Origin: Oceanispirochaeta sp.
GTDB lineage: Bacteria; Spirochaetota; Spirochaetia; DSM-2461
Direction: 5' to 3'
Assembly: GCA_963666275.2 (NCBI GenBank)
Contig: CAXXOA010000001.1
Location: 1,568,001 to 1,632,000, forward strand
Length of the DNA stretch: 64,000 bases
Shown here piece after piece: positions 1 to 64,000 of this stretch. The notes under the pieces were generated by a model. It saw only the letters and a list, made by a program, of their open reading frames with translations. It did no database searches and had not been told where the DNA came from. Numbering within the stretch: the first letter of the stretch is position 1; every line of letters starts with the position of its first letter. The translations under genes and the position numbers were made by a program.

Positions 1-343
1 GAAAATTCAGGATGAAATCAAGATCCTGGAAGCCCGGAAACTGGATGCGGAAAACGATGGAAATACCTCCAGGGCTCTTGAACTGGATAATGAAATTTTC
101 AAGAAAAAGAACTATTTGAGGGATTATATCCGCGTTAAAAATGCCCAGCTTTCCGAGATGAACAAAAGTCTCAGTCAGAATATGACTCTGGTCAAAGAAA
201 TCAATGAAGAGATACAGTACGTAGCGGAAAGCAACGGGTTTTCTCTGGTTTTCAAGAAATCCGATCCCGATCTTCTCTGGTGGAATTATGAGGTGGATAT
301 AACAGATCAGGTCCTTCAGAGGCTGATGAGCCGGATGCGATAA
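1..343 (+). CDS. ompH: OmpH/Skp family periplasmic chaperone, 5'-truncated by the window edge
   Basis: Frame open from base 2; helical coiled-coil protein ending YVAESNGFSLVF...VDITDQVL, typical of the Skp C-terminus; directly upstream of mutS as in spirochaete bamA-ompH-mutS. Confidence 0.8.
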   Translation, partial: KIQDEIKILEARKLDAENDGNTSRALELDNEIFKKKNYLRDYIRVKNAQLSEMNKSLSQNMTLVKEINEEIQYVAESNGFSLVFKKSDPDLLWWNYEVDITDQVLQRLMSRMR

Positions 344-357
344 CTTTATTATCCACT

Positions 358-2934
358 ATGTCTGAAAATACCCCCATGATGCGGCAGTACCTGTCCATCA
401 AGGAGAAGCACAAAGACGCGGTACTCTTTTTCCGGATGGGTGACTTTTACGAAATGTTCAAATCCGATGCGGAAGAGGTCAGCCGTATACTCAATCTCAC
501 TCTGACAAAGCGTCACGGCATTCCCATGTGCGGAATTCCCTATCATGCCGCCCAGAATTATATTGGCCGGCTGCTGCAGGCGGGCAAGAAGATTGCCATC
601 TGCGAACAGATCTCACTGCCTGAAAAAGGAAAGGGGATTGCCACCAGGGATGTGGTTGAAATTATCACTCCCGGCACTGTGGTGGATGAGTCCTACCTGG
701 ATAAAAGGTCCAATAACTATCTGGCTTCCATCGGAAAGGTTGGCAGGCAGATGGCCTTCTCCTATGTGGATCTGTCTACAGGGGAGTTCTGGGCCACCTC
801 TTTTGAGGGAGATCATCAGGAAGACTATATCCGCAGAGAGGTCAGCCGGCTTAACCCCCGGGAGATCCTTGTGCAGGAATCTCTGATGGACTATGCCTAC
901 TACCGCTCTCTCAATTCCCGTCCGGCCCTGGTGGTCAATAAAATTCCCGACTGGTTATTTGATACCCAGAGCAGTTACAGCGCTCTGAAAGAGCAGTTTG
1001 CCGTGGCAAACCTGAAGGCATTCGGCTTTGAAGAGAAAGATTCCGCCATTGCGGCTGCCGGTGTAATCCTTGACTATCTGAAAGATACGGCACGCCACTA
1101 TCTCAGTCATCTCCAGGGGATCCGCCGCTACGAGGACGGACGATATCTTTCCCTGGATGAGGCGACCCAGAAAAACCTGGAACTGCTGCGGAATATGAAT
1201 GATGGTTCTCCTTCCTATACACTTTTAAGTGTTCTGGAGGAGACAATGACATCCATGGGTGCCAGAATGCTCCGTCAGTGGATCATGAACCCCCTCCGGG
1301 AGTATGAACAGATTATTCATCGCCAGGAGCAGGTCAGTCAGTTCTATAAAAATCAGCTCCTCATGCAGGAAGTGAGAACAATCCTTTCAGGAATTCTGGA
1401 TGTGGAACGGCTCACTGCCAGGATCGGTCTGGATAAAGCCCACGCCAAGGATCTTCTCTCTCTCCGGGTTTCCCTGGAGAAGATGTTCCTTATCGAAGAG
1501 GTCATGAAAAATACCATATCCGGTATGGAACTTACCAGCCGGGAGGACAAGGAGACTCTGGAGGGAATCATTTCCCTCCTGGAAAGGTCCATAGCCGAAG
1601 ATCCTTCCATTCTGCTTCATGAAGGAAAGATGATCCGGGAAGGGTATCATCAGGAACTGGACCGACTGAAAGGTTTAAAAACCCATAGCCGGTCCATCCT
1701 TGATGACTATCTCCGGGGAATCAAAGATGAGACCGGGATTACCAATTTAAAACTGAAATACAACAAGATCATCGGGTATTTCCTGGAAGTCTCCAAAACC
1801 CAGTCTGCATCCGTACCGGAATCCTTTATAAGACGCCAGTCTCTTGTCGGATCCGAACGATATACCACAGCGAAACTTGGGGAACTTGAAGAGAGTATCA
1901 ACTCGGCTTCTGAAAAAATCATCGAACTGGAACGTTCCCTGTTTCTTGAAATCAGGGAAGGGCTGAAACAGCATATCCCCCTTCTTCAGTCTCTCTGCGG
2001 GAAGCTGGCGCAGCTGGACTGCTATCAGTCTCTGGCGTATACAGCCACTATCAGAGGATACAGCCGTCCTGAGATTCTTCAGTCAAAAGAGCTGGATATA
2101 ACAGGAGGCAGACACCCTGTGGTGGAAGCCTATCTGCCCCAGGGGGAATTTATCTCCAATTCGACTGTACTCACAGAGGATAAAGGGATATTCGCCCTTA
2201 TCACAGGACCGAATATGGCAGGTAAGTCCACCTATCTGAGGCAGACCGCCCTTATTGTACTGATGGCTCAGATCGGATCCTATATTCCGGCGGATCAGGC
2301 GCGCATAGGAGTGGTCGATAAGATCTTCTGCCGTGTCGGTGCTTCGGATAACCTGGCCCGGGGAGAATCAACATTCCTGGTTGAAATGAATGAAACCGCT
2401 CATATCCTGAGAAATGCCACCTCTTTCAGTCTAGTGATCATGGATGAAATAGGCCGGGGAACCAGTACCAATGACGGTCTTTCCATTGCCTGGAGCATAG
2501 CCGAGTTCATTCTGGATTCTGTGAAATGCAAGACTCTCTTTGCCACCCACTATCATGAGCTGACAGAAATGTCCCATCCCGCCTTGTGCAATCTTTCCCT
2601 TTCGGTGAAAGAAACAGGCGATGATATCGTATTCCTGAAGAAGATCAAGGAGGGCCCTGCCGGGAACTCTTACGGTATTCATGTGGCATCTCTTGCGGGG
2701 CTTCCCGACAGTGTGGTGAAAAGGGCGGGACAGGTCCTCAGATCCATGGAAAGCGGGCCGGTTGGTGAAAAGTTTTCAGTACCCCCGGCTGAAAAGGAGA
2801 TCTCTCCCCAGCAGAACCTTTTTGACAGCGGTGAGATTGTTCTGGATCAGCTGAGATCCCTGAATATAAATGATCTGACTCCTCTAGAAGCTCTGAATAC
2901 TCTTGATTCCCTGAAAAAGAGTCTGAAAAAGTAA
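358..2934 (+). CDS. mutS: DNA mismatch repair protein MutS
   Basis: TPMMRQY, FRMGDFYEMF, Walker A TGPNMAGKSTY, DEIGRGTST, FATHYHEL. Confidence 0.99.
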   Translation: MSENTPMMRQYLSIKEKHKDAVLFFRMGDFYEMFKSDAEEVSRILNLTLTKRHGIPMCGIPYHAAQNYIGRLLQAGKKIAICEQISLPEKGKGIATRDVVEIITPGTVVDESYLDKRSNNYLASIGKVGRQMAFSYVDLSTGEFWATSFEGDHQEDYIRREVSRLNPREILVQESLMDYAYYRSLNSRPALVVNKIPDWLFDTQSSYSALKEQFAVANLKAFGFEEKDSAIAAAGVILDYLKDTARHYLSHLQGIRRYEDGRYLSLDEATQKNLELLRNMNDGSPSYTLLSVLEETMTSMGARMLRQWIMNPLREYEQIIHRQEQVSQFYKNQLLMQEVRTILSGILDVERLTARIGLDKAHAKDLLSLRVSLEKMFLIEEVMKNTISGMELTSREDKETLEGIISLLERSIAEDPSILLHEGKMIREGYHQELDRLKGLKTHSRSILDDYLRGIKDETGITNLKLKYNKIIGYFLEVSKTQSASVPESFIRRQSLVGSERYTTAKLGELEESINSASEKIIELERSLFLEIREGLKQHIPLLQSLCGKLAQLDCYQSLAYTATIRGYSRPEILQSKELDITGGRHPVVEAYLPQGEFISNSTVLTEDKGIFALITGPNMAGKSTYLRQTALIVLMAQIGSYIPADQARIGVVDKIFCRVGASDNLARGESTFLVEMNETAHILRNATSFSLVIMDEIGRGTSTNDGLSIAWSIAEFILDSVKCKTLFATHYHELTEMSHPALCNLSLSVKETGDDIVFLKKIKEGPAGNSYGIHVASLAGLPDSVVKRAGQVLRSMESGPVGEKFSVPPAEKEISPQQNLFDSGEIVLDQLRSLNINDLTPLEALNTLDSLKKSLKK

Positions 2935-2947
2935 ATTTTCATTTTAT

Positions 2948-3679
2948 TTGAATTTCTACCCGGATAATATCCGTTTACACAGTATGTTTGTCCAATCACT
3001 TCTCTGCAGGAATCACTGTTATATCTGCGGCGCCGAATTATATGAGGACCGGGCTGTCTGTGAAAAATGTAAAACAGACCTACTGAATGAGGCTTCAGGT
3101 TCAGGGATCTGTTCCCGATGCGGTTTTCCGTCGCTGGAAGAGGATGAATGTCCCTTCTGTCCCATCCTGCCGGGCTGTCTGGAGTCCCTGAGGGTCCTTT
3201 TCCGTTTCGCAGGCGTACACAGGGAACTCCTTCACAGGTACAAATCAGGGAGTATGAAAAATCTCCGGTTTTTCTATGCCGATGCGGTTCATAAGCAGCT
3301 GCAGAGGATGGCTGTCACGTCTTCGGATCTTATCGTTCCCGTTCCCCCCAGAAAAGGTAAAATCAGAAAGACGGGATGGGATCAGGTCCGTCTGATAAGC
3401 CGCCTTCTTTCCCGTCGGTACGGGTATCAATGTTCTGATCTTCTGAAAAGGACAGACAGGATCGAACAGAAAACCCTGAATCGGGAGAATAGGGCGTCTC
3501 ATCTTGAAAGTTCTCTCTGTTTCCGGAGACATATTCAGGAGAGGTTGGAAACTCCTTCCAGGATTATCCTTCTGGATGATGTATTTACAACCGGAGCCAC
3601 ACTGAGAGCCTGCGGAGAGCTTTTGGGCCAATGGAATAGTGTCAGAATCGAGGCTCTGGTTCTCTGCGGTGTTATTTGA
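2948..3679 (+). CDS. comF: ComF family protein (double zinc ribbon + phosphoribosyltransferase-like domain); start uncertain (TTG 2948 or ATG 2984)
   Basis: N-terminal CxxC pairs; VPVPP; ILLDDVFTTGATL PRT motif. Confidence 0.88.
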   Translation: MNFYPDNIRLHSMFVQSLLCRNHCYICGAELYEDRAVCEKCKTDLLNEASGSGICSRCGFPSLEEDECPFCPILPGCLESLRVLFRFAGVHRELLHRYKSGSMKNLRFFYADAVHKQLQRMAVTSSDLIVPVPPRKGKIRKTGWDQVRLISRLLSRRYGYQCSDLLKRTDRIEQKTLNRENRASHLESSLCFRRHIQERLETPSRIILLDDVFTTGATLRACGELLGQWNSVRIEALVLCGVI

Positions 3680-3714
3680 ATATATCCCTATGCGGCAGGA
3701 GATTTTGTCTCCAG

Positions 3715-3743
3715 TTGACAGAGTTTACTATAGCTGGTATTGT
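3715..3743 (+). promoter_or_regulatory. sigma70-type promoter of the rimP-nusA-infB operon
   Basis: TTGACA (3715-3720), 17-bp spacer, extended -10 TGgTATTGT (3735-3743). Confidence 0.7.
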
Positions 3744-3772
3744 TTAGACAAAATTTATGGCATCTTGAAGTT

Positions 3773-3799
3773 AAGAGCCCCGACAAGGCTCTTTTTTTT
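3773..3799 (+). terminator. rimP-leader intrinsic terminator/attenuator
   Basis: AAGAGCC-ccgacaa-GGCTCTT followed by a T run, between the promoter and rimP; short leader terminators are known ahead of rimP-nusA operons. Confidence 0.75.
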
Positions 3800-3838
3800 G
3801 GACCCAAATTCCACTCAGGTGCCCCAGGATAATTTGCG

Positions 3839-4297
3839 TTGAAAGAGATTGAAAAAAAAATACTGGATGGAATCGAGCCTGTTCTGAATGAAATGGGCAT
3901 TTCCGTGGTTGAATTGAATGCGGCTGTTGTCAAGAAAACATTCACAATCCGTCTGGTAATATTCCAGGAACAGGGCGTCACTGTTAAAGACTGTGAAACG
4001 GTCCACCGGGTCATACAGCCCCGGATTGAACTCCTTATGGAATCAAGGGATACATCCATGGAGATTACATCTCCCGGAATAGATAGAAGAATTAAAAGCA
4101 GCAGGGAGTATGCCATATTCAAAGGCAAAGCCCTGAAAATCCTGCAGGAAGGGGATTCCGAATGGATAGGCGGATGGATCCGTGACTGCAGTGAAGATAC
4201 ATTGTTTCTTGAAAAGGATGAAAAGGAATTGAATATCCCCCTAAGTACTATTAGAAAGGCAAAACTTGATTATACAATGGAGGCCCGTAAAAAATGA
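3839..4297 (+). CDS. rimP: ribosome maturation factor RimP
   Basis: GVTVKDC, MEITSPGIDR motifs; first gene of the nusA-infB operon; TTG start. Confidence 0.95.
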   Translation: MKEIEKKILDGIEPVLNEMGISVVELNAAVVKKTFTIRLVIFQEQGVTVKDCETVHRVIQPRIELLMESRDTSMEITSPGIDRRIKSSREYAIFKGKALKILQEGDSEWIGGWIRDCSEDTLFLEKDEKELNIPLSTIRKAKLDYTMEARKK

Positions 4298-5763
4298 CCC
4301 CGGATTTTGCAGAGGCAATACGCCTGTTACAACAGGAACGAGGTATTACAGAAGAACTCGTACTGAAAACCATTGAAGATTTTCTGCTTGCAGCGTACAA
4401 GAGAAAATATGGAACCTCCGATAATGCGGTAGTCAGGTTCAATGATGACAATTCAGATGTCTCCATCTATGCCAAGAAGATGATTGTGACAGAAGATGAC
4501 TACTACGATCCTGTTTGTGAGATTCTTCTGGAAGAAGCTCTTCAGTTTAATGAAGAGAGTGAAGTGGGAGATGAAATTCTAATTAAAATTGATCCTTCCG
4601 AATTTGACAGGCTGGCTGTTCAGAGTGCTAAACAGAGAGCCAGGCAGGATCTGAGAGAAATACAGAAAGATACTCTCCACTCCGAGTTTAAAGACAAAGT
4701 CGGAGAGATGATCATCGGTTACTACCAGAGAGAAAAGAACGGTAATATCTTTGTTGATCTGGGAAGAACAGAGGGGATCCTCCCCAAGAGATTTCAGTCC
4801 CCCCGGGAAGAATACAACGTGGGTGACCGAATCAAAGCGCTGATCAGTGAGGTTAATAAAACTCCTTCAGGGCTTCAGATTGTTCTCTCCAGAACCCATG
4901 CGGATTTTGTCCGGAGAATCTTCGAACTGGAAGTTCCGGAGATCTACGATAACACCATTGAAATCCATAAGATTGTCCGGGAACCCGGTTACAGAACCAA
5001 GATCGCTGTTTCTTCCACAAGAGATGATGTGGATCCTGTCGGAGCCTGTGTGGGTCTTAAAGGTGTAAGAATCCAGGCTATTGTGCGGGAACTGGAAGGG
5101 GAAAAAATTGATATCCTCAAGTTTGATCCGGATCCCCAGGCCTTTATTAAAAATGCCCTGTCTCCCGCAGAAGTTTCGGATGTCATTGTCATGGATGGCA
5201 GCAAGAGACAGGCTCTGGCCATTGTCCCGGATCAGCAGCTCTCCCTGGCTATCGGTAAGCAGGGACTGAATGTCCGTCTGGCAAACCGACTTGTAGACTG
5301 GAGCATTGATGTAAAAACAGAAGAACAGTTCGAAGAGATGGATATCACTCAGGAAATATCCAAAGCGGCCAACGATCTGTTTAATGATATTGATGAAAAT
5401 GATGAAGAGATAACCAGAATTGAGGAACTTCCGGACATTCCTGAACGGGTTGTAGCTCTTCTTAAAGAAAACGGAATTGATCTTATCGAAACGCTTGTTA
5501 ACATGGAACTGGATGAGTTGAAAACTTTTGAAGGTATCAATGAGGAAGATATTGATCAGATCCGTGGAATTATAGATGATAATGTGGAAATCGTTGAAAG
5601 TGAATCAGGCGAGGAACTGGAGGAGGAGATCGTTATTGAAGACGATGAATCCTACGAATGCCCTGAGTGCGGTTCTGCTATTACGTTGGATATGACAGTT
5701 TGCCCCAGCTGTGGAGTAGGGTTGAGCTTTGAAATTGAAGAAATAGAAGATGATCAGGAATAA
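4294..5763 (+). CDS. nusA: transcription termination/antitermination factor NusA with C-terminal HhH-like and Zn-ribbon extension
   Basis: S1/KH motifs [32 protein letters not shown]-terminal CPECG...CPSCG. Confidence 0.99.
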
Positions 5764-5771
5764 GGTGGTAT

Positions 5772-8663
5772 ATGTCAGAAGAGGTGGATAACAAACAGCC
5801 CAAGGCTACGTTGATTAAGCATAAGAAATCAGACTCTCCCGGAAAATCCGATGGCGGCGATAAAAAGAAAGTCGTAGTTGTCAAAAAGAAAGTCGTTGTT
5901 AAAAAAGCTCATAAAGTAGTAACAACTAAAGACAATGACTCTGCATCAGACGCGGGCGGAAAAAAAGAATCCCGCAGCAATGATGACTTCAGACAGGAAG
6001 CTCCCAAGGGATCTGATGATAGTCAGAACAACAATGACTCCAGACCTGTCAGAACCGGACGGGCCGGAAATTACGCCGGCCGCAGCAGCGACGGCAGAGC
6101 GGGCAACTATGCGGGCCGCAGCAGTGACGGCCGTGCGGGCAACTATGCAGGCCGCAGCAGCGACGGCAGAGCAGGGAATCTGAGCAGAACCGGCAGAGCC
6201 GGAAATTACGCTCCCGGTGGGCGGAATTTTGATAGAAATAAACCCGGCGGCGGAAGGAGCAGCGGCTATCAGGGCAATAGACCTGACGGCGAAAGACCTT
6301 CCGGCGGCTATCAGGGTGATAGGCCCTCAGGCGGTTATCAGGGTAACAGATCCGGTGGCTATCAGGGTGATAGACCTTCCGGCGGTTATCAGGGTAACAG
6401 ATCCGGTGGCTACCAGGGTGATAGACCTTCCGGCGGTTATCAGGGCAACAGATCCGGTGGCTACCAGGGCGGCAGGCCCGGCGGCTATCAGGGCAACAGG
6501 CCTGACGGCGAAAGACCTTCCGGCGGTTACCAGGGCAACAGACCCGGTGGTTATCAGGGTGGCAGGCCCGGTGGTTATCAGGGCGGCAGGCCCGGTGGAC
6601 CTCAGGGCGGCAGACCCGGTGGACCTCAGGGCGGCAGACCCGGCGGCTATCAGGGCGGTAGACCCGGCGGTGCTCCTTCGGGACGGCCCGGCGGTTTTCA
6701 GAGGCGTCCGGGAACAGGCGGCGCGCCCGGTGCGGGCGGCAGAAATGCTGAACCTATAAAAGACAATCAGAAATCTACCCCTAAAAAGTTCTTCAAATCG
6801 AAAAAGAATAAATCTTTTCAGAAGAAGAAGGATCAGCAGACAGAAAAAATGCTGCAGTACAAGAAAAAGACTGTCAGCAATGCCAACCCTGTTCCTAAAG
6901 AAATTGATATCATGGAAGTTATCACTGTTTCTGAACTGGCTAGAAAAATGAATCTCAAAGCCAGTGATCTGATCGGGAAACTGATTGGAATGGGAATGAT
7001 GGTAACCATAAATCAGCAGATTGATGCGGAAACCGCTACAATTCTTGCGGATGAGTTCAACTGTAAGGTCAATATTGTATCTCTTTATGATGAAACTATT
7101 ATTGAATCTGAAAAAGATGTAGAAGAAGATCTGAAATCCAGACCTCCCATCATTGCGGTAATGGGTCATGTCGACCATGGAAAAACCAAACTTCTGGACG
7201 CCATCCGTCGGACCGATGTGGTTGCTGATGAGTTCGGTGGTATTACCCAGCATATCGGAGCCTATACAATAAAAAGCCATGACGGCAAAGATCTGACATT
7301 CCTGGATACTCCCGGACATGCGGCATTTACAATGATGCGTGCCAGAGGAGCTCAGGTTACCGACCTTGTTGTTCTTGTGGTGGCCGCCAATGACGGAGTT
7401 ATGCCTCAGACTGTGGAAGCAATCAACCATGCGAAAGCGGCAGAGGTTCCCATTATTATTGCCGTAAACAAAATGGACCTTCCCGAGGCTAATCCGGACC
7501 GTGTAAAACAGCAGCTGGCTGAGTATAATCTCATGCCGGAAGACTGGGGCGGTACGACTCAGTTTGTTCATATTTCTGCACTGAAAGGTGAGGGAATTGA
7601 TGATCTGATTGATACGATTATGCTTGAAGCCGAAATGATGGAACTGAAAGCCAGCTGGAATTGCCGGGCTGAAGGTAAAGTCATTGAATCCAAAGTGGAC
7701 CAGGGGCGTGGTATTGTTTCCACTGTACTGGTCGAACGGGGTGTCCTTAAAGTCGGTGACTCCTTTGTGGCAGGTGTATTTTCAGGTAAAGTCAGGGCGA
7801 TGTTCAATGACAAGGGAGAGAATGTCAATGAAGCGACTCCCTCTATGCCTGTGGAGATCCTCGGATTTACTGGTATTCCCAATTCGGGAGATCCTTTCCA
7901 GGTTACCGAAAACGAACGTGTTGCCCGTCAGTACGGACAGAAACGGCAGGAACTCCGGAAAATGGAAGATGCCAAGAATGTCAAGAAGATCACACTGGAC
8001 AACCTGTACGACAATATTCAGGCCGGCGATGTGCAGGAACTGAATGTCATTATCAAAGGTGATGTTCACGGATCTGTCGAGGCGATTCAGTCTGCGCTGG
8101 AAAAACTCAGCACTCCTGAAATCCGTCTTGTGTGCAAACATGCTGCCGCGGGTGCCATTATTGAAAATGATGTGAACCTGGCAGCCGCATCGGATGCCAT
8201 TATCATCGGATTCCATGTAAGACCGACTCCCAAAGCCCAGGCTGTGGCAGACAAGGAAAAAGTGGAAATCCGTAAATACAACGTTATTTATGATGTTGTG
8301 GAAGATATCCGTTCCGCCATGGAGGGAATGCTTATTCCCGATCTGGAAGAAGAAGTTATCGGTAAAGTGGAAGTCCGTGAGACTTTCAAAGTTCCCAAAG
8401 TCGGCGTCATTGCCGGTTGTATGGTTACTTCCGGTATTGTCACCAGAAAGAGCAGAGTTCATGTTATCCGGGAAGGAATTGAAGTCCATACAGGACCGAT
8501 CTCCTCTCTTAAACGGTTCAAGGATGATGCGAAAGAGGTTCGGGAAGGATTCGAATGTGGTCTTTCCGTAGAAAACTTCAATGAGATCCAGGTAGGAGAC
8601 GAATTGGAAGTTTTTGAAATGAAAGAGATCAAAAAGACTCTCGGGGAGCCTTCAGGCGCGTGA
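5772..8663 (+). CDS. infB: translation initiation factor IF-2
   Basis: [18 protein letters not shown]-domain motifs; [12 protein letters not shown]...ECG C-terminus. Confidence 0.99.
6057..6710 (+). repeat. coding tandem repeats in the IF-2 N-terminal linker: three 36-bp [12 protein letters not shown] units, then about 13 GYQG-containing 24-27-bp units
   Basis: Repeats visible directly in DNA and protein, with synonymous divergence between copies. Confidence 0.9.
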
Positions 8664-9022
8664 ATGAATTAAGAATGAAAAGGGTTGAAAGTCTGATCCG
8701 TGATCAGATCAGCTCTCTTATTATGATGGGAGAGCTGAAAGACCCGCGTATAAATACACTTCTGTCTATCAGCGGAGTGAAAGTCTCCGCTGATCTGTCA
8801 ACGGCTAAAGTGATGATCTCCTCTCTCGAGGGAGAAGCCAAGCTGCAGAAAAGTGTGAAAGCACTGAATCATGCAGCGGGTTTTATTCAGGGCAGAATCG
8901 GAAAACAGCTGAGAATGCGTCTGACGCCGAAGCTTGTTTTTCTGATGGATACCTCTGTCCGTGACAGTGTCGCACTCAACAAGAAGATCGACAGCTTAGT
9001 TAATCATGACGGGGAAGAATAA
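8660..9022 (+). CDS. rbfA: 30S ribosome-binding factor RbfA
   Basis: [29 protein letters not shown]; follows infB. Confidence 0.97.
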
Positions 9023-9890
9023 AAACGGAATCTTTTTTCTGGACAAACCCCCGGGTGAGACTTCCTTTCAGTCACTGAGCAGAATCAAAAAAGCCCTATC
9101 CACCGGTAAGGTCGGCCATACAGGCACTCTTGATAAGTTTGCTACGGGACTCCTCATCGTTCTTACCGGTAAATATACAAGGCTTAACAGCCTTATTACC
9201 GGTATGGATAAGGTTTATGAAGCTGAAATCACATTCGGGGCTGAAACAGATACGCTGGACCCCGAGGGGGCTGTAATTGCGGAAGCTCCGGTTCCGGATG
9301 AGGACGCTGTAAAAACAGCAATGCTTCGGTTTCTGGGGGATCAGGAACAGACGCCGCCTTTGTACTCTGCCGTCCATATCAATGGAGAAAGGGCACATCG
9401 GCTGGCAAGGAAGGGGATTTCAGCTGAAGTTCCCTCCCGACCGATCCACATCTATGCATTTGATTTTCTTTCCTACAGGGAAGGATGCCTTAAAGCCAGG
9501 GTTCACTGTTCTAAAGGTACCTACATACGCTCTCTGGCGAGAGATCTGGGGAGGGCCTGTGAAAGCCGTGCTTATGTGACGAATCTGAAACGGACGGCAA
9601 TCGGTCCCTATCGGCTGGATAAAAGCATCAATGCCGGGAATCTGAAAGGCCCGGAGGATTTTTATCCCTGGAAAGAGTTTTTCCGCCGTCTTGAGAATGC
9701 GGCGATTCTGCAGGTCAGAGATGATTCTCTGAGTAAAATTGCCAATGGTGTTCCTTTCAGTCGGGATTTTCTTGTTTCTCCTGAGTCTGAACCGGCCCCG
9801 CTGTCTGTTCTTGAGGATTCCTCTGGTGAGCCGGCGGCAATCCTCAGTGCCGAAGAGGGGCGCTTCCGTTACAGGATTATTTTCAACTGA
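9006..9890 (+). CDS. truB: tRNA pseudouridine(55) synthase TruB
   Basis: KVGHTGTLDKFATG, PPLYSA, CSKGTYIRSLARDLG. Confidence 0.98.
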   Translation: MTGKNKNGIFFLDKPPGETSFQSLSRIKKALSTGKVGHTGTLDKFATGLLIVLTGKYTRLNSLITGMDKVYEAEITFGAETDTLDPEGAVIAEAPVPDEDAVKTAMLRFLGDQEQTPPLYSAVHINGERAHRLARKGISAEVPSRPIHIYAFDFLSYREGCLKARVHCSKGTYIRSLARDLGRACESRAYVTNLKRTAIGPYRLDKSINAGNLKGPEDFYPWKEFFRRLENAAILQVRDDSLSKIANGVPFSRDFLVSPESEPAPLSVLEDSSGEPAAILSAEEGRFRYRIIFN

Positions 9891-9907
9891 CATAGGGATT
9901 AGTAAGA

Positions 9908-9998
9908 TTGACTTTTATATTTTTATCTGTAAAATGGTGTTTTCAGGTACTGATTCTTAACGGGGTGTTACTCTGTAGGTAATCGGTGTAGAGCCTGG
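9908..9998 (+). promoter_or_regulatory. rpsO promoter and structured 5' leader (candidate S15 autoregulatory element)
   Basis: TTGACT (9908) ... TAAAAT (9930); nested stems CAGGT/GCCTG, ACTGATT/AATCGGT, ACGGGGT/ACTCTGT. Confidence 0.5.
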
Positions 9999-10036
9999 TT
10001 TTATAAATTTTTTATTTTTTGGGAGTTAATAATATT

Positions 10037-10303
10037 ATGTTAACCAAAGACGACAAAGCAAACATTGTTACTGAATTCGGAAAAGACGGTGCAGATACCG
10101 GATCTACAGAGGTGCAGATTGCTCTTCTGACAAAAAGGATTGAAGATCTGTCCGAACACTTTAAATCACACAAAAAAGATCACGCTTCCAGAAGGGGACT
10201 GCTTAAAATGGTAGGTACCCGGCGTAAACTCTTGAAATACCTTAAAAGAAAGGATCTTAATAGTTACAGGGAGCTGATTGCGAAACTCGGTCTTAGAAAA
10301 TAA
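10037..10303 (+). CDS. rpsO: 30S ribosomal protein S15 (start moved to ATG 10037)
   Basis: [34 protein letters not shown]. Confidence 0.99.
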
Positions 10304-10321
10304 TAAGACAAAGGACATTAA

Positions 10322-12433
10322 ATGGAAACTTTCAAATTTAGAATTGGTGAAGAGGACCTCATTCTGGAAACCGGAAAGATTGCACGGCAGGCTAATGGCT
10401 CTGTTATTGCAAAATATGCCGGTTCAACAGTTATGGCAACAGTCTGCTGCGGATCTGAGTCTGTAGAAGGCCTGGACTATGTTCCTCTTTCAGTGGACTA
10501 TAATGAACGCTACTACGCTGCCGGTAAAATCCCCGGCGGTTTTCTCAAGAGGGAAGCAAGGCCGAAGGACAAGGAAATCCTGGTTTCCCGTCTGATCGAC
10601 CGGCCCATGCGTCCCCTTTTCTATAAAGAGTTCGGAAGAGAGATTCAGGTTGTACCTATGACTATCTCTACCGATCAGATTCATACACCTGACGTCATTG
10701 GAATGATCGCTTCTTTCGCTGCTGTTATGGTATCTGATATTCCCTTTAACGGACCTGTAGCTGCTGTCAGAGTGGCTTCACTGAACGGCGAATATGTTAT
10801 CAATCCTACTTTTCAGCAGATTGAAGAGAGTGAACTGGACATTATCGTCGCTGCGTCAGACGATGGTATCTGCATGGTTGAAGGGGGAGCCAAAGAGGTT
10901 TCTGAAGAACTCATGCTGGGTGCTATCCAGGCGGCAGAAGTCATTCTGAAAGATCTCTGTGCTTTTCTGGCTGATATGGCTGCTAAATGCGGTAAGGAAA
11001 AACTTCCTTTAACCGAAAAGACAATCAAGCTTGAAAAATGGGATGAAATCTGGAATGAAATCTATCCCCAGATGGAAAAAGCCTGTTTTGAAGATGGTAA
11101 GTTCGCTAGAAGATATGCCATCAAAGCCATTAAGAATGCAGTAATGGAAAAATACGGAGAAGAGATTCCCGAAGAGCAGCAGAAGCTGGTAGGGGATCTT
11201 TTTGAAGAGATGGAACGGGTTATTATCCGAACCTCCATTATTGAAGACAATAAGCGCTGCGACCAGAGAAAGAGCGATGAAATTCGCCCCATTACCTGCG
11301 AAGTCGATCTGCTGCAGAGAACTCACGGCAGTGCTCTGTTTACCAGAGGGGAAACCCAGTCTATCGGTGTAACTACTCTTGGCAGTGTTCTTGATGAACA
11401 GATCATGGATGATATAGACGGTGACAGAAGAGCCAGCTTTATGCTGCACTATAACTTCCCTCCCTACTCTGTAGGTGAAACAGGAAGGCTCGGTACCGGA
11501 CGTCGTGAAATCGGCCATGGTCACCTGGCTCAGCGGGCGCTGGAAGGTGTACTTCCTCCCAAAGATAAATTTCCCTATACAATCCGTGTTGTTTCCGAGA
11601 TCACAGAATCCAACGGTTCTTCCTCTCAGGCCACGATCTGTAGTGGAACTCTGTCCCTGCTGAATGCGGGTGTTCCCATCCGCAAACCCGTTGCCGGTAT
11701 AGCCATGGGTCTTATCAAGGAAGGCGAGAAGTTTGTTGTTCTTTCCGACATCCTCGGTGAAGAGGATCATATGGGAGATATGGACTTCAAGGTTGCCGGA
11801 TCTGAAGACGGTATTACCGCTTTCCAGATGGATATCAAGATTCCGGGAATCAGTATCGACATCATGAAATCTGCTCTTCAGCAGGCTCTTGAGGGACGTA
11901 AACACATTCTGGGTATCATGAATGAAACAATCAGTGAACCCAACGAAGATGTGTCGGATTTTGCACCGAAAGTCCTTTCCATGAAAGTGGATGTGGACAA
12001 AATCGGTCTTCTGATCGGTCCCGGTGGTAAAAACATCAAGTCCATGTCTGAAAAGAGTGGTGCTAAAATCAATATCGATGAGGATGGAACAATCAGCATT
12101 TTTGCCCGTGAAAAGAAAGGGGCTGTAATGGCTGAAACCATGATCAAAGGTATGATTGAGGAACCTGAAGTAGGACGAGTCTATCAGGGTGTGGTAAAAC
12201 GCATTATGGATTTCGGTGCTTTTATTGAAATCCTGCCCGGAAAAGAGGGACTCTGTCACATTTCCAAGCTTTCTAAAGAACGTGTGAACAGTGTTTCAGA
12301 CATTCTGAAAGAGGGACAGGAAATTGAAGTCCGTCTCATTGAAGTGGATAGAATGGGCAGAATCAACCTCAGTGTTGTAGATGCACAGGATGCCAACTGG
12401 AAACCCCGTTCCGGCGGCGGTAACCGCAGATAG
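10322..12433 (+). CDS. pnp: polyribonucleotide nucleotidyltransferase (PNPase)
   Basis: AGKIPGGFLKRE, RLIDRPMRP, RREIGHG, ESNGSSS, GDMDFKVAG, KH and S1 domains. Confidence 0.99.
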   Translation: METFKFRIGEEDLILETGKIARQANGSVIAKYAGSTVMATVCCGSESVEGLDYVPLSVDYNERYYAAGKIPGGFLKREARPKDKEILVSRLIDRPMRPLFYKEFGREIQVVPMTISTDQIHTPDVIGMIASFAAVMVSDIPFNGPVAAVRVASLNGEYVINPTFQQIEESELDIIVAASDDGICMVEGGAKEVSEELMLGAIQAAEVILKDLCAFLADMAAKCGKEKLPLTEKTIKLEKWDEIWNEIYPQMEKACFEDGKFARRYAIKAIKNAVMEKYGEEIPEEQQKLVGDLFEEMERVIIRTSIIEDNKRCDQRKSDEIRPITCEVDLLQRTHGSALFTRGETQSIGVTTLGSVLDEQIMDDIDGDRRASFMLHYNFPPYSVGETGRLGTGRREIGHGHLAQRALEGVLPPKDKFPYTIRVVSEITESNGSSSQATICSGTLSLLNAGVPIRKPVAGIAMGLIKEGEKFVVLSDILGEEDHMGDMDFKVAGSEDGITAFQMDIKIPGISIDIMKSALQQALEGRKHILGIMNETISEPNEDVSDFAPKVLSMKVDVDKIGLLIGPGGKNIKSMSEKSGAKINIDEDGTISIFAREKKGAVMAETMIKGMIEEPEVGRVYQGVVKRIMDFGAFIEILPGKEGLCHISKLSKERVNSVSDILKEGQEIEVRLIEVDRMGRINLSVVDAQDANWKPRSGGGNRR

Positions 12434-12458
12434 ATTCTATCGAAAGATAATCAAAGGA

Positions 12459-12486
12459 GGGGGCTGTTTTCTGACAGCTCCTTTTT
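12459..12486 (+). terminator. intrinsic terminator after pnp
   Basis: GGGGCTGT-tttctg-ACAGCTCC stem followed by TTTTT. Confidence 0.75.
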
Positions 12487-12507
12487 CAATTATAAAGGAA
12501 TGTAATC

Positions 12508-12948
12508 ATGAAAAAAATCCAGGTTCCCGTTACGGGCAATAGCGAGATGACTCCCCATTATGGATCAGATCTGGCTGCCGGTGCTGATCTGAGAGCTGAT
12601 ATTGAAGAACCTATTGTGATCGAACCGGGGCGGCACTGCATGATTCCCACGGGGCTTAAAATGGCGATACCCGCTGGATACGAAGGCCAGGTACGACCCC
12701 GGTCCGGACTGGCCGCAAAACATGGCCTGACGGTTCTGAATACACCAGGGACCATCGATGCCGATTACAGGGGGGATGTAAAAGTTATCCTTATCAATCT
12801 CGGCCCCGATGCTGTTACCATACACAGGGGCGAGAGGATTGCCCAGCTTGTTATTGCCCCGGTCCTGAGAGCGGATTTTGTCTGGACCGATTCTCTGGAA
12901 GAGACCGGGCGAGGTGAGGGAGGTTTCGGCTCAACCGGAAGAAAGTAA
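12508..12948 (+). CDS. dut: dUTP diphosphatase
   Basis: [37 protein letters not shown]. Confidence 0.98.
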
Positions 12949-14033
12949 TGAGAGCTTTTCTGATCTTCTGCTTTTTTTTATGGTTCTCTTCTCCTTTTTA
13001 CGGAGAGAATCTCCTCCTGGAGGAGCTTGAAACAGCAGTGGAAAATGGAAATTATCACAGAATCCTCTCGTTAAGAAATGAAATCCTCGGCTCCCTGGAA
13101 AAAGAAAAGGATCCACTGATCAGAACAGTTTTAAAAAGAGCCCTCTGGATTGATGGGATATCTTTTACAGGCAGTGGTGTTTTTGATCCCTTCATTTCCT
13201 CTCTGAAAGTCGTGGATGATGATGTCTGGATCGGTACCAGGAGCGGGGATATCGCCAGATACTCCCTTTCAGAAAGGCAGTGGTTCCTGCTTCAGCAGGG
13301 AGCCCCGTCTCTGGCCATACGATCAGTGAATGCCATAGAAGCTGACAGGGACAGGATCTGGTTTCTGTCCTACGGCTCGGTACATATGTATGACAGAAGA
13401 ACAGGCCGCCTGTTCCGGGCGGATCTTCCGGACAGTGTAGCCTATAGAGGGATGCAGAGCCTTTCCATGCTGGGGCGTGGCGTTCTGGTGGGAACCCAGG
13501 GTCAGGGACTGAGAAGGATCCTCCTCCGGGAGGAGACAAACCTTTCCTATCCGGATTTGAAAAATGTTTCCTATCTGAAGCAGATGGATGATGATACCCT
13601 TTACGCCGGTACGGAGGAACACGGCCTTTTTCTTGTGGACAGGGCCGGGAAAATACTCCCTGCTGTAGAGAATAACAGGCGGACATCCGGTGTAAGAGTC
13701 CTTATTCCTATGGAAAATGGCTTGCTGGCCGGATCCTACGGCAATGGATTGTTCCTGCTGGAAAAAACAGGAAACAGATTCGATTACAGTAAAATCTACA
13801 CTGCCGCTCACTGGATTACCGGTGGATCCGCAACAGCCCGGGGCTATTGCTTCAGTTCTCTGGGAAATGGTTTAATATATATGGATGGAAATGATATGTC
13901 CTTGCACTTTGCAGGAATTGAGGAAGGCCTTCCTACACTGGATTATACCAGTATAGATTACAGTGCTCCTTATTTAATCTGCGGAACTCAGGATCAGGGG
14001 TTGCTAGTTGTACACGAAGACTTTTTTAAATAG
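12948..14033 (+). CDS. exported beta-propeller-like hypothetical protein
   Basis: Signal-peptide-like N-terminus; repeated blade motifs WIGT, LVGTQGQGL, YAGTEEHGL, GSYGNGL, CGTQDQGL. Confidence 0.7.
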   Translation: MRAFLIFCFFLWFSSPFYGENLLLEELETAVENGNYHRILSLRNEILGSLEKEKDPLIRTVLKRALWIDGISFTGSGVFDPFISSLKVVDDDVWIGTRSGDIARYSLSERQWFLLQQGAPSLAIRSVNAIEADRDRIWFLSYGSVHMYDRRTGRLFRADLPDSVAYRGMQSLSMLGRGVLVGTQGQGLRRILLREETNLSYPDLKNVSYLKQMDDDTLYAGTEEHGLFLVDRAGKILPAVENNRRTSGVRVLIPMENGLLAGSYGNGLFLLEKTGNRFDYSKIYTAAHWITGGSATARGYCFSSLGNGLIYMDGNDMSLHFAGIEEGLPTLDYTSIDYSAPYLICGTQDQGLLVVHEDFFK

Positions 14034-15309
14034 AAAAGGATCCTATTTTACTCTCTACTGGTACATATCAAAGGAATTTTTTCTTTCTTTTCTGGTCTCC
14101 TTTCTTTTTTTCTTTTTTATATTTTTTATAAATCAGCTGCTCCTTCTCGCCGAGGATATCCTGGCAAAACAGGTGCCTTTTCAGGATGTTATTCGTCTGA
14201 TCTTCTACTCCCTTCCGTCCATCATTGCCATCTCTTTTCCTTTTGCCACTCTTGTGGGAACTCTCATGACCTTCGGGCGCTTCTCTTCGGACAATGAAAT
14301 ACTTGCCATGAAGTGTTCGGGGATTACCTATAACAGGATTTTTCTGCCTGTGTTTATCATTGGTATCCTCTTTTCGTTTCTTTCCTTTTTTGTGAACGAC
14401 TACCTGCTCCCCCTGGGGACAATGAGGTTTACAAAACTCTACCGGGAGCTGATATACAGAAATCCCGAAATGGAACTGGAGTCCTATTCGATCAAATATT
14501 TTCAGGATAAAATCCTTATTACCGGAGTTGTGAACGGCAAGAGCATAGACAATATGATTATCATCGAAAAGGACAGTGAATCTGACCGGAGGATCATCAC
14601 AGCAGACAGGGGAGAGATCGACAGTTCTTTTGAAGACAACGGGGTGATCTCTTTTCAGCTGGAATCGATTCTTGACCATGAGTCGGTGAAAAGGAATCAG
14701 GGGGAATACTCCTACAGCAGGGCGGACAGGATGGTGTACAATATCCTGCTGAAGGATATTACCAACTCCATAAGAAATCCCGGTCCCAGAGAGATGAGTT
14801 CTCTGGATGTGTACAGAAGCATTAAAGAGAAGCAGATTAAATACGATCTGAAGGTTTTTCAGCAGGAACAGAAAGTTCTGCAGAGCTTTTCCTCCTACTA
14901 TGGAAACTGGCTTTCCATGAACAGTGAAACAAATCCTTCTCACCTGAAGGATGAAACTCTGCGGATAAACCTACTGAGAGACAGTTTTGAAAAGAACAGG
15001 GGGTCCACTGTTCATGACAGGTCTCTTCAGGTATGGAAACTGGAATTCTATCAGAAATTCGCCATTCCATTTTCCTGTCTGCCCTTTGTTATTCTGGCAT
15101 TCCCCCTGGGGCTGTTTACGAAACGCAGCGGAAAGTCCGTTGGCTTCGGGATCGGACTTTTTATTACCATCCTCTACTGGGGAATGCTTGTGGCAGGAAG
15201 AACCATGGGAATCAGGACCTTCTATCCCCCCGCATTGACCATGTGGTTCCCCAATATTCTGATCCTGGTCGTCGGTATGACCCTCTATCTTTTCAGGGCG
15301 GGAAAATGA
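14008..15309 (+). CDS. lptF: LptF/LptG family permease (LptF-like)
   Basis: Three N-terminal TMs, SSDNEILAMKCSG motif, periplasmic domain, C-terminal TMs ending WFPNIL. Confidence 0.85.
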   Translation: MYTKTFLNRKGSYFTLYWYISKEFFLSFLVSFLFFFFIFFINQLLLLAEDILAKQVPFQDVIRLIFYSLPSIIAISFPFATLVGTLMTFGRFSSDNEILAMKCSGITYNRIFLPVFIIGILFSFLSFFVNDYLLPLGTMRFTKLYRELIYRNPEMELESYSIKYFQDKILITGVVNGKSIDNMIIIEKDSESDRRIITADRGEIDSSFEDNGVISFQLESILDHESVKRNQGEYSYSRADRMVYNILLKDITNSIRNPGPREMSSLDVYRSIKEKQIKYDLKVFQQEQKVLQSFSSYYGNWLSMNSETNPSHLKDETLRINLLRDSFEKNRGSTVHDRSLQVWKLEFYQKFAIPFSCLPFVILAFPLGLFTKRSGKSVGFGIGLFITILYWGMLVAGRTMGIRTFYPPALTMWFPNILILVVGMTLYLFRAGK

Positions 15310-16388
15310 ACACACTTCATAAAATGATTATCAAAGATTTCATTCCGACTCTGCTGGTGTCCATGATGTTTTTTTTGCTGATTCTGCAGCTTGTGGATCT
15401 TTTCGGAAATCTCTGGCGCTATCTGAATGCAGAGGTCCCGCTCCGGGATATCGGACGTGTCGCTCTCCTGTACATTCCCAAGTGCATCTCTTTTTCCATG
15501 CCTATCTCGATCCTTTTTTCAATCTCTTTCATTCTGGGAAACTACTATGCCAACAATGAACTGATTGCGGTTTTCGGATCAGGATATTCTCTTTACCGCT
15601 TCACATTGCCTCTGATAATTATTGGACTGCTGCTCAGTCTGGGAGGTTTCTACTTCGAGGACAGGGTCGTGATTCCCACATACAAAGAAAAGAATGCCCT
15701 CTCTGATCTGCTTCTGGGGCAGTCCGCTTCCATGAGCAACTCCAATGTGACCGTACTCAGCCACAGGAACCAGATTATCTACAATGCGGATTTCTACAAT
15801 GATCAGAGAAAGAGTCTGACAGGAGTGACCCTGCTTTTTTTCACTCCCCAGGGGGAATTCCTCTCCCGGGTGGACGGTTCCCGGGCGGAATGGAACGAAA
15901 AGGAGGGCTGGGTTGTCAGGAATGCCAGAATCTTCCGTTTTTCCGGGGAAACCGGTTATATGGAGGAGGAGAACAGTGCCTCCTGGAGTGACGAACGACT
16001 GGATGAACCTCCCGGGTCCTTTCAGAGGCTGACCCGTAAAATTGATGAAATGAACTCGCAGGATGCCAAAATCTGGGTGGAATCCCTGAGGAGAACCGGT
16101 TTTCCCTATAAAGGGGCTCTCACAGAGTATTATCAGCGTTTTTCCTTTGCTCTCACACCCCTTGTGGTCGCCATGCTTTCCTGTTCCCTGGGGGGACGGT
16201 TTAAAAAGAACATACTTCTTATGAGCCTCCTTTCCAGCCTGGTGGTTTCTGTTATATATTACGTTACTCAGATGATAATGGTATTATTGGCAAAGCTCGG
16301 GTATATACCGCCTCTGTACGGTGCCTGGGCGGCCTTTGTCCTTTTCAGTCTGGTCGGGCTGGTCCTGTTGAAGACGGCCCACACTTAA
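15306..16388 (+). CDS. lptG: LptF/LptG family permease (LptG-like); start moved to ATG 15306, which overlaps the lptF stop
   Basis: NNELIAVFGSG motif, TM pattern, ATGA coupling with the upstream paralog. Confidence 0.85.
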   Translation: MNTLHKMIIKDFIPTLLVSMMFFLLILQLVDLFGNLWRYLNAEVPLRDIGRVALLYIPKCISFSMPISILFSISFILGNYYANNELIAVFGSGYSLYRFTLPLIIIGLLLSLGGFYFEDRVVIPTYKEKNALSDLLLGQSASMSNSNVTVLSHRNQIIYNADFYNDQRKSLTGVTLLFFTPQGEFLSRVDGSRAEWNEKEGWVVRNARIFRFSGETGYMEEENSASWSDERLDEPPGSFQRLTRKIDEMNSQDAKIWVESLRRTGFPYKGALTEYYQRFSFALTPLVVAMLSCSLGGRFKKNILLMSLLSSLVVSVIYYVTQMIMVLLAKLGYIPPLYGAWAAFVLFSLVGLVLLKTAHT

Positions 16389-16508
16389 ATGGATTAAACA
16401 CGGCAGCGACGGCGGGAATCAGTCAGTTTCAATTGATAGGACACCCTTTGCCGGCTGCCGGAAGAATGCCTCCTTTTTCAGAGGAGCCTGATTTTCAGAG
16501 GAGAAAAA

Positions 16509-17627
16509 ATGCTGACAATACAACATAAAGATACAGATACCAGGGCCCGGACAGGAATTATGCATCTGCCCCATGGAGATGTGGAAGTTCCCGCATTTAT
16601 GCCTGTCGGAACAAACGGAACTGTGAAAGCCATAAAACACAGGGATGTGGATGAGATGGGATATACCCTGATTCTGGGGAATACCTATCATCTCTATCTC
16701 AGACCGGGGATGGAAGTTATAAAACAGTCCGGAGGGCTTCATGAATTCAGTTCCTGGAAGCATAACATTCTGACTGATTCCGGTGGATTTCAGGTTTTTT
16801 CTCTGGCCACTTTCCGAAAAATCAAAGAGGAAGGTGTCCGTTTCAGGTCCCATATTGACGGAGCCTATCATGTCTTTACCCCTGAAAGTGTAGTAGAGAT
16901 TCAGGAAGCCTTCGGCAGCGATATCCAGATGGCTCTGGATGTTTGTACTCCCCCGGATATTAGCCATAAAGACGCTCTGGAAGCTCTGAGGATCACCACA
17001 AACTGGGCCAAACGGGCCCGTAAACGCTGGGATGAGCGCAAAGAGGGGTATGAAGGAAAACTTTTCGGCATCATACAGGGGAACTTCTATGAAGATCTCA
17101 GAAAAAGGAGCGCCGAAGAAATTCTCGAACTGGATACTCCGGGTATTGCCATCGGAGGACTGTCCGTTGGGGAACCGCCGGAAATGTTCCGCGACTATCT
17201 CCATTATACCGCACAGTTTCTCCCTGAGGAAAAACCCCGCTATGTCATGGGAATCGGTACTCCCGATTACATGCTGGAGGCTGTTGAAGCGGGAATTGAT
17301 ATGTTTGACTGCGTCTATCCCACCAGAATCGCCCGGAACGGGACCTGTTTTACTCAGGAAGGGCTGATCGCACTGAAAAATGAGAAGTTCCGTCTGGATA
17401 CGACGCCCATTGACCCCAGCTGTGACTGCGAAGTCTGCCGGAACTACAGCCGTTCCTATCTGCGGCACCTTTTTAAAGCCAAGGAGATCCTGGGGCCTAT
17501 GCTTGTGACCCAGCATAATCTTCATTTTCTCTACCGGTTCATGGAAGAGGTCAGGGCATCAATCCGGGAAAACCGCTTCAGAGCCTATAAACAGGACTTT
17601 CTGAAACGCTACGGAAAGGGTCTGTAA
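16509..17627 (+). CDS. tgt: tRNA-guanine(34) transglycosylase
   Basis: FMPVGT, LTDSGGFQVFSL, GGLSVGE, DMFDCVYPTR, CDCEVC zinc site. Confidence 0.99.
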   Translation: MLTIQHKDTDTRARTGIMHLPHGDVEVPAFMPVGTNGTVKAIKHRDVDEMGYTLILGNTYHLYLRPGMEVIKQSGGLHEFSSWKHNILTDSGGFQVFSLATFRKIKEEGVRFRSHIDGAYHVFTPESVVEIQEAFGSDIQMALDVCTPPDISHKDALEALRITTNWAKRARKRWDERKEGYEGKLFGIIQGNFYEDLRKRSAEEILELDTPGIAIGGLSVGEPPEMFRDYLHYTAQFLPEEKPRYVMGIGTPDYMLEAVEAGIDMFDCVYPTRIARNGTCFTQEGLIALKNEKFRLDTTPIDPSCDCEVCRNYSRSYLRHLFKAKEILGPMLVTQHNLHFLYRFMEEVRASIRENRFRAYKQDFLKRYGKGL

Positions 17628-17628
17628 A

Positions 17629-19188
17629 TTGAAAGAACCCACCAGGCGGCAGAGCCTCCTTTCCACGATCGCTGTTATGAGCGGGACCCTGGGGTCCCGT
17701 ATCCTGGGGTTTGTCCGTATCGCTCTGATCAGTATGTTTTTCGGAGCCCGGGGGGAGGCGGATGTTTTGAATGCGGTATTCAACATTCCCAATAACTTCC
17801 GGAAGCTGCTGGCCGAAGGGGCCCTCTCTTCGGCCTATATTCCCGAACTGTCCCGGCAGATCCAGGAGGATCCCTCGGAAAAACAGGCAAAACTTCTGAA
17901 CCGGAATATACTGGCTCTTCAGCTGATCATTCTGATTCCCCTCTCTCTGGTCTGCATCTTCTTTCCGGCGGCGGTGCTTAAAATCTTTGTCCGTTTTCCC
18001 GATCCGGAGATGACGCTTCTGGCAATCCGGCTTTTCCGCTGGCTGTTTCACTATATTCTTCTTATCAGTGTGAATGCTGTCCTGATGGCTGTTTTAAACT
18101 CCCATAATCTTTTTCTGATCCCTGCGGTTTCTCCGCTGCTGTTTTCCATTTCAGTGATCGCCTCCATTGTGATCTGGCACTCCGCTCTGGGGATTTTTTC
18201 CATGGTTATCGGCGTTCTGGGAGGAGGACTCGCCCAGATCCTCTGGCAGTATCCCCTCTACCGGAAAATGGGGTACTCCCTGATCCCCCGGGTCGATTTC
18301 AGAAGCCCTCCCTTCCGGAGGGTTATGAAACACTGGGTTCCGGTGCTGATCACATCTTCTATATTTACGATTAATCAGCAGGTGGCTATCCTTCTGGCGA
18401 CGGGGCTCTCCCAGGGAAGCACTACAGCTCTGAGCAATGCGATCGTTTTCTGGCAGCTCCCTTTCGGAATCTTTTCAGCCTCCATCACCACTGTGCTCTT
18501 TCCTAAAATGAGCCGACTGGCCGGCGCCGGGGAGTGGGACAGGCTCTCTCGGGCTATGCAGGACGGAATCCATGTGCTGGGGATGCTTTTGATTCCCTCG
18601 TCAATTCTGCTGATTCTCTTCGGCCCCGAGCTGATTTCAACGGCCCTGCAGAGAGGGGAGTTCCTTCCTGAAGACTCTCTGCTGACCGCCAGGGTGCTGG
18701 CTGCCTACTGCCCCGGAATGCTTTTTGTGGGTATTTACAATCTTTTTCAGAGATCTTTCTACTCAAGGGGAGATTACAGGTTTCCCCTGTATACAGCGGC
18801 AGTGATCGTTGTTACGGATATTTCACTGTCCCTCCTTTTTCTCAGGGCGGGTTACGGAGTAACCAGCCTGGCCTGGGCCAATTCCCTGGCCATGATTGCG
18901 GGGGCGATTATCCTGTGGAGCGGAGCTGTTAAAAGGGTGATCACATTCCGCCGGGGAGAAATGCTCAGGCATTTCGGGAAAGTCCTGGTTTCGCAGATCC
19001 CCATGGTGGCCCTTGTCCTTCTGCTGAAGAAGATCGTCTCTCCCTCCCTGTTTACCAGGGGGAGCAGCTGGGGGAATCTGGGAATCCTCGCTGTGGAAGG
19101 AGTCCTCTCCCTGCTGGTGCTCTTCCTTTTTTATTCTTTAATGAAACTGGATATCACGTCGATCCTTAAAAAAAGGAGAAAGGGGTAA
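17629..19188 (+). CDS. murJ: lipid II flippase MurJ (MviN)
   Basis: SRILGFVR, FNIPNNFRKLLAEGALS, QLPFGIF; about 14 TMs. Confidence 0.96.
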   Translation: MKEPTRRQSLLSTIAVMSGTLGSRILGFVRIALISMFFGARGEADVLNAVFNIPNNFRKLLAEGALSSAYIPELSRQIQEDPSEKQAKLLNRNILALQLIILIPLSLVCIFFPAAVLKIFVRFPDPEMTLLAIRLFRWLFHYILLISVNAVLMAVLNSHNLFLIPAVSPLLFSISVIASIVIWHSALGIFSMVIGVLGGGLAQILWQYPLYRKMGYSLIPRVDFRSPPFRRVMKHWVPVLITSSIFTINQQVAILLATGLSQGSTTALSNAIVFWQLPFGIFSASITTVLFPKMSRLAGAGEWDRLSRAMQDGIHVLGMLLIPSSILLILFGPELISTALQRGEFLPEDSLLTARVLAAYCPGMLFVGIYNLFQRSFYSRGDYRFPLYTAAVIVVTDISLSLLFLRAGYGVTSLAWANSLAMIAGAIILWSGAVKRVITFRRGEMLRHFGKVLVSQIPMVALVLLLKKIVSPSLFTRGSSWGNLGILAVEGVLSLLVLFLFYSLMKLDITSILKKRRKG

Positions 19189-19191
19189 TTC

Positions 19192-20625
19192 ATGACTTTC
19201 AGAATCTTTTTCTTTCTGTTCATTCTGTTTTTTTCGGTTCTGTCTCTCCCGGCACAAACAGAGGGGGCCTCAGATGCCGCAGGAACCGCTGATGAGACTG
19301 CGGGCAGTGAAGAGAAAGATTCTGCCGAAGAGGAACAGCAGAAACTGATAGAATCCCTGAATGAGAAAAAAAGGGATACCCTCAGATACGGCATAGATTC
19401 GGAAGTCCTGGATGTGATCAGTACGATCCGCTCGGAAAACGACAGTTCCTTCAACGAAGACCTGGAACAGCTCCTTTCAGAAAACAATAATCCTGAAATC
19501 AATAGAGCCATATTTGATTTTTTCAGCCATATAGAATCAGATGCAGGACGGGATAAGGCTATTCAGCTGGTACAGGATCATCTTGACGATTACGAGTTCA
19601 GTACAAATCTGATCCTTTCGGCTGTTTCCTATCTGGGACAGATGAAAGTCTCTGACGCGGGTGAACTCTTTTATGAAATGATTCATGACAATAATAAGAG
19701 TCTGGCCGGAGCCGCCCTGAGGGGGATTGGAAAACTGGAGGATCCCTCCAGAGCGGAAGAAATTCTCCAGCTCTTCAGAGACAATGAAGGGGACAGCGAT
19801 TTCGAGGATATTCTCGCCTCGGCCATTCTTGTTCTGGGGGATCTGGGATATTCCGAAGCCGCGGAACTTTTTGAAGAGATCCTTCAGGATGAGGATTCTC
19901 CTACTGTCCACAGACAGTATGCCGCTGTCTCTCTGGGGAAGCTGAAGCAGGATGAAGGCTTTGAAATCCTCAAGGAGCAGTACAGGATTCTGGAGGACAG
20001 CAACCTCCGGTCCTATGTGCTCAAAGGGCTGACAGAATACGATCGGAGCGAACTGGATTCGCTGCTTATATCCGCTCTGCGGGACTCTTTCTGGCGGATC
20101 CGTGTGGCCGCCTGCGAAGGCCTTGCCTCCCGGAAGGTGGAGGACGCGGCGGATATTCTTATCTATAAAGCGGAAAACGATCCGGTCAGGCAGGTGCGGT
20201 ATTCGGCTCTTAGCACCCTGGGGGAGCTTTCCGGAGAAAATGCCTCCTCTTTTATTCTGAAACAGTTTGAAGGGGAGAGGATCCCCTTTGATATCCGGTC
20301 AAAGGCTCTGGATATCATGATGAGTAAAAAACTTCCCGGGACAATTGAAAGCCTCCATACGGTTCTGGATGAGAAACTTGAAAAAGATAAAGACAATGAA
20401 CTGGGCCCTTTCTGTAAAACACTCTCGACCACACAGTGGACCGAACTGAAACCATTCTATGACGCCATGCTGGATAATGCGGATTTTATTGTGCGTATAT
20501 ACGGTATCCGGGGGATCAAGATCAATGGGCTCAGTGAGCTCAAAGCCCGTGTGGAGGGACTGGATAATGAGAATCAGCCTGTCAATGTGAGAAGGGAAGT
20601 AAAGGCCGCCCTGGAGGCTCTCTAG
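19192..20625 (+). CDS. exported HEAT-repeat protein
   Basis: Signal peptide; repeated helical units such as ALRDSFWRIRVAACEGL and DPVRQVRYSALSTLG. Confidence 0.8.
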   Translation: MTFRIFFFLFILFFSVLSLPAQTEGASDAAGTADETAGSEEKDSAEEEQQKLIESLNEKKRDTLRYGIDSEVLDVISTIRSENDSSFNEDLEQLLSENNNPEINRAIFDFFSHIESDAGRDKAIQLVQDHLDDYEFSTNLILSAVSYLGQMKVSDAGELFYEMIHDNNKSLAGAALRGIGKLEDPSRAEEILQLFRDNEGDSDFEDILASAILVLGDLGYSEAAELFEEILQDEDSPTVHRQYAAVSLGKLKQDEGFEILKEQYRILEDSNLRSYVLKGLTEYDRSELDSLLISALRDSFWRIRVAACEGLASRKVEDAADILIYKAENDPVRQVRYSALSTLGELSGENASSFILKQFEGERIPFDIRSKALDIMMSKKLPGTIESLHTVLDEKLEKDKDNELGPFCKTLSTTQWTELKPFYDAMLDNADFIVRIYGIRGIKINGLSELKARVEGLDNENQPVNVRREVKAALEAL

Positions 20626-20629
20626 TCGG

Positions 20630-21082
20630 TTATTCCTGGCCGGGATTCAACAGCAGGGAGTATTCGCTGGTGGACAGGCTCGAATTATCCTCTTTCGGGT
20701 TATCCAGATTGTTTCTGATCTCTTTCCGTATCTCCTGAATATCCTGTAGATGCCTGGCCATGCTGCGTTTTATATCGGGGAATTTCTCTTTTTCCTCTTC
20801 AGTGAAAAACGAGGGTTTCTCCAGAACCGCTTCCTGCAGCTCTGTCAGTTTCTTTTTCAGCTTCTGTACGGAAAAAAGATAGTCCTTTCGGCGGATCAGG
20901 TAGGGATTCTCCTTCAGAAGCTTATAGTGCCGGCTGAGAAGGGTATCTATGAAGAAGAGATCCTCCAGCAGCTTGGCGGAAAAGAAATCTTTATCGATGG
21001 ATAGTTTCAACCCGTTTTTCAGTCTGGTAATATCTGTGAGAAGATAAAAAAGATTATCCTCGTAATGGACTTTTTCACTCAT
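20630..21082 (-). CDS. conserved-looking helical hypothetical protein
   Basis: 150-aa ORF with an AGGAG SD, filling the gap between the HEAT gene and rpsF. Confidence 0.75.
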   Translation of the reverse strand: MSEKVHYEDNLFYLLTDITRLKNGLKLSIDKDFFSAKLLEDLFFIDTLLSRHYKLLKENPYLIRRKDYLFSVQKLKKKLTELQEAVLEKPSFFTEEEKEKFPDIKRSMARHLQDIQEIRKEIRNNLDNPKEDNSSLSTSEYSLLLNPGQE

Positions 21083-21135
21083 ATCTCAAAACTCCTGCGT
21101 TTCTGCTATATGTTTCGGCATAATGAGAAGTTACC

Positions 21136-21218
21136 TTGACATCAATCAGGCAATATGCTAATTTTTCACAGCCTCTTTATTTACTCCGTTGGAGTAAATC
21201 ACTAAGTCCACAAGGAGG
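21136..21218 (+). promoter_or_regulatory. rpsF promoter and S6:S18-type ribosomal protein leader
   Basis: TTGACA (21136), 17 bp, TGcTAATTT; CCTCTT can pair with the SD AAGGAGG; inner hairpin ATTTACTCC/GGAGTAAAT; unpaired GTCCA (CCR motif) just before the SD. Confidence 0.7.
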
Positions 21219-21223
21219 ATATA

Positions 21224-21505
21224 ATGAGATCCTACGAATTTACAGCCGTTTTCCGGGTAAAGGAAGACAATTATTCTACCGGTCTGAAAGCTGTCAAAGA
21301 CATTTTTCAGAAAAACGGCGCTACCATTGCTTCAGAAGAAGACATGGGTGACAGACCACTGGCGTATGTCGTTAAGAAGGAAGAACGCGGTCACTACCAT
21401 CTTTTGAATGTTGAAGCAGATCCCGCAGTAATCCTTAAGATAGAAGAAGCTCTTAAACTTACCAATCAGCTTCTCAAGTATCTCTTTGTAAAAAAAGAGA
21501 AATAA
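21224..21505 (+). CDS. rpsF: 30S ribosomal protein S6
   Basis: MRSYE, MGDRPLAYVVKK; rpsF-ssb-rpsR order. Confidence 0.97.
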   Translation: MRSYEFTAVFRVKEDNYSTGLKAVKDIFQKNGATIASEEDMGDRPLAYVVKKEERGHYHLLNVEADPAVILKIEEALKLTNQLLKYLFVKKEK

Positions 21506-21523
21506 TCATCAGGAGGAGTTCCC

Positions 21524-22006
21524 ATGGCAGAAGATCTGAATAGAGTCATCCTGGTCGGAAGGCTAACGAGAGATGCAGAACTGCAGTATACCAACAGCGG
21601 CTGGGCCATTACTAAAATGGGCCTTGCCTGTAACCGCCGGAGAAAACAGGGTGATCAATGGGTTGATGAGGCAAACTTTTTTGATATAACCCTTTTTGGA
21701 AAGCGGGGAGAATCCCTGAGCCAGTACCTTCAGAAAGGTCAGCAGATCGCCGTAGAGGGTCAGCTGAAACAGGATCGCTGGGAGCAGGATGGTATCAAGA
21801 GAAGCAAAGTTGTAGTGGAAGCTACAAATATTCAGCTTCTCGGCGGTAGAGGCGAGCGTTCCGGAAATGATGATTATTCTTATCAGGGACAGCAGCAGGG
21901 AGCACCGGCACAGAGAAATTCTCAGCCATTCGAGTCGTATAATCCCGGACCATCCAGAAAGGATAACGGTCCGACCGAGCGGTTTGAGGATGACATTCCA
22001 TTTTAA
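21524..22006 (+). CDS. ssb: single-stranded DNA-binding protein
   Basis: LNRVILVGRLTRDAEL; acidic tail DDIPF. Confidence 0.99.
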   Translation: MAEDLNRVILVGRLTRDAELQYTNSGWAITKMGLACNRRRKQGDQWVDEANFFDITLFGKRGESLSQYLQKGQQIAVEGQLKQDRWEQDGIKRSKVVVEATNIQLLGGRGERSGNDDYSYQGQQQGAPAQRNSQPFESYNPGPSRKDNGPTERFEDDIPF

Positions 22007-22021
22007 CGAGGTATAATTATT

Positions 22022-22312
22022 ATGTCTGAAGATACAAGAGCAACTGAACAGGGTAATTCCGGTCAGGACAGAGGCGATAGACCTTCTTCCAGACCCAGAA
22101 GAACATATTACAAGAAAAAAGTCTGCAAGTTCTGTACTAACAAACTTGAAGTGGATTACAAGAAACCCGATTCACTGAGACGTTTCATCACTGAAAGAGG
22201 TAAGATCCTTCCCAGAAGAATTACCGGAACCTGTGCAAAGCATCAGAGAATGCTGACCACTGAGGTTAAAAGATCCAGAGCCCTCGCTCTGCTTCCTTAC
22301 GTAACAAAATAA
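22022..22312 (+). CDS. rpsR: 30S ribosomal protein S18
   Basis: [29 protein letters not shown]. Confidence 0.99.
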
Positions 22313-22422
22313 GGAAATTCAGTGAACTAAAAAATCCTCTGCCCGCCTGAAACTTCAAAGGAATGCAGGTCCGAAAGAGGTGAATCTGTTGTAATACAGA
22401 ATATTTGACAAGGAGTAGATCC

Positions 22423-22890
22423 ATGAAGATTATATTAAATCAGGATATCGCTAACCTTGGAGAAGAGGGAGATATCAAAGTTGTAGCCGACGGTTACGCT
22501 AGAAACTACCTTATTCCCCGCAAAATGGCGGTTACCTATAACAAACAGAATCTCAATATGTTTGAACAGAAAAAACTCTCTATTGAGAAGAGAAAAGAAG
22601 AAAAACGAAAAGATGCCATGAGCCTGAAAGAGAAACTCGGTCAGCAGGAAATTGTTATTTCCATGTCTGCCGGTGAAAAGGGTAAACTTTTCGGAGCAGT
22701 TACCGCTTCCACTATCGTAGAGGAACTGGTAAAACTCGGAATTTCTGTTGAAAAGAAAAACATTGATGTTCCTGAACACTCCATCAAACTTGTTGGAACC
22801 TATACTGTTAAGGTAAAACTTTACGGTGGTGAGACAGCAGATCTGAAAGTGACTGTTAACGCTGCAGAACAGGCAGCAGACGCAGAATAA
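22423..22890 (+). CDS. rplI: 50S ribosomal protein L9 (start moved to ATG 22423)
   Basis: MKIIL...LGEEGD...GYARNYLIP, GKLFGAVT; AGGAG SD. Confidence 0.98.
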   Translation: MKIILNQDIANLGEEGDIKVVADGYARNYLIPRKMAVTYNKQNLNMFEQKKLSIEKRKEEKRKDAMSLKEKLGQQEIVISMSAGEKGKLFGAVTASTIVEELVKLGISVEKKNIDVPEHSIKLVGTYTVKVKLYGGETADLKVTVNAAEQAADAE

Positions 22891-22900
22891 TCAGGACTTT

Positions 22901-24241
22901 ATGGATAATATATCCTTAAAGGATAAAGTGCCCCCGTACAATGAGGAAGCGGAAGCTGCCGTACTGGGGGCTCTTCTTATTAATTTCTCCCTGGATAATC
23001 TGGATACGGTCAGAATGTATCTGGGACCGGGAGATTTTTTTAAATCAGCCAACCAGAAAATTTTCAATGCCATCGAAACTCTTGAAAAAAAGGGTTCCGG
23101 TGTTGACCTTCTCACAGTCACAGAAGAACTTAAAAGCCAGGGGCTTCTTGAGAGATCCGGCGGCGTCGGTTATATTGCCGAGCTGACATCTTCTGTTCCG
23201 ACTACCGCTAACATCGGGTATTATTCAAAAATAGTCCAGGAAACCAGTATCAGAAGGAAGCTTCTGAATATCGGTGCGGAAATTCATGCTCAGGCTCACA
23301 ACGATTCTCTTGAAACCAGCGAAATTGTTGAAGATATAGAGCGGAAAGTTTTTGAAATCAATGATCAGAGATCCGTGGATTCCATGAAATCTGCGGGTGA
23401 TGTTATTAAAGAAGCCATATATGCCATTGAGCAGCGTTACTCCCAGAAAGGGGATTTCACGGGAATCCCTTCGGGTTTTGATGAACTGGACAGCATGACC
23501 ACAGGTTTTCAGAGTTCTGAAATGATTGTCATCGGTGCCCGTCCGTCTGTTGGTAAAACCGCTTTTGCTCTGACCCTGGCAGCGAATGTGGCTATAAAAA
23601 AGAAAATTCCCTGCGGGTTTTTTACCCTGGAAATGACGACTCTGTCAGTTATGCAGAGGCTCCTTTCCATTCAGGCTAATATACACTCCAATAAGATACG
23701 TACAGGTCTCCTCAAACCCTCGGACTTCAATAGTCTGACAGACGCTGCCAGTCATATCTATGAGGCACCTCTGTGGATCGATGATACTCCCAATATGAAG
23801 CTCCTGGACCTCCGGTCCCAGGCAAGGCGTATGGTGAGCAAATTCGGGGTTAAAATCATTTTTATCGACTATCTCGGTCTGATCACCTTTGAAGATAAAA
23901 GGATTCCCAGGCATGAACAGATGTCTGAAGTCAGCCGTTCCCTGAAGGCCCTGGCCCGGGAACTGGAAGTTCCGGTTGTCGCTCTTTCACAGGTGGGAAG
24001 ACAGACAGAGGGAAAGGCTCCGGGACTGGCAGACCTGAGGGAATCCGGAGCTATTGAGCAGGATGCTGACATGGTAATGTTTCTTCATCGTGACAGGGGG
24101 ATTGACAATTCGGAAGGTCCGCCTGAAAATATAGAGACAGAGTTGATCATTGCCAAACAGAGAAATGGTCCCGTTGGTGTTGTTAAGATGGCTTTTATAC
24201 CGCATTTTACCAAATTTGTGCCGCTGGCCCATACGAACTGA
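22901..24241 (+). CDS. dnaB: replicative DNA helicase DnaB
   Basis: EAEAAVLG, GARPSVGKT, IDYL, DLRESGAIEQDAD, KQRNGP. Confidence 0.99.
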   Translation: MDNISLKDKVPPYNEEAEAAVLGALLINFSLDNLDTVRMYLGPGDFFKSANQKIFNAIETLEKKGSGVDLLTVTEELKSQGLLERSGGVGYIAELTSSVPTTANIGYYSKIVQETSIRRKLLNIGAEIHAQAHNDSLETSEIVEDIERKVFEINDQRSVDSMKSAGDVIKEAIYAIEQRYSQKGDFTGIPSGFDELDSMTTGFQSSEMIVIGARPSVGKTAFALTLAANVAIKKKIPCGFFTLEMTTLSVMQRLLSIQANIHSNKIRTGLLKPSDFNSLTDAASHIYEAPLWIDDTPNMKLLDLRSQARRMVSKFGVKIIFIDYLGLITFEDKRIPRHEQMSEVSRSLKALARELEVPVVALSQVGRQTEGKAPGLADLRESGAIEQDADMVMFLHRDRGIDNSEGPPENIETELIIAKQRNGPVGVVKMAFIPHFTKFVPLAHTN

Positions 24242-24249
24242 GAAAAGAG

Positions 24250-24555
24250 GTGCCTATGAACTTTCAGGAAATTTACGGTCTGGATGAAATAAAAAATGAA
24301 GTGGAAGAGGCTGCTTTTGAAGAACTTGAAAAGCAGCTGAAAGCTATCCCGGATGAAGATATCTGTAAATGTAAGGATTGTGTGCAGGATATGGCCTGTT
24401 ACGCCCTGAATCAGATCAGACCCCGCTATGCCGTGTCCCTTCTGGGAGCCTTATATACAAAAGCTGAAACTGAAAAACATAATGATGATTTTCAGAACAT
24501 TATCGGGAAGGCTATCGAAAAGATCAGCCAGAACCCCTTTCACAGTAAATCCTGA
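24250..24555 (+). CDS. late competence development ComFB family protein
   Basis: CKCKDCVQDMACYALNQIRPRY motif and C-terminal NPFH. Confidence 0.85.
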   Translation: MPMNFQEIYGLDEIKNEVEEAAFEELEKQLKAIPDEDICKCKDCVQDMACYALNQIRPRYAVSLLGALYTKAETEKHNDDFQNIIGKAIEKISQNPFHSKS

Positions 24556-24568
24556 TCTGAAAGGATAT

Positions 24569-24608
24569 AAAAAAAAACGGAATTCCCATGGGAATTCCGT
24601 TTTTTTTT
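24569..24608. terminator. bidirectional intrinsic terminator (40-bp perfect palindrome)
   Basis: A9-CGGAATTCCC-AT-GGGAATTCCG-T9 between convergent genes. Confidence 0.85.
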
Positions 24609-24635
24609 GGACTGAAAGCCTACAGTCAATGCAGT

Positions 24636-26768
24636 TTAATCTTTTTTGATATAGTAGGAATTGCGTATGCTTCTTCCTGTAGAATTATAGGTTCTGAGAA
24701 AGTCCGCCGCTTCGGCCTGACTGACAAAAATCTTCCTGTCGTTCTGGCTGTAGGGGACAGCAATCCATGTTCCGTCGTTCATCAGGTAGAAATCGAGAAG
24801 GATCTGCCCCTTGAGGGGATTGAAAAGTGAGATGGAGCCTTCGGAATTGAGGATGTAGAGCATGCCGTTATTGTAAAAAATCTTTTCGATATTTTTGGGG
24901 TACTCCCATGTCTTCTTTCTGGTTCCCGAAATCCTTATGATCTCCCGTCCCGAGATGGTGCCGTAGAGAGTAGGGGAGTAGGAACTGGTGTCGGCTGTAA
25001 ACCTGGCATTGATCCATTCGCCGTTGAGGGAAAACACGGAAGTCGATGTTTCGGGATCTCCCGCATTGTGACTGCGGATTGTTGTTTTAACGGATGTGTC
25101 GGATACCTGAGCCAGGCCGACTGTATAGGCTCTGTTTGCTTCTGAAGGAGAAAAAATATCATAAATCAGAAAACGCTCGTCCGTAATGGGAATGATCTCT
25201 CCCGTATCTGTCTGAACTGTGAAAATCGAATTCCGGCCTGTTTTCATAAGAGACTTTCCCCCCAGGAGGGTCGTGTCATTCAGAAAGTTCAGACTGACCA
25301 TTCCAAGAGCGGAAAACTGAAAATCCCTGAATCCTGTGTGAATGTTGTTTAAAGTGGCTTCGCCGCTGTTCTCAAGTACAAGGACCTGATTGTTCCGGAC
25401 ATGGATCTGATTCAGAGGAGATTCGAAGTTGTAATTGCTGTTGAGCACATCTCCTGTGACGGGATTGTAAATGATATATCCTTTCCTGACGCTCTCTTTG
25501 GTCCATATGAGCATTTTTTCATTGTCAATGGGTTCTATTTCAGAATCACCGGGAAGAGGGCTTTCAGACTCTGTTATGAGCATGTCGTTAAAGCTCTGCA
25601 GGTCTCCAGTGAACCGTTCCCGGCCAAAACTATCGCTTTCCAGGTGAAACAGATTCCGGGTGGAGAGAATGAAGAGGGAATTGTCCATAAAATTCAGATC
25701 TTTAATATGGGCTATATTGTTCTGTTTGAATACAGCAGGCTTCAGGGTTGAGGGATCCATATTCCAGATAGTTCCGTTGCTGTCAGAAAGGAATATTCTA
25801 TTCCCTATAGTTAAAGATCCTGTAAGGCTTCCGTTCATGGTGAACTGTCCGCTGGTGACAGGAAGGGACGGCGCCATGACGGTTTCTCCCTCTGCCAGGA
25901 AGGAATCCATATTGACAGGGCTGAAAAAAGCCCCCTGAGTCGTATAGGTGTACACTTCCAGACGACCTGCAGTGCCTTTCGTGGTAACAGAAAGGAACCC
26001 ATTTTCAGAATCAAGAGAAAAATCCAGAAGATCTTCTATTTCCAGAGAATCCCTAACACTGCCGTTGAGGCGGTCTATAAGGTATATGGTACTGCCTTTT
26101 CTTGCGCTGATATACCGTTTTCCCTCGGTCTGGAGCACTTCGATATCCGTTAATGACGGAACTGTTTCCGCTTCGCTTTTCAGGGCGGAAGTTCTTATGT
26201 CCCAGTATTTGATCATCCCCGATGAGCTGTAGGTCATCACACGGGATTCTGAAGCGCCTATGTAGCCGTAGCTGATCAAATCATAGAGTTTTTTCAGATA
26301 GCTGTATTCCCGGCCGGACTGACTGTCCATGAGAACTATGCTGGGGGAGCTGATGCGTGTCATAAAGAGGAACCGGCCCTGACCGGAGTATTCAAACTGC
26401 AATGGTCTGTCCTGAAGTTCCTTTCTGAAGAGCAGGGTTCCCTTTTCCCAGTCCCAGACGCTCAGTTCGGTAAATCCCGGTCGGGAAACCAGGAGGGCGA
26501 ACTCTGTTTTCTGAGGATGTACTTTGACCTGAATGGCTCCTCTGACTCCTGTACTGACCTGGTATCTGATACTGTTGGAGGCAAGATCCCATACTTTGAC
26601 AAGCCCCGTATTATCGGTGGAAAGAAGGACACCGCTGGTGTGATAGACCAGGGATTCAATACCTGAACTGTGACCTGAATCTATCATGACCCTGTTCGCT
26701 GTCTGTCCCGTAAGATTTATTGTCAGCACCAGTACAGTTAATATAAAAGGTATTCTTTTGATCAGCAT
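24636..26768 (-). CDS. exported WD40/beta-propeller protein (start probably ATG 26768)
   Basis: Signal peptide MLIKRIPFILTVLVL; GH...VKVWD, SVWD and IKYWD WD-like repeats. Confidence 0.8.
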   Translation of the reverse strand: MLIKRIPFILTVLVLTINLTGQTANRVMIDSGHSSGIESLVYHTSGVLLSTDNTGLVKVWDLASNSIRYQVSTGVRGAIQVKVHPQKTEFALLVSRPGFTELSVWDWEKGTLLFRKELQDRPLQFEYSGQGRFLFMTRISSPSIVLMDSQSGREYSYLKKLYDLISYGYIGASESRVMTYSSSGMIKYWDIRTSALKSEAETVPSLTDIEVLQTEGKRYISARKGSTIYLIDRLNGSVRDSLEIEDLLDFSLDSENGFLSVTTKGTAGRLEVYTYTTQGAFFSPVNMDSFLAEGETVMAPSLPVTSGQFTMNGSLTGSLTIGNRIFLSDSNGTIWNMDPSTLKPAVFKQNNIAHIKDLNFMDNSLFILSTRNLFHLESDSFGRERFTGDLQSFNDMLITESESPLPGDSEIEPIDNEKMLIWTKESVRKGYIIYNPVTGDVLNSNYNFESPLNQIHVRNNQVLVLENSGEATLNNIHTGFRDFQFSALGMVSLNFLNDTTLLGGKSLMKTGRNSIFTVQTDTGEIIPITDERFLIYDIFSPSEANRAYTVGLAQVSDTSVKTTIRSHNAGDPETSTSVFSLNGEWINARFTADTSSYSPTLYGTISGREIIRISGTRKKTWEYPKNIEKIFYNNGMLYILNSEGSISLFNPLKGQILLDFYLMNDGTWIAVPYSQNDRKIFVSQAEAADFLRTYNSTGRSIRNSYYIKKD

Positions 26769-26769
26769 T

Positions 26770-28116
26770 TTAGTTCCTTGAGAAAAATAATATGTCATTC
26801 ATGGTTGCAAAAAGGATCAGTCCGAAAACTATGATTGTTCCCAGAAGCTGATATCGGTATATGATCTGTGGATTGGGACGCTTCCTGAAGATCCCTTCCA
26901 CAAGGAAAAGGAGGATTTGTCCGCCGTCCAGAACAGGAATAGGCAGAAGATTCATAACAAAAAGAGCTATATTTATAAGGGCGATAAATCGGAAAAACGT
27001 GAGGAATCCCTCGGCAGCACTGTTCTGAAATCCCGAGAAAGCCAGATCTCCTGTTATGTAGGTGATCCGTAAGGGGCCAGAAACAGCAGACTGCAGATCA
27101 ATGCCCTTGAAGAGAAGAGCAAGGCCTTTTACAGAGGTTACCAGGGTTCTGACTGTTTCCCTCCAGGCTTCGGCAATGGAAAACAGGGGTCGGAATCCCG
27201 GGGTCCTCTCCTCTCTGAACTCAAACTGAATTTTTGTCCCTTCAATTCTGGTAGGCTGTTCCAGCCTGAGGGTCCGGGTGGAACCGCCGCGGATAATGGT
27301 GAGTTCCTCTACTTCCCGGTTTTCTATAAGGGATGACAATTCTACCGCATGGTTTACGGGAATCTGATTGATTGCGCTTATTCTGTCCCCCCGGAGCAGG
27401 CCGAGAGGGGCAAGAAGGGAATCTTCCTGAACTGATCTTATAACAGGATCAATCCAGGGATAGATTCCTATGAATCCAGCTCCGGTCTGTTTGTTCAGTT
27501 CAGGGGTAATGGGAATGATTAACTGTTTCCCTTCTCTTTCCACTGTGAGTTCTACAGTATTCAGAGCATTCAGGGCTATTTTTTCCTGAAGCTGATCAAA
27601 TCGACTGATACTTTCGCCGTCAATTTCAACGATGATATCTCCTGTGGCAAGACCGCTTTTATCGGCAGGATAATCGGTCCGCCCCGTATATTCGGATGCT
27701 GTTACTATCCGGGAAGGGTAGTAGTAGATTTTGTAACCGACAAAGGCAATGGAAAAAAAGATAAGTCCCGCAAAGATCAGGTTCATCAGTGGGCCGCTGA
27801 GAGAGACAATGATCCGCTTCCAGAAGGCGGCGGCATACATGTCGCCTGTATCGCATTCAACCTCCCGGGCATGGTTTTCCCACGCCTGTACCAGAGCCTG
27901 TTCGCCCTGCATTTTACAGTATCCTCCCAGAGGAAACAGGGAGATGCGGTATTCGGTACCTTTCCATTTTCTGGCAATGAGAATTTTACCCCATCCCACA
28001 GAAAAGGCTTCCACATTGATACCCGAGAGTCTGGCTGCGATAAAGTGACCGGCTTCATGGATGATCACAACCAGTGATAATCCTAATAGGCCGAATAGTA
28101 TTTTGAACAAAGTCAT
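26770..28116 (-). CDS. rseP: RIP metalloprotease RseP (M50, PDZ)
   Basis: HEAGH, PLGGYC, GPLMN, NLLPIPVLDGG. Confidence 0.97.
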   Translation of the reverse strand: MTLFKILFGLLGLSLVVIIHEAGHFIAARLSGINVEAFSVGWGKILIARKWKGTEYRISLFPLGGYCKMQGEQALVQAWENHAREVECDTGDMYAAAFWKRIIVSLSGPLMNLIFAGLIFFSIAFVGYKIYYYPSRIVTASEYTGRTDYPADKSGLATGDIIVEIDGESISRFDQLQEKIALNALNTVELTVEREGKQLIIPITPELNKQTGAGFIGIYPWIDPVIRSVQEDSLLAPLGLLRGDRISAINQIPVNHAVELSSLIENREVEELTIIRGGSTRTLRLEQPTRIEGTKIQFEFREERTPGFRPLFSIAEAWRETVRTLVTSVKGLALLFKGIDLQSAVSGPLRITYITGDLAFSGFQNSAAEGFLTFFRFIALINIALFVMNLLPIPVLDGGQILLFLVEGIFRKRPNPQIIYRYQLLGTIIVFGLILFATMNDILFFSRN

Positions 28117-29243
28117 TACAGCATTTCTCCAAGTAATCTGAGAGCGGAATCTCTGGCGGCTCTGTCTGTTTCCAGTATGGTCTCCAGTGATGTCTGAGGA
28201 TAGGACCAGTCCTGCTGAAGAGTTTTTTCGGTAAGCTGCCCAATCTGTGTGAAGTGGATCTTTTCATTCAGGAAAGCATCTACAGCAATTTCATTGGCTC
28301 CATTGTAGGCTATGGGATATCCCATTGCAGACTCAGAACAGGTATAGGCCAGTTTCAACATGGGAAACTTTTCAAAATCCGGAGCCATAAACTCCAGTGT
28401 TTTTCCCGCCAGATCCATGTAGGTCCAGGGGACGGCTTTCATTTCAGGATAATAGAGGGCATCCTGTATGGGAAGCCGCATATCGGGTTTGCTTATCTGC
28501 GCATAAAGAGCCAGATCTTCTGTTCTGATCAGAGAGTGAACATAGCTTTGAGGGTGGATAAGCACTTTGATTTTCTGTATGTCAAAATCGAAAAGCTGCT
28601 GGGCTTCTATGACTTCAAGCCCCTTATTGGCCATGGTTGCCGAGTCTATTGTGATTTTATTCCCCATATCCCATGTGGGGTGCCTGAGAGCATCCGCCAG
28701 GGTTATGCCGGGAAAATCCTCCAGGGGGAGATTTCTGAAGGGGCCTCCCGAAGCGGTGAGGATGATTTCAGAAACAGTACTTTTATCGCGATTGTGGAAA
28801 AGGTGAAAAAGGGCGGAATGCTCAGAGTCCACAGGGAGAACTTTCCGTCCTGTTTTCAAGGCTGTCTGTTTGATTAGAGGGCCCGCAAGGACCATGGATT
28901 CCTTGTTGGCAAGGGCCACATCTTTTCCGGTTTCCAGAGATTTCAGAGTAGGTTCCAGTCCGCTGGCACCCACAATACCGTTGACCACAATATCCGCTTC
29001 GGTTTCTTCGATCAGACGGAGGATTCCCTCGGGTCCGGAGTAGGAGATCCGTGTATCTTCAGAGGCTTTGCCGCTGAGACAGAGCTTTGCTCCGGGCCAG
29101 GATGAAGCAAATTCCAGAAGCGCGGCTTCGTTGCTGTGTGCCTGAAGCCCTGCCACGGAAAAATCGTCTGTATTGGCGTTGATTATATCCAGCGTACTGA
29201 CTCCGATGGAGCCGGTACATCCTAATACCAGAATTTTTTTCAT
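28116..29243 (-). CDS. dxr: 1-deoxy-D-xylulose-5-phosphate reductoisomerase
   Basis: LGCTGSIG, LANKES, PVDSEHSA, HPTWDMGNKITIDSATMANKGLE. Confidence 0.99.
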   Translation of the reverse strand: MKKILVLGCTGSIGVSTLDIINANTDDFSVAGLQAHSNEAALLEFASSWPGAKLCLSGKASEDTRISYSGPEGILRLIEETEADIVVNGIVGASGLEPTLKSLETGKDVALANKESMVLAGPLIKQTALKTGRKVLPVDSEHSALFHLFHNRDKSTVSEIILTASGGPFRNLPLEDFPGITLADALRHPTWDMGNKITIDSATMANKGLEVIEAQQLFDFDIQKIKVLIHPQSYVHSLIRTEDLALYAQISKPDMRLPIQDALYYPEMKAVPWTYMDLAGKTLEFMAPDFEKFPMLKLAYTCSESAMGYPIAYNGANEIAVDAFLNEKIHFTQIGQLTEKTLQQDWSYPQTSLETILETDRAARDSALRLLGEML

Positions 29244-29266
29244 GTAAAACTTCCCGCTTTATTGGA

Positions 29267-30109
29267 TTAAAGGGCGGTGAGGCTTAAGAAATAGTAGAAA
29301 ACCGGGGCAGTCAGGAGGAGGGAATCGATAGAGTCCAGAAGTCCTCCTCTTCCCATGATAACATTTCCTGAATCTTTGACACCCGAGGATCGCTTGATAC
29401 CTGATTCCACCAAATCTCCCAGAATCGTGGTGACTCCCGCAATTAATCCGAGTAATACCATTATATATAAAGGTCCGGTAAAGACGCCAGGATACAAAAT
29501 TCCGCTTACAGTTGTAACCACAAGGGACGCAAAGATGCCGCCCATAAAACCGGCCATGCTTTTATTGGGACTGACAGCAAAAACCTTTCTTGAGTTTTTC
29601 CCCAGAAGATTTCCTACAAACCAGGCATTGGAGTCGTTCAGATACACGCTGAGCATAAAGATGATCAGAATATGAGTGGAGTACTGAAATCCTGTGAATC
29701 TGACTATATAGGTCAGAAAAAATCCGGGGTAGATCAGAGCCAGAAGGGAACCGGCAGCTGTGGTGATGACAGCTTTAAAATTATCCTCTTTCATTGTAAA
29801 CACCGGAATCGTCAGGATCAGGGCCGCCGTAATAAAGGCAAACAGAGCCAGGATTCCGGAAGGCAGAAGACCTGTTACATTCAGATAGGTGAGAATGGGC
29901 AGGATGGTTCCGACCGGAGTCAGTACCTTTGCGGGAACAGCCAGGCCGCCTTTGTTGAGCATTGTGCACATTTCTGAAGTCCCTACATAAGCGATAAGGA
30001 GTACTATCAGATTGATGGCAAGATGATTGGCAAAATCAATGAATATCAAAGCCGTGAGAAGGGGGAGGGCTATCAGAAAGAGAAGCCACCTTTTCTGAGT
30101 ATTTGTCAT
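29267..30109 (-). CDS. cdsA: phosphatidate cytidylyltransferase
   Basis: SPNKS, GDLVESGIKR...KDSG...GRGGLLDSIDS; multi-TM. Confidence 0.96.
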   Translation of the reverse strand: MTNTQKRWLLFLIALPLLTALIFIDFANHLAINLIVLLIAYVGTSEMCTMLNKGGLAVPAKVLTPVGTILPILTYLNVTGLLPSGILALFAFITAALILTIPVFTMKEDNFKAVITTAAGSLLALIYPGFFLTYIVRFTGFQYSTHILIIFMLSVYLNDSNAWFVGNLLGKNSRKVFAVSPNKSMAGFMGGIFASLVVTTVSGILYPGVFTGPLYIMVLLGLIAGVTTILGDLVESGIKRSSGVKDSGNVIMGRGGLLDSIDSLLLTAPVFYYFLSLTAL

Positions 30110-30804
30110 GATTTCACACCTCCGTAGCGTCTGTCTCTGTTTTTAAAATTTTCTAGAGCGTCTTTCAGATCTTCTCCGTTCCAGTCGGGCCAGAGTTTGT
30201 CTGAAAAGTAGTATTCTGCGTAAGCTGTCTGCCAGATGAGAAAATTGCTGAGTCTTTTTTCCCCGCCGGTTCTGATGACAAGGTCGACCGGGGGAATTTC
30301 CGGATTATCCAGATTTTCCGTACAGATCTTCTCTGACACGGGAGACCCGGGATTTTCGGATATGTATCGGTTGATGCTGCGGATTATCTCATCTTTGCCG
30401 CCGTAGTTGATCAGAAGATTGACTGTCAGACCGGTAAATCCGGATGTCTGTTCCATAACAGTCTGAATCTCCTGCTGAATTTCATCAGGCAGCCCCTTAA
30501 GATCTCCGCTGTGAACAACCCGAATGGCATTGTCTTTATAGAATTTATACTCTTTTTTTAAATAATTTTTAATCAGCACCATCAGGAAAGAGATCTCATC
30601 CTGAGTCCTCTTCCAGTTCTCCGTAGAAAAAACATAGAGGGAAAGATAGGATACTCCCAGATCAGATGCGGCTTTAACCACAGCCTTGGCCGCATTCAAT
30701 CCTTCCCGATGGCCTGCAGAACGGATCTGGCCGCGGTTTTTCGCCCAGCGGCCGTTTCCGTCCATAATAATGCCTATATGAAGGGGATTCTCTGTCTCCG
30801 ACAT
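30106..30804 (-). CDS. uppS: polyprenyl (undecaprenyl) diphosphate synthase
   Basis: HIGIIMDGNGRWA, FSTENWKR, RTGGEKRLSNFL. Confidence 0.98.
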   Translation of the reverse strand: MSETENPLHIGIIMDGNGRWAKNRGQIRSAGHREGLNAAKAVVKAASDLGVSYLSLYVFSTENWKRTQDEISFLMVLIKNYLKKEYKFYKDNAIRVVHSGDLKGLPDEIQQEIQTVMEQTSGFTGLTVNLLINYGGKDEIIRSINRYISENPGSPVSEKICTENLDNPEIPPVDLVIRTGGEKRLSNFLIWQTAYAEYYFSDKLWPDWNGEDLKDALENFKNRDRRYGGVKS

Positions 30805-31346
30805 TAAATCTCCATGATCTCTTTTTCTTTAGCGTCGATGACTTCGCCAATCTCTTTGACATACTGATCTGTCAGTTTCTGGATGTCGTCAGCTGCTTTT
30901 TTCTGTTCGTCTTCGGTAAAGTCGCCTTTTTTGATCTGATCATTCACATCCCTGCGGATGTTTCTGATAGAAACGCGGCTCTGCTCTCCAATGTTCTTTG
31001 CCTGTTTTACAAGATCTTTACGTCTTTCTTCTGTGAGAGGTGGAATATTGATTCTGATAACTTTACCGTCATTGTTGGGATTCAGAGAGAGCTCGGAAGT
31101 CTGAATTGCTTTTTCAATGTCGTTGAGAGCATTTTTATCAAAAGGCTGAATGACAATCAGACGGGCTTCGGGGATGGAAATATTGGCAACCTGATTCATA
31201 GGTGTCGGAGTTCCATAGTACTCAACCATTACCTTATCAAAAAGATTGGCAGAAGCTCTTCCGGTACGGATTGTATTGTACTCTTCCTTCAAAGCTTTAA
31301 TGGTTTTTTTCATTCTGTCTTCAGCTGATTTCTTGACGTTTTCCAT
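30804..31346 (-). CDS. frr: ribosome recycling factor
   Basis: IRTGRA, PPLTEERRKDL, RVSIRNIRRD. Confidence 0.99.
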   Translation of the reverse strand: MENVKKSAEDRMKKTIKALKEEYNTIRTGRASANLFDKVMVEYYGTPTPMNQVANISIPEARLIVIQPFDKNALNDIEKAIQTSELSLNPNNDGKVIRINIPPLTEERRKDLVKQAKNIGEQSRVSIRNIRRDVNDQIKKGDFTEDEQKKAADDIQKLTDQYVKEIGEVIDAKEKEIMEI

Positions 31347-31361
31347 TTTTTCACCTCATTT

Positions 31362-31397
31362 AAAAAAACAGGACACTGCCGGATAGAGGCAGTGTCC
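31362..31397 (-). terminator. intrinsic terminator between tsf and frr
   Basis: 10-bp stem GGACACTGCC/GGCAGTGTCC followed on the minus strand by TGTTTTTTT. Confidence 0.8.
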
Positions 31398-31406
31398 CGG
31401 AATTAC

Positions 31407-32246
31407 TTACTCTTCACCTACCATGTTATAAACATAGTCAGTCAGTTCAATGGTTCCGCCAACAGCTTTAGCAGTTTCTGCAATAGCCTGTTTAACGGTT
31501 AATTTATCATTTTTAACAAATGCCTGATCTACAAAGCAGATCTGAGCCAGGTGTTTGTTCAGTTTTCCTTTAACAATACCCTGAATAACTTTTTCAGGTT
31601 TGTCCATGTTCGCTGCCTGAGCAGTGAAAATCTCTTCCTGCTCTTTTACATAGGCAGGATCAACAGCGTCTCTGTCGAGGTAGGAAGGATTGAAGGCTGC
31701 TGCATGCAGTGCCAGATCCATTCCCAGAGCTTTCACTTCCGCTTTTTCTGCGGTTTCTTTGCTGTCGCAGCTCAGTTTTACCATAACACCAATGGCTCCG
31801 CCATTGTGCAGGTAGTCTACGGCACAGTCTGTGTCAGCCAGTTCGATGGTAGAGACTCTTTTCAGAACCATGTTCTCTTTCAGGATGGCAATGGCCTCTT
31901 TAACGAGGGTTTCAAGCTCTTCATTGATGGCTTTGATATTTTTCTCGGCCACAACGTCTGCGATTTTCTGTCCGGCTTCCTGGAAAGCCGCATTCTTAGC
32001 TACGAAGTCAGTTTCACAGGTCAGTTCAACTAAAGCCGCTGTACTTCCTTTGATTGCACTGAAAACAGCACCGGCATTGGTTGCTCTTCCGCTTCTTTTA
32101 TCGGCCGAAGCCAGTCCCTGTTCTTTCAGGTATTTTTCTGCTGCAGCAAAGTCTCCGTCACAAGCCTGAAGAGCTTTTTTACAGTCGAGCATTCCCGCAA
32201 GAGTTTTATCTCTCAGTTTTTTTACGTCAGCTGGTGTTACTGCCAC
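31407..32246 (-). CDS. tsf: translation elongation factor Ts
   Basis: VKKLRDKT..GMLDCKKAL, ELTCETDFVA; GTG start. Confidence 0.99.
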   Translation of the reverse strand: MAVTPADVKKLRDKTLAGMLDCKKALQACDGDFAAAEKYLKEQGLASADKRSGRATNAGAVFSAIKGSTAALVELTCETDFVAKNAAFQEAGQKIADVVAEKNIKAINEELETLVKEAIAILKENMVLKRVSTIELADTDCAVDYLHNGGAIGVMVKLSCDSKETAEKAEVKALGMDLALHAAAFNPSYLDRDAVDPAYVKEQEEIFTAQAANMDKPEKVIQGIVKGKLNKHLAQICFVDQAFVKNDKLTVKQAIAETAKAVGGTIELTDYVYNMVGEE

Positions 32247-32310
32247 GATATTCTCCTCTATCTCTGTCAGGATTTTTCCTTTATGAAAGTCCTGTCGTAT
32301 TTTATAAATA

Positions 32311-32339
32311 AGGGAAGGGGATGCATAACATCCCTCCCT
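32311..32339 (-). terminator. stem-loop in the rpsB-tsf intergenic region (weak terminator or processing site)
   Basis: AGGGA/TCCCT and GGGATG/CATCCC stems; only a poor T tail. Confidence 0.4.
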
Positions 32340-32359
32340 ATCGAATTTTATATTGAATC

Positions 32360-33172
32360 TTATTCGGTTGTATAAACAACATCGCTGTCGCCAGCTTCTG
32401 CAGATTCATCGTCTGCGCTGTCTTCAGCCACTTCTGCTTCAGCTGTTTCTTCTTCATCATCCTGGAGGTTTTCAATAACTTCCAGTCCGATTTCGTTGTC
32501 AGCTTCAACAACAGCGTTGGCAATGATCTGAGTAAACAGGCTGATCGCTCTGATGGCGTCATCATTACCGGGGATGGGATAATCGATACCATCGGGGTTA
32601 CAGTTTGTATCTACAACTGCAATGATGGGAATGCCCATTCTTCTTGCTTCTGCTACTGCAATAGCTTCTTTTTTGGTATCGATAACGAACATAACGCCGG
32701 GAAGATCGGCCATATTCTTAATACCGCCAAGGTTCTTTTCCAGTCTTCCTTTTTCTTTCAGGAGTTTGGAAACTTCCTTTTTGGTCATCTGTTCGAAAGT
32801 TCCGTCAACTTCCATTTTTTCAATCTTTTTCAGCTGGTGAAGAGATTTTTTGATGGTTGTAAAGTTGGTGAGCATACCGCCGAGCCATCTGTTGTTCACG
32901 TAGAACATATCACAGCGTTCCGCCTCTTTGGCGATGGCAGCCTGAGCCTGTTTTTTTGTTCCTACAAACAGAACTGATTTTCCGGCCAGAACATTAGCTC
33001 TGACAACATCGTATGCTTCTTTGATGGCAACGATTGTTTTCTGCAGGTCGATAATGTGAATCCCGTTTCTCTGTGAAAAAATAAATTTTTTCATTCTGGG
33101 ATCCCAGCGCTTGGTCTGATGTCCGAAATGTACACCTGATTCAAGCAGGTTTTTCATTGTTACTACAGCCAT
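32360..33172 (-). CDS. rpsB: 30S ribosomal protein S2
   Basis: [33 protein letters not shown]. Confidence 0.99.
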
Positions 33173-33266
33173 GTAGCCTCCTAAATCCGCTCCTTTTCTG
33201 AGCGGTCCTTCTCTTAGTCTCAGCGGCTTTTTTTTATATGAATATTCTAAGTATTCAAGCCACCGG
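33173..33266 (-). promoter_or_regulatory. structured rpsB 5' leader (candidate S2 autoregulatory element)
   Basis: Minus-strand stems CGGTGGCTT/AAGCCGCTG and CCGCTC/GAGCGG just before the SD AGGAGG. Confidence 0.35.
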
Positions 33267-33269
33267 AAA

Positions 33270-33851
33270 TTATATGCTGAATTTCAGCTGTCTTAACATG
33301 CCATATAATAGATTTATTGGCAAGCCCATTACATTAAAGTAGGTTCCATTTATACGGCTTATATAAATGCCGCCTTTTTCCTGGATCCGGTAGGCTCCGG
33401 CAACGCCCTTCCACTCTTCCGTATCCAGATAGTTCTGTATCTCCCGGCTGCTCATGGGGGCGAATTCAACATCTGTCCGATCCCATCCTGTCAGCCGTTC
33501 TCCCCCGGGAGAGGCCAGACAGACTCCTGTAAAAACCTGATGACTCCTGCCCTGAATCCTGTTCAGCATCTCTTCCGCTTCCTCTCTGTGGCGGGGCTTT
33601 CCTATTTTGTGGTTATCCAGACCGATGAGCGTATCGGCTGTGACAATCCATCGGCTAGTGCCGTATAGGGACAGGCAGACATCCATTTTCTGGTCGGCCA
33701 GATCTGTGCAGAGCTGCTCCGGAGGAAGATCCTGGTCCATGACTTCTTCCATTTCGTATCTGAGGACTTCACAGGGAATTCCCATCTGAGTGATCAGTTC
33801 CAGTCTTCTGGGAGACGCGGATCCCAGGTAGAGGGTTGAATTTTTCTGCAT
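33270..33851 (-). CDS. maf: Maf family nucleotide pyrophosphatase
   Basis: [28 protein letters not shown]. Confidence 0.96.
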
Positions 33852-34063
33852 CTGCCCATTATAGGGATAAAAACGCCGGGGAGAAAAGAGGCTGATATAT
33901 CATCTTATAATTGTTGGCGTTAGGGAGCGGATGGTCTTAGAATTTAAGGAAGAAGATGAAACAGGGGGATTCAGAGACCTGTCAGTCGGATTCTCCTGTT
34001 TTTTACAGTTATTATCACAGATCTGTCTGACAGCGGACTGTGATGCCCATCAGGAGGATGTTT

Positions 34064-34834
34064 ATGATAAATAGAGTTCTAATTCAGTTCACCAGTGCCG
34101 GAGATGTGCCGGTTCTTTCCCGATTCATAACATCTCTGAAAAAAATGTATCCGGACATGGATATAGACGGATTGTATGTAAAGAACATGGATGAGTATCT
34201 GAGGTTCAATTCGGCTCTCTACAGCGAGGCATACTACCAGGATTTCATGGCTTCCTGGCGGGATGTGGAGGAGAAGAAGGAGCAGGAGATACGTGATGCC
34301 GTGGAGGAGTATTTTCCCGGTATGGTTCTTGTCATCCGTGATGGTTACAGCGAGGAGATCGTTATCAGTGAAATGAGGGTCTATGATCTTCTGGTTCTGG
34401 CCAAGTCCAACTATCTGACCCGGGATCTGAAAGCTCTTCTGACGATCCATCATAAACCTATTATTATTGTCCCGGAAAAAGAGAGCTATTCTCTAGAAAA
34501 GGTTCTTTTTGCTGATGATGAAAGGGCTGTCTCCAATAGAGCATTCTTCTCTTTTCTTACCCTTTTCGACAGCATCAAATCCTTTAAAGCCCTGGGGGTC
34601 AATATCAGAAAGGAGACATTCAGAGATCTGAATCCCTATCTTGAGAAAGCCGGAAAAAGTATTAATTATCATTTTCAGGAAGGTCATGCTGATGAACTGA
34701 TCCTGGAGTACTCCCGTAATTTCGACTGTCTTATAATGGGAGATCTGAAGCACTCATTCCTTGTGGAAAGGATAGGGGGGAAAGACGGCCTTAAGATCCT
34801 TGAAAAGGCAGAAATACCCATTTTTATAGGTTAA
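34064..34834 (+). CDS. universal stress protein-like (tandem USP domains); start probably ATG 34064
   Basis: YDLLVL, KPIIIVP, FDCLIMG...HSFLVERIGG...ILEKAEIPIFIG pattern of USP folds; AGGAGG SD. Confidence 0.75.
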   Translation: MINRVLIQFTSAGDVPVLSRFITSLKKMYPDMDIDGLYVKNMDEYLRFNSALYSEAYYQDFMASWRDVEEKKEQEIRDAVEEYFPGMVLVIRDGYSEEIVISEMRVYDLLVLAKSNYLTRDLKALLTIHHKPIIIVPEKESYSLEKVLFADDERAVSNRAFFSFLTLFDSIKSFKALGVNIRKETFRDLNPYLEKAGKSINYHFQEGHADELILEYSRNFDCLIMGDLKHSFLVERIGGKDGLKILEKAEIPIFIG

Positions 34835-34845
34835 GTCTTTTCTGA

Positions 34846-35934
34846 TCAGTTTTCAGCGGCAAAGAGGTCCAGTTCCATCTGCGGTTCGGGAGGTTTATAG
34901 AGATTGCCTCCCAGTTTGCCCAGGCTGAGGCCCAGCAGCCTCACCGGAATCTTACCGGCCTTTGTTTTTTCAAGAAGTTCCGGCACCAGTTTCATTATCT
35001 GATCGGATCTGCTGAGTCTTTCTGAAGACCCTGTACAGCGGGTACAGACTTTAAAATCATGGTATTTTACTTTCAGTGTCAGCTGCCCTCCGGAAAGACC
35101 GGTTTTACGGCAGTCCTCTTCCACCCGGTCCGCAATCTTTTTGAGCTGACTGTAGATCTCGTCCATTCCCTGAATATCCCTGGAAAAGGTATTCTCTCTT
35201 CCCAGGGATTTTCGTGTCCTTTTCGGTTCTACAGGCCGATTGTCAATGCCTCGAACCGCATAATAGTAGTAGCTTCCGGATTTGCCGAAGAGTTCTAGGA
35301 GTTCATACAGTTCCAGTTTCTTGAGATCCCTGCCTTTAAGGATTCCCATGGCTTTCATACGCTCTTCTGTTCTTTTTCCGATACCGAAAAAACGTCCGAT
35401 AGGCAGTTCCTCCAGAAAGTGCTCTGCCAGATCCGGAGTAATCACGGTCATTCCATCGGGTTTGTTCACATCAGAAGCGATTTTTGCAATGAATTTGTTA
35501 TAGGAAACCCCGGCGGAGGCTGTCAAACCGGTTACCTGTCTGATACGCTGACGAATCTCAGCGGCTATGACGGTAGCCGAAGGGTTTCCGGTTTTGTTTT
35601 CGGTAACATCCAGATAGGCTTCATCCAGACTGAGAGGTTCCACAAGGTCTGTATAGCTGAAGAATATCTCCCTGATCTGATGGGAGACCTTTTTGTACTC
35701 CGAGAAGTTATGGTGTGAAATAAATACGGCATGGGGACAGAGTTTATAGGCTCTGGATGCGGGCATGGCTGAATGGATACCGTACTTTCTCGCTTCATAG
35801 GAACAGGTGGAAACAACACCCCTGCTGTCGGGTCTCCCGCCGACAACAACGGGTTTACCCCTGAGACTGGGATTGTTCCGCTGTTCAACAGATGCGTAAA
35901 AAGCATCCATATCGATATGAATGATCTTTCTCAT
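34846..35934 (-). CDS. dinB: DNA polymerase IV (start probably ATG 35934)
   Basis: IIHIDMDAFYASVE, SYEARKYG, SLDEAYLD, KIASDVNKPDG. Confidence 0.98.
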   Translation of the reverse strand: MRKIIHIDMDAFYASVEQRNNPSLRGKPVVVGGRPDSRGVVSTCSYEARKYGIHSAMPASRAYKLCPHAVFISHHNFSEYKKVSHQIREIFFSYTDLVEPLSLDEAYLDVTENKTGNPSATVIAAEIRQRIRQVTGLTASAGVSYNKFIAKIASDVNKPDGMTVITPDLAEHFLEELPIGRFFGIGKRTEERMKAMGILKGRDLKKLELYELLELFGKSGSYYYYAVRGIDNRPVEPKRTRKSLGRENTFSRDIQGMDEIYSQLKKIADRVEEDCRKTGLSGGQLTLKVKYHDFKVCTRCTGSSERLSRSDQIMKLVPELLEKTKAGKIPVRLLGLSLGKLGGNLYKPPEPQMELDLFAAEN

Positions 35935-36083
35935 ACTTTTTATACTATACATCCATGTAGTATTTTCTGCAAGATTTCCCTGAAGAAAAACTGGAAAGAA
36001 TCTCCTCCTTTGAGACGTTTCCGGTTTGGTAAAAACAAAGGGACCGGTATATATTGAAGGAAGACTTCACGGGGAGGTAATTA

Positions 36084-36401
36084 ATGATTCTGACCAATAC
36101 GGATTATATTTCAGGCAGAGATCTGGAAACACTGGGGATCGTTAAGGGCAGCACTGTTCAGTCCCGCCATGTGGGAAGGGATATTATGAGCGGACTGAAA
36201 ACTCTTGTTGGCGGTGAAATCCGCTCCTATACGGAAATGCTGGACCGGGCGAGAGATCTGGCAACAGAGCGGATGGTGACAGAAGCCGAGGCCCTGGGAG
36301 CCCAGGGAATTGTGAATATACGCTATGCTTCCAGCGCAGTTATGCAGGGGGCCGCGGAAGTCATCGTCTACGGGACTGCGGTAAAATTTCTTTCCCCCTA
36401 G
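36084..36401 (+). CDS. ybjQ: YbjQ/UPF0145 family protein
   Basis: GRDIMSGLKTLVGGEIRSYT, YGTAV. Confidence 0.93.
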   Translation: MILTNTDYISGRDLETLGIVKGSTVQSRHVGRDIMSGLKTLVGGEIRSYTEMLDRARDLATERMVTEAEALGAQGIVNIRYASSAVMQGAAEVIVYGTAVKFLSP

Positions 36402-36466
36402 AGTTTTCATTTTAATGATCCGCTGATTCTTGCGGGTTCGGGAAATTCTGGCTAGTATGGGTAGCT

Positions 36467-39400
36467 ATGCAGAAGGGAAACAGGTCCGGAAAAAACCGTA
36501 AAAATATAAGTAGAATCGACTATGGGAAACTCACAGGTCCCTGGAGGGAGGCCTATGACAAGCTCAGGCAGGTCAGGGGCTGTGACTACCATTCTCTGAA
36601 GAGAGAGTTTGACAGAGCTGCCGCATCAGCAGGGCAGTCCTATCCGGAAGAGTCGGAAATCCTGAAAATAACAGCTCATAAAATTTCCCGTTCGGTGGAG
36701 GAAAAGCAGCGACGCCAACTGAGAAAGTTCCGGTACAACTGGAATGAATCGCTTCCCATCACCGAAAGAAAGGATGAAATCATCCAGACCATAAGGGATA
36801 ACCAGGTGGTTGTTCTGGCGGGAGAAACCGGAAGCGGTAAAACAACGCAGATTCCCAAGTTCTGTCTGGCCGCAGGCCGGGGGATCAACGGCAAAATCGG
36901 CTGTACCCAGCCCCGCCGGATTGCGGCTCTATCTGTTGCCGAGCGGATTGCCGAAGAGATGGGTGAGAAACCGGGAAAAACGGTGGGATATAAAATCCGC
37001 TTTCAGGATAAGGATGATCCCCTCGGATTCATCAAGATCATGACCGACGGTATCCTCCTGGCGGAAACCCAGGGCGATCACTGGCTCAATGAATATGACA
37101 CCCTGATCATTGACGAGGCTCATGAACGGAGCCTGAATATAGATTTTATTCTGGGAATCCTCCGGAACCTGATCCGAAAGCGGAAAGATCTCAAAATTAT
37201 AATCACCTCCGCAACAATTGATACAAAGAAATTTTCCGAAGCCTTTGATAATGCACCGGTGATCGAAGTTTCAGGCCGGACCTTTCCTGTGGAGGTAAGA
37301 TACAGGGAAGATGATGAGGATGAAGAGACCTCTCTGGCGGAAAGAGCCTGTGAAGCGGCGGAGGAGCTGATAAAATCGGATCCCAAAGGGGATATCCTGA
37401 TTTTCATGCCGGCCGAACAGGAGATACGGGATGCCTGCGATATCCTTTCGGGGAGGCATAAACAGGCTCTGGTTCTGCCTCTCTATGCCAGGCTGTCCTC
37501 TTCGGACCAGCAGAGAGTTTTTCAGCACTCCTCCCAGCGTAAGATCATTGTTTCCACCAATGTGGCTGAAACCTCTCTGACCATTCCCGGAATCAAATAT
37601 GTCATAGACAGCGGTATGGCCAGGGTGGCCCAGTACTATCCCAATACCGGTACCTTTGCTCTGCCGATAGTTCCCGTTTCCCGGAGCAGTGCGGATCAGC
37701 GGAAAGGGCGCTGCGGTCGTATTGAGAACGGTATCTGCGTCCGTCTCTATTCGGAAGAGAACTATCTGTCCCGTCAGGAATTTACCCCCGCCGAAGTCCT
37801 CCGGACCAATCTGGCGGAAGTTATCCTCAGGATGCTCTCCCTGCGGCTGGATGATCCTTCCCGCTTTCCCTTTATCGATGCCCCCTCATCGGCGGGGATC
37901 GCCGACGGCTATAAGACTCTGCTGGAGCTGGGGGCAGTGGAACAGACAGGTAAAGGCAAATCCAGACACTACAGACTCACGGGCATAGGCAGAACCATGG
38001 CTTACCTCCCTCTGGATCCGCGTCTGGCCCGTATGATCCTGCAGGCGGATGAGGAACAGTGTCTTGAGGATGTTCTGATCATAGCGGCCTCTCTGAATGT
38101 TCATGATCCCCGGGAGAGGCCTTCGGAGAAAGCCGGGACCGCCGATCAGGCTCATGCCAAATTCCGCCATGAAGAGTCGGATTTTCTCACCAGGCTGAAT
38201 ATCTGGCGCTACTACGGGGCCCATTATGAAACAGGAAAAACCAGTCAGCTGAGAAAATTCTGTAAAGAGAACTACATCTCCTTCCGCCGGATGCGGGAGT
38301 GGCAGGATATCTACAGACAGATCCGACTCCAGCTTGAAGAGAAGGGATATAAAGTCAGACCCTATCAGGGCAATACGGAAAATTTCTATCCCGCCGTGCA
38401 CAGGGCTATTCTGAGCGGGTTCCTCTCTCATATCGCCCTGAAAAAAGAGAAAGTTTTCTACAGGGCCACCAAGAACCGGGAGATGATGATCTTTCCCGGG
38501 TCCGGGCTTTTCCAGGGAAAGCGGGGCGGCGAATGGATTGTGGCTGGAGAGATTGTTAAGACCTCCCGGCTCTTTGCCCGGATTGTGGCCAATATCGACA
38601 GCGCCTGGCTGCTGGACCTGGGTTCCCATCTGATGACATCAACCTATCATGCTCCCGTGTGGTCCCAGGATCAGGGCCAGGTGACCGCGGTAGAGCAGAA
38701 ACGGCTTTTCGGGTTTATAGTGGCCGAGGGTTCAGTCCCCTACGGGCCTGTGAATCCCGATGAGGCAACGGATATTTTTATCCGTTCCTGTCTGATCGAG
38801 GGGATGGTGAAGGATCCGTCGGAGTATCCCTTTCTTGAGAAAAACAGGGAGCTCATCGATACGATTGTTTCCATGGAAAACAAAGTCCGGAAACGGAATC
38901 TGATGGTTTCGGAAGAGGAACTCTTTCTTATCTATAAGAGCCGGCTTAAAAATATTTTTGATCTGGGACTCCTTCAGGAGTACATCAAAAAGAACGGAGA
39001 GGAATCCCTGCTGATTCAGCAGGAGGATCTTCTGGCAGGGAATACGGACAATCTCAATCTGGAGCAATTTCCCGACCAGCTCTCTTTCGGCAATGTGGAT
39101 GTTTCGGTGGAGTATAACTTTGAACCCGGCCGGGAAGAGGACGGCGTGACCCTTCAGGTTCCCTCCCGGGAAGCGGGGAATGTGGATGCTGCCAGTCTGG
39201 ACTGGGCGATTCCGGGGCTTCACAGGGACAGGATCGCCGCCCTGATAAAAGGGCTGCCCAAAGAGTACCGCAAAAGGCTGACTCCCATTAATGCCACGGT
39301 GGAGGATATTGTAAAAAATATGCCTCATCAGGAGGACACCCGTCTGACCCGGGCTCTGAGCGAATACATCTATACCTCCTGGGGAATGGCGGTGCCTCTG

Positions 39401-40450
39401 GATGAATGGAATGAGGAAGCCCTGCCGGAACATCTGCGGATCCGTATTGCTGTTACAGACGAGAAAGGCCAGGTCATCGAAGCCGCCAGGGATGCGGAAG
39501 TGCTCTATAAAAAGTACAAAGCCAATATTGACAGGAGCCTGCTGAAACGGACCAGGAAAGAGTGGGAAAGAACGGGGATTGATTCCTGGGACCTGGGAGA
39601 TCTCCCCCGGGAACTCTCTCTGAAAGGGAAGGATCAGATTGTATTCAAGGTCTATCCGGTTCTTAAAGACTGCGGGGAAGAGGGGGTGTCCCTGATTCTG
39701 ATGGAAAACCGGGAGGAAGCCGGGGAAACCCATCGAACCGGTCTTGTCCGCCTGATCCGGGGAGAGTTTGTCAAAGAGGTCAGAAATTTTAAAAAGGAAC
39801 TGTCCCGGACCTATCCCTTCGGAGAGGGGGCTACCTACTTCGGCGGGGCTGCCAAAGTGGAACAGATGATCTGGGAGAGACTTTTCTGGGAGTCCGCTTC
39901 AAATCCTGTTTGGAAGGAGGAGGAATTCCGCTCTCTTGTCAGGGATCTGGCTCCCCGGCTTTTCAATCTGGCTTCCTTCTCCTATGAACAGGCGGCCCGG
40001 ATTATTCAGGAGTTTCTGGAAACCCGGATGTTCCTTTCCCAGGCGGAAAAGAAAAGGGGGGCAAGCGGTTCTTCCTATATTGAAAACCGGAGAGACGACC
40101 TGTTGGAGATCGTCCCCCCCAATTTTCTGAATATCTACCCCTCCGACAGAATCATTCAGCTGCCCCGGTATATGAAGCTGATCCGCATACGGGCCGAGAA
40201 GGGGAATCTGGACCCCGGAAAAGACAGGGAACGGGAAGCCCTTTACGAACGTTACTGGAACAGGTATCAGAAAATCATTGAAGCTCTGCCGGAATGGATC
40301 AGTCAGAAACGCAAAGAAGCGGTGGAAGATATGTGGTGGTATCTTCAGGAGTACAAGATTCATCTGTTTGCCCAGGAAATGAAAACGAAAGAGAAAGTCT
40401 CTACAGAAAGGGTGGAAAAACGGCTTGATAAGCTGAAGACCATGCTTTGA
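36467..40450 (+). CDS. hrpA: ATP-dependent RNA helicase HrpA
   Basis: GETGSGKTTQ, DEAH, SAT, QRKGRCGR; long C-terminal DUF3418-like region. Confidence 0.97.
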   Translation: MQKGNRSGKNRKNISRIDYGKLTGPWREAYDKLRQVRGCDYHSLKREFDRAAASAGQSYPEESEILKITAHKISRSVEEKQRRQLRKFRYNWNESLPITERKDEIIQTIRDNQVVVLAGETGSGKTTQIPKFCLAAGRGINGKIGCTQPRRIAALSVAERIAEEMGEKPGKTVGYKIRFQDKDDPLGFIKIMTDGILLAETQGDHWLNEYDTLIIDEAHERSLNIDFILGILRNLIRKRKDLKIIITSATIDTKKFSEAFDNAPVIEVSGRTFPVEVRYREDDEDEETSLAERACEAAEELIKSDPKGDILIFMPAEQEIRDACDILSGRHKQALVLPLYARLSSSDQQRVFQHSSQRKIIVSTNVAETSLTIPGIKYVIDSGMARVAQYYPNTGTFALPIVPVSRSSADQRKGRCGRIENGICVRLYSEENYLSRQEFTPAEVLRTNLAEVILRMLSLRLDDPSRFPFIDAPSSAGIADGYKTLLELGAVEQTGKGKSRHYRLTGIGRTMAYLPLDPRLARMILQADEEQCLEDVLIIAASLNVHDPRERPSEKAGTADQAHAKFRHEESDFLTRLNIWRYYGAHYETGKTSQLRKFCKENYISFRRMREWQDIYRQIRLQLEEKGYKVRPYQGNTENFYPAVHRAILSGFLSHIALKKEKVFYRATKNREMMIFPGSGLFQGKRGGEWIVAGEIVKTSRLFARIVANIDSAWLLDLGSHLMTSTYHAPVWSQDQGQVTAVEQKRLFGFIVAEGSVPYGPVNPDEATDIFIRSCLIEGMVKDPSEYPFLEKNRELIDTIVSMENKVRKRNLMVSEEELFLIYKSRLKNIFDLGLLQEYIKKNGEESLLIQQEDLLAGNTDNLNLEQFPDQLSFGNVDVSVEYNFEPGREEDGVTLQVPSREAGNVDAASLDWAIPGLHRDRIAALIKGLPKEYRKRLTPINATVEDIVKNMPHQEDTRLTRALSEYIYTSWGMAVPLDEWNEEALPEHLRIRIAVTDEKGQVIEAARDAEVLYKKYKANIDRSLLKRTRKEWERTGIDSWDLGDLPRELSLKGKDQIVFKVYPVLKDCGEEGVSLILMENREEAGETHRTGLVRLIRGEFVKEVRNFKKELSRTYPFGEGATYFGGAAKVEQMIWERLFWESASNPVWKEEEFRSLVRDLAPRLFNLASFSYEQAARIIQEFLETRMFLSQAEKKRGASGSSYIENRRDDLLEIVPPNFLNIYPSDRIIQLPRYMKLIRIRAEKGNLDPGKDREREALYERYWNRYQKIIEALPEWISQKRKEAVEDMWWYLQEYKIHLFAQEMKTKEKVSTERVEKRLDKLKTML

Positions 40451-40488
40451 CTTTCCAGTTTATATAGACAGCTGTCGATAATAATCCT

Positions 40489-41502
40489 ATGAATCCTCTT
40501 AAAAGATTTATTCTGGCTGTATTTCTCATCCTTTTTATCATCGGCTTCGGATCCTATGGTTTTATGGCAATTGAGGACTGGAGCTGGGATGACAGCCTCT
40601 ATATGACCTTTCTCACCATCTCAACTGTGGGGTTCAGCGAAGTACACCCTCTCAGTTCTCAGGGCCGGCATTTTATGATCCTTCTGATCATCATCAGCCT
40701 GCTCACAATAGGTTATGTTATCACGACTATGATCTCATTTCTTTTTGAGGGACATTTTCTGCAGACAATGAAGGAGCGGCGTATGAAGCTATTTCTGGGA
40801 CAGATCAAAGATCACTATATCATCTGCGGTTTCGGTGAGGTGGGTAAAGAGGCGGCGGATGAACTGATGCGTTTAAAAGTCTCTTTTCTTGTGATTGACC
40901 GGAACGTGGAAACCATAGATAAAACCCGGTATCCCGATATTCTGTTTGTGGAGGGGGATGCCTCGGAAGAGGAGATCCTGGAGAAAGCCCGGATTCATAA
41001 AGCCAGAGGCTTTATCTCCTGTCTTCCCGAAGACCCGCAGAACGTGTTTACCGTCCTGACAGCCCGTCAGATGAACAGTTCTCTTCATATCGTTTCCAAG
41101 GCCTCGGACAATAGAACCGTCAAAAAACTGGAGAAAGCCGGTGCCGACAGGGTGATCTCTCCCAATCAGATCGCCGGAAGAAGGCTCGCCTCGGCCAGTG
41201 TGAACCCCACGATCGTCAACTTTCTGGAAGTCCTCTCCTCCGGCGGGGGAGACGAGCATATCCGTCTGGAAGCGGTCAGGATCGGTTCGGGCTCCGAGCT
41301 GATCGGGAAGTCCCTGAAAGAGAGCAATATAGGTCAGTACACGGGAGCCATCATTATCGGCATACTCAACTCTGTGGGAGAAGCCAGAATCAACGAGGGA
41401 GCCATGGCGTCACTGTCTTCCATAGAACTGCAGGAGTCGGATCAGCTGATCGCCCTGGGCAATGAAGAACAGATCGATCATCTGCAGAAGTTTGCCCGTT
41501 AG
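40489..41502 (+). CDS. two-TM potassium channel family protein with RCK (TrkA-N/TrkA-C) domains
   Basis: TM - pore TISTVGFSE - TM, then HYIICGFGEVG Rossmann motif and AGADRVISP. Confidence 0.92.
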   Translation: MNPLKRFILAVFLILFIIGFGSYGFMAIEDWSWDDSLYMTFLTISTVGFSEVHPLSSQGRHFMILLIIISLLTIGYVITTMISFLFEGHFLQTMKERRMKLFLGQIKDHYIICGFGEVGKEAADELMRLKVSFLVIDRNVETIDKTRYPDILFVEGDASEEEILEKARIHKARGFISCLPEDPQNVFTVLTARQMNSSLHIVSKASDNRTVKKLEKAGADRVISPNQIAGRRLASASVNPTIVNFLEVLSSGGGDEHIRLEAVRIGSGSELIGKSLKESNIGQYTGAIIIGILNSVGEARINEGAMASLSSIELQESDQLIALGNEEQIDHLQKFAR

Positions 41503-41518
41503 GGGCAATTCGGAATGA

Positions 41519-43117
41519 TCAATCATCCCATTCTGAGGAAATCTTTCTGAACTCCTCCTCCCTTTTGAGAAAAGCATCCACCAGGAGAGGCTGAAAGTGA
41601 TAACCCGATCCCTTTTTAATAATTTGAAGGGATTCTTCATGGGTGAAGGCTTCTTTATAGGGACGTTTTGTTCTCAGAGCATCGTAAACATCTGCAATGG
41701 CCATAATCCTGGCGGACAGAGGTATATGTTTTCCCGCCAAACCGTCAGGATAGCCTGAACCGTCCCATTTCTCATGATGATGCCGCACAAGCTGGACGCC
41801 TATGGTCAGGAATGATGTGACATCCAGCTGATCCATGGCAGACTGCAGAACCCGGGCTCCCATAACAGGGTGAGTCTTTATCACCTCAAATTCCTCTTCG
41901 GTGAGTTTTCCCGGTTTTAACAGAATACTATCGGGAATTCCCACCTTTCCTATGTCGTGAAGGGGCGCCGACCGTTCCAGATCCGCTATATAGCTGTCAG
42001 TGAGGTATTCACTATACTCTCTGTGGCTTTTCAGTTCCTCCGCCAGGAGGCGGCAGTACTTTTTTGTCCGGTTGATATGGTTTCCCGTTTCCTGATCTTT
42101 CAGTTCCGCCAGCAGGGACATGGAGAGGATTGTTACCTCCTGACTCTTATTCTGCCGGATGATCGTATTACGGAGTTTCATGATGATCCTGACAAAAAAG
42201 AGGGCCTGTATGAAAATCAGGAGAAAATTCAAAAGTGTTGATAACCGGGTAATTTTCATAAAAGGAGAGAGAAAATCCTCGACCTGGGCCATGATCACCA
42301 CAGTCAGGCCAAGATCGGACATGCGGGAGCGGGTATAGACCGTATGGTTTCTATTGAAATTTACCGAATCTCTTTCTGTAAGACTGATCTCGATGACAGA
42401 GGGAGGCTCAAGGATTTCATCCAGGTCGGCATGGACATAATCGATGGGATAGGCAAGCTTTATTTTCCCTGTTTCATCTGCAAAAAGAATCGTTCCTGTC
42501 CTGCCGGGAACCAGTTTTTTCAGCTTTTCCTGAATACTGTCAATATTCATGCCTATTCCGGCAATGCCGATCACCTCTCCCCGGTCATTTTTGATTTGCG
42601 CGTTGATCCAGAGCAGTGTCTTGTTCAGTTCCCTGTTGTGATCCACATTGAGAGTTATAGGCTCCTTCATCGACAGGGATTCATAAAACCAGGAATCATC
42701 CGGATCATGGATGGAAAGTTTTTCTATCAGCCTGGAACCCACGTAGAACTCTTCCGTATCCTTCCGGGCGGCAAAACTTGTATCAAACCTGTCCGGTCCT
42801 ATGAGAGCCCCCAGTTCATCCAGGGCCAGTTCCTTTAAAAGGGGATTCGTGTCTCCCGAAAACCAGCGGATGAGCTCCTCTTCATGCACCAGATTGACAG
42901 AGGCTTCAAAGGCTCTGGCTATGACAAGCTGCAGTTCCAGCCTCGCGGTGACATCCATGGAACTCAGGTATTTCTGAATGTTGTTTCGTTCCAGACGATT
43001 GGAACTGATAAACGAGGAGATGGCGAAAAAAACAGTAATGGTTCCAATGATAAGCAACGGAGTCAGATAGGATGAAAATGAGACTTTTGATGATCCGTTT
43101 TGATGTGATACCCGCAT
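41519..43117 (-). CDS. membrane sensor (Cache-like) HD-GYP cyclic-di-GMP phosphodiesterase; start probably ATG 43117
   Basis: Two TMs flanking a periplasmic domain; ETGNH, LHDIGK, HHEKWDGSGYP, ADVYDAL...RPYK. Confidence 0.9.
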   Translation of the reverse strand: MRVSHQNGSSKVSFSSYLTPLLIIGTITVFFAISSFISSNRLERNNIQKYLSSMDVTARLELQLVIARAFEASVNLVHEEELIRWFSGDTNPLLKELALDELGALIGPDRFDTSFAARKDTEEFYVGSRLIEKLSIHDPDDSWFYESLSMKEPITLNVDHNRELNKTLLWINAQIKNDRGEVIGIAGIGMNIDSIQEKLKKLVPGRTGTILFADETGKIKLAYPIDYVHADLDEILEPPSVIEISLTERDSVNFNRNHTVYTRSRMSDLGLTVVIMAQVEDFLSPFMKITRLSTLLNFLLIFIQALFFVRIIMKLRNTIIRQNKSQEVTILSMSLLAELKDQETGNHINRTKKYCRLLAEELKSHREYSEYLTDSYIADLERSAPLHDIGKVGIPDSILLKPGKLTEEEFEVIKTHPVMGARVLQSAMDQLDVTSFLTIGVQLVRHHHEKWDGSGYPDGLAGKHIPLSARIMAIADVYDALRTKRPYKEAFTHEESLQIIKKGSGYHFQPLLVDAFLKREEEFRKISSEWDD

Positions 43118-43337
43118 AATTTCAGTATAAAAGAACCTGCATGCCTTTACCATTATTAACTGATGTCCCGGGATCCCTGTACATACACCATAGGCTCCAT
43201 CTGAATAGACAGAACCTTTATGGTTTTGAAGCGGCATCAGGATGTAAAAGGGGAGGAGTTCAGGAGAATCCATCCCTGCTGCAGAGCTTTCAGTTGAGGT
43301 CTCCCCCCTCTCTCTGTTTAATCCGGACGTCTGCTGA

Positions 43338-43405
43338 TTGACTCAAAGGACAGGCCGGGTCTAGAATCAGAGTCAGCCGGGTCGATTCGTATGAACGGTA
43401 CCGGC
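43338..43405 (+). promoter_or_regulatory. coaX promoter and pan-motif-like leader hairpin
   Basis: TTGACT (43338), 18 bp, TAGAAT (43362); hairpin GCCGG-GUCG-A-UUC-guau-GAA-CGGU-A-CCGGC with two bulged A. Confidence 0.5.
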
Positions 43406-43460
43406 GGTAAAAACTAATCACAATCAATTCAGACTTGATTCTGCAGGAGGACAGGTTCTG

Positions 43461-44234
43461 ATGACATTGACTCTGGATGCGGGCAGTGCCCGGATATTCG
43501 GCGGAGTTCTGCAGGACGGCGGAATTCTCGCTACTTTTCATAAAGATACCTCTAAAGGCTTAACCGAAGACGAACTCGGTCTTTTTCTGCTCCAGTGGCT
43601 GAGCGCCAAAAATCTGGACAGCAGGATGATAGACTCCGTTGTTTTCTGTTCGGTAGTACCCGAACTGAACGGAGTGATCGAGAGATGCAGCAGAAACTAT
43701 TTTGCTCTGGAAGCTCTGACCCTCAGGGCGGGAGTGAAAAGCGGGCTGCAGGTCAAGTATACCAACCATCAGGAACTGGGTGCGGACCTGATCGCCAATG
43801 CGGTGGCGGCTGTGAAACTCTACCCGGGAAGGGACATTATCATTGTCGACTTCGGCACGGCGACAAGCCTCTGTGCTGTGAGCTCCCGGTCCGAGTATCT
43901 GGGGGGAACCCTCATTCCCGGTCTGGATATTGCCATGGAAGCCCTGGCGGAACGGACGGCCCGACTGCCTGTGGTGGAAATCCAGCCGGTTGGCAGGGTC
44001 TGCGGACGTGATGCTGTCAGCGGGATACAGGGGGGACTCTTTTTCGGAACCCTGGGGATGCTCAAAGAGCTGATCCGCAGGATGAACAGAGAGTGTTTCT
44101 CCTCGGAAAATGCCCTCGTGGTGGCCACCGGAGCCCACGCCTCTCTTTTTGAAAAATATTCCATCTTTGATCATATCGTTAACGAACTTGTCCTCCTCGG
44201 GCTGGATCAGATCCGGCGTCTCAATCCGGATTGA
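43461..44234 (+). CDS. coaX: type III pantothenate kinase
   Basis: [33 protein letters not shown]. Confidence 0.93.
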
Positions 44235-44289
44235 TTGCCGGGGGATATTCTCTTACATGCGGGAGTATTCCACCGAAGGAGAACAGAAT

Positions 44290-45195
44290 ATGCATACTCA
44301 GAACTGGTCGGAAAGACAGAAATCCACCTGGAAGAGCAAGGTGGGCCTGGCGGAAATGCTCAAAGGGGGCGTTATCATGGACGTGGTGACCCCCGAGCAG
44401 GCAAAAATCGCCGAAGAGGCAGGAGCCGCCGCGGTCATGGCTCTGGAAAGGGTTCCTGCGGATATCAGGAGAGACGGCGGTGTGGCCAGGATGTCCGATC
44501 CCGATCTTATCCTGTCCATTCAGGAGGCCGTGACCATTCCAGTCATGGCCAAATGCCGGATCGGTCATGTAACGGAAGCCCGGATACTGGAGGCCATGGC
44601 TGTGGACTTTATCGATGAATCGGAAGTGCTCACACCGGCGGATGACAGGTATCATATCTTCAAAGACAATTTCAGGGTGCCCTTTGTCTGCGGCTGCCGG
44701 AATCTGGGAGAAGCCCTCAGGCGGATCGGAGAAGGGGCTGCCATGATCCGGACCAAAGGAGAGGCCGGAACGGGAGACATTGTGGAAGCCGTTCGGCATA
44801 TGAGAACTCTCAAGGAGGATATCGCCCGGATTCAGGGACTGCCAGAAGAGACCCTGATGACCGTGGCCAAAGACATGGGGGCTCCCTATGATCTGATCCT
44901 GGAGGTAGCCCGGACCGGAGCCCTGCCGGTACCCAACTTTTCCGCCGGCGGAGTGGCGACTCCCGCCGATGCGGCCCTGATGGTCACTCTGGGTGCGGAA
45001 GCTGTTTTTGTCGGGTCCGGGGTATTCAAGTCGGAAGATCCCCGGAAAAGAGCCCGGGCCATTGTGGAGGCCGTGACCTTTTATGATGACCCGGCAAAGC
45101 TTGTTGAAATTTCCCGCAGTCTGGGAGCTCCCATGACCGGGATCGGCATGGACGAGCTGGCTCCGGAGCAGAGAATTGCCGGCCGGGGATGGTAG
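44290..45195 (+). CDS. pdxS: pyridoxal 5'-phosphate synthase lyase subunit (start moved to ATG 44290)
   Basis: [47 protein letters not shown]. Confidence 0.98.
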
Positions 45196-45198
45196 GGA

Positions 45199-45753
45199 AT
45201 GACGGGAATACTGGCTCTGCAGGGGGGCTATGAGGCTCATAGAAAAATGGTCCTGTCTCTGAATGAGTCCTGCGCTCTGGTAAGGACTGAGCAGGACCTT
45301 TCGGGGATGGACCGGCTGATTCTGCCGGGGGGAGAGAGTACTGTCATGATCAGGCTCCTGACCCGGTACGGTCTTCTGGAAGGGCTCCGGAAGCGTATAG
45401 AAGGGGGGATGCCCGTCTTCGGAACCTGTGCGGGACTGATTCTGCTTTCCCGGCAGGTGGAGGATTCTGAGCTGACCGGTCCCGGAGGACTGGATCTCCG
45501 GGTCAGGCGGAACGCCTACGGAAGGCAGATAGAGAGTTTTGAAACCGACCTGACCTGGGAACAGGGACAGATAAGAGCTCTTTTTATAAGAGCTCCTGAA
45601 ATCATCCATACAGGGGGAGGGGTTGAAATCCTTTCCTCCCTGAAGGAGACTCCCGTTCTTGTGAGGCAGAAAAACTGTCTGGCCGCCAGCTTCCATCCGG
45701 AACTGACAGGTTATAGGGAAATCCACCGGTACTTCCTGAAAGAAATCGGGTAA
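45199..45753 (+). CDS. pdxT: pyridoxal 5'-phosphate synthase glutaminase subunit
   Basis: GILALQG, PGGEST, GTCAG, FIRAP, FHPE. Confidence 0.98.
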   Translation: MTGILALQGGYEAHRKMVLSLNESCALVRTEQDLSGMDRLILPGGESTVMIRLLTRYGLLEGLRKRIEGGMPVFGTCAGLILLSRQVEDSELTGPGGLDLRVRRNAYGRQIESFETDLTWEQGQIRALFIRAPEIIHTGGGVEILSSLKETPVLVRQKNCLAASFHPELTGYREIHRYFLKEIG

Positions 45754-45759
45754 TACACA

Positions 45760-45808
45760 GGGCTGCTGTTTTCTCAGAATTGGGAAAACTGCAGCCCCTT
45801 CCTTTTTT
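45760..45808 (+). terminator. intrinsic terminator after pdxT
   Basis: GGGCTGC/GCAGCCC plus GTTTTCTCA/TGGGAAAAC stem, pyrimidine/T tail. Confidence 0.7.
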
Positions 45809-45865
45809 ATCCCTACGGGATATCCTATAATCCTGTAAAAGACGAGAAAAAGCAGGATTGTAACA

Positions 45866-46960
45866 ATGGGATTAAAAAGTGTTGTAAGCGATGTGGACCG
45901 GGTATTCAAGGTCATAGGATTGCTTTTTACTTTCGGCGGGCTTTATTTGGGAACTCTCATGTTTCTGCAGGCTCCGGATGTTCTGGAGCTTCGCGGAACG
46001 ATCGAATCTGTCAAAGTGGAAAAGTCCCGGCCTCTGGGATTCGAGGATATCCCGGTGGACTCCACCGATCCGGAACATCAGAATATCCCATTGAATGTGA
46101 TTACCTATGCTACGGTCTCCTATGAGGTGAACGGCCGGACCTATGAAGGGCTGATCAACTCCTGGGAGGAAGAGAGCTCCTGGGAGGAAGGCAGGGAGAT
46201 TGTTCTCTATTATGTGGAAGGGGAGGAAGATGTTCCTATGAATCACTTCCCCTCGGAAGCGGCGGGGAGGAAGAAGTCCTCTCTTATAGCCGGCGGAGCC
46301 ATGACGGTAATGGGGCTGATTCTGCTGACAGCAGGACTGGCCTCGGGAATCGGCCGGAAAAAGCAGGGCCGGATTCTTATGGAAAAGATCAGGCGCATAA
46401 AGAAACAGAACTGGCAGCCCCGATTGTTATACTCATCAGAGGTGCTGTATGAAAACCTGGACCGGGGCAATCCCTTTTCAGGAATCATCCTGACAGTAAT
46501 AGGTATAGGGTTTCTGGGAGGTGGTCTGGCGGGAATCCTGTCTGCCGGAACTCTGGCAGACAGGGCCTATCCTGTTTTTCCGGTTCTCCTGGGTCTGGGG
46601 GTTATCTTTCTGGGGACCAAAGAGTTTTACAGGGAAGAGGTTAAGGTAAACAACAAAGATGTTTATGTGAAATATACCTCTCTCTGGACCCGGTATGAGG
46701 AAAAAGTTCCTCTCAGCCAATTCGGAGGAATCAAAGATATTCTGCTTATCAAACAGCATGGAAATCTGCGGACAAGGAGATATCTCAGATATCTGGTTCT
46801 GATTCATGAAGATTTCAGATTTCATGAGCTGCCTCTTGTCTTTTTAAAGGACGATGAAGAGAGTGAAGAAAAAATCAGAGAGGTTTCCGGGAAACTGGGA
46901 CTGCCTCTTGTAGAAATCAATGGGGAGGACCTCAGGCTGATCTATCCCGAACAGCTGTAA
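45866..46960 (+). CDS. membrane protein, DUF3592-like N-terminal region
   Basis: TM, beta-rich domain (ATVSYEVNGRTY...GREIVLYY), then further TMs. Confidence 0.6.
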   Translation: MGLKSVVSDVDRVFKVIGLLFTFGGLYLGTLMFLQAPDVLELRGTIESVKVEKSRPLGFEDIPVDSTDPEHQNIPLNVITYATVSYEVNGRTYEGLINSWEEESSWEEGREIVLYYVEGEEDVPMNHFPSEAAGRKKSSLIAGGAMTVMGLILLTAGLASGIGRKKQGRILMEKIRRIKKQNWQPRLLYSSEVLYENLDRGNPFSGIILTVIGIGFLGGGLAGILSAGTLADRAYPVFPVLLGLGVIFLGTKEFYREEVKVNNKDVYVKYTSLWTRYEEKVPLSQFGGIKDILLIKQHGNLRTRRYLRYLVLIHEDFRFHELPLVFLKDDEESEEKIREVSGKLGLPLVEINGEDLRLIYPEQL

Positions 46961-46990
46961 TTTCCTCTCCTGAACAGAAGAGGACACAGT

Positions 46991-47632
46991 ATGTTAAAGC
47001 AAATGAAAAGAGCCATTCTAATGATCATCCTGACAGGAACAGGTCTCCTGGGAGCAGAATCGAGCGAACCCTGGTCCCTGGAAATCCTGCCGGGAGAGAA
47101 CTATATCCACACAAAATGGTTCGGAATCATTCCTGTTAAACTGACTCCCCAGATAGCAGTCTGGGCAGAAACAGAAAGGGGAGAGTATATAGAGACCCTT
47201 TATATCACCGAACAGTCAGCCCGGAACAGGTGGAAAGGCGCTGAAAGCCGGCCGGAAGCCCTGCCTGTCTATTTTCATCTTTCCCGCCCGGAACAGAATG
47301 GTTCTGTCGATGCAGTCTCTGCCGCCACATCCCGTGAGGGTGTAGATAAATGGAGTGTTTCATTCCCCTCATCCGGAACGCCGCTGGTTATTAAAGCAGA
47401 AGTGAATGCTTCCTTTGACTATAACAGCAGGTATGCAAAAAAGAATTCCGGAGTGAACGGCCAGCCTTCCCTTATCTATTCCGGCTTATGGACGGGGACT
47501 GAAAATACAATCATTCTGACAGCTGTGGGAACCGGCGATTTGACAGGTCAGGGCGGAACCATCTCTGAGGATCTGTCCGGTCTGACTACAGCTTTCACGA
47601 TTCTCAGAGAAATAAAACTGAAAAAGGAATAA
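46991..47632 (+). CDS. exported DUF2271-like protein
   Basis: Signal peptide; PQIAVWAE...YIETLYIT, VDAVSAAT, EVNASFDYN, GQPSLIY. Confidence 0.7.
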   Translation: MLKQMKRAILMIILTGTGLLGAESSEPWSLEILPGENYIHTKWFGIIPVKLTPQIAVWAETERGEYIETLYITEQSARNRWKGAESRPEALPVYFHLSRPEQNGSVDAVSAATSREGVDKWSVSFPSSGTPLVIKAEVNASFDYNSRYAKKNSGVNGQPSLIYSGLWTGTENTIILTAVGTGDLTGQGGTISEDLSGLTTAFTILREIKLKKE

Positions 47633-47656
47633 TCCTTCTGAACGAAAGATCAGAAA

Positions 47657-47692
47657 GCAGGTGAGACCGGGATGAAACATCGGCTCACCTGC
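47657..47692. terminator. GC-rich stem-loop just outside the prophage boundary
   Basis: GCAGGTGAG/CTCACCTGC arms with an inner GATG/CATC stem; a short T tail only on the minus strand. Confidence 0.5.
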
Positions 47693-47733
47693 CAGTATGA
47701 GATTACATTTTTTCTGCGACAAGATCCGGGTAG

Positions 47734-47777
47734 TGTAGGATGATGCGATAATACTAACAGAAACCTGCGATAATTCC
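47734..47777 (+). repeat. putative prophage terminus: TG followed by two tandem 22-bp imperfect repeats (core TGCGATAAT)
   Basis: TGCGATAAT at 47744 and 47766, 22 bp apart; 13 of 22 positions identical between the units. Confidence 0.55.
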
Positions 47778-47965
47778 GGGATTTTCAGGTTTTTAACGGG
47801 ATATATCGGAAGACCGATTTAGAAAAGCTTTCATAATATGAGAAAAAACGCGGTGGGGAAATCTGCCGGATCCTTTCAGTAATTTGAATTACTAACCACC
47901 ATTACATTACGATTTCAGCCTCTTCCATTTACTCTGATTTCAGATATGAAAGATGAGGTGGAATC

Positions 47966-48379
47966 GTGATCCTACAGACAAGCCCTGAGCTGGATCGGCA
48001 AATTAAAAAGAATGGATGCTATTTTATGAGCATCCTCTTTCTGGCAGGCCAGAAATCCTGTCAAAGCTATCACACTGAAGATATCACGCGGATTAAGAAT
48101 GAAGCAATAAAAAAAGGATACCTTAGAAAAGATTGTTTTGTAAAAGATCCTGAAGGGATATTTCTTCTTGCCGGACTTCCTGTCCAATATACGAATACTC
48201 ACGAACCACCCTCAAGAAAAGTTGAATCCGATGAGCTTGAAATTCTCTATTACCGCTGGAAAGATGCCGGTCATTTTGTCGCAGGGGAAAACGGGGAAGT
48301 AGCTTACGACCCGATGGGAATGTCCAATTCTGTACAGTTGGGAGAGCTTCAGTCAAAGCGGATCTTTAAAGTTTTATGA
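47966..48379 (+). CDS. DUF261-like / papain-fold (C39-like) protein, candidate endolysin
   Basis: Q..GCYF, GHFV and YDP motifs; GAGGTG SD with GTG start; first gene of the lysis cluster. Confidence 0.55.
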   Translation: MILQTSPELDRQIKKNGCYFMSILFLAGQKSCQSYHTEDITRIKNEAIKKGYLRKDCFVKDPEGIFLLAGLPVQYTNTHEPPSRKVESDELEILYYRWKDAGHFVAGENGEVAYDPMGMSNSVQLGELQSKRIFKVL

Positions 48380-48420
48380 ATCTCCGAGAGTTTCTCTGAG
48401 AAATAAATCATTAGGAGTAA

Positions 48421-48747
48421 ATGGTGAAAAATCTTACATCAATTATTGGGCTGATTTTAATTGTACTGGCAGTTCTGTGTGGGTATTTTATGGACTTCCC
48501 ACAGACTTGGATGCTTCAGGTTGTATCGGCCTCTGCTGGTCTGGCCATGGTCTTTCTGGATCAGGTTAAAAAGCGGGATAAAAAGGATTATTGGAAGGTC
48601 TATGTGATCGGTTTTATTTTATCCATAGGAACCATACTTGCGATATTCGGTGGAGTAAGTGATGCCACAATAACAACTATTATCGGAGCTGTGCTTATTG
48701 TTGCTGGAGCGGCTGTTGGAGTTTTGGCCGGTGTCAAAAATGGCTGA
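48421..48747 (+). CDS. four-TM small membrane protein, holin/antiholin candidate
   Basis: Four hydrophobic segments in 108 aa; AGGAG SD; lysis-cluster position. Confidence 0.55.
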   Translation: MVKNLTSIIGLILIVLAVLCGYFMDFPQTWMLQVVSASAGLAMVFLDQVKKRDKKDYWKVYVIGFILSIGTILAIFGGVSDATITTIIGAVLIVAGAAVGVLAGVKNG

Positions 48748-48949
48748 AATTAAACCCTGGTATCGATCCACAAAGAAGATGACTGGAATAATCTTCCTGG
48801 CCAATGGATTAGGAATGAGCTGGTTCTCATTTTTTCAGCAGAATCCAAATGATCCGGTAGCAATTATCGGGATGTTGCTGGGAACAGGGATAACTCTTCT
48901 AGGCATAAAAACAGCTGGCGGCGTGATGGCTGCAAAGTTTGGATTATGA
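48740..48949 (+). CDS. two-TM holin-like protein (start ATG 48740)
   Basis: MAEIKPWYRSTK N-terminus followed by two TMs; overlaps neighbouring genes. Confidence 0.55.
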   Translation: MAEIKPWYRSTKKMTGIIFLANGLGMSWFSFFQQNPNDPVAIIGMLLGTGITLLGIKTAGGVMAAKFGL

Positions 48950-49212
48950 GCTGGATCACTACGGCAAAAGTAGTTTTGATTCTCAGCCTGGTAGGTATTA
49001 CTGCTTACCAGGCTTTACGGATTAAGGCTCTTAAAAAGGACAACAAACAGAAGGACAAGGATGTTGAAACAGCCGAACAAAAAAACAAAGAAGCTGTCAC
49101 TACTCACAATGAACAGCAGCGGATCAGAGAAGAAGCTCAGAAGGAGAAAAAAGAGCTTGAAAATACCGATGATGACGATCTTGCCGATCGTGCTGACAAT
49201 CTTTTTCCTTAG
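48946..49212 (+). CDS. inner-membrane spanin (Rz-like) candidate
   Basis: Single N-terminal TM plus a charged coiled coil; overlaps the lipoprotein gene. Confidence 0.6.
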   Translation: MSWITTAKVVLILSLVGITAYQALRIKALKKDNKQKDKDVETAEQKNKEAVTTHNEQQRIREEAQKEKKELENTDDDDLADRADNLFP

Positions 49213-49444
49213 TTGCCAGACCTCTTCTTCAGAACCTTATAAGGGAGGTTACTCTGATTTTGACATCCCGATTCAGCCGGAAATTAGATCCGTTGATTTT
49301 ATGCGACTGGAGGATAAATCAGGGTTCTTCCTGATCAACCAAGAGTACAGAAATTTAGAGCACAATATTATCGAGTACCGTCGGTATATCGGAGAGCTGG
49401 AATCACAGCTTGGAATACCTCCTGAAGGTAGGTTTAATGGATAA
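49169..49444 (+). CDS. lipoprotein, outer-membrane spanin (Rz1-like) candidate
   Basis: MMTILPIVLTIFFLS-C lipoprotein signal starting inside the upstream gene in another frame. Confidence 0.6.
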   Translation: MMTILPIVLTIFFLSCQTSSSEPYKGGYSDFDIPIQPEIRSVDFMRLEDKSGFFLINQEYRNLEHNIIEYRRYIGELESQLGIPPEGRFNG

Positions 49445-49826
49445 ATATATTCTACCTCTTGCTATCCAGGCTATCGGTACTACCGGGTCGGTAATTGGTG
49501 TGGTTTGGAGGATACAGAAAGCTCAATCAGACAAACATAAAGCAGAGCTGGAAAACCTCTCTAAAAAACATGATATAGAGATGAAAGCTTTACAGGAATC
49601 CTTCAAGGAAGAGCTTATTTCAATCAGAGAAATCATGTCTGAATGGGAGAAGCAGCGGAGGAATGGAGATCACGCTCTACATGAAAGAATCAATCAAATT
49701 GAAAGTAATGCTTATAAGGAAATAAACACCCGTCTTTCTCATATAGAAGGCCAGTTGAAAGGTCTTAATAATGTCACTCGGGTGATGGAAGAATGGCTTA
49801 TTAGAAATGGAGGAAAAGTCGAATGA
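49437..49826 (+). CDS. TM + coiled-coil protein, positional equivalent of Mu gp25 (DUF2730-like)
   Basis: N-terminal hydrophobic helix, coiled coil ending LSHIEGQLKGL; immediately before the gp26-like gene. Confidence 0.5.
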   Translation: MDKYILPLAIQAIGTTGSVIGVVWRIQKAQSDKHKAELENLSKKHDIEMKALQESFKEELISIREIMSEWEKQRRNGDHALHERINQIESNAYKEINTRLSHIEGQLKGLNNVTRVMEEWLIRNGGKVE

Positions 49827-50116
49827 AAACTGATGTATTCAGCCCTAACCAGAGACGGATCATCCTGGAAGCTCTCGAAGGGGATAATGACTACTCATTG
49901 AACAATGGAATCCTGCAGAAAATCCTGGTTGAATTCGGTCATGGAGTCGGCAGAGAAAAGACGGATAAAGAAATTGCCTGGCTTGAAGAAAAAGGTCTTG
50001 TAACTGTGGAAGAGCTGACCGATAGCCTTAACGTCGTAAAGTTGACATCCAAGGGTTTGGATGTAGCTCACGGGCATGACAGAATTGAAGGTGTTGAACG
50101 CCCCGGCGTGGAGTAA
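49823..50116 (+). CDS. Mu gp26-like winged-helix protein
   Basis: RRIILEAL...YSLN...IAWLEEKGLV...LTSKGLDVAHG...GVERP pattern. Confidence 0.85.
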   Translation: MKTDVFSPNQRRIILEALEGDNDYSLNNGILQKILVEFGHGVGREKTDKEIAWLEEKGLVTVEELTDSLNVVKLTSKGLDVAHGHDRIEGVERPGVE

Positions 50117-50118
50117 AT

Positions 50119-50673
50119 ATGGGGCGAAAATCCAATATAGACAAGCTCCCGGATGAGCTGAGAGAGAAGCTCCGTGAGCTGCTTAATAATTCTTCTGTAA
50201 CCCAGGCTGAAATCGTTGAAGTCATCAATGAAAAAGCAGGGGAACCTGTCCTCAGTACCAGTTCGGTAAACCGCTATGCCCTGCGGATGCAGAAACAGAT
50301 TGAGAAGACCAAACAAGCTCGGGAAGTAGCTGAAGCCTACATGAATAAAATGGGTGGAAATACCAGAAATCAGCTTGGAAAAGTTGTGAACGAGCAGATC
50401 CGTCTGATGAGCTTTGAGCTGATGACGGACATAGAGGAATTGAAGGAGAACGGAGAGACCGATCCAGGCCTAGTAATAGACCTGATATACAAAGTCAGCC
50501 GGGGGCTCAAAGAGCTGGAACAAGCTGAAAAACTTAACGCAGAAAGGGAATCCGATATCAGAAAAGAAGCCCTGAATGAAGCTGCTGCAACGGCAGAAAA
50601 ACAGCTAAAAAAAGAAGGTCTTTCCAATGATTCGATAATCCGTATAAAGAAGGAGATTCTGGGTATATCATGA
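50119..50673 (+). CDS. DUF3486 / Mu gp27-like protein (putative terminase small subunit)
   Basis: MGRKSNIDKLP...STSSVNRY...GLS...IKKEILGI. Confidence 0.88.
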   Translation: MGRKSNIDKLPDELREKLRELLNNSSVTQAEIVEVINEKAGEPVLSTSSVNRYALRMQKQIEKTKQAREVAEAYMNKMGGNTRNQLGKVVNEQIRLMSFELMTDIEELKENGETDPGLVIDLIYKVSRGLKELEQAEKLNAERESDIRKEALNEAAATAEKQLKKEGLSNDSIIRIKKEILGIS

Positions 50674-52172
50674 CCGACCAGGAACTGCTGAATATTGAGA
50701 TCCTTTTGCCCTATCAGGCTGCATGGTCAAAAGACCACTCCAAGGTCAAAGTCTGGGAAAAATCCAGGCGTATCGGGGCCAGTTACGGAGAAGCCTGCGA
50801 GACCGTTTTGGAAGCTGCAAAATCCAAAACTGAAGGCGGCCAGGATACTTTCTATCTTTCCTACAATAAAGAGATGACCCAGCAGTTCATAAGTGACTGT
50901 GCTATGTGGGCCAAAATCCTTAATAAAGCAGCTTCGGAAATTGAAGAAGTTGTCATCAATCATGAGGATAAGGATATCACAGTTTACCGCCTGACCATGG
51001 CCTCCGGATTTCAGATTTGGGGTCTCCCGTCAGAGCCCCGTTCTCTCCGTTCAAAACAGGGCCGGGTTATTATCGATGAGGCCGCTTTTGTAGAGAATCT
51101 CAGAGAGCTTTTGAAGGCGGCTATGGCTCTTACCATGTGGGGTGGAGTTGTTCGGATCATGTCTACTCATAACGGAGAAGACAACCCCTTCAATGAGCTG
51201 ATCAAAGAGATCAAAGAGGGTAAAAAAAACTACTCTCTTCATAGAACTACAATCCAGAATGCTCTGGATAAGGGCCTTTATAAAAGGATATGCCTGGTAA
51301 GCGACAGGGAGTGGTCTGAAGAAGCTGAAAAGGAGTGGCTTGATGAGCTGCTTGATGACTACGGAGACGGAGCAGCAGAGGAGTTGTACTGCATCCCCAC
51401 CAAAGGCGGAACCAGGTATATTTCCCGCTCACTGGTGGAATCCTGTATGGACAAGGATATTCCGGTTCTAAGCTACGAATGCACTGATGATTTTACCTTT
51501 GAATCAGACTTTGTTAGAGAAAGAAAAACCAATGATTGGCTGGAGGACAATCTCCTTCCTATCCTGAAGAACCTGCCCAATGATCCGGGCTTCATCGGGA
51601 TGGACTTTGCAAGGAGCGGAGACCTTTCTGAAATAGCTCTTTTTAATGAAACAGAAGGCCTCCGTTTGAGAGCTATCTGCTACCTTGAATTGAGGAATGT
51701 TCCCTTCTCCCAGCAGTTCCAGATTTTCTGCTATGTATGGGACAAGCATCCCCGGTTATTTGCAGCATCTCTTGATGCCAGGGGAAACGGCCAACACCTG
51801 GCGGAGCTTGCCGCTCAGAAGTACGGCCCGGCCTATGTGAATCAGGTGATGATCTCCAGGGCTTTTTATATGGAGTACATGCCAAAGTACAAAGCCAAGC
51901 TGGAAGACAGGGAGATGACCCTGCCCGGCTCTCCCGACATTATCGATGATCACAGAACAGTTGTTCTGGATAAGGGTGTTCCCACCATCTCGGAGAGGAC
52001 TTCCCAGGGCGGCGACAAGAATAAAAAGAGGCATGGAGACTCTGTCATTGCCGGTGTAATGGCCAACCATGCTTACGAGAATGACGACAGCTCTCACCAG
52101 AGCTATAAATACGAAGCGGTGAAAGCTTCAAACCCCTGGAGAGGAGGAACCAGCCGTGGCCGATGGAGATAA
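50670..52172 (+). CDS. terminase large subunit (Mu gp28-like)
   Basis: LLPYQ, Walker A KSRRIGAS, Walker B IIDEAAF, STHNG, nuclease motifs GMDFARSGD and RHGD. Confidence 0.93.
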   Translation: MTDQELLNIEILLPYQAAWSKDHSKVKVWEKSRRIGASYGEACETVLEAAKSKTEGGQDTFYLSYNKEMTQQFISDCAMWAKILNKAASEIEEVVINHEDKDITVYRLTMASGFQIWGLPSEPRSLRSKQGRVIIDEAAFVENLRELLKAAMALTMWGGVVRIMSTHNGEDNPFNELIKEIKEGKKNYSLHRTTIQNALDKGLYKRICLVSDREWSEEAEKEWLDELLDDYGDGAAEELYCIPTKGGTRYISRSLVESCMDKDIPVLSYECTDDFTFESDFVRERKTNDWLEDNLLPILKNLPNDPGFIGMDFARSGDLSEIALFNETEGLRLRAICYLELRNVPFSQQFQIFCYVWDKHPRLFAASLDARGNGQHLAELAAQKYGPAYVNQVMISRAFYMEYMPKYKAKLEDREMTLPGSPDIIDDHRTVVLDKGVPTISERTSQGGDKNKKRHGDSVIAGVMANHAYENDDSSHQSYKYEAVKASNPWRGGTSRGRWR

Positions 52173-53670
52173 AACCAAGAAGAAAGATCTGAAAAATGAG
52201 GTAGCAGCAGCTCAAACTATCGGTGTTCGCCAGGCTATCCAGTGGCCGGATATAACCTCCGGACTGGATCCGGTCAGACTGGCTGAAATTCTTAGGGCTG
52301 CCAGAGAAGGCAAAGCAGATGAATACCTGACTTTAGCTGAAGAGATTGAAGAGAGGGACCTTCACTACAGGTCTGTACTATCCACAAGGAAGCAGGCTGT
52401 TGAGGGTCTTGTTCCTACTATCATACCGGCTAGTGAAGAGAAAAAGGATCTGGATCTGGCCAAAGCTGTAGAAACGGATATTCTGGGCAGAGACGATTTT
52501 CCCGACCTAATAAAAGATGCCCTTGACGCTCTTGGCAAAGGGTATTCGGTTCATGAAATTCTCTGGAATACGAAAAGAACTCCCTGGAAACCCGATCGGA
52601 TCCTTTTCAGGGATCCCCGATGGTTTGAATATGATGAGCTTACAGGTAAAAAGCTCCATATGAAAGAAGATTATGGAACGACCCTTATTCCCCTGGCGGA
52701 AAGGAAGTTTATAGTCCATGAACCGCACCTGAAAACAGGGCTGCCGATACGGGGAGGATTAGCTCTCCCGATGGCTCTCTATTTTCTGATCAAATACTAC
52801 GATATTACAGCCTGGACCGCATTTATAGACCGCTACGGCCTGCCGATCCGGGTGGGAAAGTACGGTAGGAACGCTTCCGATAAAGACATTACCACTCTGA
52901 AGAGTGCCATAGCTCATTTGGGTGAAGATGTGGGAGCTGTTATTCCTGATTCAATGCTGATTGATATTATTGAGTCAAAAACATCCGGAAAAATTGAGCT
53001 GTATAAAGAGATGGCCGACTGGGTGGACAAGCAGGTAAGCAAGCTGGTACTGGGTCAAACCATGACAGCCGATGACGGGTCCAGCAGGAGTCAGGCGGAA
53101 GTTCATGACGATGTCCGCCAGGATATCCTGGAAGCCGATGCCAGGCAGCTGGAAAAAACCCTTAACCGGGATCTGATCAGGCCTTATATTGATTTGAACT
53201 GGGGTCCTCAGGAAAAATACCCAAGATTAAGAATCCCCTGTCCTGATACTGACGATATTACCGCTTGGGTGGATAATATTGAAAAGCTTGTTCCTCTCGG
53301 TTTGACTGTTAAGGCTGATGAAGTCAGAAGTAAATTGGGATTGTCCAGACCAGATGAAGGAGATGAGATCCTTCAACAAGCTCCAGCGACAGTTCCTGCT
53401 GAAAAGGATATGGGAACCGCTCTCAATGCCGAGCAGGATAAGGATATATCTGAGCTGGATCTTCTGCAGGAGGACAGTGATTATTCCGAGCTGTCGGATG
53501 ACATATTAAAAGCTGTTAACAAGCTGGCCGGGAAGTGCAGCACTCTGGAAGAGTTTCGCGACCGGTTGCCCGAGCTGCTCTCCCTATGGGATATGGAAAA
53601 AGCCGCCGACATCCTGACTCTCGAAACCTGGAAAGCCAGAGCCTTGGGAGATGCTGATTTTGCCGACTGA
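52156..53670 (+). CDS. portal protein (DUF935 / Mu gp29-like)
   Basis: EEIEERDLHYRSVLSTRK, YGLPIRVGKY, SKLVLGQT, AEVHDDVR. Confidence 0.93.
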   Translation: MADGDKTKKKDLKNEVAAAQTIGVRQAIQWPDITSGLDPVRLAEILRAAREGKADEYLTLAEEIEERDLHYRSVLSTRKQAVEGLVPTIIPASEEKKDLDLAKAVETDILGRDDFPDLIKDALDALGKGYSVHEILWNTKRTPWKPDRILFRDPRWFEYDELTGKKLHMKEDYGTTLIPLAERKFIVHEPHLKTGLPIRGGLALPMALYFLIKYYDITAWTAFIDRYGLPIRVGKYGRNASDKDITTLKSAIAHLGEDVGAVIPDSMLIDIIESKTSGKIELYKEMADWVDKQVSKLVLGQTMTADDGSSRSQAEVHDDVRQDILEADARQLEKTLNRDLIRPYIDLNWGPQEKYPRLRIPCPDTDDITAWVDNIEKLVPLGLTVKADEVRSKLGLSRPDEGDEILQQAPATVPAEKDMGTALNAEQDKDISELDLLQEDSDYSELSDDILKAVNKLAGKCSTLEEFRDRLPELLSLWDMEKAADILTLETWKARALGDADFAD

Positions 53671-55084
53671 TACCATTGTTCCGGAAGAAGCTCTGAATTT
53701 CCTGAGAGCAAAGCAGCTGAAACCGGCTTTCAGCTATGAAGATGTCTGGCTGGAAGAACACGCCAATAATTTTACCGTTGCGAAAGCCATGCAGTTGGAT
53801 GTTCTGCAGGACTTTAAGGATGCCATAGACCTGGCAATTGAGAATGGCCAAACTCTGGATCAATTCCAAAAAGAGATAACTCCTACCCTGATGAGAAAAG
53901 GCTGGTGGGGTAAAAAAACAATGGTAGACCCGGCTGACGGCAAGGAAAAGGCTGTCCGTCTGGGTTCTGACCGCCGGTTGAAAACTATTTACAATGTAAA
54001 TACCCGCCAAGCATACAATGCCGGAAGATGGGAACGTGGCCAGCGATCCGCAGCGCATACCCATATAATGTACCTGGTCGGCCCCAGTACACACCACAGG
54101 AAAGAGCATTTGTCTTGGAATGGTTTGGTTCTCCCCAAGGATCATCCTTTTTGGAATACCCATACCCCAATGAACGGATGGGGCTGCAAATGTTATTTCA
54201 GATATTTAACAAAGCAGAGGCTGGAGAAGCTTCGGAATGAGGGAATGCCGGATAATACGCATATTGTGGAAGGAAGGCCTTCCGGAACCATTCAAATTAA
54301 GGAAAATGCTCAGGATATTCAGTACAGGCAGTATATCAATAAGCGGTCCGGAAGAGTTTATACAGCTCCTGCAGGTATTGATCCGGGGTTTGAATGGAAT
54401 CCTGGATCCGCTAGAGGTACAGCAGTTTCTTCTTCCCTGCAGGGTAAGGTAAAATCTTTACAGCAAAGCTACCCGGCAACTCCGAAAGGGGTTCCCGTAT
54501 CAGAAGCTTTTTCAAAGATCACTCCCACCTATAAAACCAGTGTGAACCGGGCTCTTACAGCTATTAATAAGGTTCATGGAGACGGCAATCTCCCGAAGAT
54601 CCCAATTCAAGCAAGCAGGTCAAAGCAGTTTTATGGGGCTTTTGAATACAGTAGATACTCACGGGAAGCATCTGCCATTAAACTGGCCAGTAAAGATCAT
54701 CCGGAATTGACGCTGATACATGAAATAGGTCATTTTCTGGATAACAACGGGCTCCCAGGTAAAGGGTTCTGTTCGGAATTGAACCTTTCGGAGATTATAC
54801 CTTTGATGAAGGCCATTGATAATTCCAACGAAATTCAAGTTCTTAAAGCACTGCCATCCAATAAGAGTATTAGCTATCTGCTGAACCCTGCCGAACAGTT
54901 TGCCAGGGCTTACGCCCAGTACATTGCCTGGAAAACGCAGGATCCAACTTTAATTTTGCAGCTGAAGGGTATACAATTGAATTCAGGGAATCCTGTAAAC
55001 CGGTGCAAGCAATGGAATGAAGAAAACTTCCTTCCCATTGCCGCCGAGTTTGATATTCTGTTTAAAAAGATGGGATGGTTATGA
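53651..55084 (+). CDS. MuF (Mu gp30-like) head morphogenesis protein with a C-terminal zincin-like metallopeptidase domain
   Basis: FTVAK, RLKTIYNVN, HPFW..H.PMNGWGCKC, GIDPGFEWNPG; then HEIGH and YLLNPAEQFARAYAQY. Confidence 0.88.
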   Translation: MLILPTDTIVPEEALNFLRAKQLKPAFSYEDVWLEEHANNFTVAKAMQLDVLQDFKDAIDLAIENGQTLDQFQKEITPTLMRKGWWGKKTMVDPADGKEKAVRLGSDRRLKTIYNVNTRQAYNAGRWERGQRSAAHTHIMYLVGPSTHHRKEHLSWNGLVLPKDHPFWNTHTPMNGWGCKCYFRYLTKQRLEKLRNEGMPDNTHIVEGRPSGTIQIKENAQDIQYRQYINKRSGRVYTAPAGIDPGFEWNPGSARGTAVSSSLQGKVKSLQQSYPATPKGVPVSEAFSKITPTYKTSVNRALTAINKVHGDGNLPKIPIQASRSKQFYGAFEYSRYSREASAIKLASKDHPELTLIHEIGHFLDNNGLPGKGFCSELNLSEIIPLMKAIDNSNEIQVLKALPSNKSISYLLNPAEQFARAYAQYIAWKTQDPTLILQLKGIQLNSGNPVNRCKQWNEENFLPIAAEFDILFKKMGWL

Positions 55085-55365
55085 TACTGAAAGGAACAGC
55101 AGCAGACGGAACTCCATACTCAATAGACTCAGACGCTATTACCCAGGAAGATATTGATTCTTTCGGTAAAGAAAATGATTGTGTCTGTTGTGTCAGATGT
55201 CTTATACCTGTTACTGATGAAACAAAACAGTATGAAGATCCGGAAAGTCCCGGCATGATAGCAGCCTATCCTTTCGACGAAGAAAATGAGCTATATCACC
55301 CCTATGGAAAAGATGGTTGGCCAGTTGAAAAAGTTCTCATCGATAAAAATGGAAGCCTTGTCTAA
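55081..55365 (+). CDS. small acidic Cys-cluster protein, candidate immunity partner of the MuF toxin domain
   Basis: ATGA overlap with the MuF stop; D/E-rich; CVCCVRC. Confidence 0.55.
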   Translation: MILKGTAADGTPYSIDSDAITQEDIDSFGKENDCVCCVRCLIPVTDETKQYEDPESPGMIAAYPFDEENELYHPYGKDGWPVEKVLIDKNGSLV

Positions 55366-55407
55366 TTTACTTTACAAATACCCGCCTTTGTTGTAATTAA
55401 CTTAACT

Positions 55408-55863
55408 TCAATTCATCAACTCAGAATCTTCTTTAAACCTTCTGACTTCATCTTCAATATTTTCTTTTAGGTGATGCATTGAAACAAAGTTTTCAATGAA
55501 ATAAATTAAGCAAAAAATCAGATATACAGAAAAAAGAATATAAGTATCAAATTTGATGATTTTCCATTCAAACTGATATTGATAGTCTTTTAGCAGAAAC
55601 AGCACAGTCGAGATAGCAAATAAGACGATAAAAGTAATCTGAATGGAATGGAGCTGAGGACGGAATCTCTGAACAAATTTCTCATTTGGGATATCTGCAA
55701 ATGAAAAAGACATTATTTGACTTAATCCCAACGAGAACATGATTCCCAAAATAGTAAAAATTACAGTTAATGATTGTTCTGTAAAACAAACAGGGACATA
55801 GGATAGAAAAAAAGAGATTAATAATATTATTGAACTTCTAATTAACCACCTTGCCATTATCAA
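55408..55863 (-). CDS. four-TM membrane protein (RexB-sized), prophage cargo
   Basis: Four hydrophobic segments including LGIMFSLG; overlaps the end of the upstream 308-aa gene. Confidence 0.7.
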   Translation of the reverse strand: MIMARWLIRSSIILLISFFLSYVPVCFTEQSLTVIFTILGIMFSLGLSQIMSFSFADIPNEKFVQRFRPQLHSIQITFIVLFAISTVLFLLKDYQYQFEWKIIKFDTYILFSVYLIFCLIYFIENFVSMHHLKENIEDEVRRFKEDSELMN

Positions 55864-56764
55864 TATCCTTTAAGATCTTTCTCATCTCTGTTTCAATTTC
55901 CGGTTCATTGAAACTTTTCCCTATATGTTCAAACTGACGTTCTATTTTAATCAGATAATCAGTTCCTTTAAGGGTTTTAGCACCTTTCCCTTTAATTATA
56001 ACATCTTCACTATCGACAATTCTAAGCAAGGTGTCTAGGGCCTTCCCATCCTTTTTCTTGAGTTCTTTTTTGTTAATTTTCAGATGAATAGTAGCTGTGA
56101 GTACATCTTCAAGCTCTAGAGCTTTCAGATCCTTAATATCTTTCAGCATATTTTGAAGGACTGCCCTTTTTACCTGTAGAATCTTTGTTTCTTCTTTTGA
56201 TAATTTATTCTGGAAATATCCCTCTGCGATTTGAATTTTCTGAATGTCTCCCATTGGGATAGTGTTCTCTGTTTTATGTTTTGGAGTTATTGAACACTCA
56301 TATTGTCCTTTTTTATTCTCCCTGAGGAGCCAATTAAAATAAGTTTCCAATGCTTTCCTATTATTTTTTGCTGATGTCATGATCAGATAACCTTCATATA
56401 TGCAGAAGAATATATAATCTTTGATAGAACCTGCAGATTCCTCATCAGATAATTTTACCATTTCATTCATGGAAACAGTCTTCTGGGTCAGATGAATATT
56501 TGATACGTTTGTACCTTCTCCCGGTCGCAGGCGAACAAAAGAACCAAACAAAAATCCATTAGAATGGTTGAAATATGGAATAAAGTCACCTTCATCCTGA
56601 TTGCTGATTACACCATCTTCCTGATGGTACTCCATAAATCGGTCCTTGATGGTTAATGAACTGTTCAGAATATTAAAAATCAATTTCGCAAACTTCGGTT
56701 CTTTTACCTGAGTTGTCCTGGATTCAATTTCATGGACCTGAAGTGTTAACTTTCTCTTTGCCAT
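55838..56764 (-). CDS. soluble Lys-rich protein, RexA/RdgC-fold candidate, prophage cargo
   Basis: Strong SD (AGGTGAGGAG); 308 aa; family assignment is a by-eye resemblance only. Confidence 0.6.
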   Translation of the reverse strand: MAKRKLTLQVHEIESRTTQVKEPKFAKLIFNILNSSLTIKDRFMEYHQEDGVISNQDEGDFIPYFNHSNGFLFGSFVRLRPGEGTNVSNIHLTQKTVSMNEMVKLSDEESAGSIKDYIFFCIYEGYLIMTSAKNNRKALETYFNWLLRENKKGQYECSITPKHKTENTIPMGDIQKIQIAEGYFQNKLSKEETKILQVKRAVLQNMLKDIKDLKALELEDVLTATIHLKINKKELKKKDGKALDTLLRIVDSEDVIIKGKGAKTLKGTDYLIKIERQFEHIGKSFNEPEIETEMRKILKDIDNGKVVN

Positions 56765-56802
56765 TAATGATTCTCCTCACCTTTAATTTGATTGCTATAA
56801 AT

Positions 56803-57702
56803 TCAATTCGTCACAGACTCTGTGTTGTCTCTAATTTGTTTTATATGAGTTCTGATAGAATCCAGTTTCTTATAGTCAGGAAATAACTGAGAAGATTCTT
56901 CAGGGGCTGAGAGAGATGGATGAAACTCTGTACCTTTATTAATCATCTCTGATATTTTTTCTATGGAGTACATCAATCTCTTTATATATTCAGGATCTTT
57001 TTCAATACCGTTATTATCTATGAGATAATTTGCTTCAGCTTCAATCAGCTGATCTAAGAGCTTTTTCTGAGCAGCAACCAAATCTTTAACAGACTCATTT
57101 TTCATTTCAAGATTTTTGATTTGGCCAGTAAGATGATCGCCTTCAAGTTTCTTTTTTCTGATAACACAGCCTGACCAAATTAATCCAGCTATTAGTTTTA
57201 ATGCTGCAGAAGTTCCAAATGTAAGAATTAACCAATTTGTACCAAGGTCTACTCCAGTAAATTTCACTGAAGGAGTTCCTTTTAACCCAGAAAGCGTCTG
57301 GTCAAATATTTTTCCATATTCTGTAACCTCATTTACGAAACCATGGTAATCGTGAAAATCTGGAAGGAGAATAAAAAGAGAGTTTTCATCAGCTTCAGTA
57401 CTAACGGCTTTGAGAACTTTCAGGACACTATTCATTTCAGCTCTAAGTTGTCCCATGAAAGCCTCAAACTGTTTTGCATCATTTTGGGCAAGAGTTATAG
57501 ATTCACCATGAAAGTCCTCAGGAAGATATTTGCGAATGTTAACTAACTTTTCTGTAAAATGAGGCATCTCTGATATTACCCGTAATGTTTTATTTAACGA
57601 ACTAACCTTCTGGTATATCTTTGTCGAACCTTGAACTGTTGGTGTTAAACTCAGTTTTGCATTAGAGGAAGAAATAATTTGGATTTGCTGGTTTATTCGC
57701 AT
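56803..57702 (-). CDS. hypothetical prophage cargo protein (central hydrophobic segment + coiled coil)
   Basis: 299-aa AT-rich ORF; VDLGTNW motif followed by a hydrophobic stretch. Confidence 0.7.
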   Translation of the reverse strand: MRINQQIQIISSSNAKLSLTPTVQGSTKIYQKVSSLNKTLRVISEMPHFTEKLVNIRKYLPEDFHGESITLAQNDAKQFEAFMGQLRAEMNSVLKVLKAVSTEADENSLFILLPDFHDYHGFVNEVTEYGKIFDQTLSGLKGTPSVKFTGVDLGTNWLILTFGTSAALKLIAGLIWSGCVIRKKKLEGDHLTGQIKNLEMKNESVKDLVAAQKKLLDQLIEAEANYLIDNNGIEKDPEYIKRLMYSIEKISEMINKGTEFHPSLSAPEESSQLFPDYKKLDSIRTHIKQIRDNTESVTN

Positions 57703-57742
57703 AAGTTTTGGTCCTATTGAGATACATTATTTTTTAAAAAGT

Positions 57743-58006
57743 TCAGCCTCTTTTCTTAGAATACGCAGCTTCTACCTTTTTCCGGCCAGCATCTGTAATC
57801 TGGATGACTTTTGACTTATCGTCGTACTCCATATATCCCTGGGCTATGTAGGACGTGGAGTTTGTTCTGTTGCTGATTACATTATTCGTCAGCTGTGGGT
57901 CAATGCTGTCAAAAAGGGGTTCCATCTCTTCAGTATTGAATGAATCCTTTTTATAAAGGAAGTTCAAAAAGAAATCTTCATAATACGCCTGATTGTTAAA
58001 TGCCAT
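57743..58006 (-). CDS. small winged-helix-like protein
   Basis: AAGGAG SD; C-terminal GYME...IQITDAGRK wing pattern. Confidence 0.6.
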   Translation of the reverse strand: MAFNNQAYYEDFFLNFLYKKDSFNTEEMEPLFDSIDPQLTNNVISNRTNSTSYIAQGYMEYDDKSKVIQITDAGRKKVEAAYSKKRG

Positions 58007-58084
58007 ATTTTATTCTCCTTTTGATCCATCATATGCGGGTCTTATTTCTTCCATGAAATTAACCCCATCTAATAGATTCTTATT

Positions 58085-58264
58085 CTAAGAATCATTCCCC
58101 AACCGGTTTAAAATCAGCTGAGAAAAGTTTTCCAAATACTCCAGCCTTTTTACATCTTCATAATTGCTTTCGTACTCTTCTGTTTTATCAACTATATCCA
58201 GGGACAAACGGAGCAGCTCAATTTTCCGCCAGGTCTTATCATCGATGTCATCTATTGCACTCAT
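58085..58264 (-). CDS. 59-aa acidic helical protein absent from the ORF track (MSAIDDIDDKTWRKIELLRLSLD...)
   Basis: Translated by hand; its ATG overlaps the TAA of the upstream gene (TAATG) and it fills an otherwise empty gap. Confidence 0.6.
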   Translation of the reverse strand: MSAIDDIDDKTWRKIELLRLSLDIVDKTEEYESNYEDVKRLEYLENFSQLILNRLGNDS

Positions 58265-58674
58265 TAGTATCCCTCATTCCAGCCAGGTTTCTCTACCAAT
58301 AACTCTTTTGAAATATTATCATTATCCCAAGATGGTCTTTCACACAGGGTCATATTTCTAAAATTACCCTGCTGCTTATGGCCGTCATCATCAAACCAGA
58401 CACAGAGAGACTCACGATTTCCGCTATCAATCACTGTCATATCAGTCAATGAAGGGATGAAGCTTACAACAGTCCCAGGTCTGAGAGCATGGTTTTTAAA
58501 ACCTGATAAAGCAGGGGTCAATTCATTCAGAACTTTGAAAGGAAACTCAGCTTCTTTATACCGTTTCTTTTTATCTAGCCAGCAGCATAAGAAAAGCCCG
58601 CCATCCTCTTCAGCAAGCACAGCCATTTCCGGACCGCCTGAATTGAGCCTGACAATACTATCTATACCAAACAT
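58264..58674 (-). CDS. tandem YodC/DUF2158-like domain protein
   Basis: VRLNSGGPEMAV...CCWLD and a second copy GTVV...DMTV...CVWFD. Confidence 0.75.
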   Translation of the reverse strand: MFGIDSIVRLNSGGPEMAVLAEEDGGLFLCCWLDKKKRYKEAEFPFKVLNELTPALSGFKNHALRPGTVVSFIPSLTDMTVIDSGNRESLCVWFDDDGHKQQGNFRNMTLCERPSWDNDNISKELLVEKPGWNEGY

Positions 58675-58709
58675 GTTTCCCTCCGATTTAATCTATGCTG
58701 TTCCATTTC

Positions 58710-59111
58710 TCAGAAACTAACCGGGTCCAGGATTTCTGATCCACCCTCACTCCAGAATATTTCTAATTTCCCATCAGGGCGTATATAAAATGTTTCATCA
58801 TCGTCGCCAACTCTTTTGAAATGATTCTCATCAAGAAACTCGATTTCTTCCTTTTTCCATTGAAACCATAGTGGGTACGTTGTAGCTAAATAACTCTTAT
58901 CAGCTGGAATGTAATGAATGAATCTGCCAGAACCATATTGCTCTGGAGAAACCCAAAGGTTGTCTACATCGGTTATATCTATATCGATGTCTCCATATTG
59001 GCCACCTTCATGGCCAGGACCTTTATTCTGAAGTTCTGTAAAGGTTATATCCTGGGCAAAAGCGGCAACAATGAAAAATGACAATATGAGGCTGCTGATA
59101 ACTTTCTTCAC
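58710..59111 (-). CDS. exported hypothetical protein (prophage moron)
   Basis: Signal peptide MKKVISSLILSFFIVAAFA-QD; AAGGAG SD; 11 bp downstream of the repressor. Confidence 0.75.
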   Translation of the reverse strand: MKKVISSLILSFFIVAAFAQDITFTELQNKGPGHEGGQYGDIDIDITDVDNLWVSPEQYGSGRFIHYIPADKSYLATTYPLWFQWKKEEIEFLDENHFKRVGDDDETFYIRPDGKLEIFWSEGGSEILDPVSF

Positions 59112-59122
59112 TCAATACTCCT

Positions 59123-59806
59123 TTAATACGGATGCCTGTGAATCCATCCGATTACCTTCCCTTCAACCCGTACCACATCAGAATCCGCATCCACTACTTT
59201 TTTTTCATAGCTGGGATTTTCCGAAATAATGGTGAGTTTTCTCTCAATCGGGTCAAACTCCAAACGCTTTACAAATAAATCCGAACCGATGCTGATTACG
59301 TAGATCCCGTCGGCCCGGAGTTCTCCCTGGGAAAAGATGACATAGTCCCCATCGAATATTTCCACCCCTGTCATTGAATCTCCCCGGACCTCTACAACTT
59401 TAATCGAGTGCCTGGGGTATGGGTGTATGATCTTATCTAAAATGGGGATCGTTACATCTGAGCTGTACTCTTCAATATAGTCCTGCCCAGCCCCGGCAGA
59501 TATTTTTTGTTCCAGCACCGGAACCATGACAACATCATCCCGATCTGAAAGTACAATTTCTTTTTTCTCTGTTTGAATACTAACTGCACGATTATTATCT
59601 GAAAGCAACATTTTCCCTTGGCCTGTTATCAACCAATGCAGATTTATGCCGATATGAGATATTTTTTCTTTTATCTCATCTGGAACAGAACGCTTCTCTG
59701 TCTCATAACCAGCATATGTAGACTGCCCGAGGCCTAACTTTGCTGCAAAGTCAGACTGATTTAGCTCAAAATGAGATCTTATTTCTTTTAAACGACGACC
59801 AATCAT
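59123..59806 (-). CDS. CI/LexA-like phage repressor (XRE HTH + S24 peptidase)
   Basis: LNQSDFAAKLG...YE HTH, WLITGQG, SAGAG cleavage site, VRGDSM, VKRL. Confidence 0.93.
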   Translation of the reverse strand: MIGRRLKEIRSHFELNQSDFAAKLGLGQSTYAGYETEKRSVPDEIKEKISHIGINLHWLITGQGKMLLSDNNRAVSIQTEKKEIVLSDRDDVVMVPVLEQKISAGAGQDYIEEYSSDVTIPILDKIIHPYPRHSIKVVEVRGDSMTGVEIFDGDYVIFSQGELRADGIYVISIGSDLFVKRLEFDPIERKLTIISENPSYEKKVVDADSDVVRVEGKVIGWIHRHPY

Positions 59807-59811
59807 TAAAA

Positions 59812-59865
59812 ATATGCCACCATGCGATTATTATTGTTGACTTATAACGCGTATTGCGATATTCT
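59812..59865 (+). promoter_or_regulatory. early promoter with two operator-like imperfect inverted repeats
   Basis: TTGACT (59837), 17 bp, TATTCT (59860); ATAACGC-N5-GCGATAT at 59844-59862 and a weaker copy at 59812-59830. Confidence 0.6.
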
Positions 59866-59960
59866 TTAATCAGGTTAAGAAATTAACCACAAAACCCCCA
59901 AAAAATGGGAAGCGGTTACGCCCTGCAAAGCTAATCCACTTCCCGTATAGGAGTATTACT

Positions 59961-60050
59961 ATGTTACAGCGGAGAAAAACAGACCGCAAGTGCAAAACAG
60001 CATTTTTTTTTGGAAGGCGGAAAAAACTCCTTCGGCAGGAGGATTGCTGA
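59961..60050 (+). CDS. 29-aa basic peptide MLQRRKTDRKCKTAFFFGRRKKLLRQEDC (first early ORF, not in the ORF track)
   Basis: AGGAG SD at 59949; stop overlaps the next start (TGATG). Confidence 0.45.
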   Translation: MLQRRKTDRKCKTAFFFGRRKKLLRQEDC

Positions 60051-60283
60051 TGAAGTTTGACAGAAAAGAAGTTGAGAAATTATGCAAATCCTGTGTTAAC
60101 GACCCTATGGATCCAGACATCGACAACGATTGCGATGATTGCATAAATGGCTGTGAATACCTGGAAACCAGGATCCACCAGTTGGAAAGGGAAAATCAGG
60201 AGCTTGTTGATCAAATTGCAGAATCCAGAAAAGGATTCATCAATGCGGAAACAAGAAATGCCAGGGAGGTTTTCTGTGGATAA
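60050..60283 (+). CDS. Cys-rich hypothetical protein with coiled coil (start ATG 60050)
   Basis: AGGAGG SD; CKSC...CDDC...C. Confidence 0.65.
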   Translation: MKFDRKEVEKLCKSCVNDPMDPDIDNDCDDCINGCEYLETRIHQLERENQELVDQIAESRKGFINAETRNAREVFCG

Positions 60284-60671
60284 TAAAAAGATTTGTGCCT
60301 GTTGCGGAAAGCCGGCGGAAGGCCCCGGCAGTGTTGAGATCGGCGTCAAAGGTAATTTCACCCCTTTTTGCTCCTTAAGCTGTTTTAATAAACATATGAA
60401 AGAGAATGCAAAACTGGTCAAAACTTTGGCTGACAGGAAGGAGCTCCTTGCCAGAAAAAGAAATTATAAGAAAGAACGAATCAAACAAGTTCTTTCCCTG
60501 GATAAGGTAGAGACCAGTGATGATTTCTATTTCCTCTATGAAAGCCTTACTGCAAAACAGAGGGAAACATTAGCCACGAAGTTTTTCAGCCATTTGATTG
60601 CTAAAAATAACTGTGTTGTTTCGGACATTCTTAATGAAGTTGAATCAATAGCCCCTAGGGTAAAAGAGTAA
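60276..60671 (+). CDS. TRASH/MYM-type zinc-finger protein (start GTG 60276)
   Basis: GGAGGT SD; CACCGK...FCSLSC. Confidence 0.6.
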   Translation: MDNKKICACCGKPAEGPGSVEIGVKGNFTPFCSLSCFNKHMKENAKLVKTLADRKELLARKRNYKKERIKQVLSLDKVETSDDFYFLYESLTAKQRETLATKFFSHLIAKNNCVVSDILNEVESIAPRVKE

Positions 60672-60673
60672 GT

Positions 60674-60889
60674 ATGCAGGAACCGAAGCATTTGAGGAGA
60701 GGACGAAACGACTATGCCGCTGTTTGCCAGGGAAAGGAAGCTTTTGAAACCTACCGGCTGGCAGAGAAAGTGAAAAAGTCCATGTGCCGGAGAACAACCG
60801 GCGGACTTGACGTTTATCACTGTCCCCATTGCCGGAAGTTCCATATCGGACGGAATAAGTTCAAAGGGAAATATTATGGTTGTAAATAA
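60674..60889 (+). CDS. small phage zinc-finger protein
   Basis: CQGK...YHCPHCRKFHIG. Confidence 0.65.
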   Translation: MQEPKHLRRGRNDYAAVCQGKEAFETYRLAEKVKKSMCRRTTGGLDVYHCPHCRKFHIGRNKFKGKYYGCK

Positions 60890-61106
60890 TATCGTTATAC
60901 GAAATAGAAAAAGTTCAAGATACGAGCTTGCCATGCAGATCCGCCAGTGTCTGACAGACGGAAGGGTCTGGACCGTGGGAGAAGTGGCCAGGGAGCTGGG
61001 ATCCAGTTATCAGCAGATCCAGAATGCTCTGACCTCTCTGACCAACCTGGAGCCGACCCTGGCGGAAGAAGATGACGGAGCCGTATTCATGGTGATAGGA
61101 GGATAA
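60876..61106 (+). CDS. winged-helix HTH protein (start ATG 60876)
   Basis: WTVGEVARELGSSYQQIQNAL. Confidence 0.65.
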   Translation: MVVNNIVIRNRKSSRYELAMQIRQCLTDGRVWTVGEVARELGSSYQQIQNALTSLTNLEPTLAEEDDGAVFMVIGG

Positions 61107-61111
61107 AACTG

Positions 61112-61360
61112 ATGGGAGGGGTAGTAGCAATGGAAGCAAAACCGACTAGAGATGTAAACACTGCCGTAAAAATCCAGTGCGTTATGACCAGAATGGGAAT
61201 AAGCCAGACCCAGCTGGCAAGGAATATCGGGGCGACCCTGCCCATGGTAAACCAGGTTATCTGGGGAACCAAGCAGAGCCGCCGGGTACAGAGTGATATT
61301 GCCAGATCCTTGGGCTTCAAGTCCTGGAACGAACTGAAAAAGCATAAGGAGGTTGTATGA
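61112..61360 (+). CDS. Ner/Cro-like HTH regulator
   Basis: GISQTQLARNIG...VNQVIWG...SRRVQSDIARSLG. Confidence 0.8.
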   Translation: MGGVVAMEAKPTRDVNTAVKIQCVMTRMGISQTQLARNIGATLPMVNQVIWGTKQSRRVQSDIARSLGFKSWNELKKHKEVV

Positions 61361-61647
61361 TCAATGTAGATCCTGAAATAATCGCTGCCAAGGTGACCGA
61401 TCAACTTGGAAATCCCAGCCAAAGCAAAGACCTGGAACTCCTTGCTCTGGACATTGCAAACGCCGCTTCTGTGGAGTTCCTTCAATGGCGGGGCTATGAA
61501 GGGTTGTGGGAGGTAGTCTCAATAATACGGCTTTCTCCAAAGCAGCGGCATCAACTGAAAGAGCACATCAAGCTTATCAAAATTGAGGATATTCTCAGAG
61601 CCAAGACAGCCAAAGTCGGGCCTATGCAGCAGGAGATGTTTGTATGA
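61357..61647 (+). CDS. hypothetical phage protein
   Basis: AGGAGG SD; ATGA overlaps at both ends. Confidence 0.7.
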   Translation: MINVDPEIIAAKVTDQLGNPSQSKDLELLALDIANAASVEFLQWRGYEGLWEVVSIIRLSPKQRHQLKEHIKLIKIEDILRAKTAKVGPMQQEMFV

Positions 61648-61940
61648 GTACCTACACCAACAATGCACAACAGAGGATATGTCGTCTGGTGGAAGAGCTG
61701 GCCGGGAATGAAGACAAAGGGCTGAGCCTGACCGAACTGGCCGAGAAACTCGGGATTTCCACCAGTGCGGTATTCCGGGACTTGAAGAACCTGGAAGAAG
61801 CCGAATGGGCCAGACAGATCGGATCCAACTGGGCGATGGCCCCCCGCGCCGCCGTACCGGCAGTGAAAATCAGAAGAAACCTGGACTCCCTGTTAGGGAA
61901 AGTCAACAAAATCAACAAAGATTACCTGGGAGGTGAATGA
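61644..61940 (+). CDS. IclR-like HTH protein of B3-type transposable phages
   Basis: GLSLTELAEKLGISTSAVFRDLKNL; directly upstream of DUF3102. Confidence 0.8.
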   Translation: MSTYTNNAQQRICRLVEELAGNEDKGLSLTELAEKLGISTSAVFRDLKNLEEAEWARQIGSNWAMAPRAAVPAVKIRRNLDSLLGKVNKINKDYLGGE

Positions 61941-62893
61941 TTATGGGAAAAAAGAAGATTGCTCCTGAAAACAACATTGAAGTGACAGAGGTGGATATTC
62001 CTGCAGCACCGACCCCTGAAGAGCTGGATATGCTTCAGGTTCATCTGGCGGATGTTGATTTGAAATTTGGAGCTGGTAAGGATTACAACAGAGAGAGAAT
62101 TGAGGGAGAAATCTGTACTTATGCTGAGCAGTATAAGAAATCAATTCTTGAAACAGGAAAACGGTTAATCCTCCTGAAAGAGCATGAAGGGCATGGTGGT
62201 TTTCTAGAGAGTCTGAAACGCCTTGACATTGATCCAAGAACTGCCCAGAACATGATGAGCGTGGCTCGTAAGTTTATTGATGAATCAGGAAATGCGAAAG
62301 CGCTTGCGTATTTGCCTCCAACCAAGCTTTACATGCTGGCATCATTGGAAGATGAAGAATTAGATGCTCTTGAAGAAGGAGAAGGTGTTGCGGGTCTAAC
62401 GATTGAGGACGCTGAAAAGTTGTCTTCCAGAGCTCTGAAAAAGAAACTTCAGGAAGTAAGAGCTGAGAAAAAGAGGCTTGAAGAACAGCATCAGCAGGAA
62501 ATTGAGATCAAGGACCAGCTTCTGGAGGATAAGAATAAGAAAATTGATGAGCTGGACGGGAAGCTCCGAATCAGCACTGATCCTTCCAGGTGGAACGAAA
62601 AAGCCGAAGAATACCTGGACCGTCTTCACAGGATTATCCCACAGTCCAGCAGGATTATGGGAGAGATGGCGGAAATTATCGAAGGGATCCAGGCAGTTGA
62701 GACAAAAGACTGGGAACAGTCCCAGAGGATCGTGCTGGAACAGTTCCGGTTCACCTTTGATCAGATCAACGATGACCTGGATAAAATCGACAACATGCTT
62801 CGGTTTGCCGCCCCTGAAGGAAACTCTGTTTTCCACTCTATGAATGCCCTGAGACCTTTATCGACCTCTGAGGAGGAGGCTCTTGATGTTTGA
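61937..62893 (+). CDS. DUF3102 domain protein
   Basis: ETGKRLILLKEHEGHGGF...RTAQNMMSVA; directly upstream of the transposase. Confidence 0.85.
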   Translation: MIMGKKKIAPENNIEVTEVDIPAAPTPEELDMLQVHLADVDLKFGAGKDYNRERIEGEICTYAEQYKKSILETGKRLILLKEHEGHGGFLESLKRLDIDPRTAQNMMSVARKFIDESGNAKALAYLPPTKLYMLASLEDEELDALEEGEGVAGLTIEDAEKLSSRALKKKLQEVRAEKKRLEEQHQQEIEIKDQLLEDKNKKIDELDGKLRISTDPSRWNEKAEEYLDRLHRIIPQSSRIMGEMAEIIEGIQAVETKDWEQSQRIVLEQFRFTFDQINDDLDKIDNMLRFAAPEGNSVFHSMNALRPLSTSEEEALDV

Positions 62894-64000
62894 AGAATAT
62901 ATTCCTGACCTGCAGGGCGCTGGTCGGGGTGACAGGGGTCAAATCATCGATAACATCACCAACCTTTACGGCTGTTCCAAAGATAAGGTCTACCGGGAAT
63001 TGAAAAAAGCCGGATGGACATCCGGACGGAAACGCCGGAGCGATGCGGGAGAGGTTACTGTTTCCAATGAAGCCCTGGAAGCCTTAGGGGCGCGTCTGCT
63101 GGTTGGTGTGCGGAAAAATGGGAAGTGTACAACCGATATTCCTACGGCCAGGCATGAACTGGAGTTGTCCGGGTATCATTTCGGCGTGAGCAATGGACGG
63201 CTGGCAAGCTTGCTCAAAGAGCGTCATCTGGACCTTAAAACCCAGCTGATTCCTACTCCCCATACCAGGTTGAAGTCGCTGCATCCCAACCATGTTCACC
63301 AGGTGGATCCATCCATGTGTCTACTTTACTATCTTCCCAGAGGCGGCCAGAAGATTATCGAGGATGATGAAGCTTACAAAAATAAGCCTTTCCTGGAAGG
63401 GAAAGCCCACTTGAAGATTTGGAGGTATGTGCTGACCGACCACTACTCCTCCAGTATCTGTGTCCGCTATTTCCAGAGAGCCGGTGAGCGGATGGATACC
63501 CTGTGGGAGTTCCTGCTTTATGCCTGGAGTGTTAAGGACGATCCTGCCTATTGTTTTCATGGTGTACCATCGATCCTTCTGATGGACAAAGGATCTGCCA
63601 ACCTGGGAGGCGGTGTTGTAAACGGTCTTAACTCTCTGAGAGTCAGACAGCTTACCCATGCCCCCGGAAAGCCCAGGGTAAAAGGCCAGGTTGAGAATGC
63701 CAATAATCTGGTGGAAAAGCTTTTTGAAAGCCGGTTGAAAACCGACCCGGTGAAGGGCGTTGAAGAGCTGAATGTAAGAGCCAGTTGGTGGTGTGCTTCC
63801 TACAATGCCAATTTGATCGACAGTTATGATTCTACCCTTCGCAGGTCAAAGACATCCCGTCTTGAGCTGTGGAGCCGGATTACCACCAGCCAGCTGAAGG
63901 AACTTCCGGAAGAGGCCAAAGGCCTGCTGGTTGCCAATAGCGAGACCCGTAAGGTAGCCGGGGATCTGACAGTCAGCTTTGTACACCCCAAGTTGAAAGA
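62886..64000 (+). CDS. MuA-family DDE transposase (B3/BcepMu type), 3'-truncated by the window edge; absent from the ORF track
   Basis: Hand translation MFEEYIPDL...RKRRSDAG...SLHPNHVHQVDPS...YKNKP...TDHYS...GVP..LLMDKGSAN...PRVKGQVE; GAGGAGG SD; no stop seen up to 64000. Confidence 0.93.
   Translation, partial: MFEEYIPDLQGAGRGDRGQIIDNITNLYGCSKDKVYRELKKAGWTSGRKRRSDAGEVTVSNEALEALGARLLVGVRKNGKCTTDIPTARHELELSGYHFGVSNGRLASLLKERHLDLKTQLIPTPHTRLKSLHPNHVHQVDPSMCLLYYLPRGGQKIIEDDEAYKNKPFLEGKAHLKIWRYVLTDHYSSSICVRYFQRAGERMDTLWEFLLYAWSVKDDPAYCFHGVPSILLMDKGSANLGGGVVNGLNSLRVRQLTHAPGKPRVKGQVENANNLVEKLFESRLKTDPVKGVEELNVRASWWCASYNANLIDSYDSTLRRSKTSRLELWSRITTSQLKELPEEAKGLLVANSETRKVAGDLTVSFVHPKLK

Follow-up and report, generated by a model that had tools for sequence, protein, structure and literature searches.

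In phage lambda, RexA, a soluble protein of ~300 residues with the RexA/RdgC fold, is followed by RexB, a protein of ~145 residues with four transmembrane (TM) helices (PDB 8TWQ; PMC11077077); the two genes lie downstream of the repressor and in the same orientation, 15 nt apart. A RexA-fold protein and a 4-TM partner are also reported a few genes downstream of a CI-like repressor in P. putida P1 (RexABpp, PP_5643-5644). RexApp was found through an HHpred match to RexA (98%), and the pair, which was placed among Rex systems by structure, is described as defending and as causing membrane damage that depends on its B member (PMC12894663). Rex-like pairs of actinophages (Sbash gp30/31, CarolAnn gp44/43 and Butters gp30/31; DUF4747) are likewise reported to join a cytoplasmic protein to a 4-TM partner in conserved synteny (PMC7542560). 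In Kiwa (KwaA/KwaB), a 4-TM protein is reported to act as the sensor and to be combined with a soluble DNA-binding partner (10.1101/2023.02.26.530102).

The locus described here lies in a 64,000-nucleotide stretch of Oceanispirochaeta sp. DNA (hereafter the window) and consists of two overlapping genes, A and B (Table 1). On sequence comparison and modeling, the pair is RexAB-like by predicted fold, partner and position, and falls outside the lambda RexA and RexB sequence families. Three features that broadly mark RexAB-type systems were found: a split two-domain fold predicted for A, a 4-TM gene directly downstream, and a co-oriented CI-like repressor upstream. As with lambda rexAB, the pair lies on the strand of the repressor and downstream of it, and the E. 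coli homologue takes the corresponding place after cI. In contrast, neither lambda gene is detectably similar in sequence to A or B, the frames here overlap by about 20 nt instead of being spaced apart, and the carrier is a B3/Mu-like transposable prophage. The actinophage pairs share the synteny but differ in that A carries no DUF4747 and neither gene resembles those of Butters gp30/gp31, the sole pair aligned. RexBpp is reported to have at least 181 residues (a Y181H mutant exists), versus 140-174 across the B family, a comparison made by description and not by alignment; no viral contig matched the RexABpp locus in a primer-based scan. RdgC is a recombination regulator with, to our knowledge, no obligatory membrane partner; relative to RdgC (2OWL/2OWY) and its phage homologues, the distinguishing feature here is that B always adjoins A.

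Table 1. Features of the gene pair and its surroundings, in window coordinates.
Feature	Position	Strand	Remark
6-bp target-site duplication GGGTAG	47728..47733	plus	second copy G000:C1 1649935-1649940, outside window
B3/Mu-like transposable prophage, left 16.3 kb	47734..64000		whole element 34,201 bp
Gene B, four predicted TM helices	55408..55857	minus	149 aa, ATG start at 55857
Gene A, soluble	55838..56764	minus	308 aa, ATG start
Shine-Dalgarno-like AAGGA within end of gene A	55866..55870	minus	8 nt before B ATG
Shine-Dalgarno-like GAGGAG	56773..56778	minus	8 nt upstream of gene A
299-aa AT-rich cargo gene directly upstream of A	56803..57702	minus	outside conserved pair
Three more cargo genes (87 aa, DUF2158 136 aa, 133 aa)	57743..59111	minus	between repressor and pair
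CI-like repressor, HTH + Peptidase_S24	59123..59806	minus

A preliminary description of this DNA had proposed an overlapping, AT-rich pair on the repressor strand, encoding a soluble protein and a 4-TM partner, and the reading frames, composition and orientation bear this out. The GC content is 0.35 for A and 0.30 for B, and about 0.46-0.48 for the head genes. In Kyte-Doolittle scans the product of A has no hydrophobic segment and that of B has four (residues 7-25, 32-50, 73-91 and 109-127 in a 151-residue numbering), with a basic loop (51-72) and a charged C-terminal tail that are both predicted to be cytoplasmic. The 151 residues first given for B correspond to a frame that is present and opens at a TTG at 55863 (55408-55863), but the ATG is the likelier start, given the spacing of the AAGGA motif, the matching methionine with which most close homologues of B begin, and the resulting 20-nt overlap with A, the same as in 39 of 110 homologous pairs (first-start ORF calls). 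The position of AAGGA inside A makes translational coupling of B to A likely. Since full-length homologues are known for each, both are real genes. A single terminator-like site was found (58618-58596, minus strand), and promoter-like sites were not above chance (11, against 15.7 in shuffles).

The RexA/RdgC-type split two-domain fold that had been suggested for A is also what its predicted structure indicates, the best fold match being RexA. Whole-chain TM-scores against RexA are 0.33-0.38 (rmsd 16-17), low values that a differing domain hinge might explain, and the fold is also common to DNA binders outside defence (RdgC, CENP-N and Iml3). By analogy with the described pairs, A is likely a DNA-binding sensor and B likely a membrane effector. 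A prediction of the complex of two A chains with one B returned a score of 0.02 and "no answer"; the score concerns B, not an A dimer, and is not evidence. Two earlier suggestions, that segments of A resemble lambda RexA and that B is linked to lambda RexB, found no support at the level of sequence: hhalign comparisons with lambda RexA, lambda RexB and Butters gp30/gp31, each against a single sequence, gave probabilities of 0.1-0.35% (0.1% for RexA and 0.35% for RexB). None of 143 A proteins matched Pfam RexA (PF15969), DUF4747, DUF6731 or DUF4868 at E≤0.01, or PADLOC RexA or KwaB at E≤0.05, and PADLOC RexB was matched by none of 64 B proteins at E≤0.05. DUF4747 and DUF6731, earlier named as candidate families for A, contain neighbours of A by language model only. 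Neither A itself nor the profiles of A and B matched any PDB sequence at E<0.2.

The pair escapes the models of Pfam, NCBIfam and PADLOC 2.0 alike, and is thus a blind spot of annotation. A itself has no Pfam or NCBIfam match and a single PADLOC match at E 0.14; it matches phrog_3482, whose function is unassigned there, over its full length. A profile of 11 close homologues of A, searched against 1.84 billion entries, recovered 415 cluster representatives (50% identity) at E≤0.001 and 269 at 1e-10; the 143 proteins mentioned above are the full-length matches among 150 listed of the 415 (alignment A4), and the clade of the lambdoid phage PhiR68_2 was sampled through A6 patterns only. Serratia, Haemophilus, Paludibacteraceae and Campylobacteraceae were represented among 20 A proteins looked up, and a plasmid search for A gave no match. 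The distribution is patchy: the pair occurs in a single one of 61 related genomes, in 5 of 401 genomes across the phylum and in 42 of 5,426 E. coli genomes. At two loci (L128, NZ_AP025214; L024, ON531988) B is unannotated or a short annotated fragment in public records, and such pairs are therefore hidden from gene-based tools. Among variants of A, locus L004 (429-1625) has it joined in one reading frame to a Sel1-repeat segment that precedes it, 398 residues in total, as a fusion or as two genes in the same frame, and protein P0101 (452 residues) has an unexplained C-terminal extension. Weak matches to PDC-M18B, SduA, PalH and MSC_0882 were discarded as hydrophobicity or chance.

The pair is a conserved two-gene cassette. 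Fetched loci, including some contigs twice, yielded 115 A reading frames of at least 200 residues, which fell into 65 clusters at 90% identity. With a profile of the window B and 15 close homologues, a B homologue was detected next to A at E<1e-5 in 60 of 60 clusters (5 of the 65, with <150 nt downstream, were omitted), a strict pairing. The same was true of 25 of 25 clusters at 50% identity (one had no room), and the genes overlapped or were ≤2 nt apart in 109 of the 110 pairs. In PhiR68_2 the homologous pair directly follows cI, with the same 20-nt overlap (hhalign 99.5% and 99.4%), and in Acinetobacter phage TCUAN1 it lies two genes after the repressor, with B only partly annotated. Pairwise identities of A track those of B (rho 0.86) and hardly those of the repressor (rho 0.16; 23 loci, 253 non-independent pairs, descriptive; one of 24 loci, with no B at a contig end, was dropped), which indicates that the pair moves as a unit and swaps repressors. 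At three loci (L087, L107 and L029) a frameshift or stop splits A, next to an intact B. A second 4-TM gene, which weakly matches RexB (E 3.5e-4), follows B at L007 (4735-5214), and in a Treponema prophage (L002, 7463-8891) the pair is immediately followed by the PADLOC candidate PDC-M11A/B.

The prophage that carries the pair has the TG...CA ends, 6-bp duplication, and Mu-type transposase and head genes of a B3-like transposable element; 6-base duplications are reported to be a mark of B3-type transposition (PMC8705779). The TG lies at 47734 and the CA at window-equivalent 81934 (G000:C1 1649934), the termini carry inverted TGTAG/CTACA, and TGCGATAAT repeats are found close to both ends (window 47728-47760; G000:C1 1649900-1649940). 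An alternative CA at 82036 is compatible with the duplication too, though it has no inverted end. The contig of run X3, from a separate study, departs from the window sequence at 47734. Within the window the prophage contains lysis genes, Mu-type gp27, terminase, portal, F, cargo, repressor, early genes and, from 62883, transposase; past the window edge, ORFs resembling head and tail genes were recognized by eye. This order is unlike that of Mu, with lysis, terminase, portal and F to the left of the repressor/early region and protease, capsid and tail-like genes to the right. Insertion occurred near the 3′ end of a minus-strand host gene, which encodes 391 residues with the prophage and 386 across the empty site. 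X3 carries a related prophage whose F gene differs at many sites; across 53153-58006, none of the 36 differences listed of 37 falls in the pair (one contig, depth 4.3). The Mu F-like head protein (53651-55084) has a long C-terminal extension, its most variable part relative to the X3 prophage, and is followed by a gene for a 96-residue acidic protein, a layout that we take to resemble MuF toxin-immunity pairs. The closest named homologues are in Treponema assemblies, consistent with a spirochaete host. Of the carrier first proposed, a spirochaete transposable prophage, the transposable nature is supported by the ends and Mu-type genes; the pair is widespread and not specific to spirochaetes.

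Four genes, all on one strand, separate the CI-like repressor from the pair, and the leftward, repressor-oriented cargo ends with A and B, as initially described. The 299-residue cargo protein matched no family, and homologues were absent from the other loci searched; its gene is retained in the X3 prophage and is possibly a further defence gene. In the same prophage the DUF2158/133-aa stretch has been swapped out. The DUF2158 protein (58264-58674) is a tandem two-copy protein in an exchangeable slot downstream of the repressor. The repressor ATG (59806) has no evident Shine-Dalgarno sequence, and its mRNA is possibly leaderless there; lambda cI is leaderless.

By analogy with the Rex systems, the cassette is likely an unannotated anti-phage system in phages of several bacterial groups, and we consider it reasonably probable that it is of RexAB type, acting through abortive infection or growth arrest, and forms a sequence family not named before. 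This reading builds on the genes, overlap, pairing, prophage context and E. coli rex-slot homologue that were observed, and on the predicted fold of A and topology of B. If the pair behaves as lambda RexAB and RexABpp do, it would be expressed in the lysogen together with the repressor, A would form a clamp-shaped DNA-binding dimer that switches on B, and the outcome would be protection against unrelated phages. A may sense incoming phage DNA or DNA-protein intermediates, and a B oligomer would damage the membrane, arresting the infected cell. For RexABpp, both genes are reported to be required, RexA to bind DNA, and surplus RexA to cause RexB-dependent growth arrest and dye uptake; activated RexB was reported not to depolarise the membrane, and two-hybrid assays not to detect RexA-RexB binding (PMC12894663).

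A broader reading, which we judge unlikely, is that the 415 clusters represent a large RexA-fold lineage with its own membrane family, unrelated to RexB and working by another logic, for example as a sensor as in Kiwa. The pair would then be a translationally coupled plug-in cassette that travels between lambdoid phages, B3/Mu-like phages and defence neighbourhoods on chromosomes, in bacteria ranging from spirochaetes to enterobacteria and Bacteroidota. If this reading were true, RexA-fold clamps would have acquired membrane partners more than once, and the E. coli pair would provide a second native model for how RexA-type proteins trigger them.

A different role, in tuning the lysogeny-lysis switch of the prophage itself, seems unlikely to us. 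A would act close to the control region by binding DNA or the repressor and would favour lytic growth, B would restrain A, and exclusion would be absent or a side effect. In lambda, RexA biases the CI-Cro switch without RexB, and the authors raised the idea that exclusion may be a by-product (PMC11077077). A same-strand repressor-like gene lies upstream in at least 35 of 52 loci (by hand count, 29 in which it has an S24 domain or is annotated as cI, and 6 in which it has just an XRE-type HTH), a lower bound since 90 proteins were scanned, against 111 upstream ORFs listed. The 52 are the 61 representatives listed (4 minus-strand loci were skipped) less 9 with too little upstream DNA, and the loci come mostly from a viral-contig collection, which inflates the link to prophages. 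However, A proteins that are 85-90% identical adjoin repressors only 17-27% identical, and in 17 of the 52 loci the ORFs scanned upstream included no repressor. Several loci sit among late genes (portal/F, tail tube, tape measure, lysozyme), and at two (G317 and G100) the pair is outside an evident prophage, beside restriction-modification-like genes in G317; these assignments were mostly made by eye. RexABpp, moreover, was reported to leave its repressor promoter unaffected (PMC12894663).

We regard as quite unlikely a Kiwa-like logic, in which B would detect the perturbed membrane when a phage enters, and A, as the effector, would bind the phage DNA and stall its replication, leaving the cell alive. 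Such a division of labour between a 4-TM sensor and a DNA-binding effector would suit the conserved basic residues of A (R42, R78, K229, K232, R248 and K260), and KwaA is weakly matched by one B protein out of 64 (E 6e-4). The Kiwa gene order, kwaA-kwaB, is the reverse of A-B. Against this logic, A is nearest to RexA in fold, and the effector in characterised RexA-fold pairs is the membrane protein. KwaB was absent among the fold matches listed for A, which weighs neither way. With that single KwaA match and with DUF4868 and KwaB in none of the A proteins, the membership of Kiwa considered earlier finds no support at the sequence level. The short, charged tail of B also differs from the C-terminal beta-barrel reported for KwaA (10.1101/2023.02.26.530102).

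Superinfection exclusion at entry, with B blocking DNA injection, or toxin-antitoxin-like maintenance, with B a membrane toxin restrained by A, we find improbable: prophages often carry small inner-membrane proteins that stop injection, a coupled overlap would set the A:B ratio, and B was never found without A among loci retrieved via A, but exclusion proteins of this kind mostly act singly, gene order and predicted fold agree with Rex, and surplus A in RexABpp reportedly activates, rather than neutralises, B (PMC12894663).

The E. coli member of family A is WP_024187901, whose RefSeq record has no CDS for B. DefensePredictor includes it in Tables S5 and S10 among the genes predicted to be new to defence (log-odds 5.3 and 6.2); it is entered there as one gene by itself, for which neither HHblits nor Foldseek gave a match (PMC13092281). 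The score is not independent of the context evidence, since the method uses gene neighbourhood. Of the predictions cloned in that study 45% are reported as validated; the accession was not found in its cloned-unit table, and the main text makes no mention of RexA (PMC13092281). A literature search found no paper describing the pair. E. coli temperate phages have reportedly been tested for defence by Brenes & Laub (2025). PhiR68_2 presumably originates from that work, a guess from its ECOR13 host, and its pair may have been tested there.

Because the architecture is already known, we view the pair as the discovery of a family and not of a new kind of system; spirochaete transposable prophages would thereby join the carriers of Rex-type systems. 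The way in which RexA switches on RexB is described as still unexplained, some 70 years after the first observation of T4rII exclusion (PMC12894663). Since the family comprises hundreds of diverged sequences in strict pairs, and since PhiR68_2, an E. coli phage that can be cultured, has its pair at the rex position, this question may become attackable through deletions and covariation.
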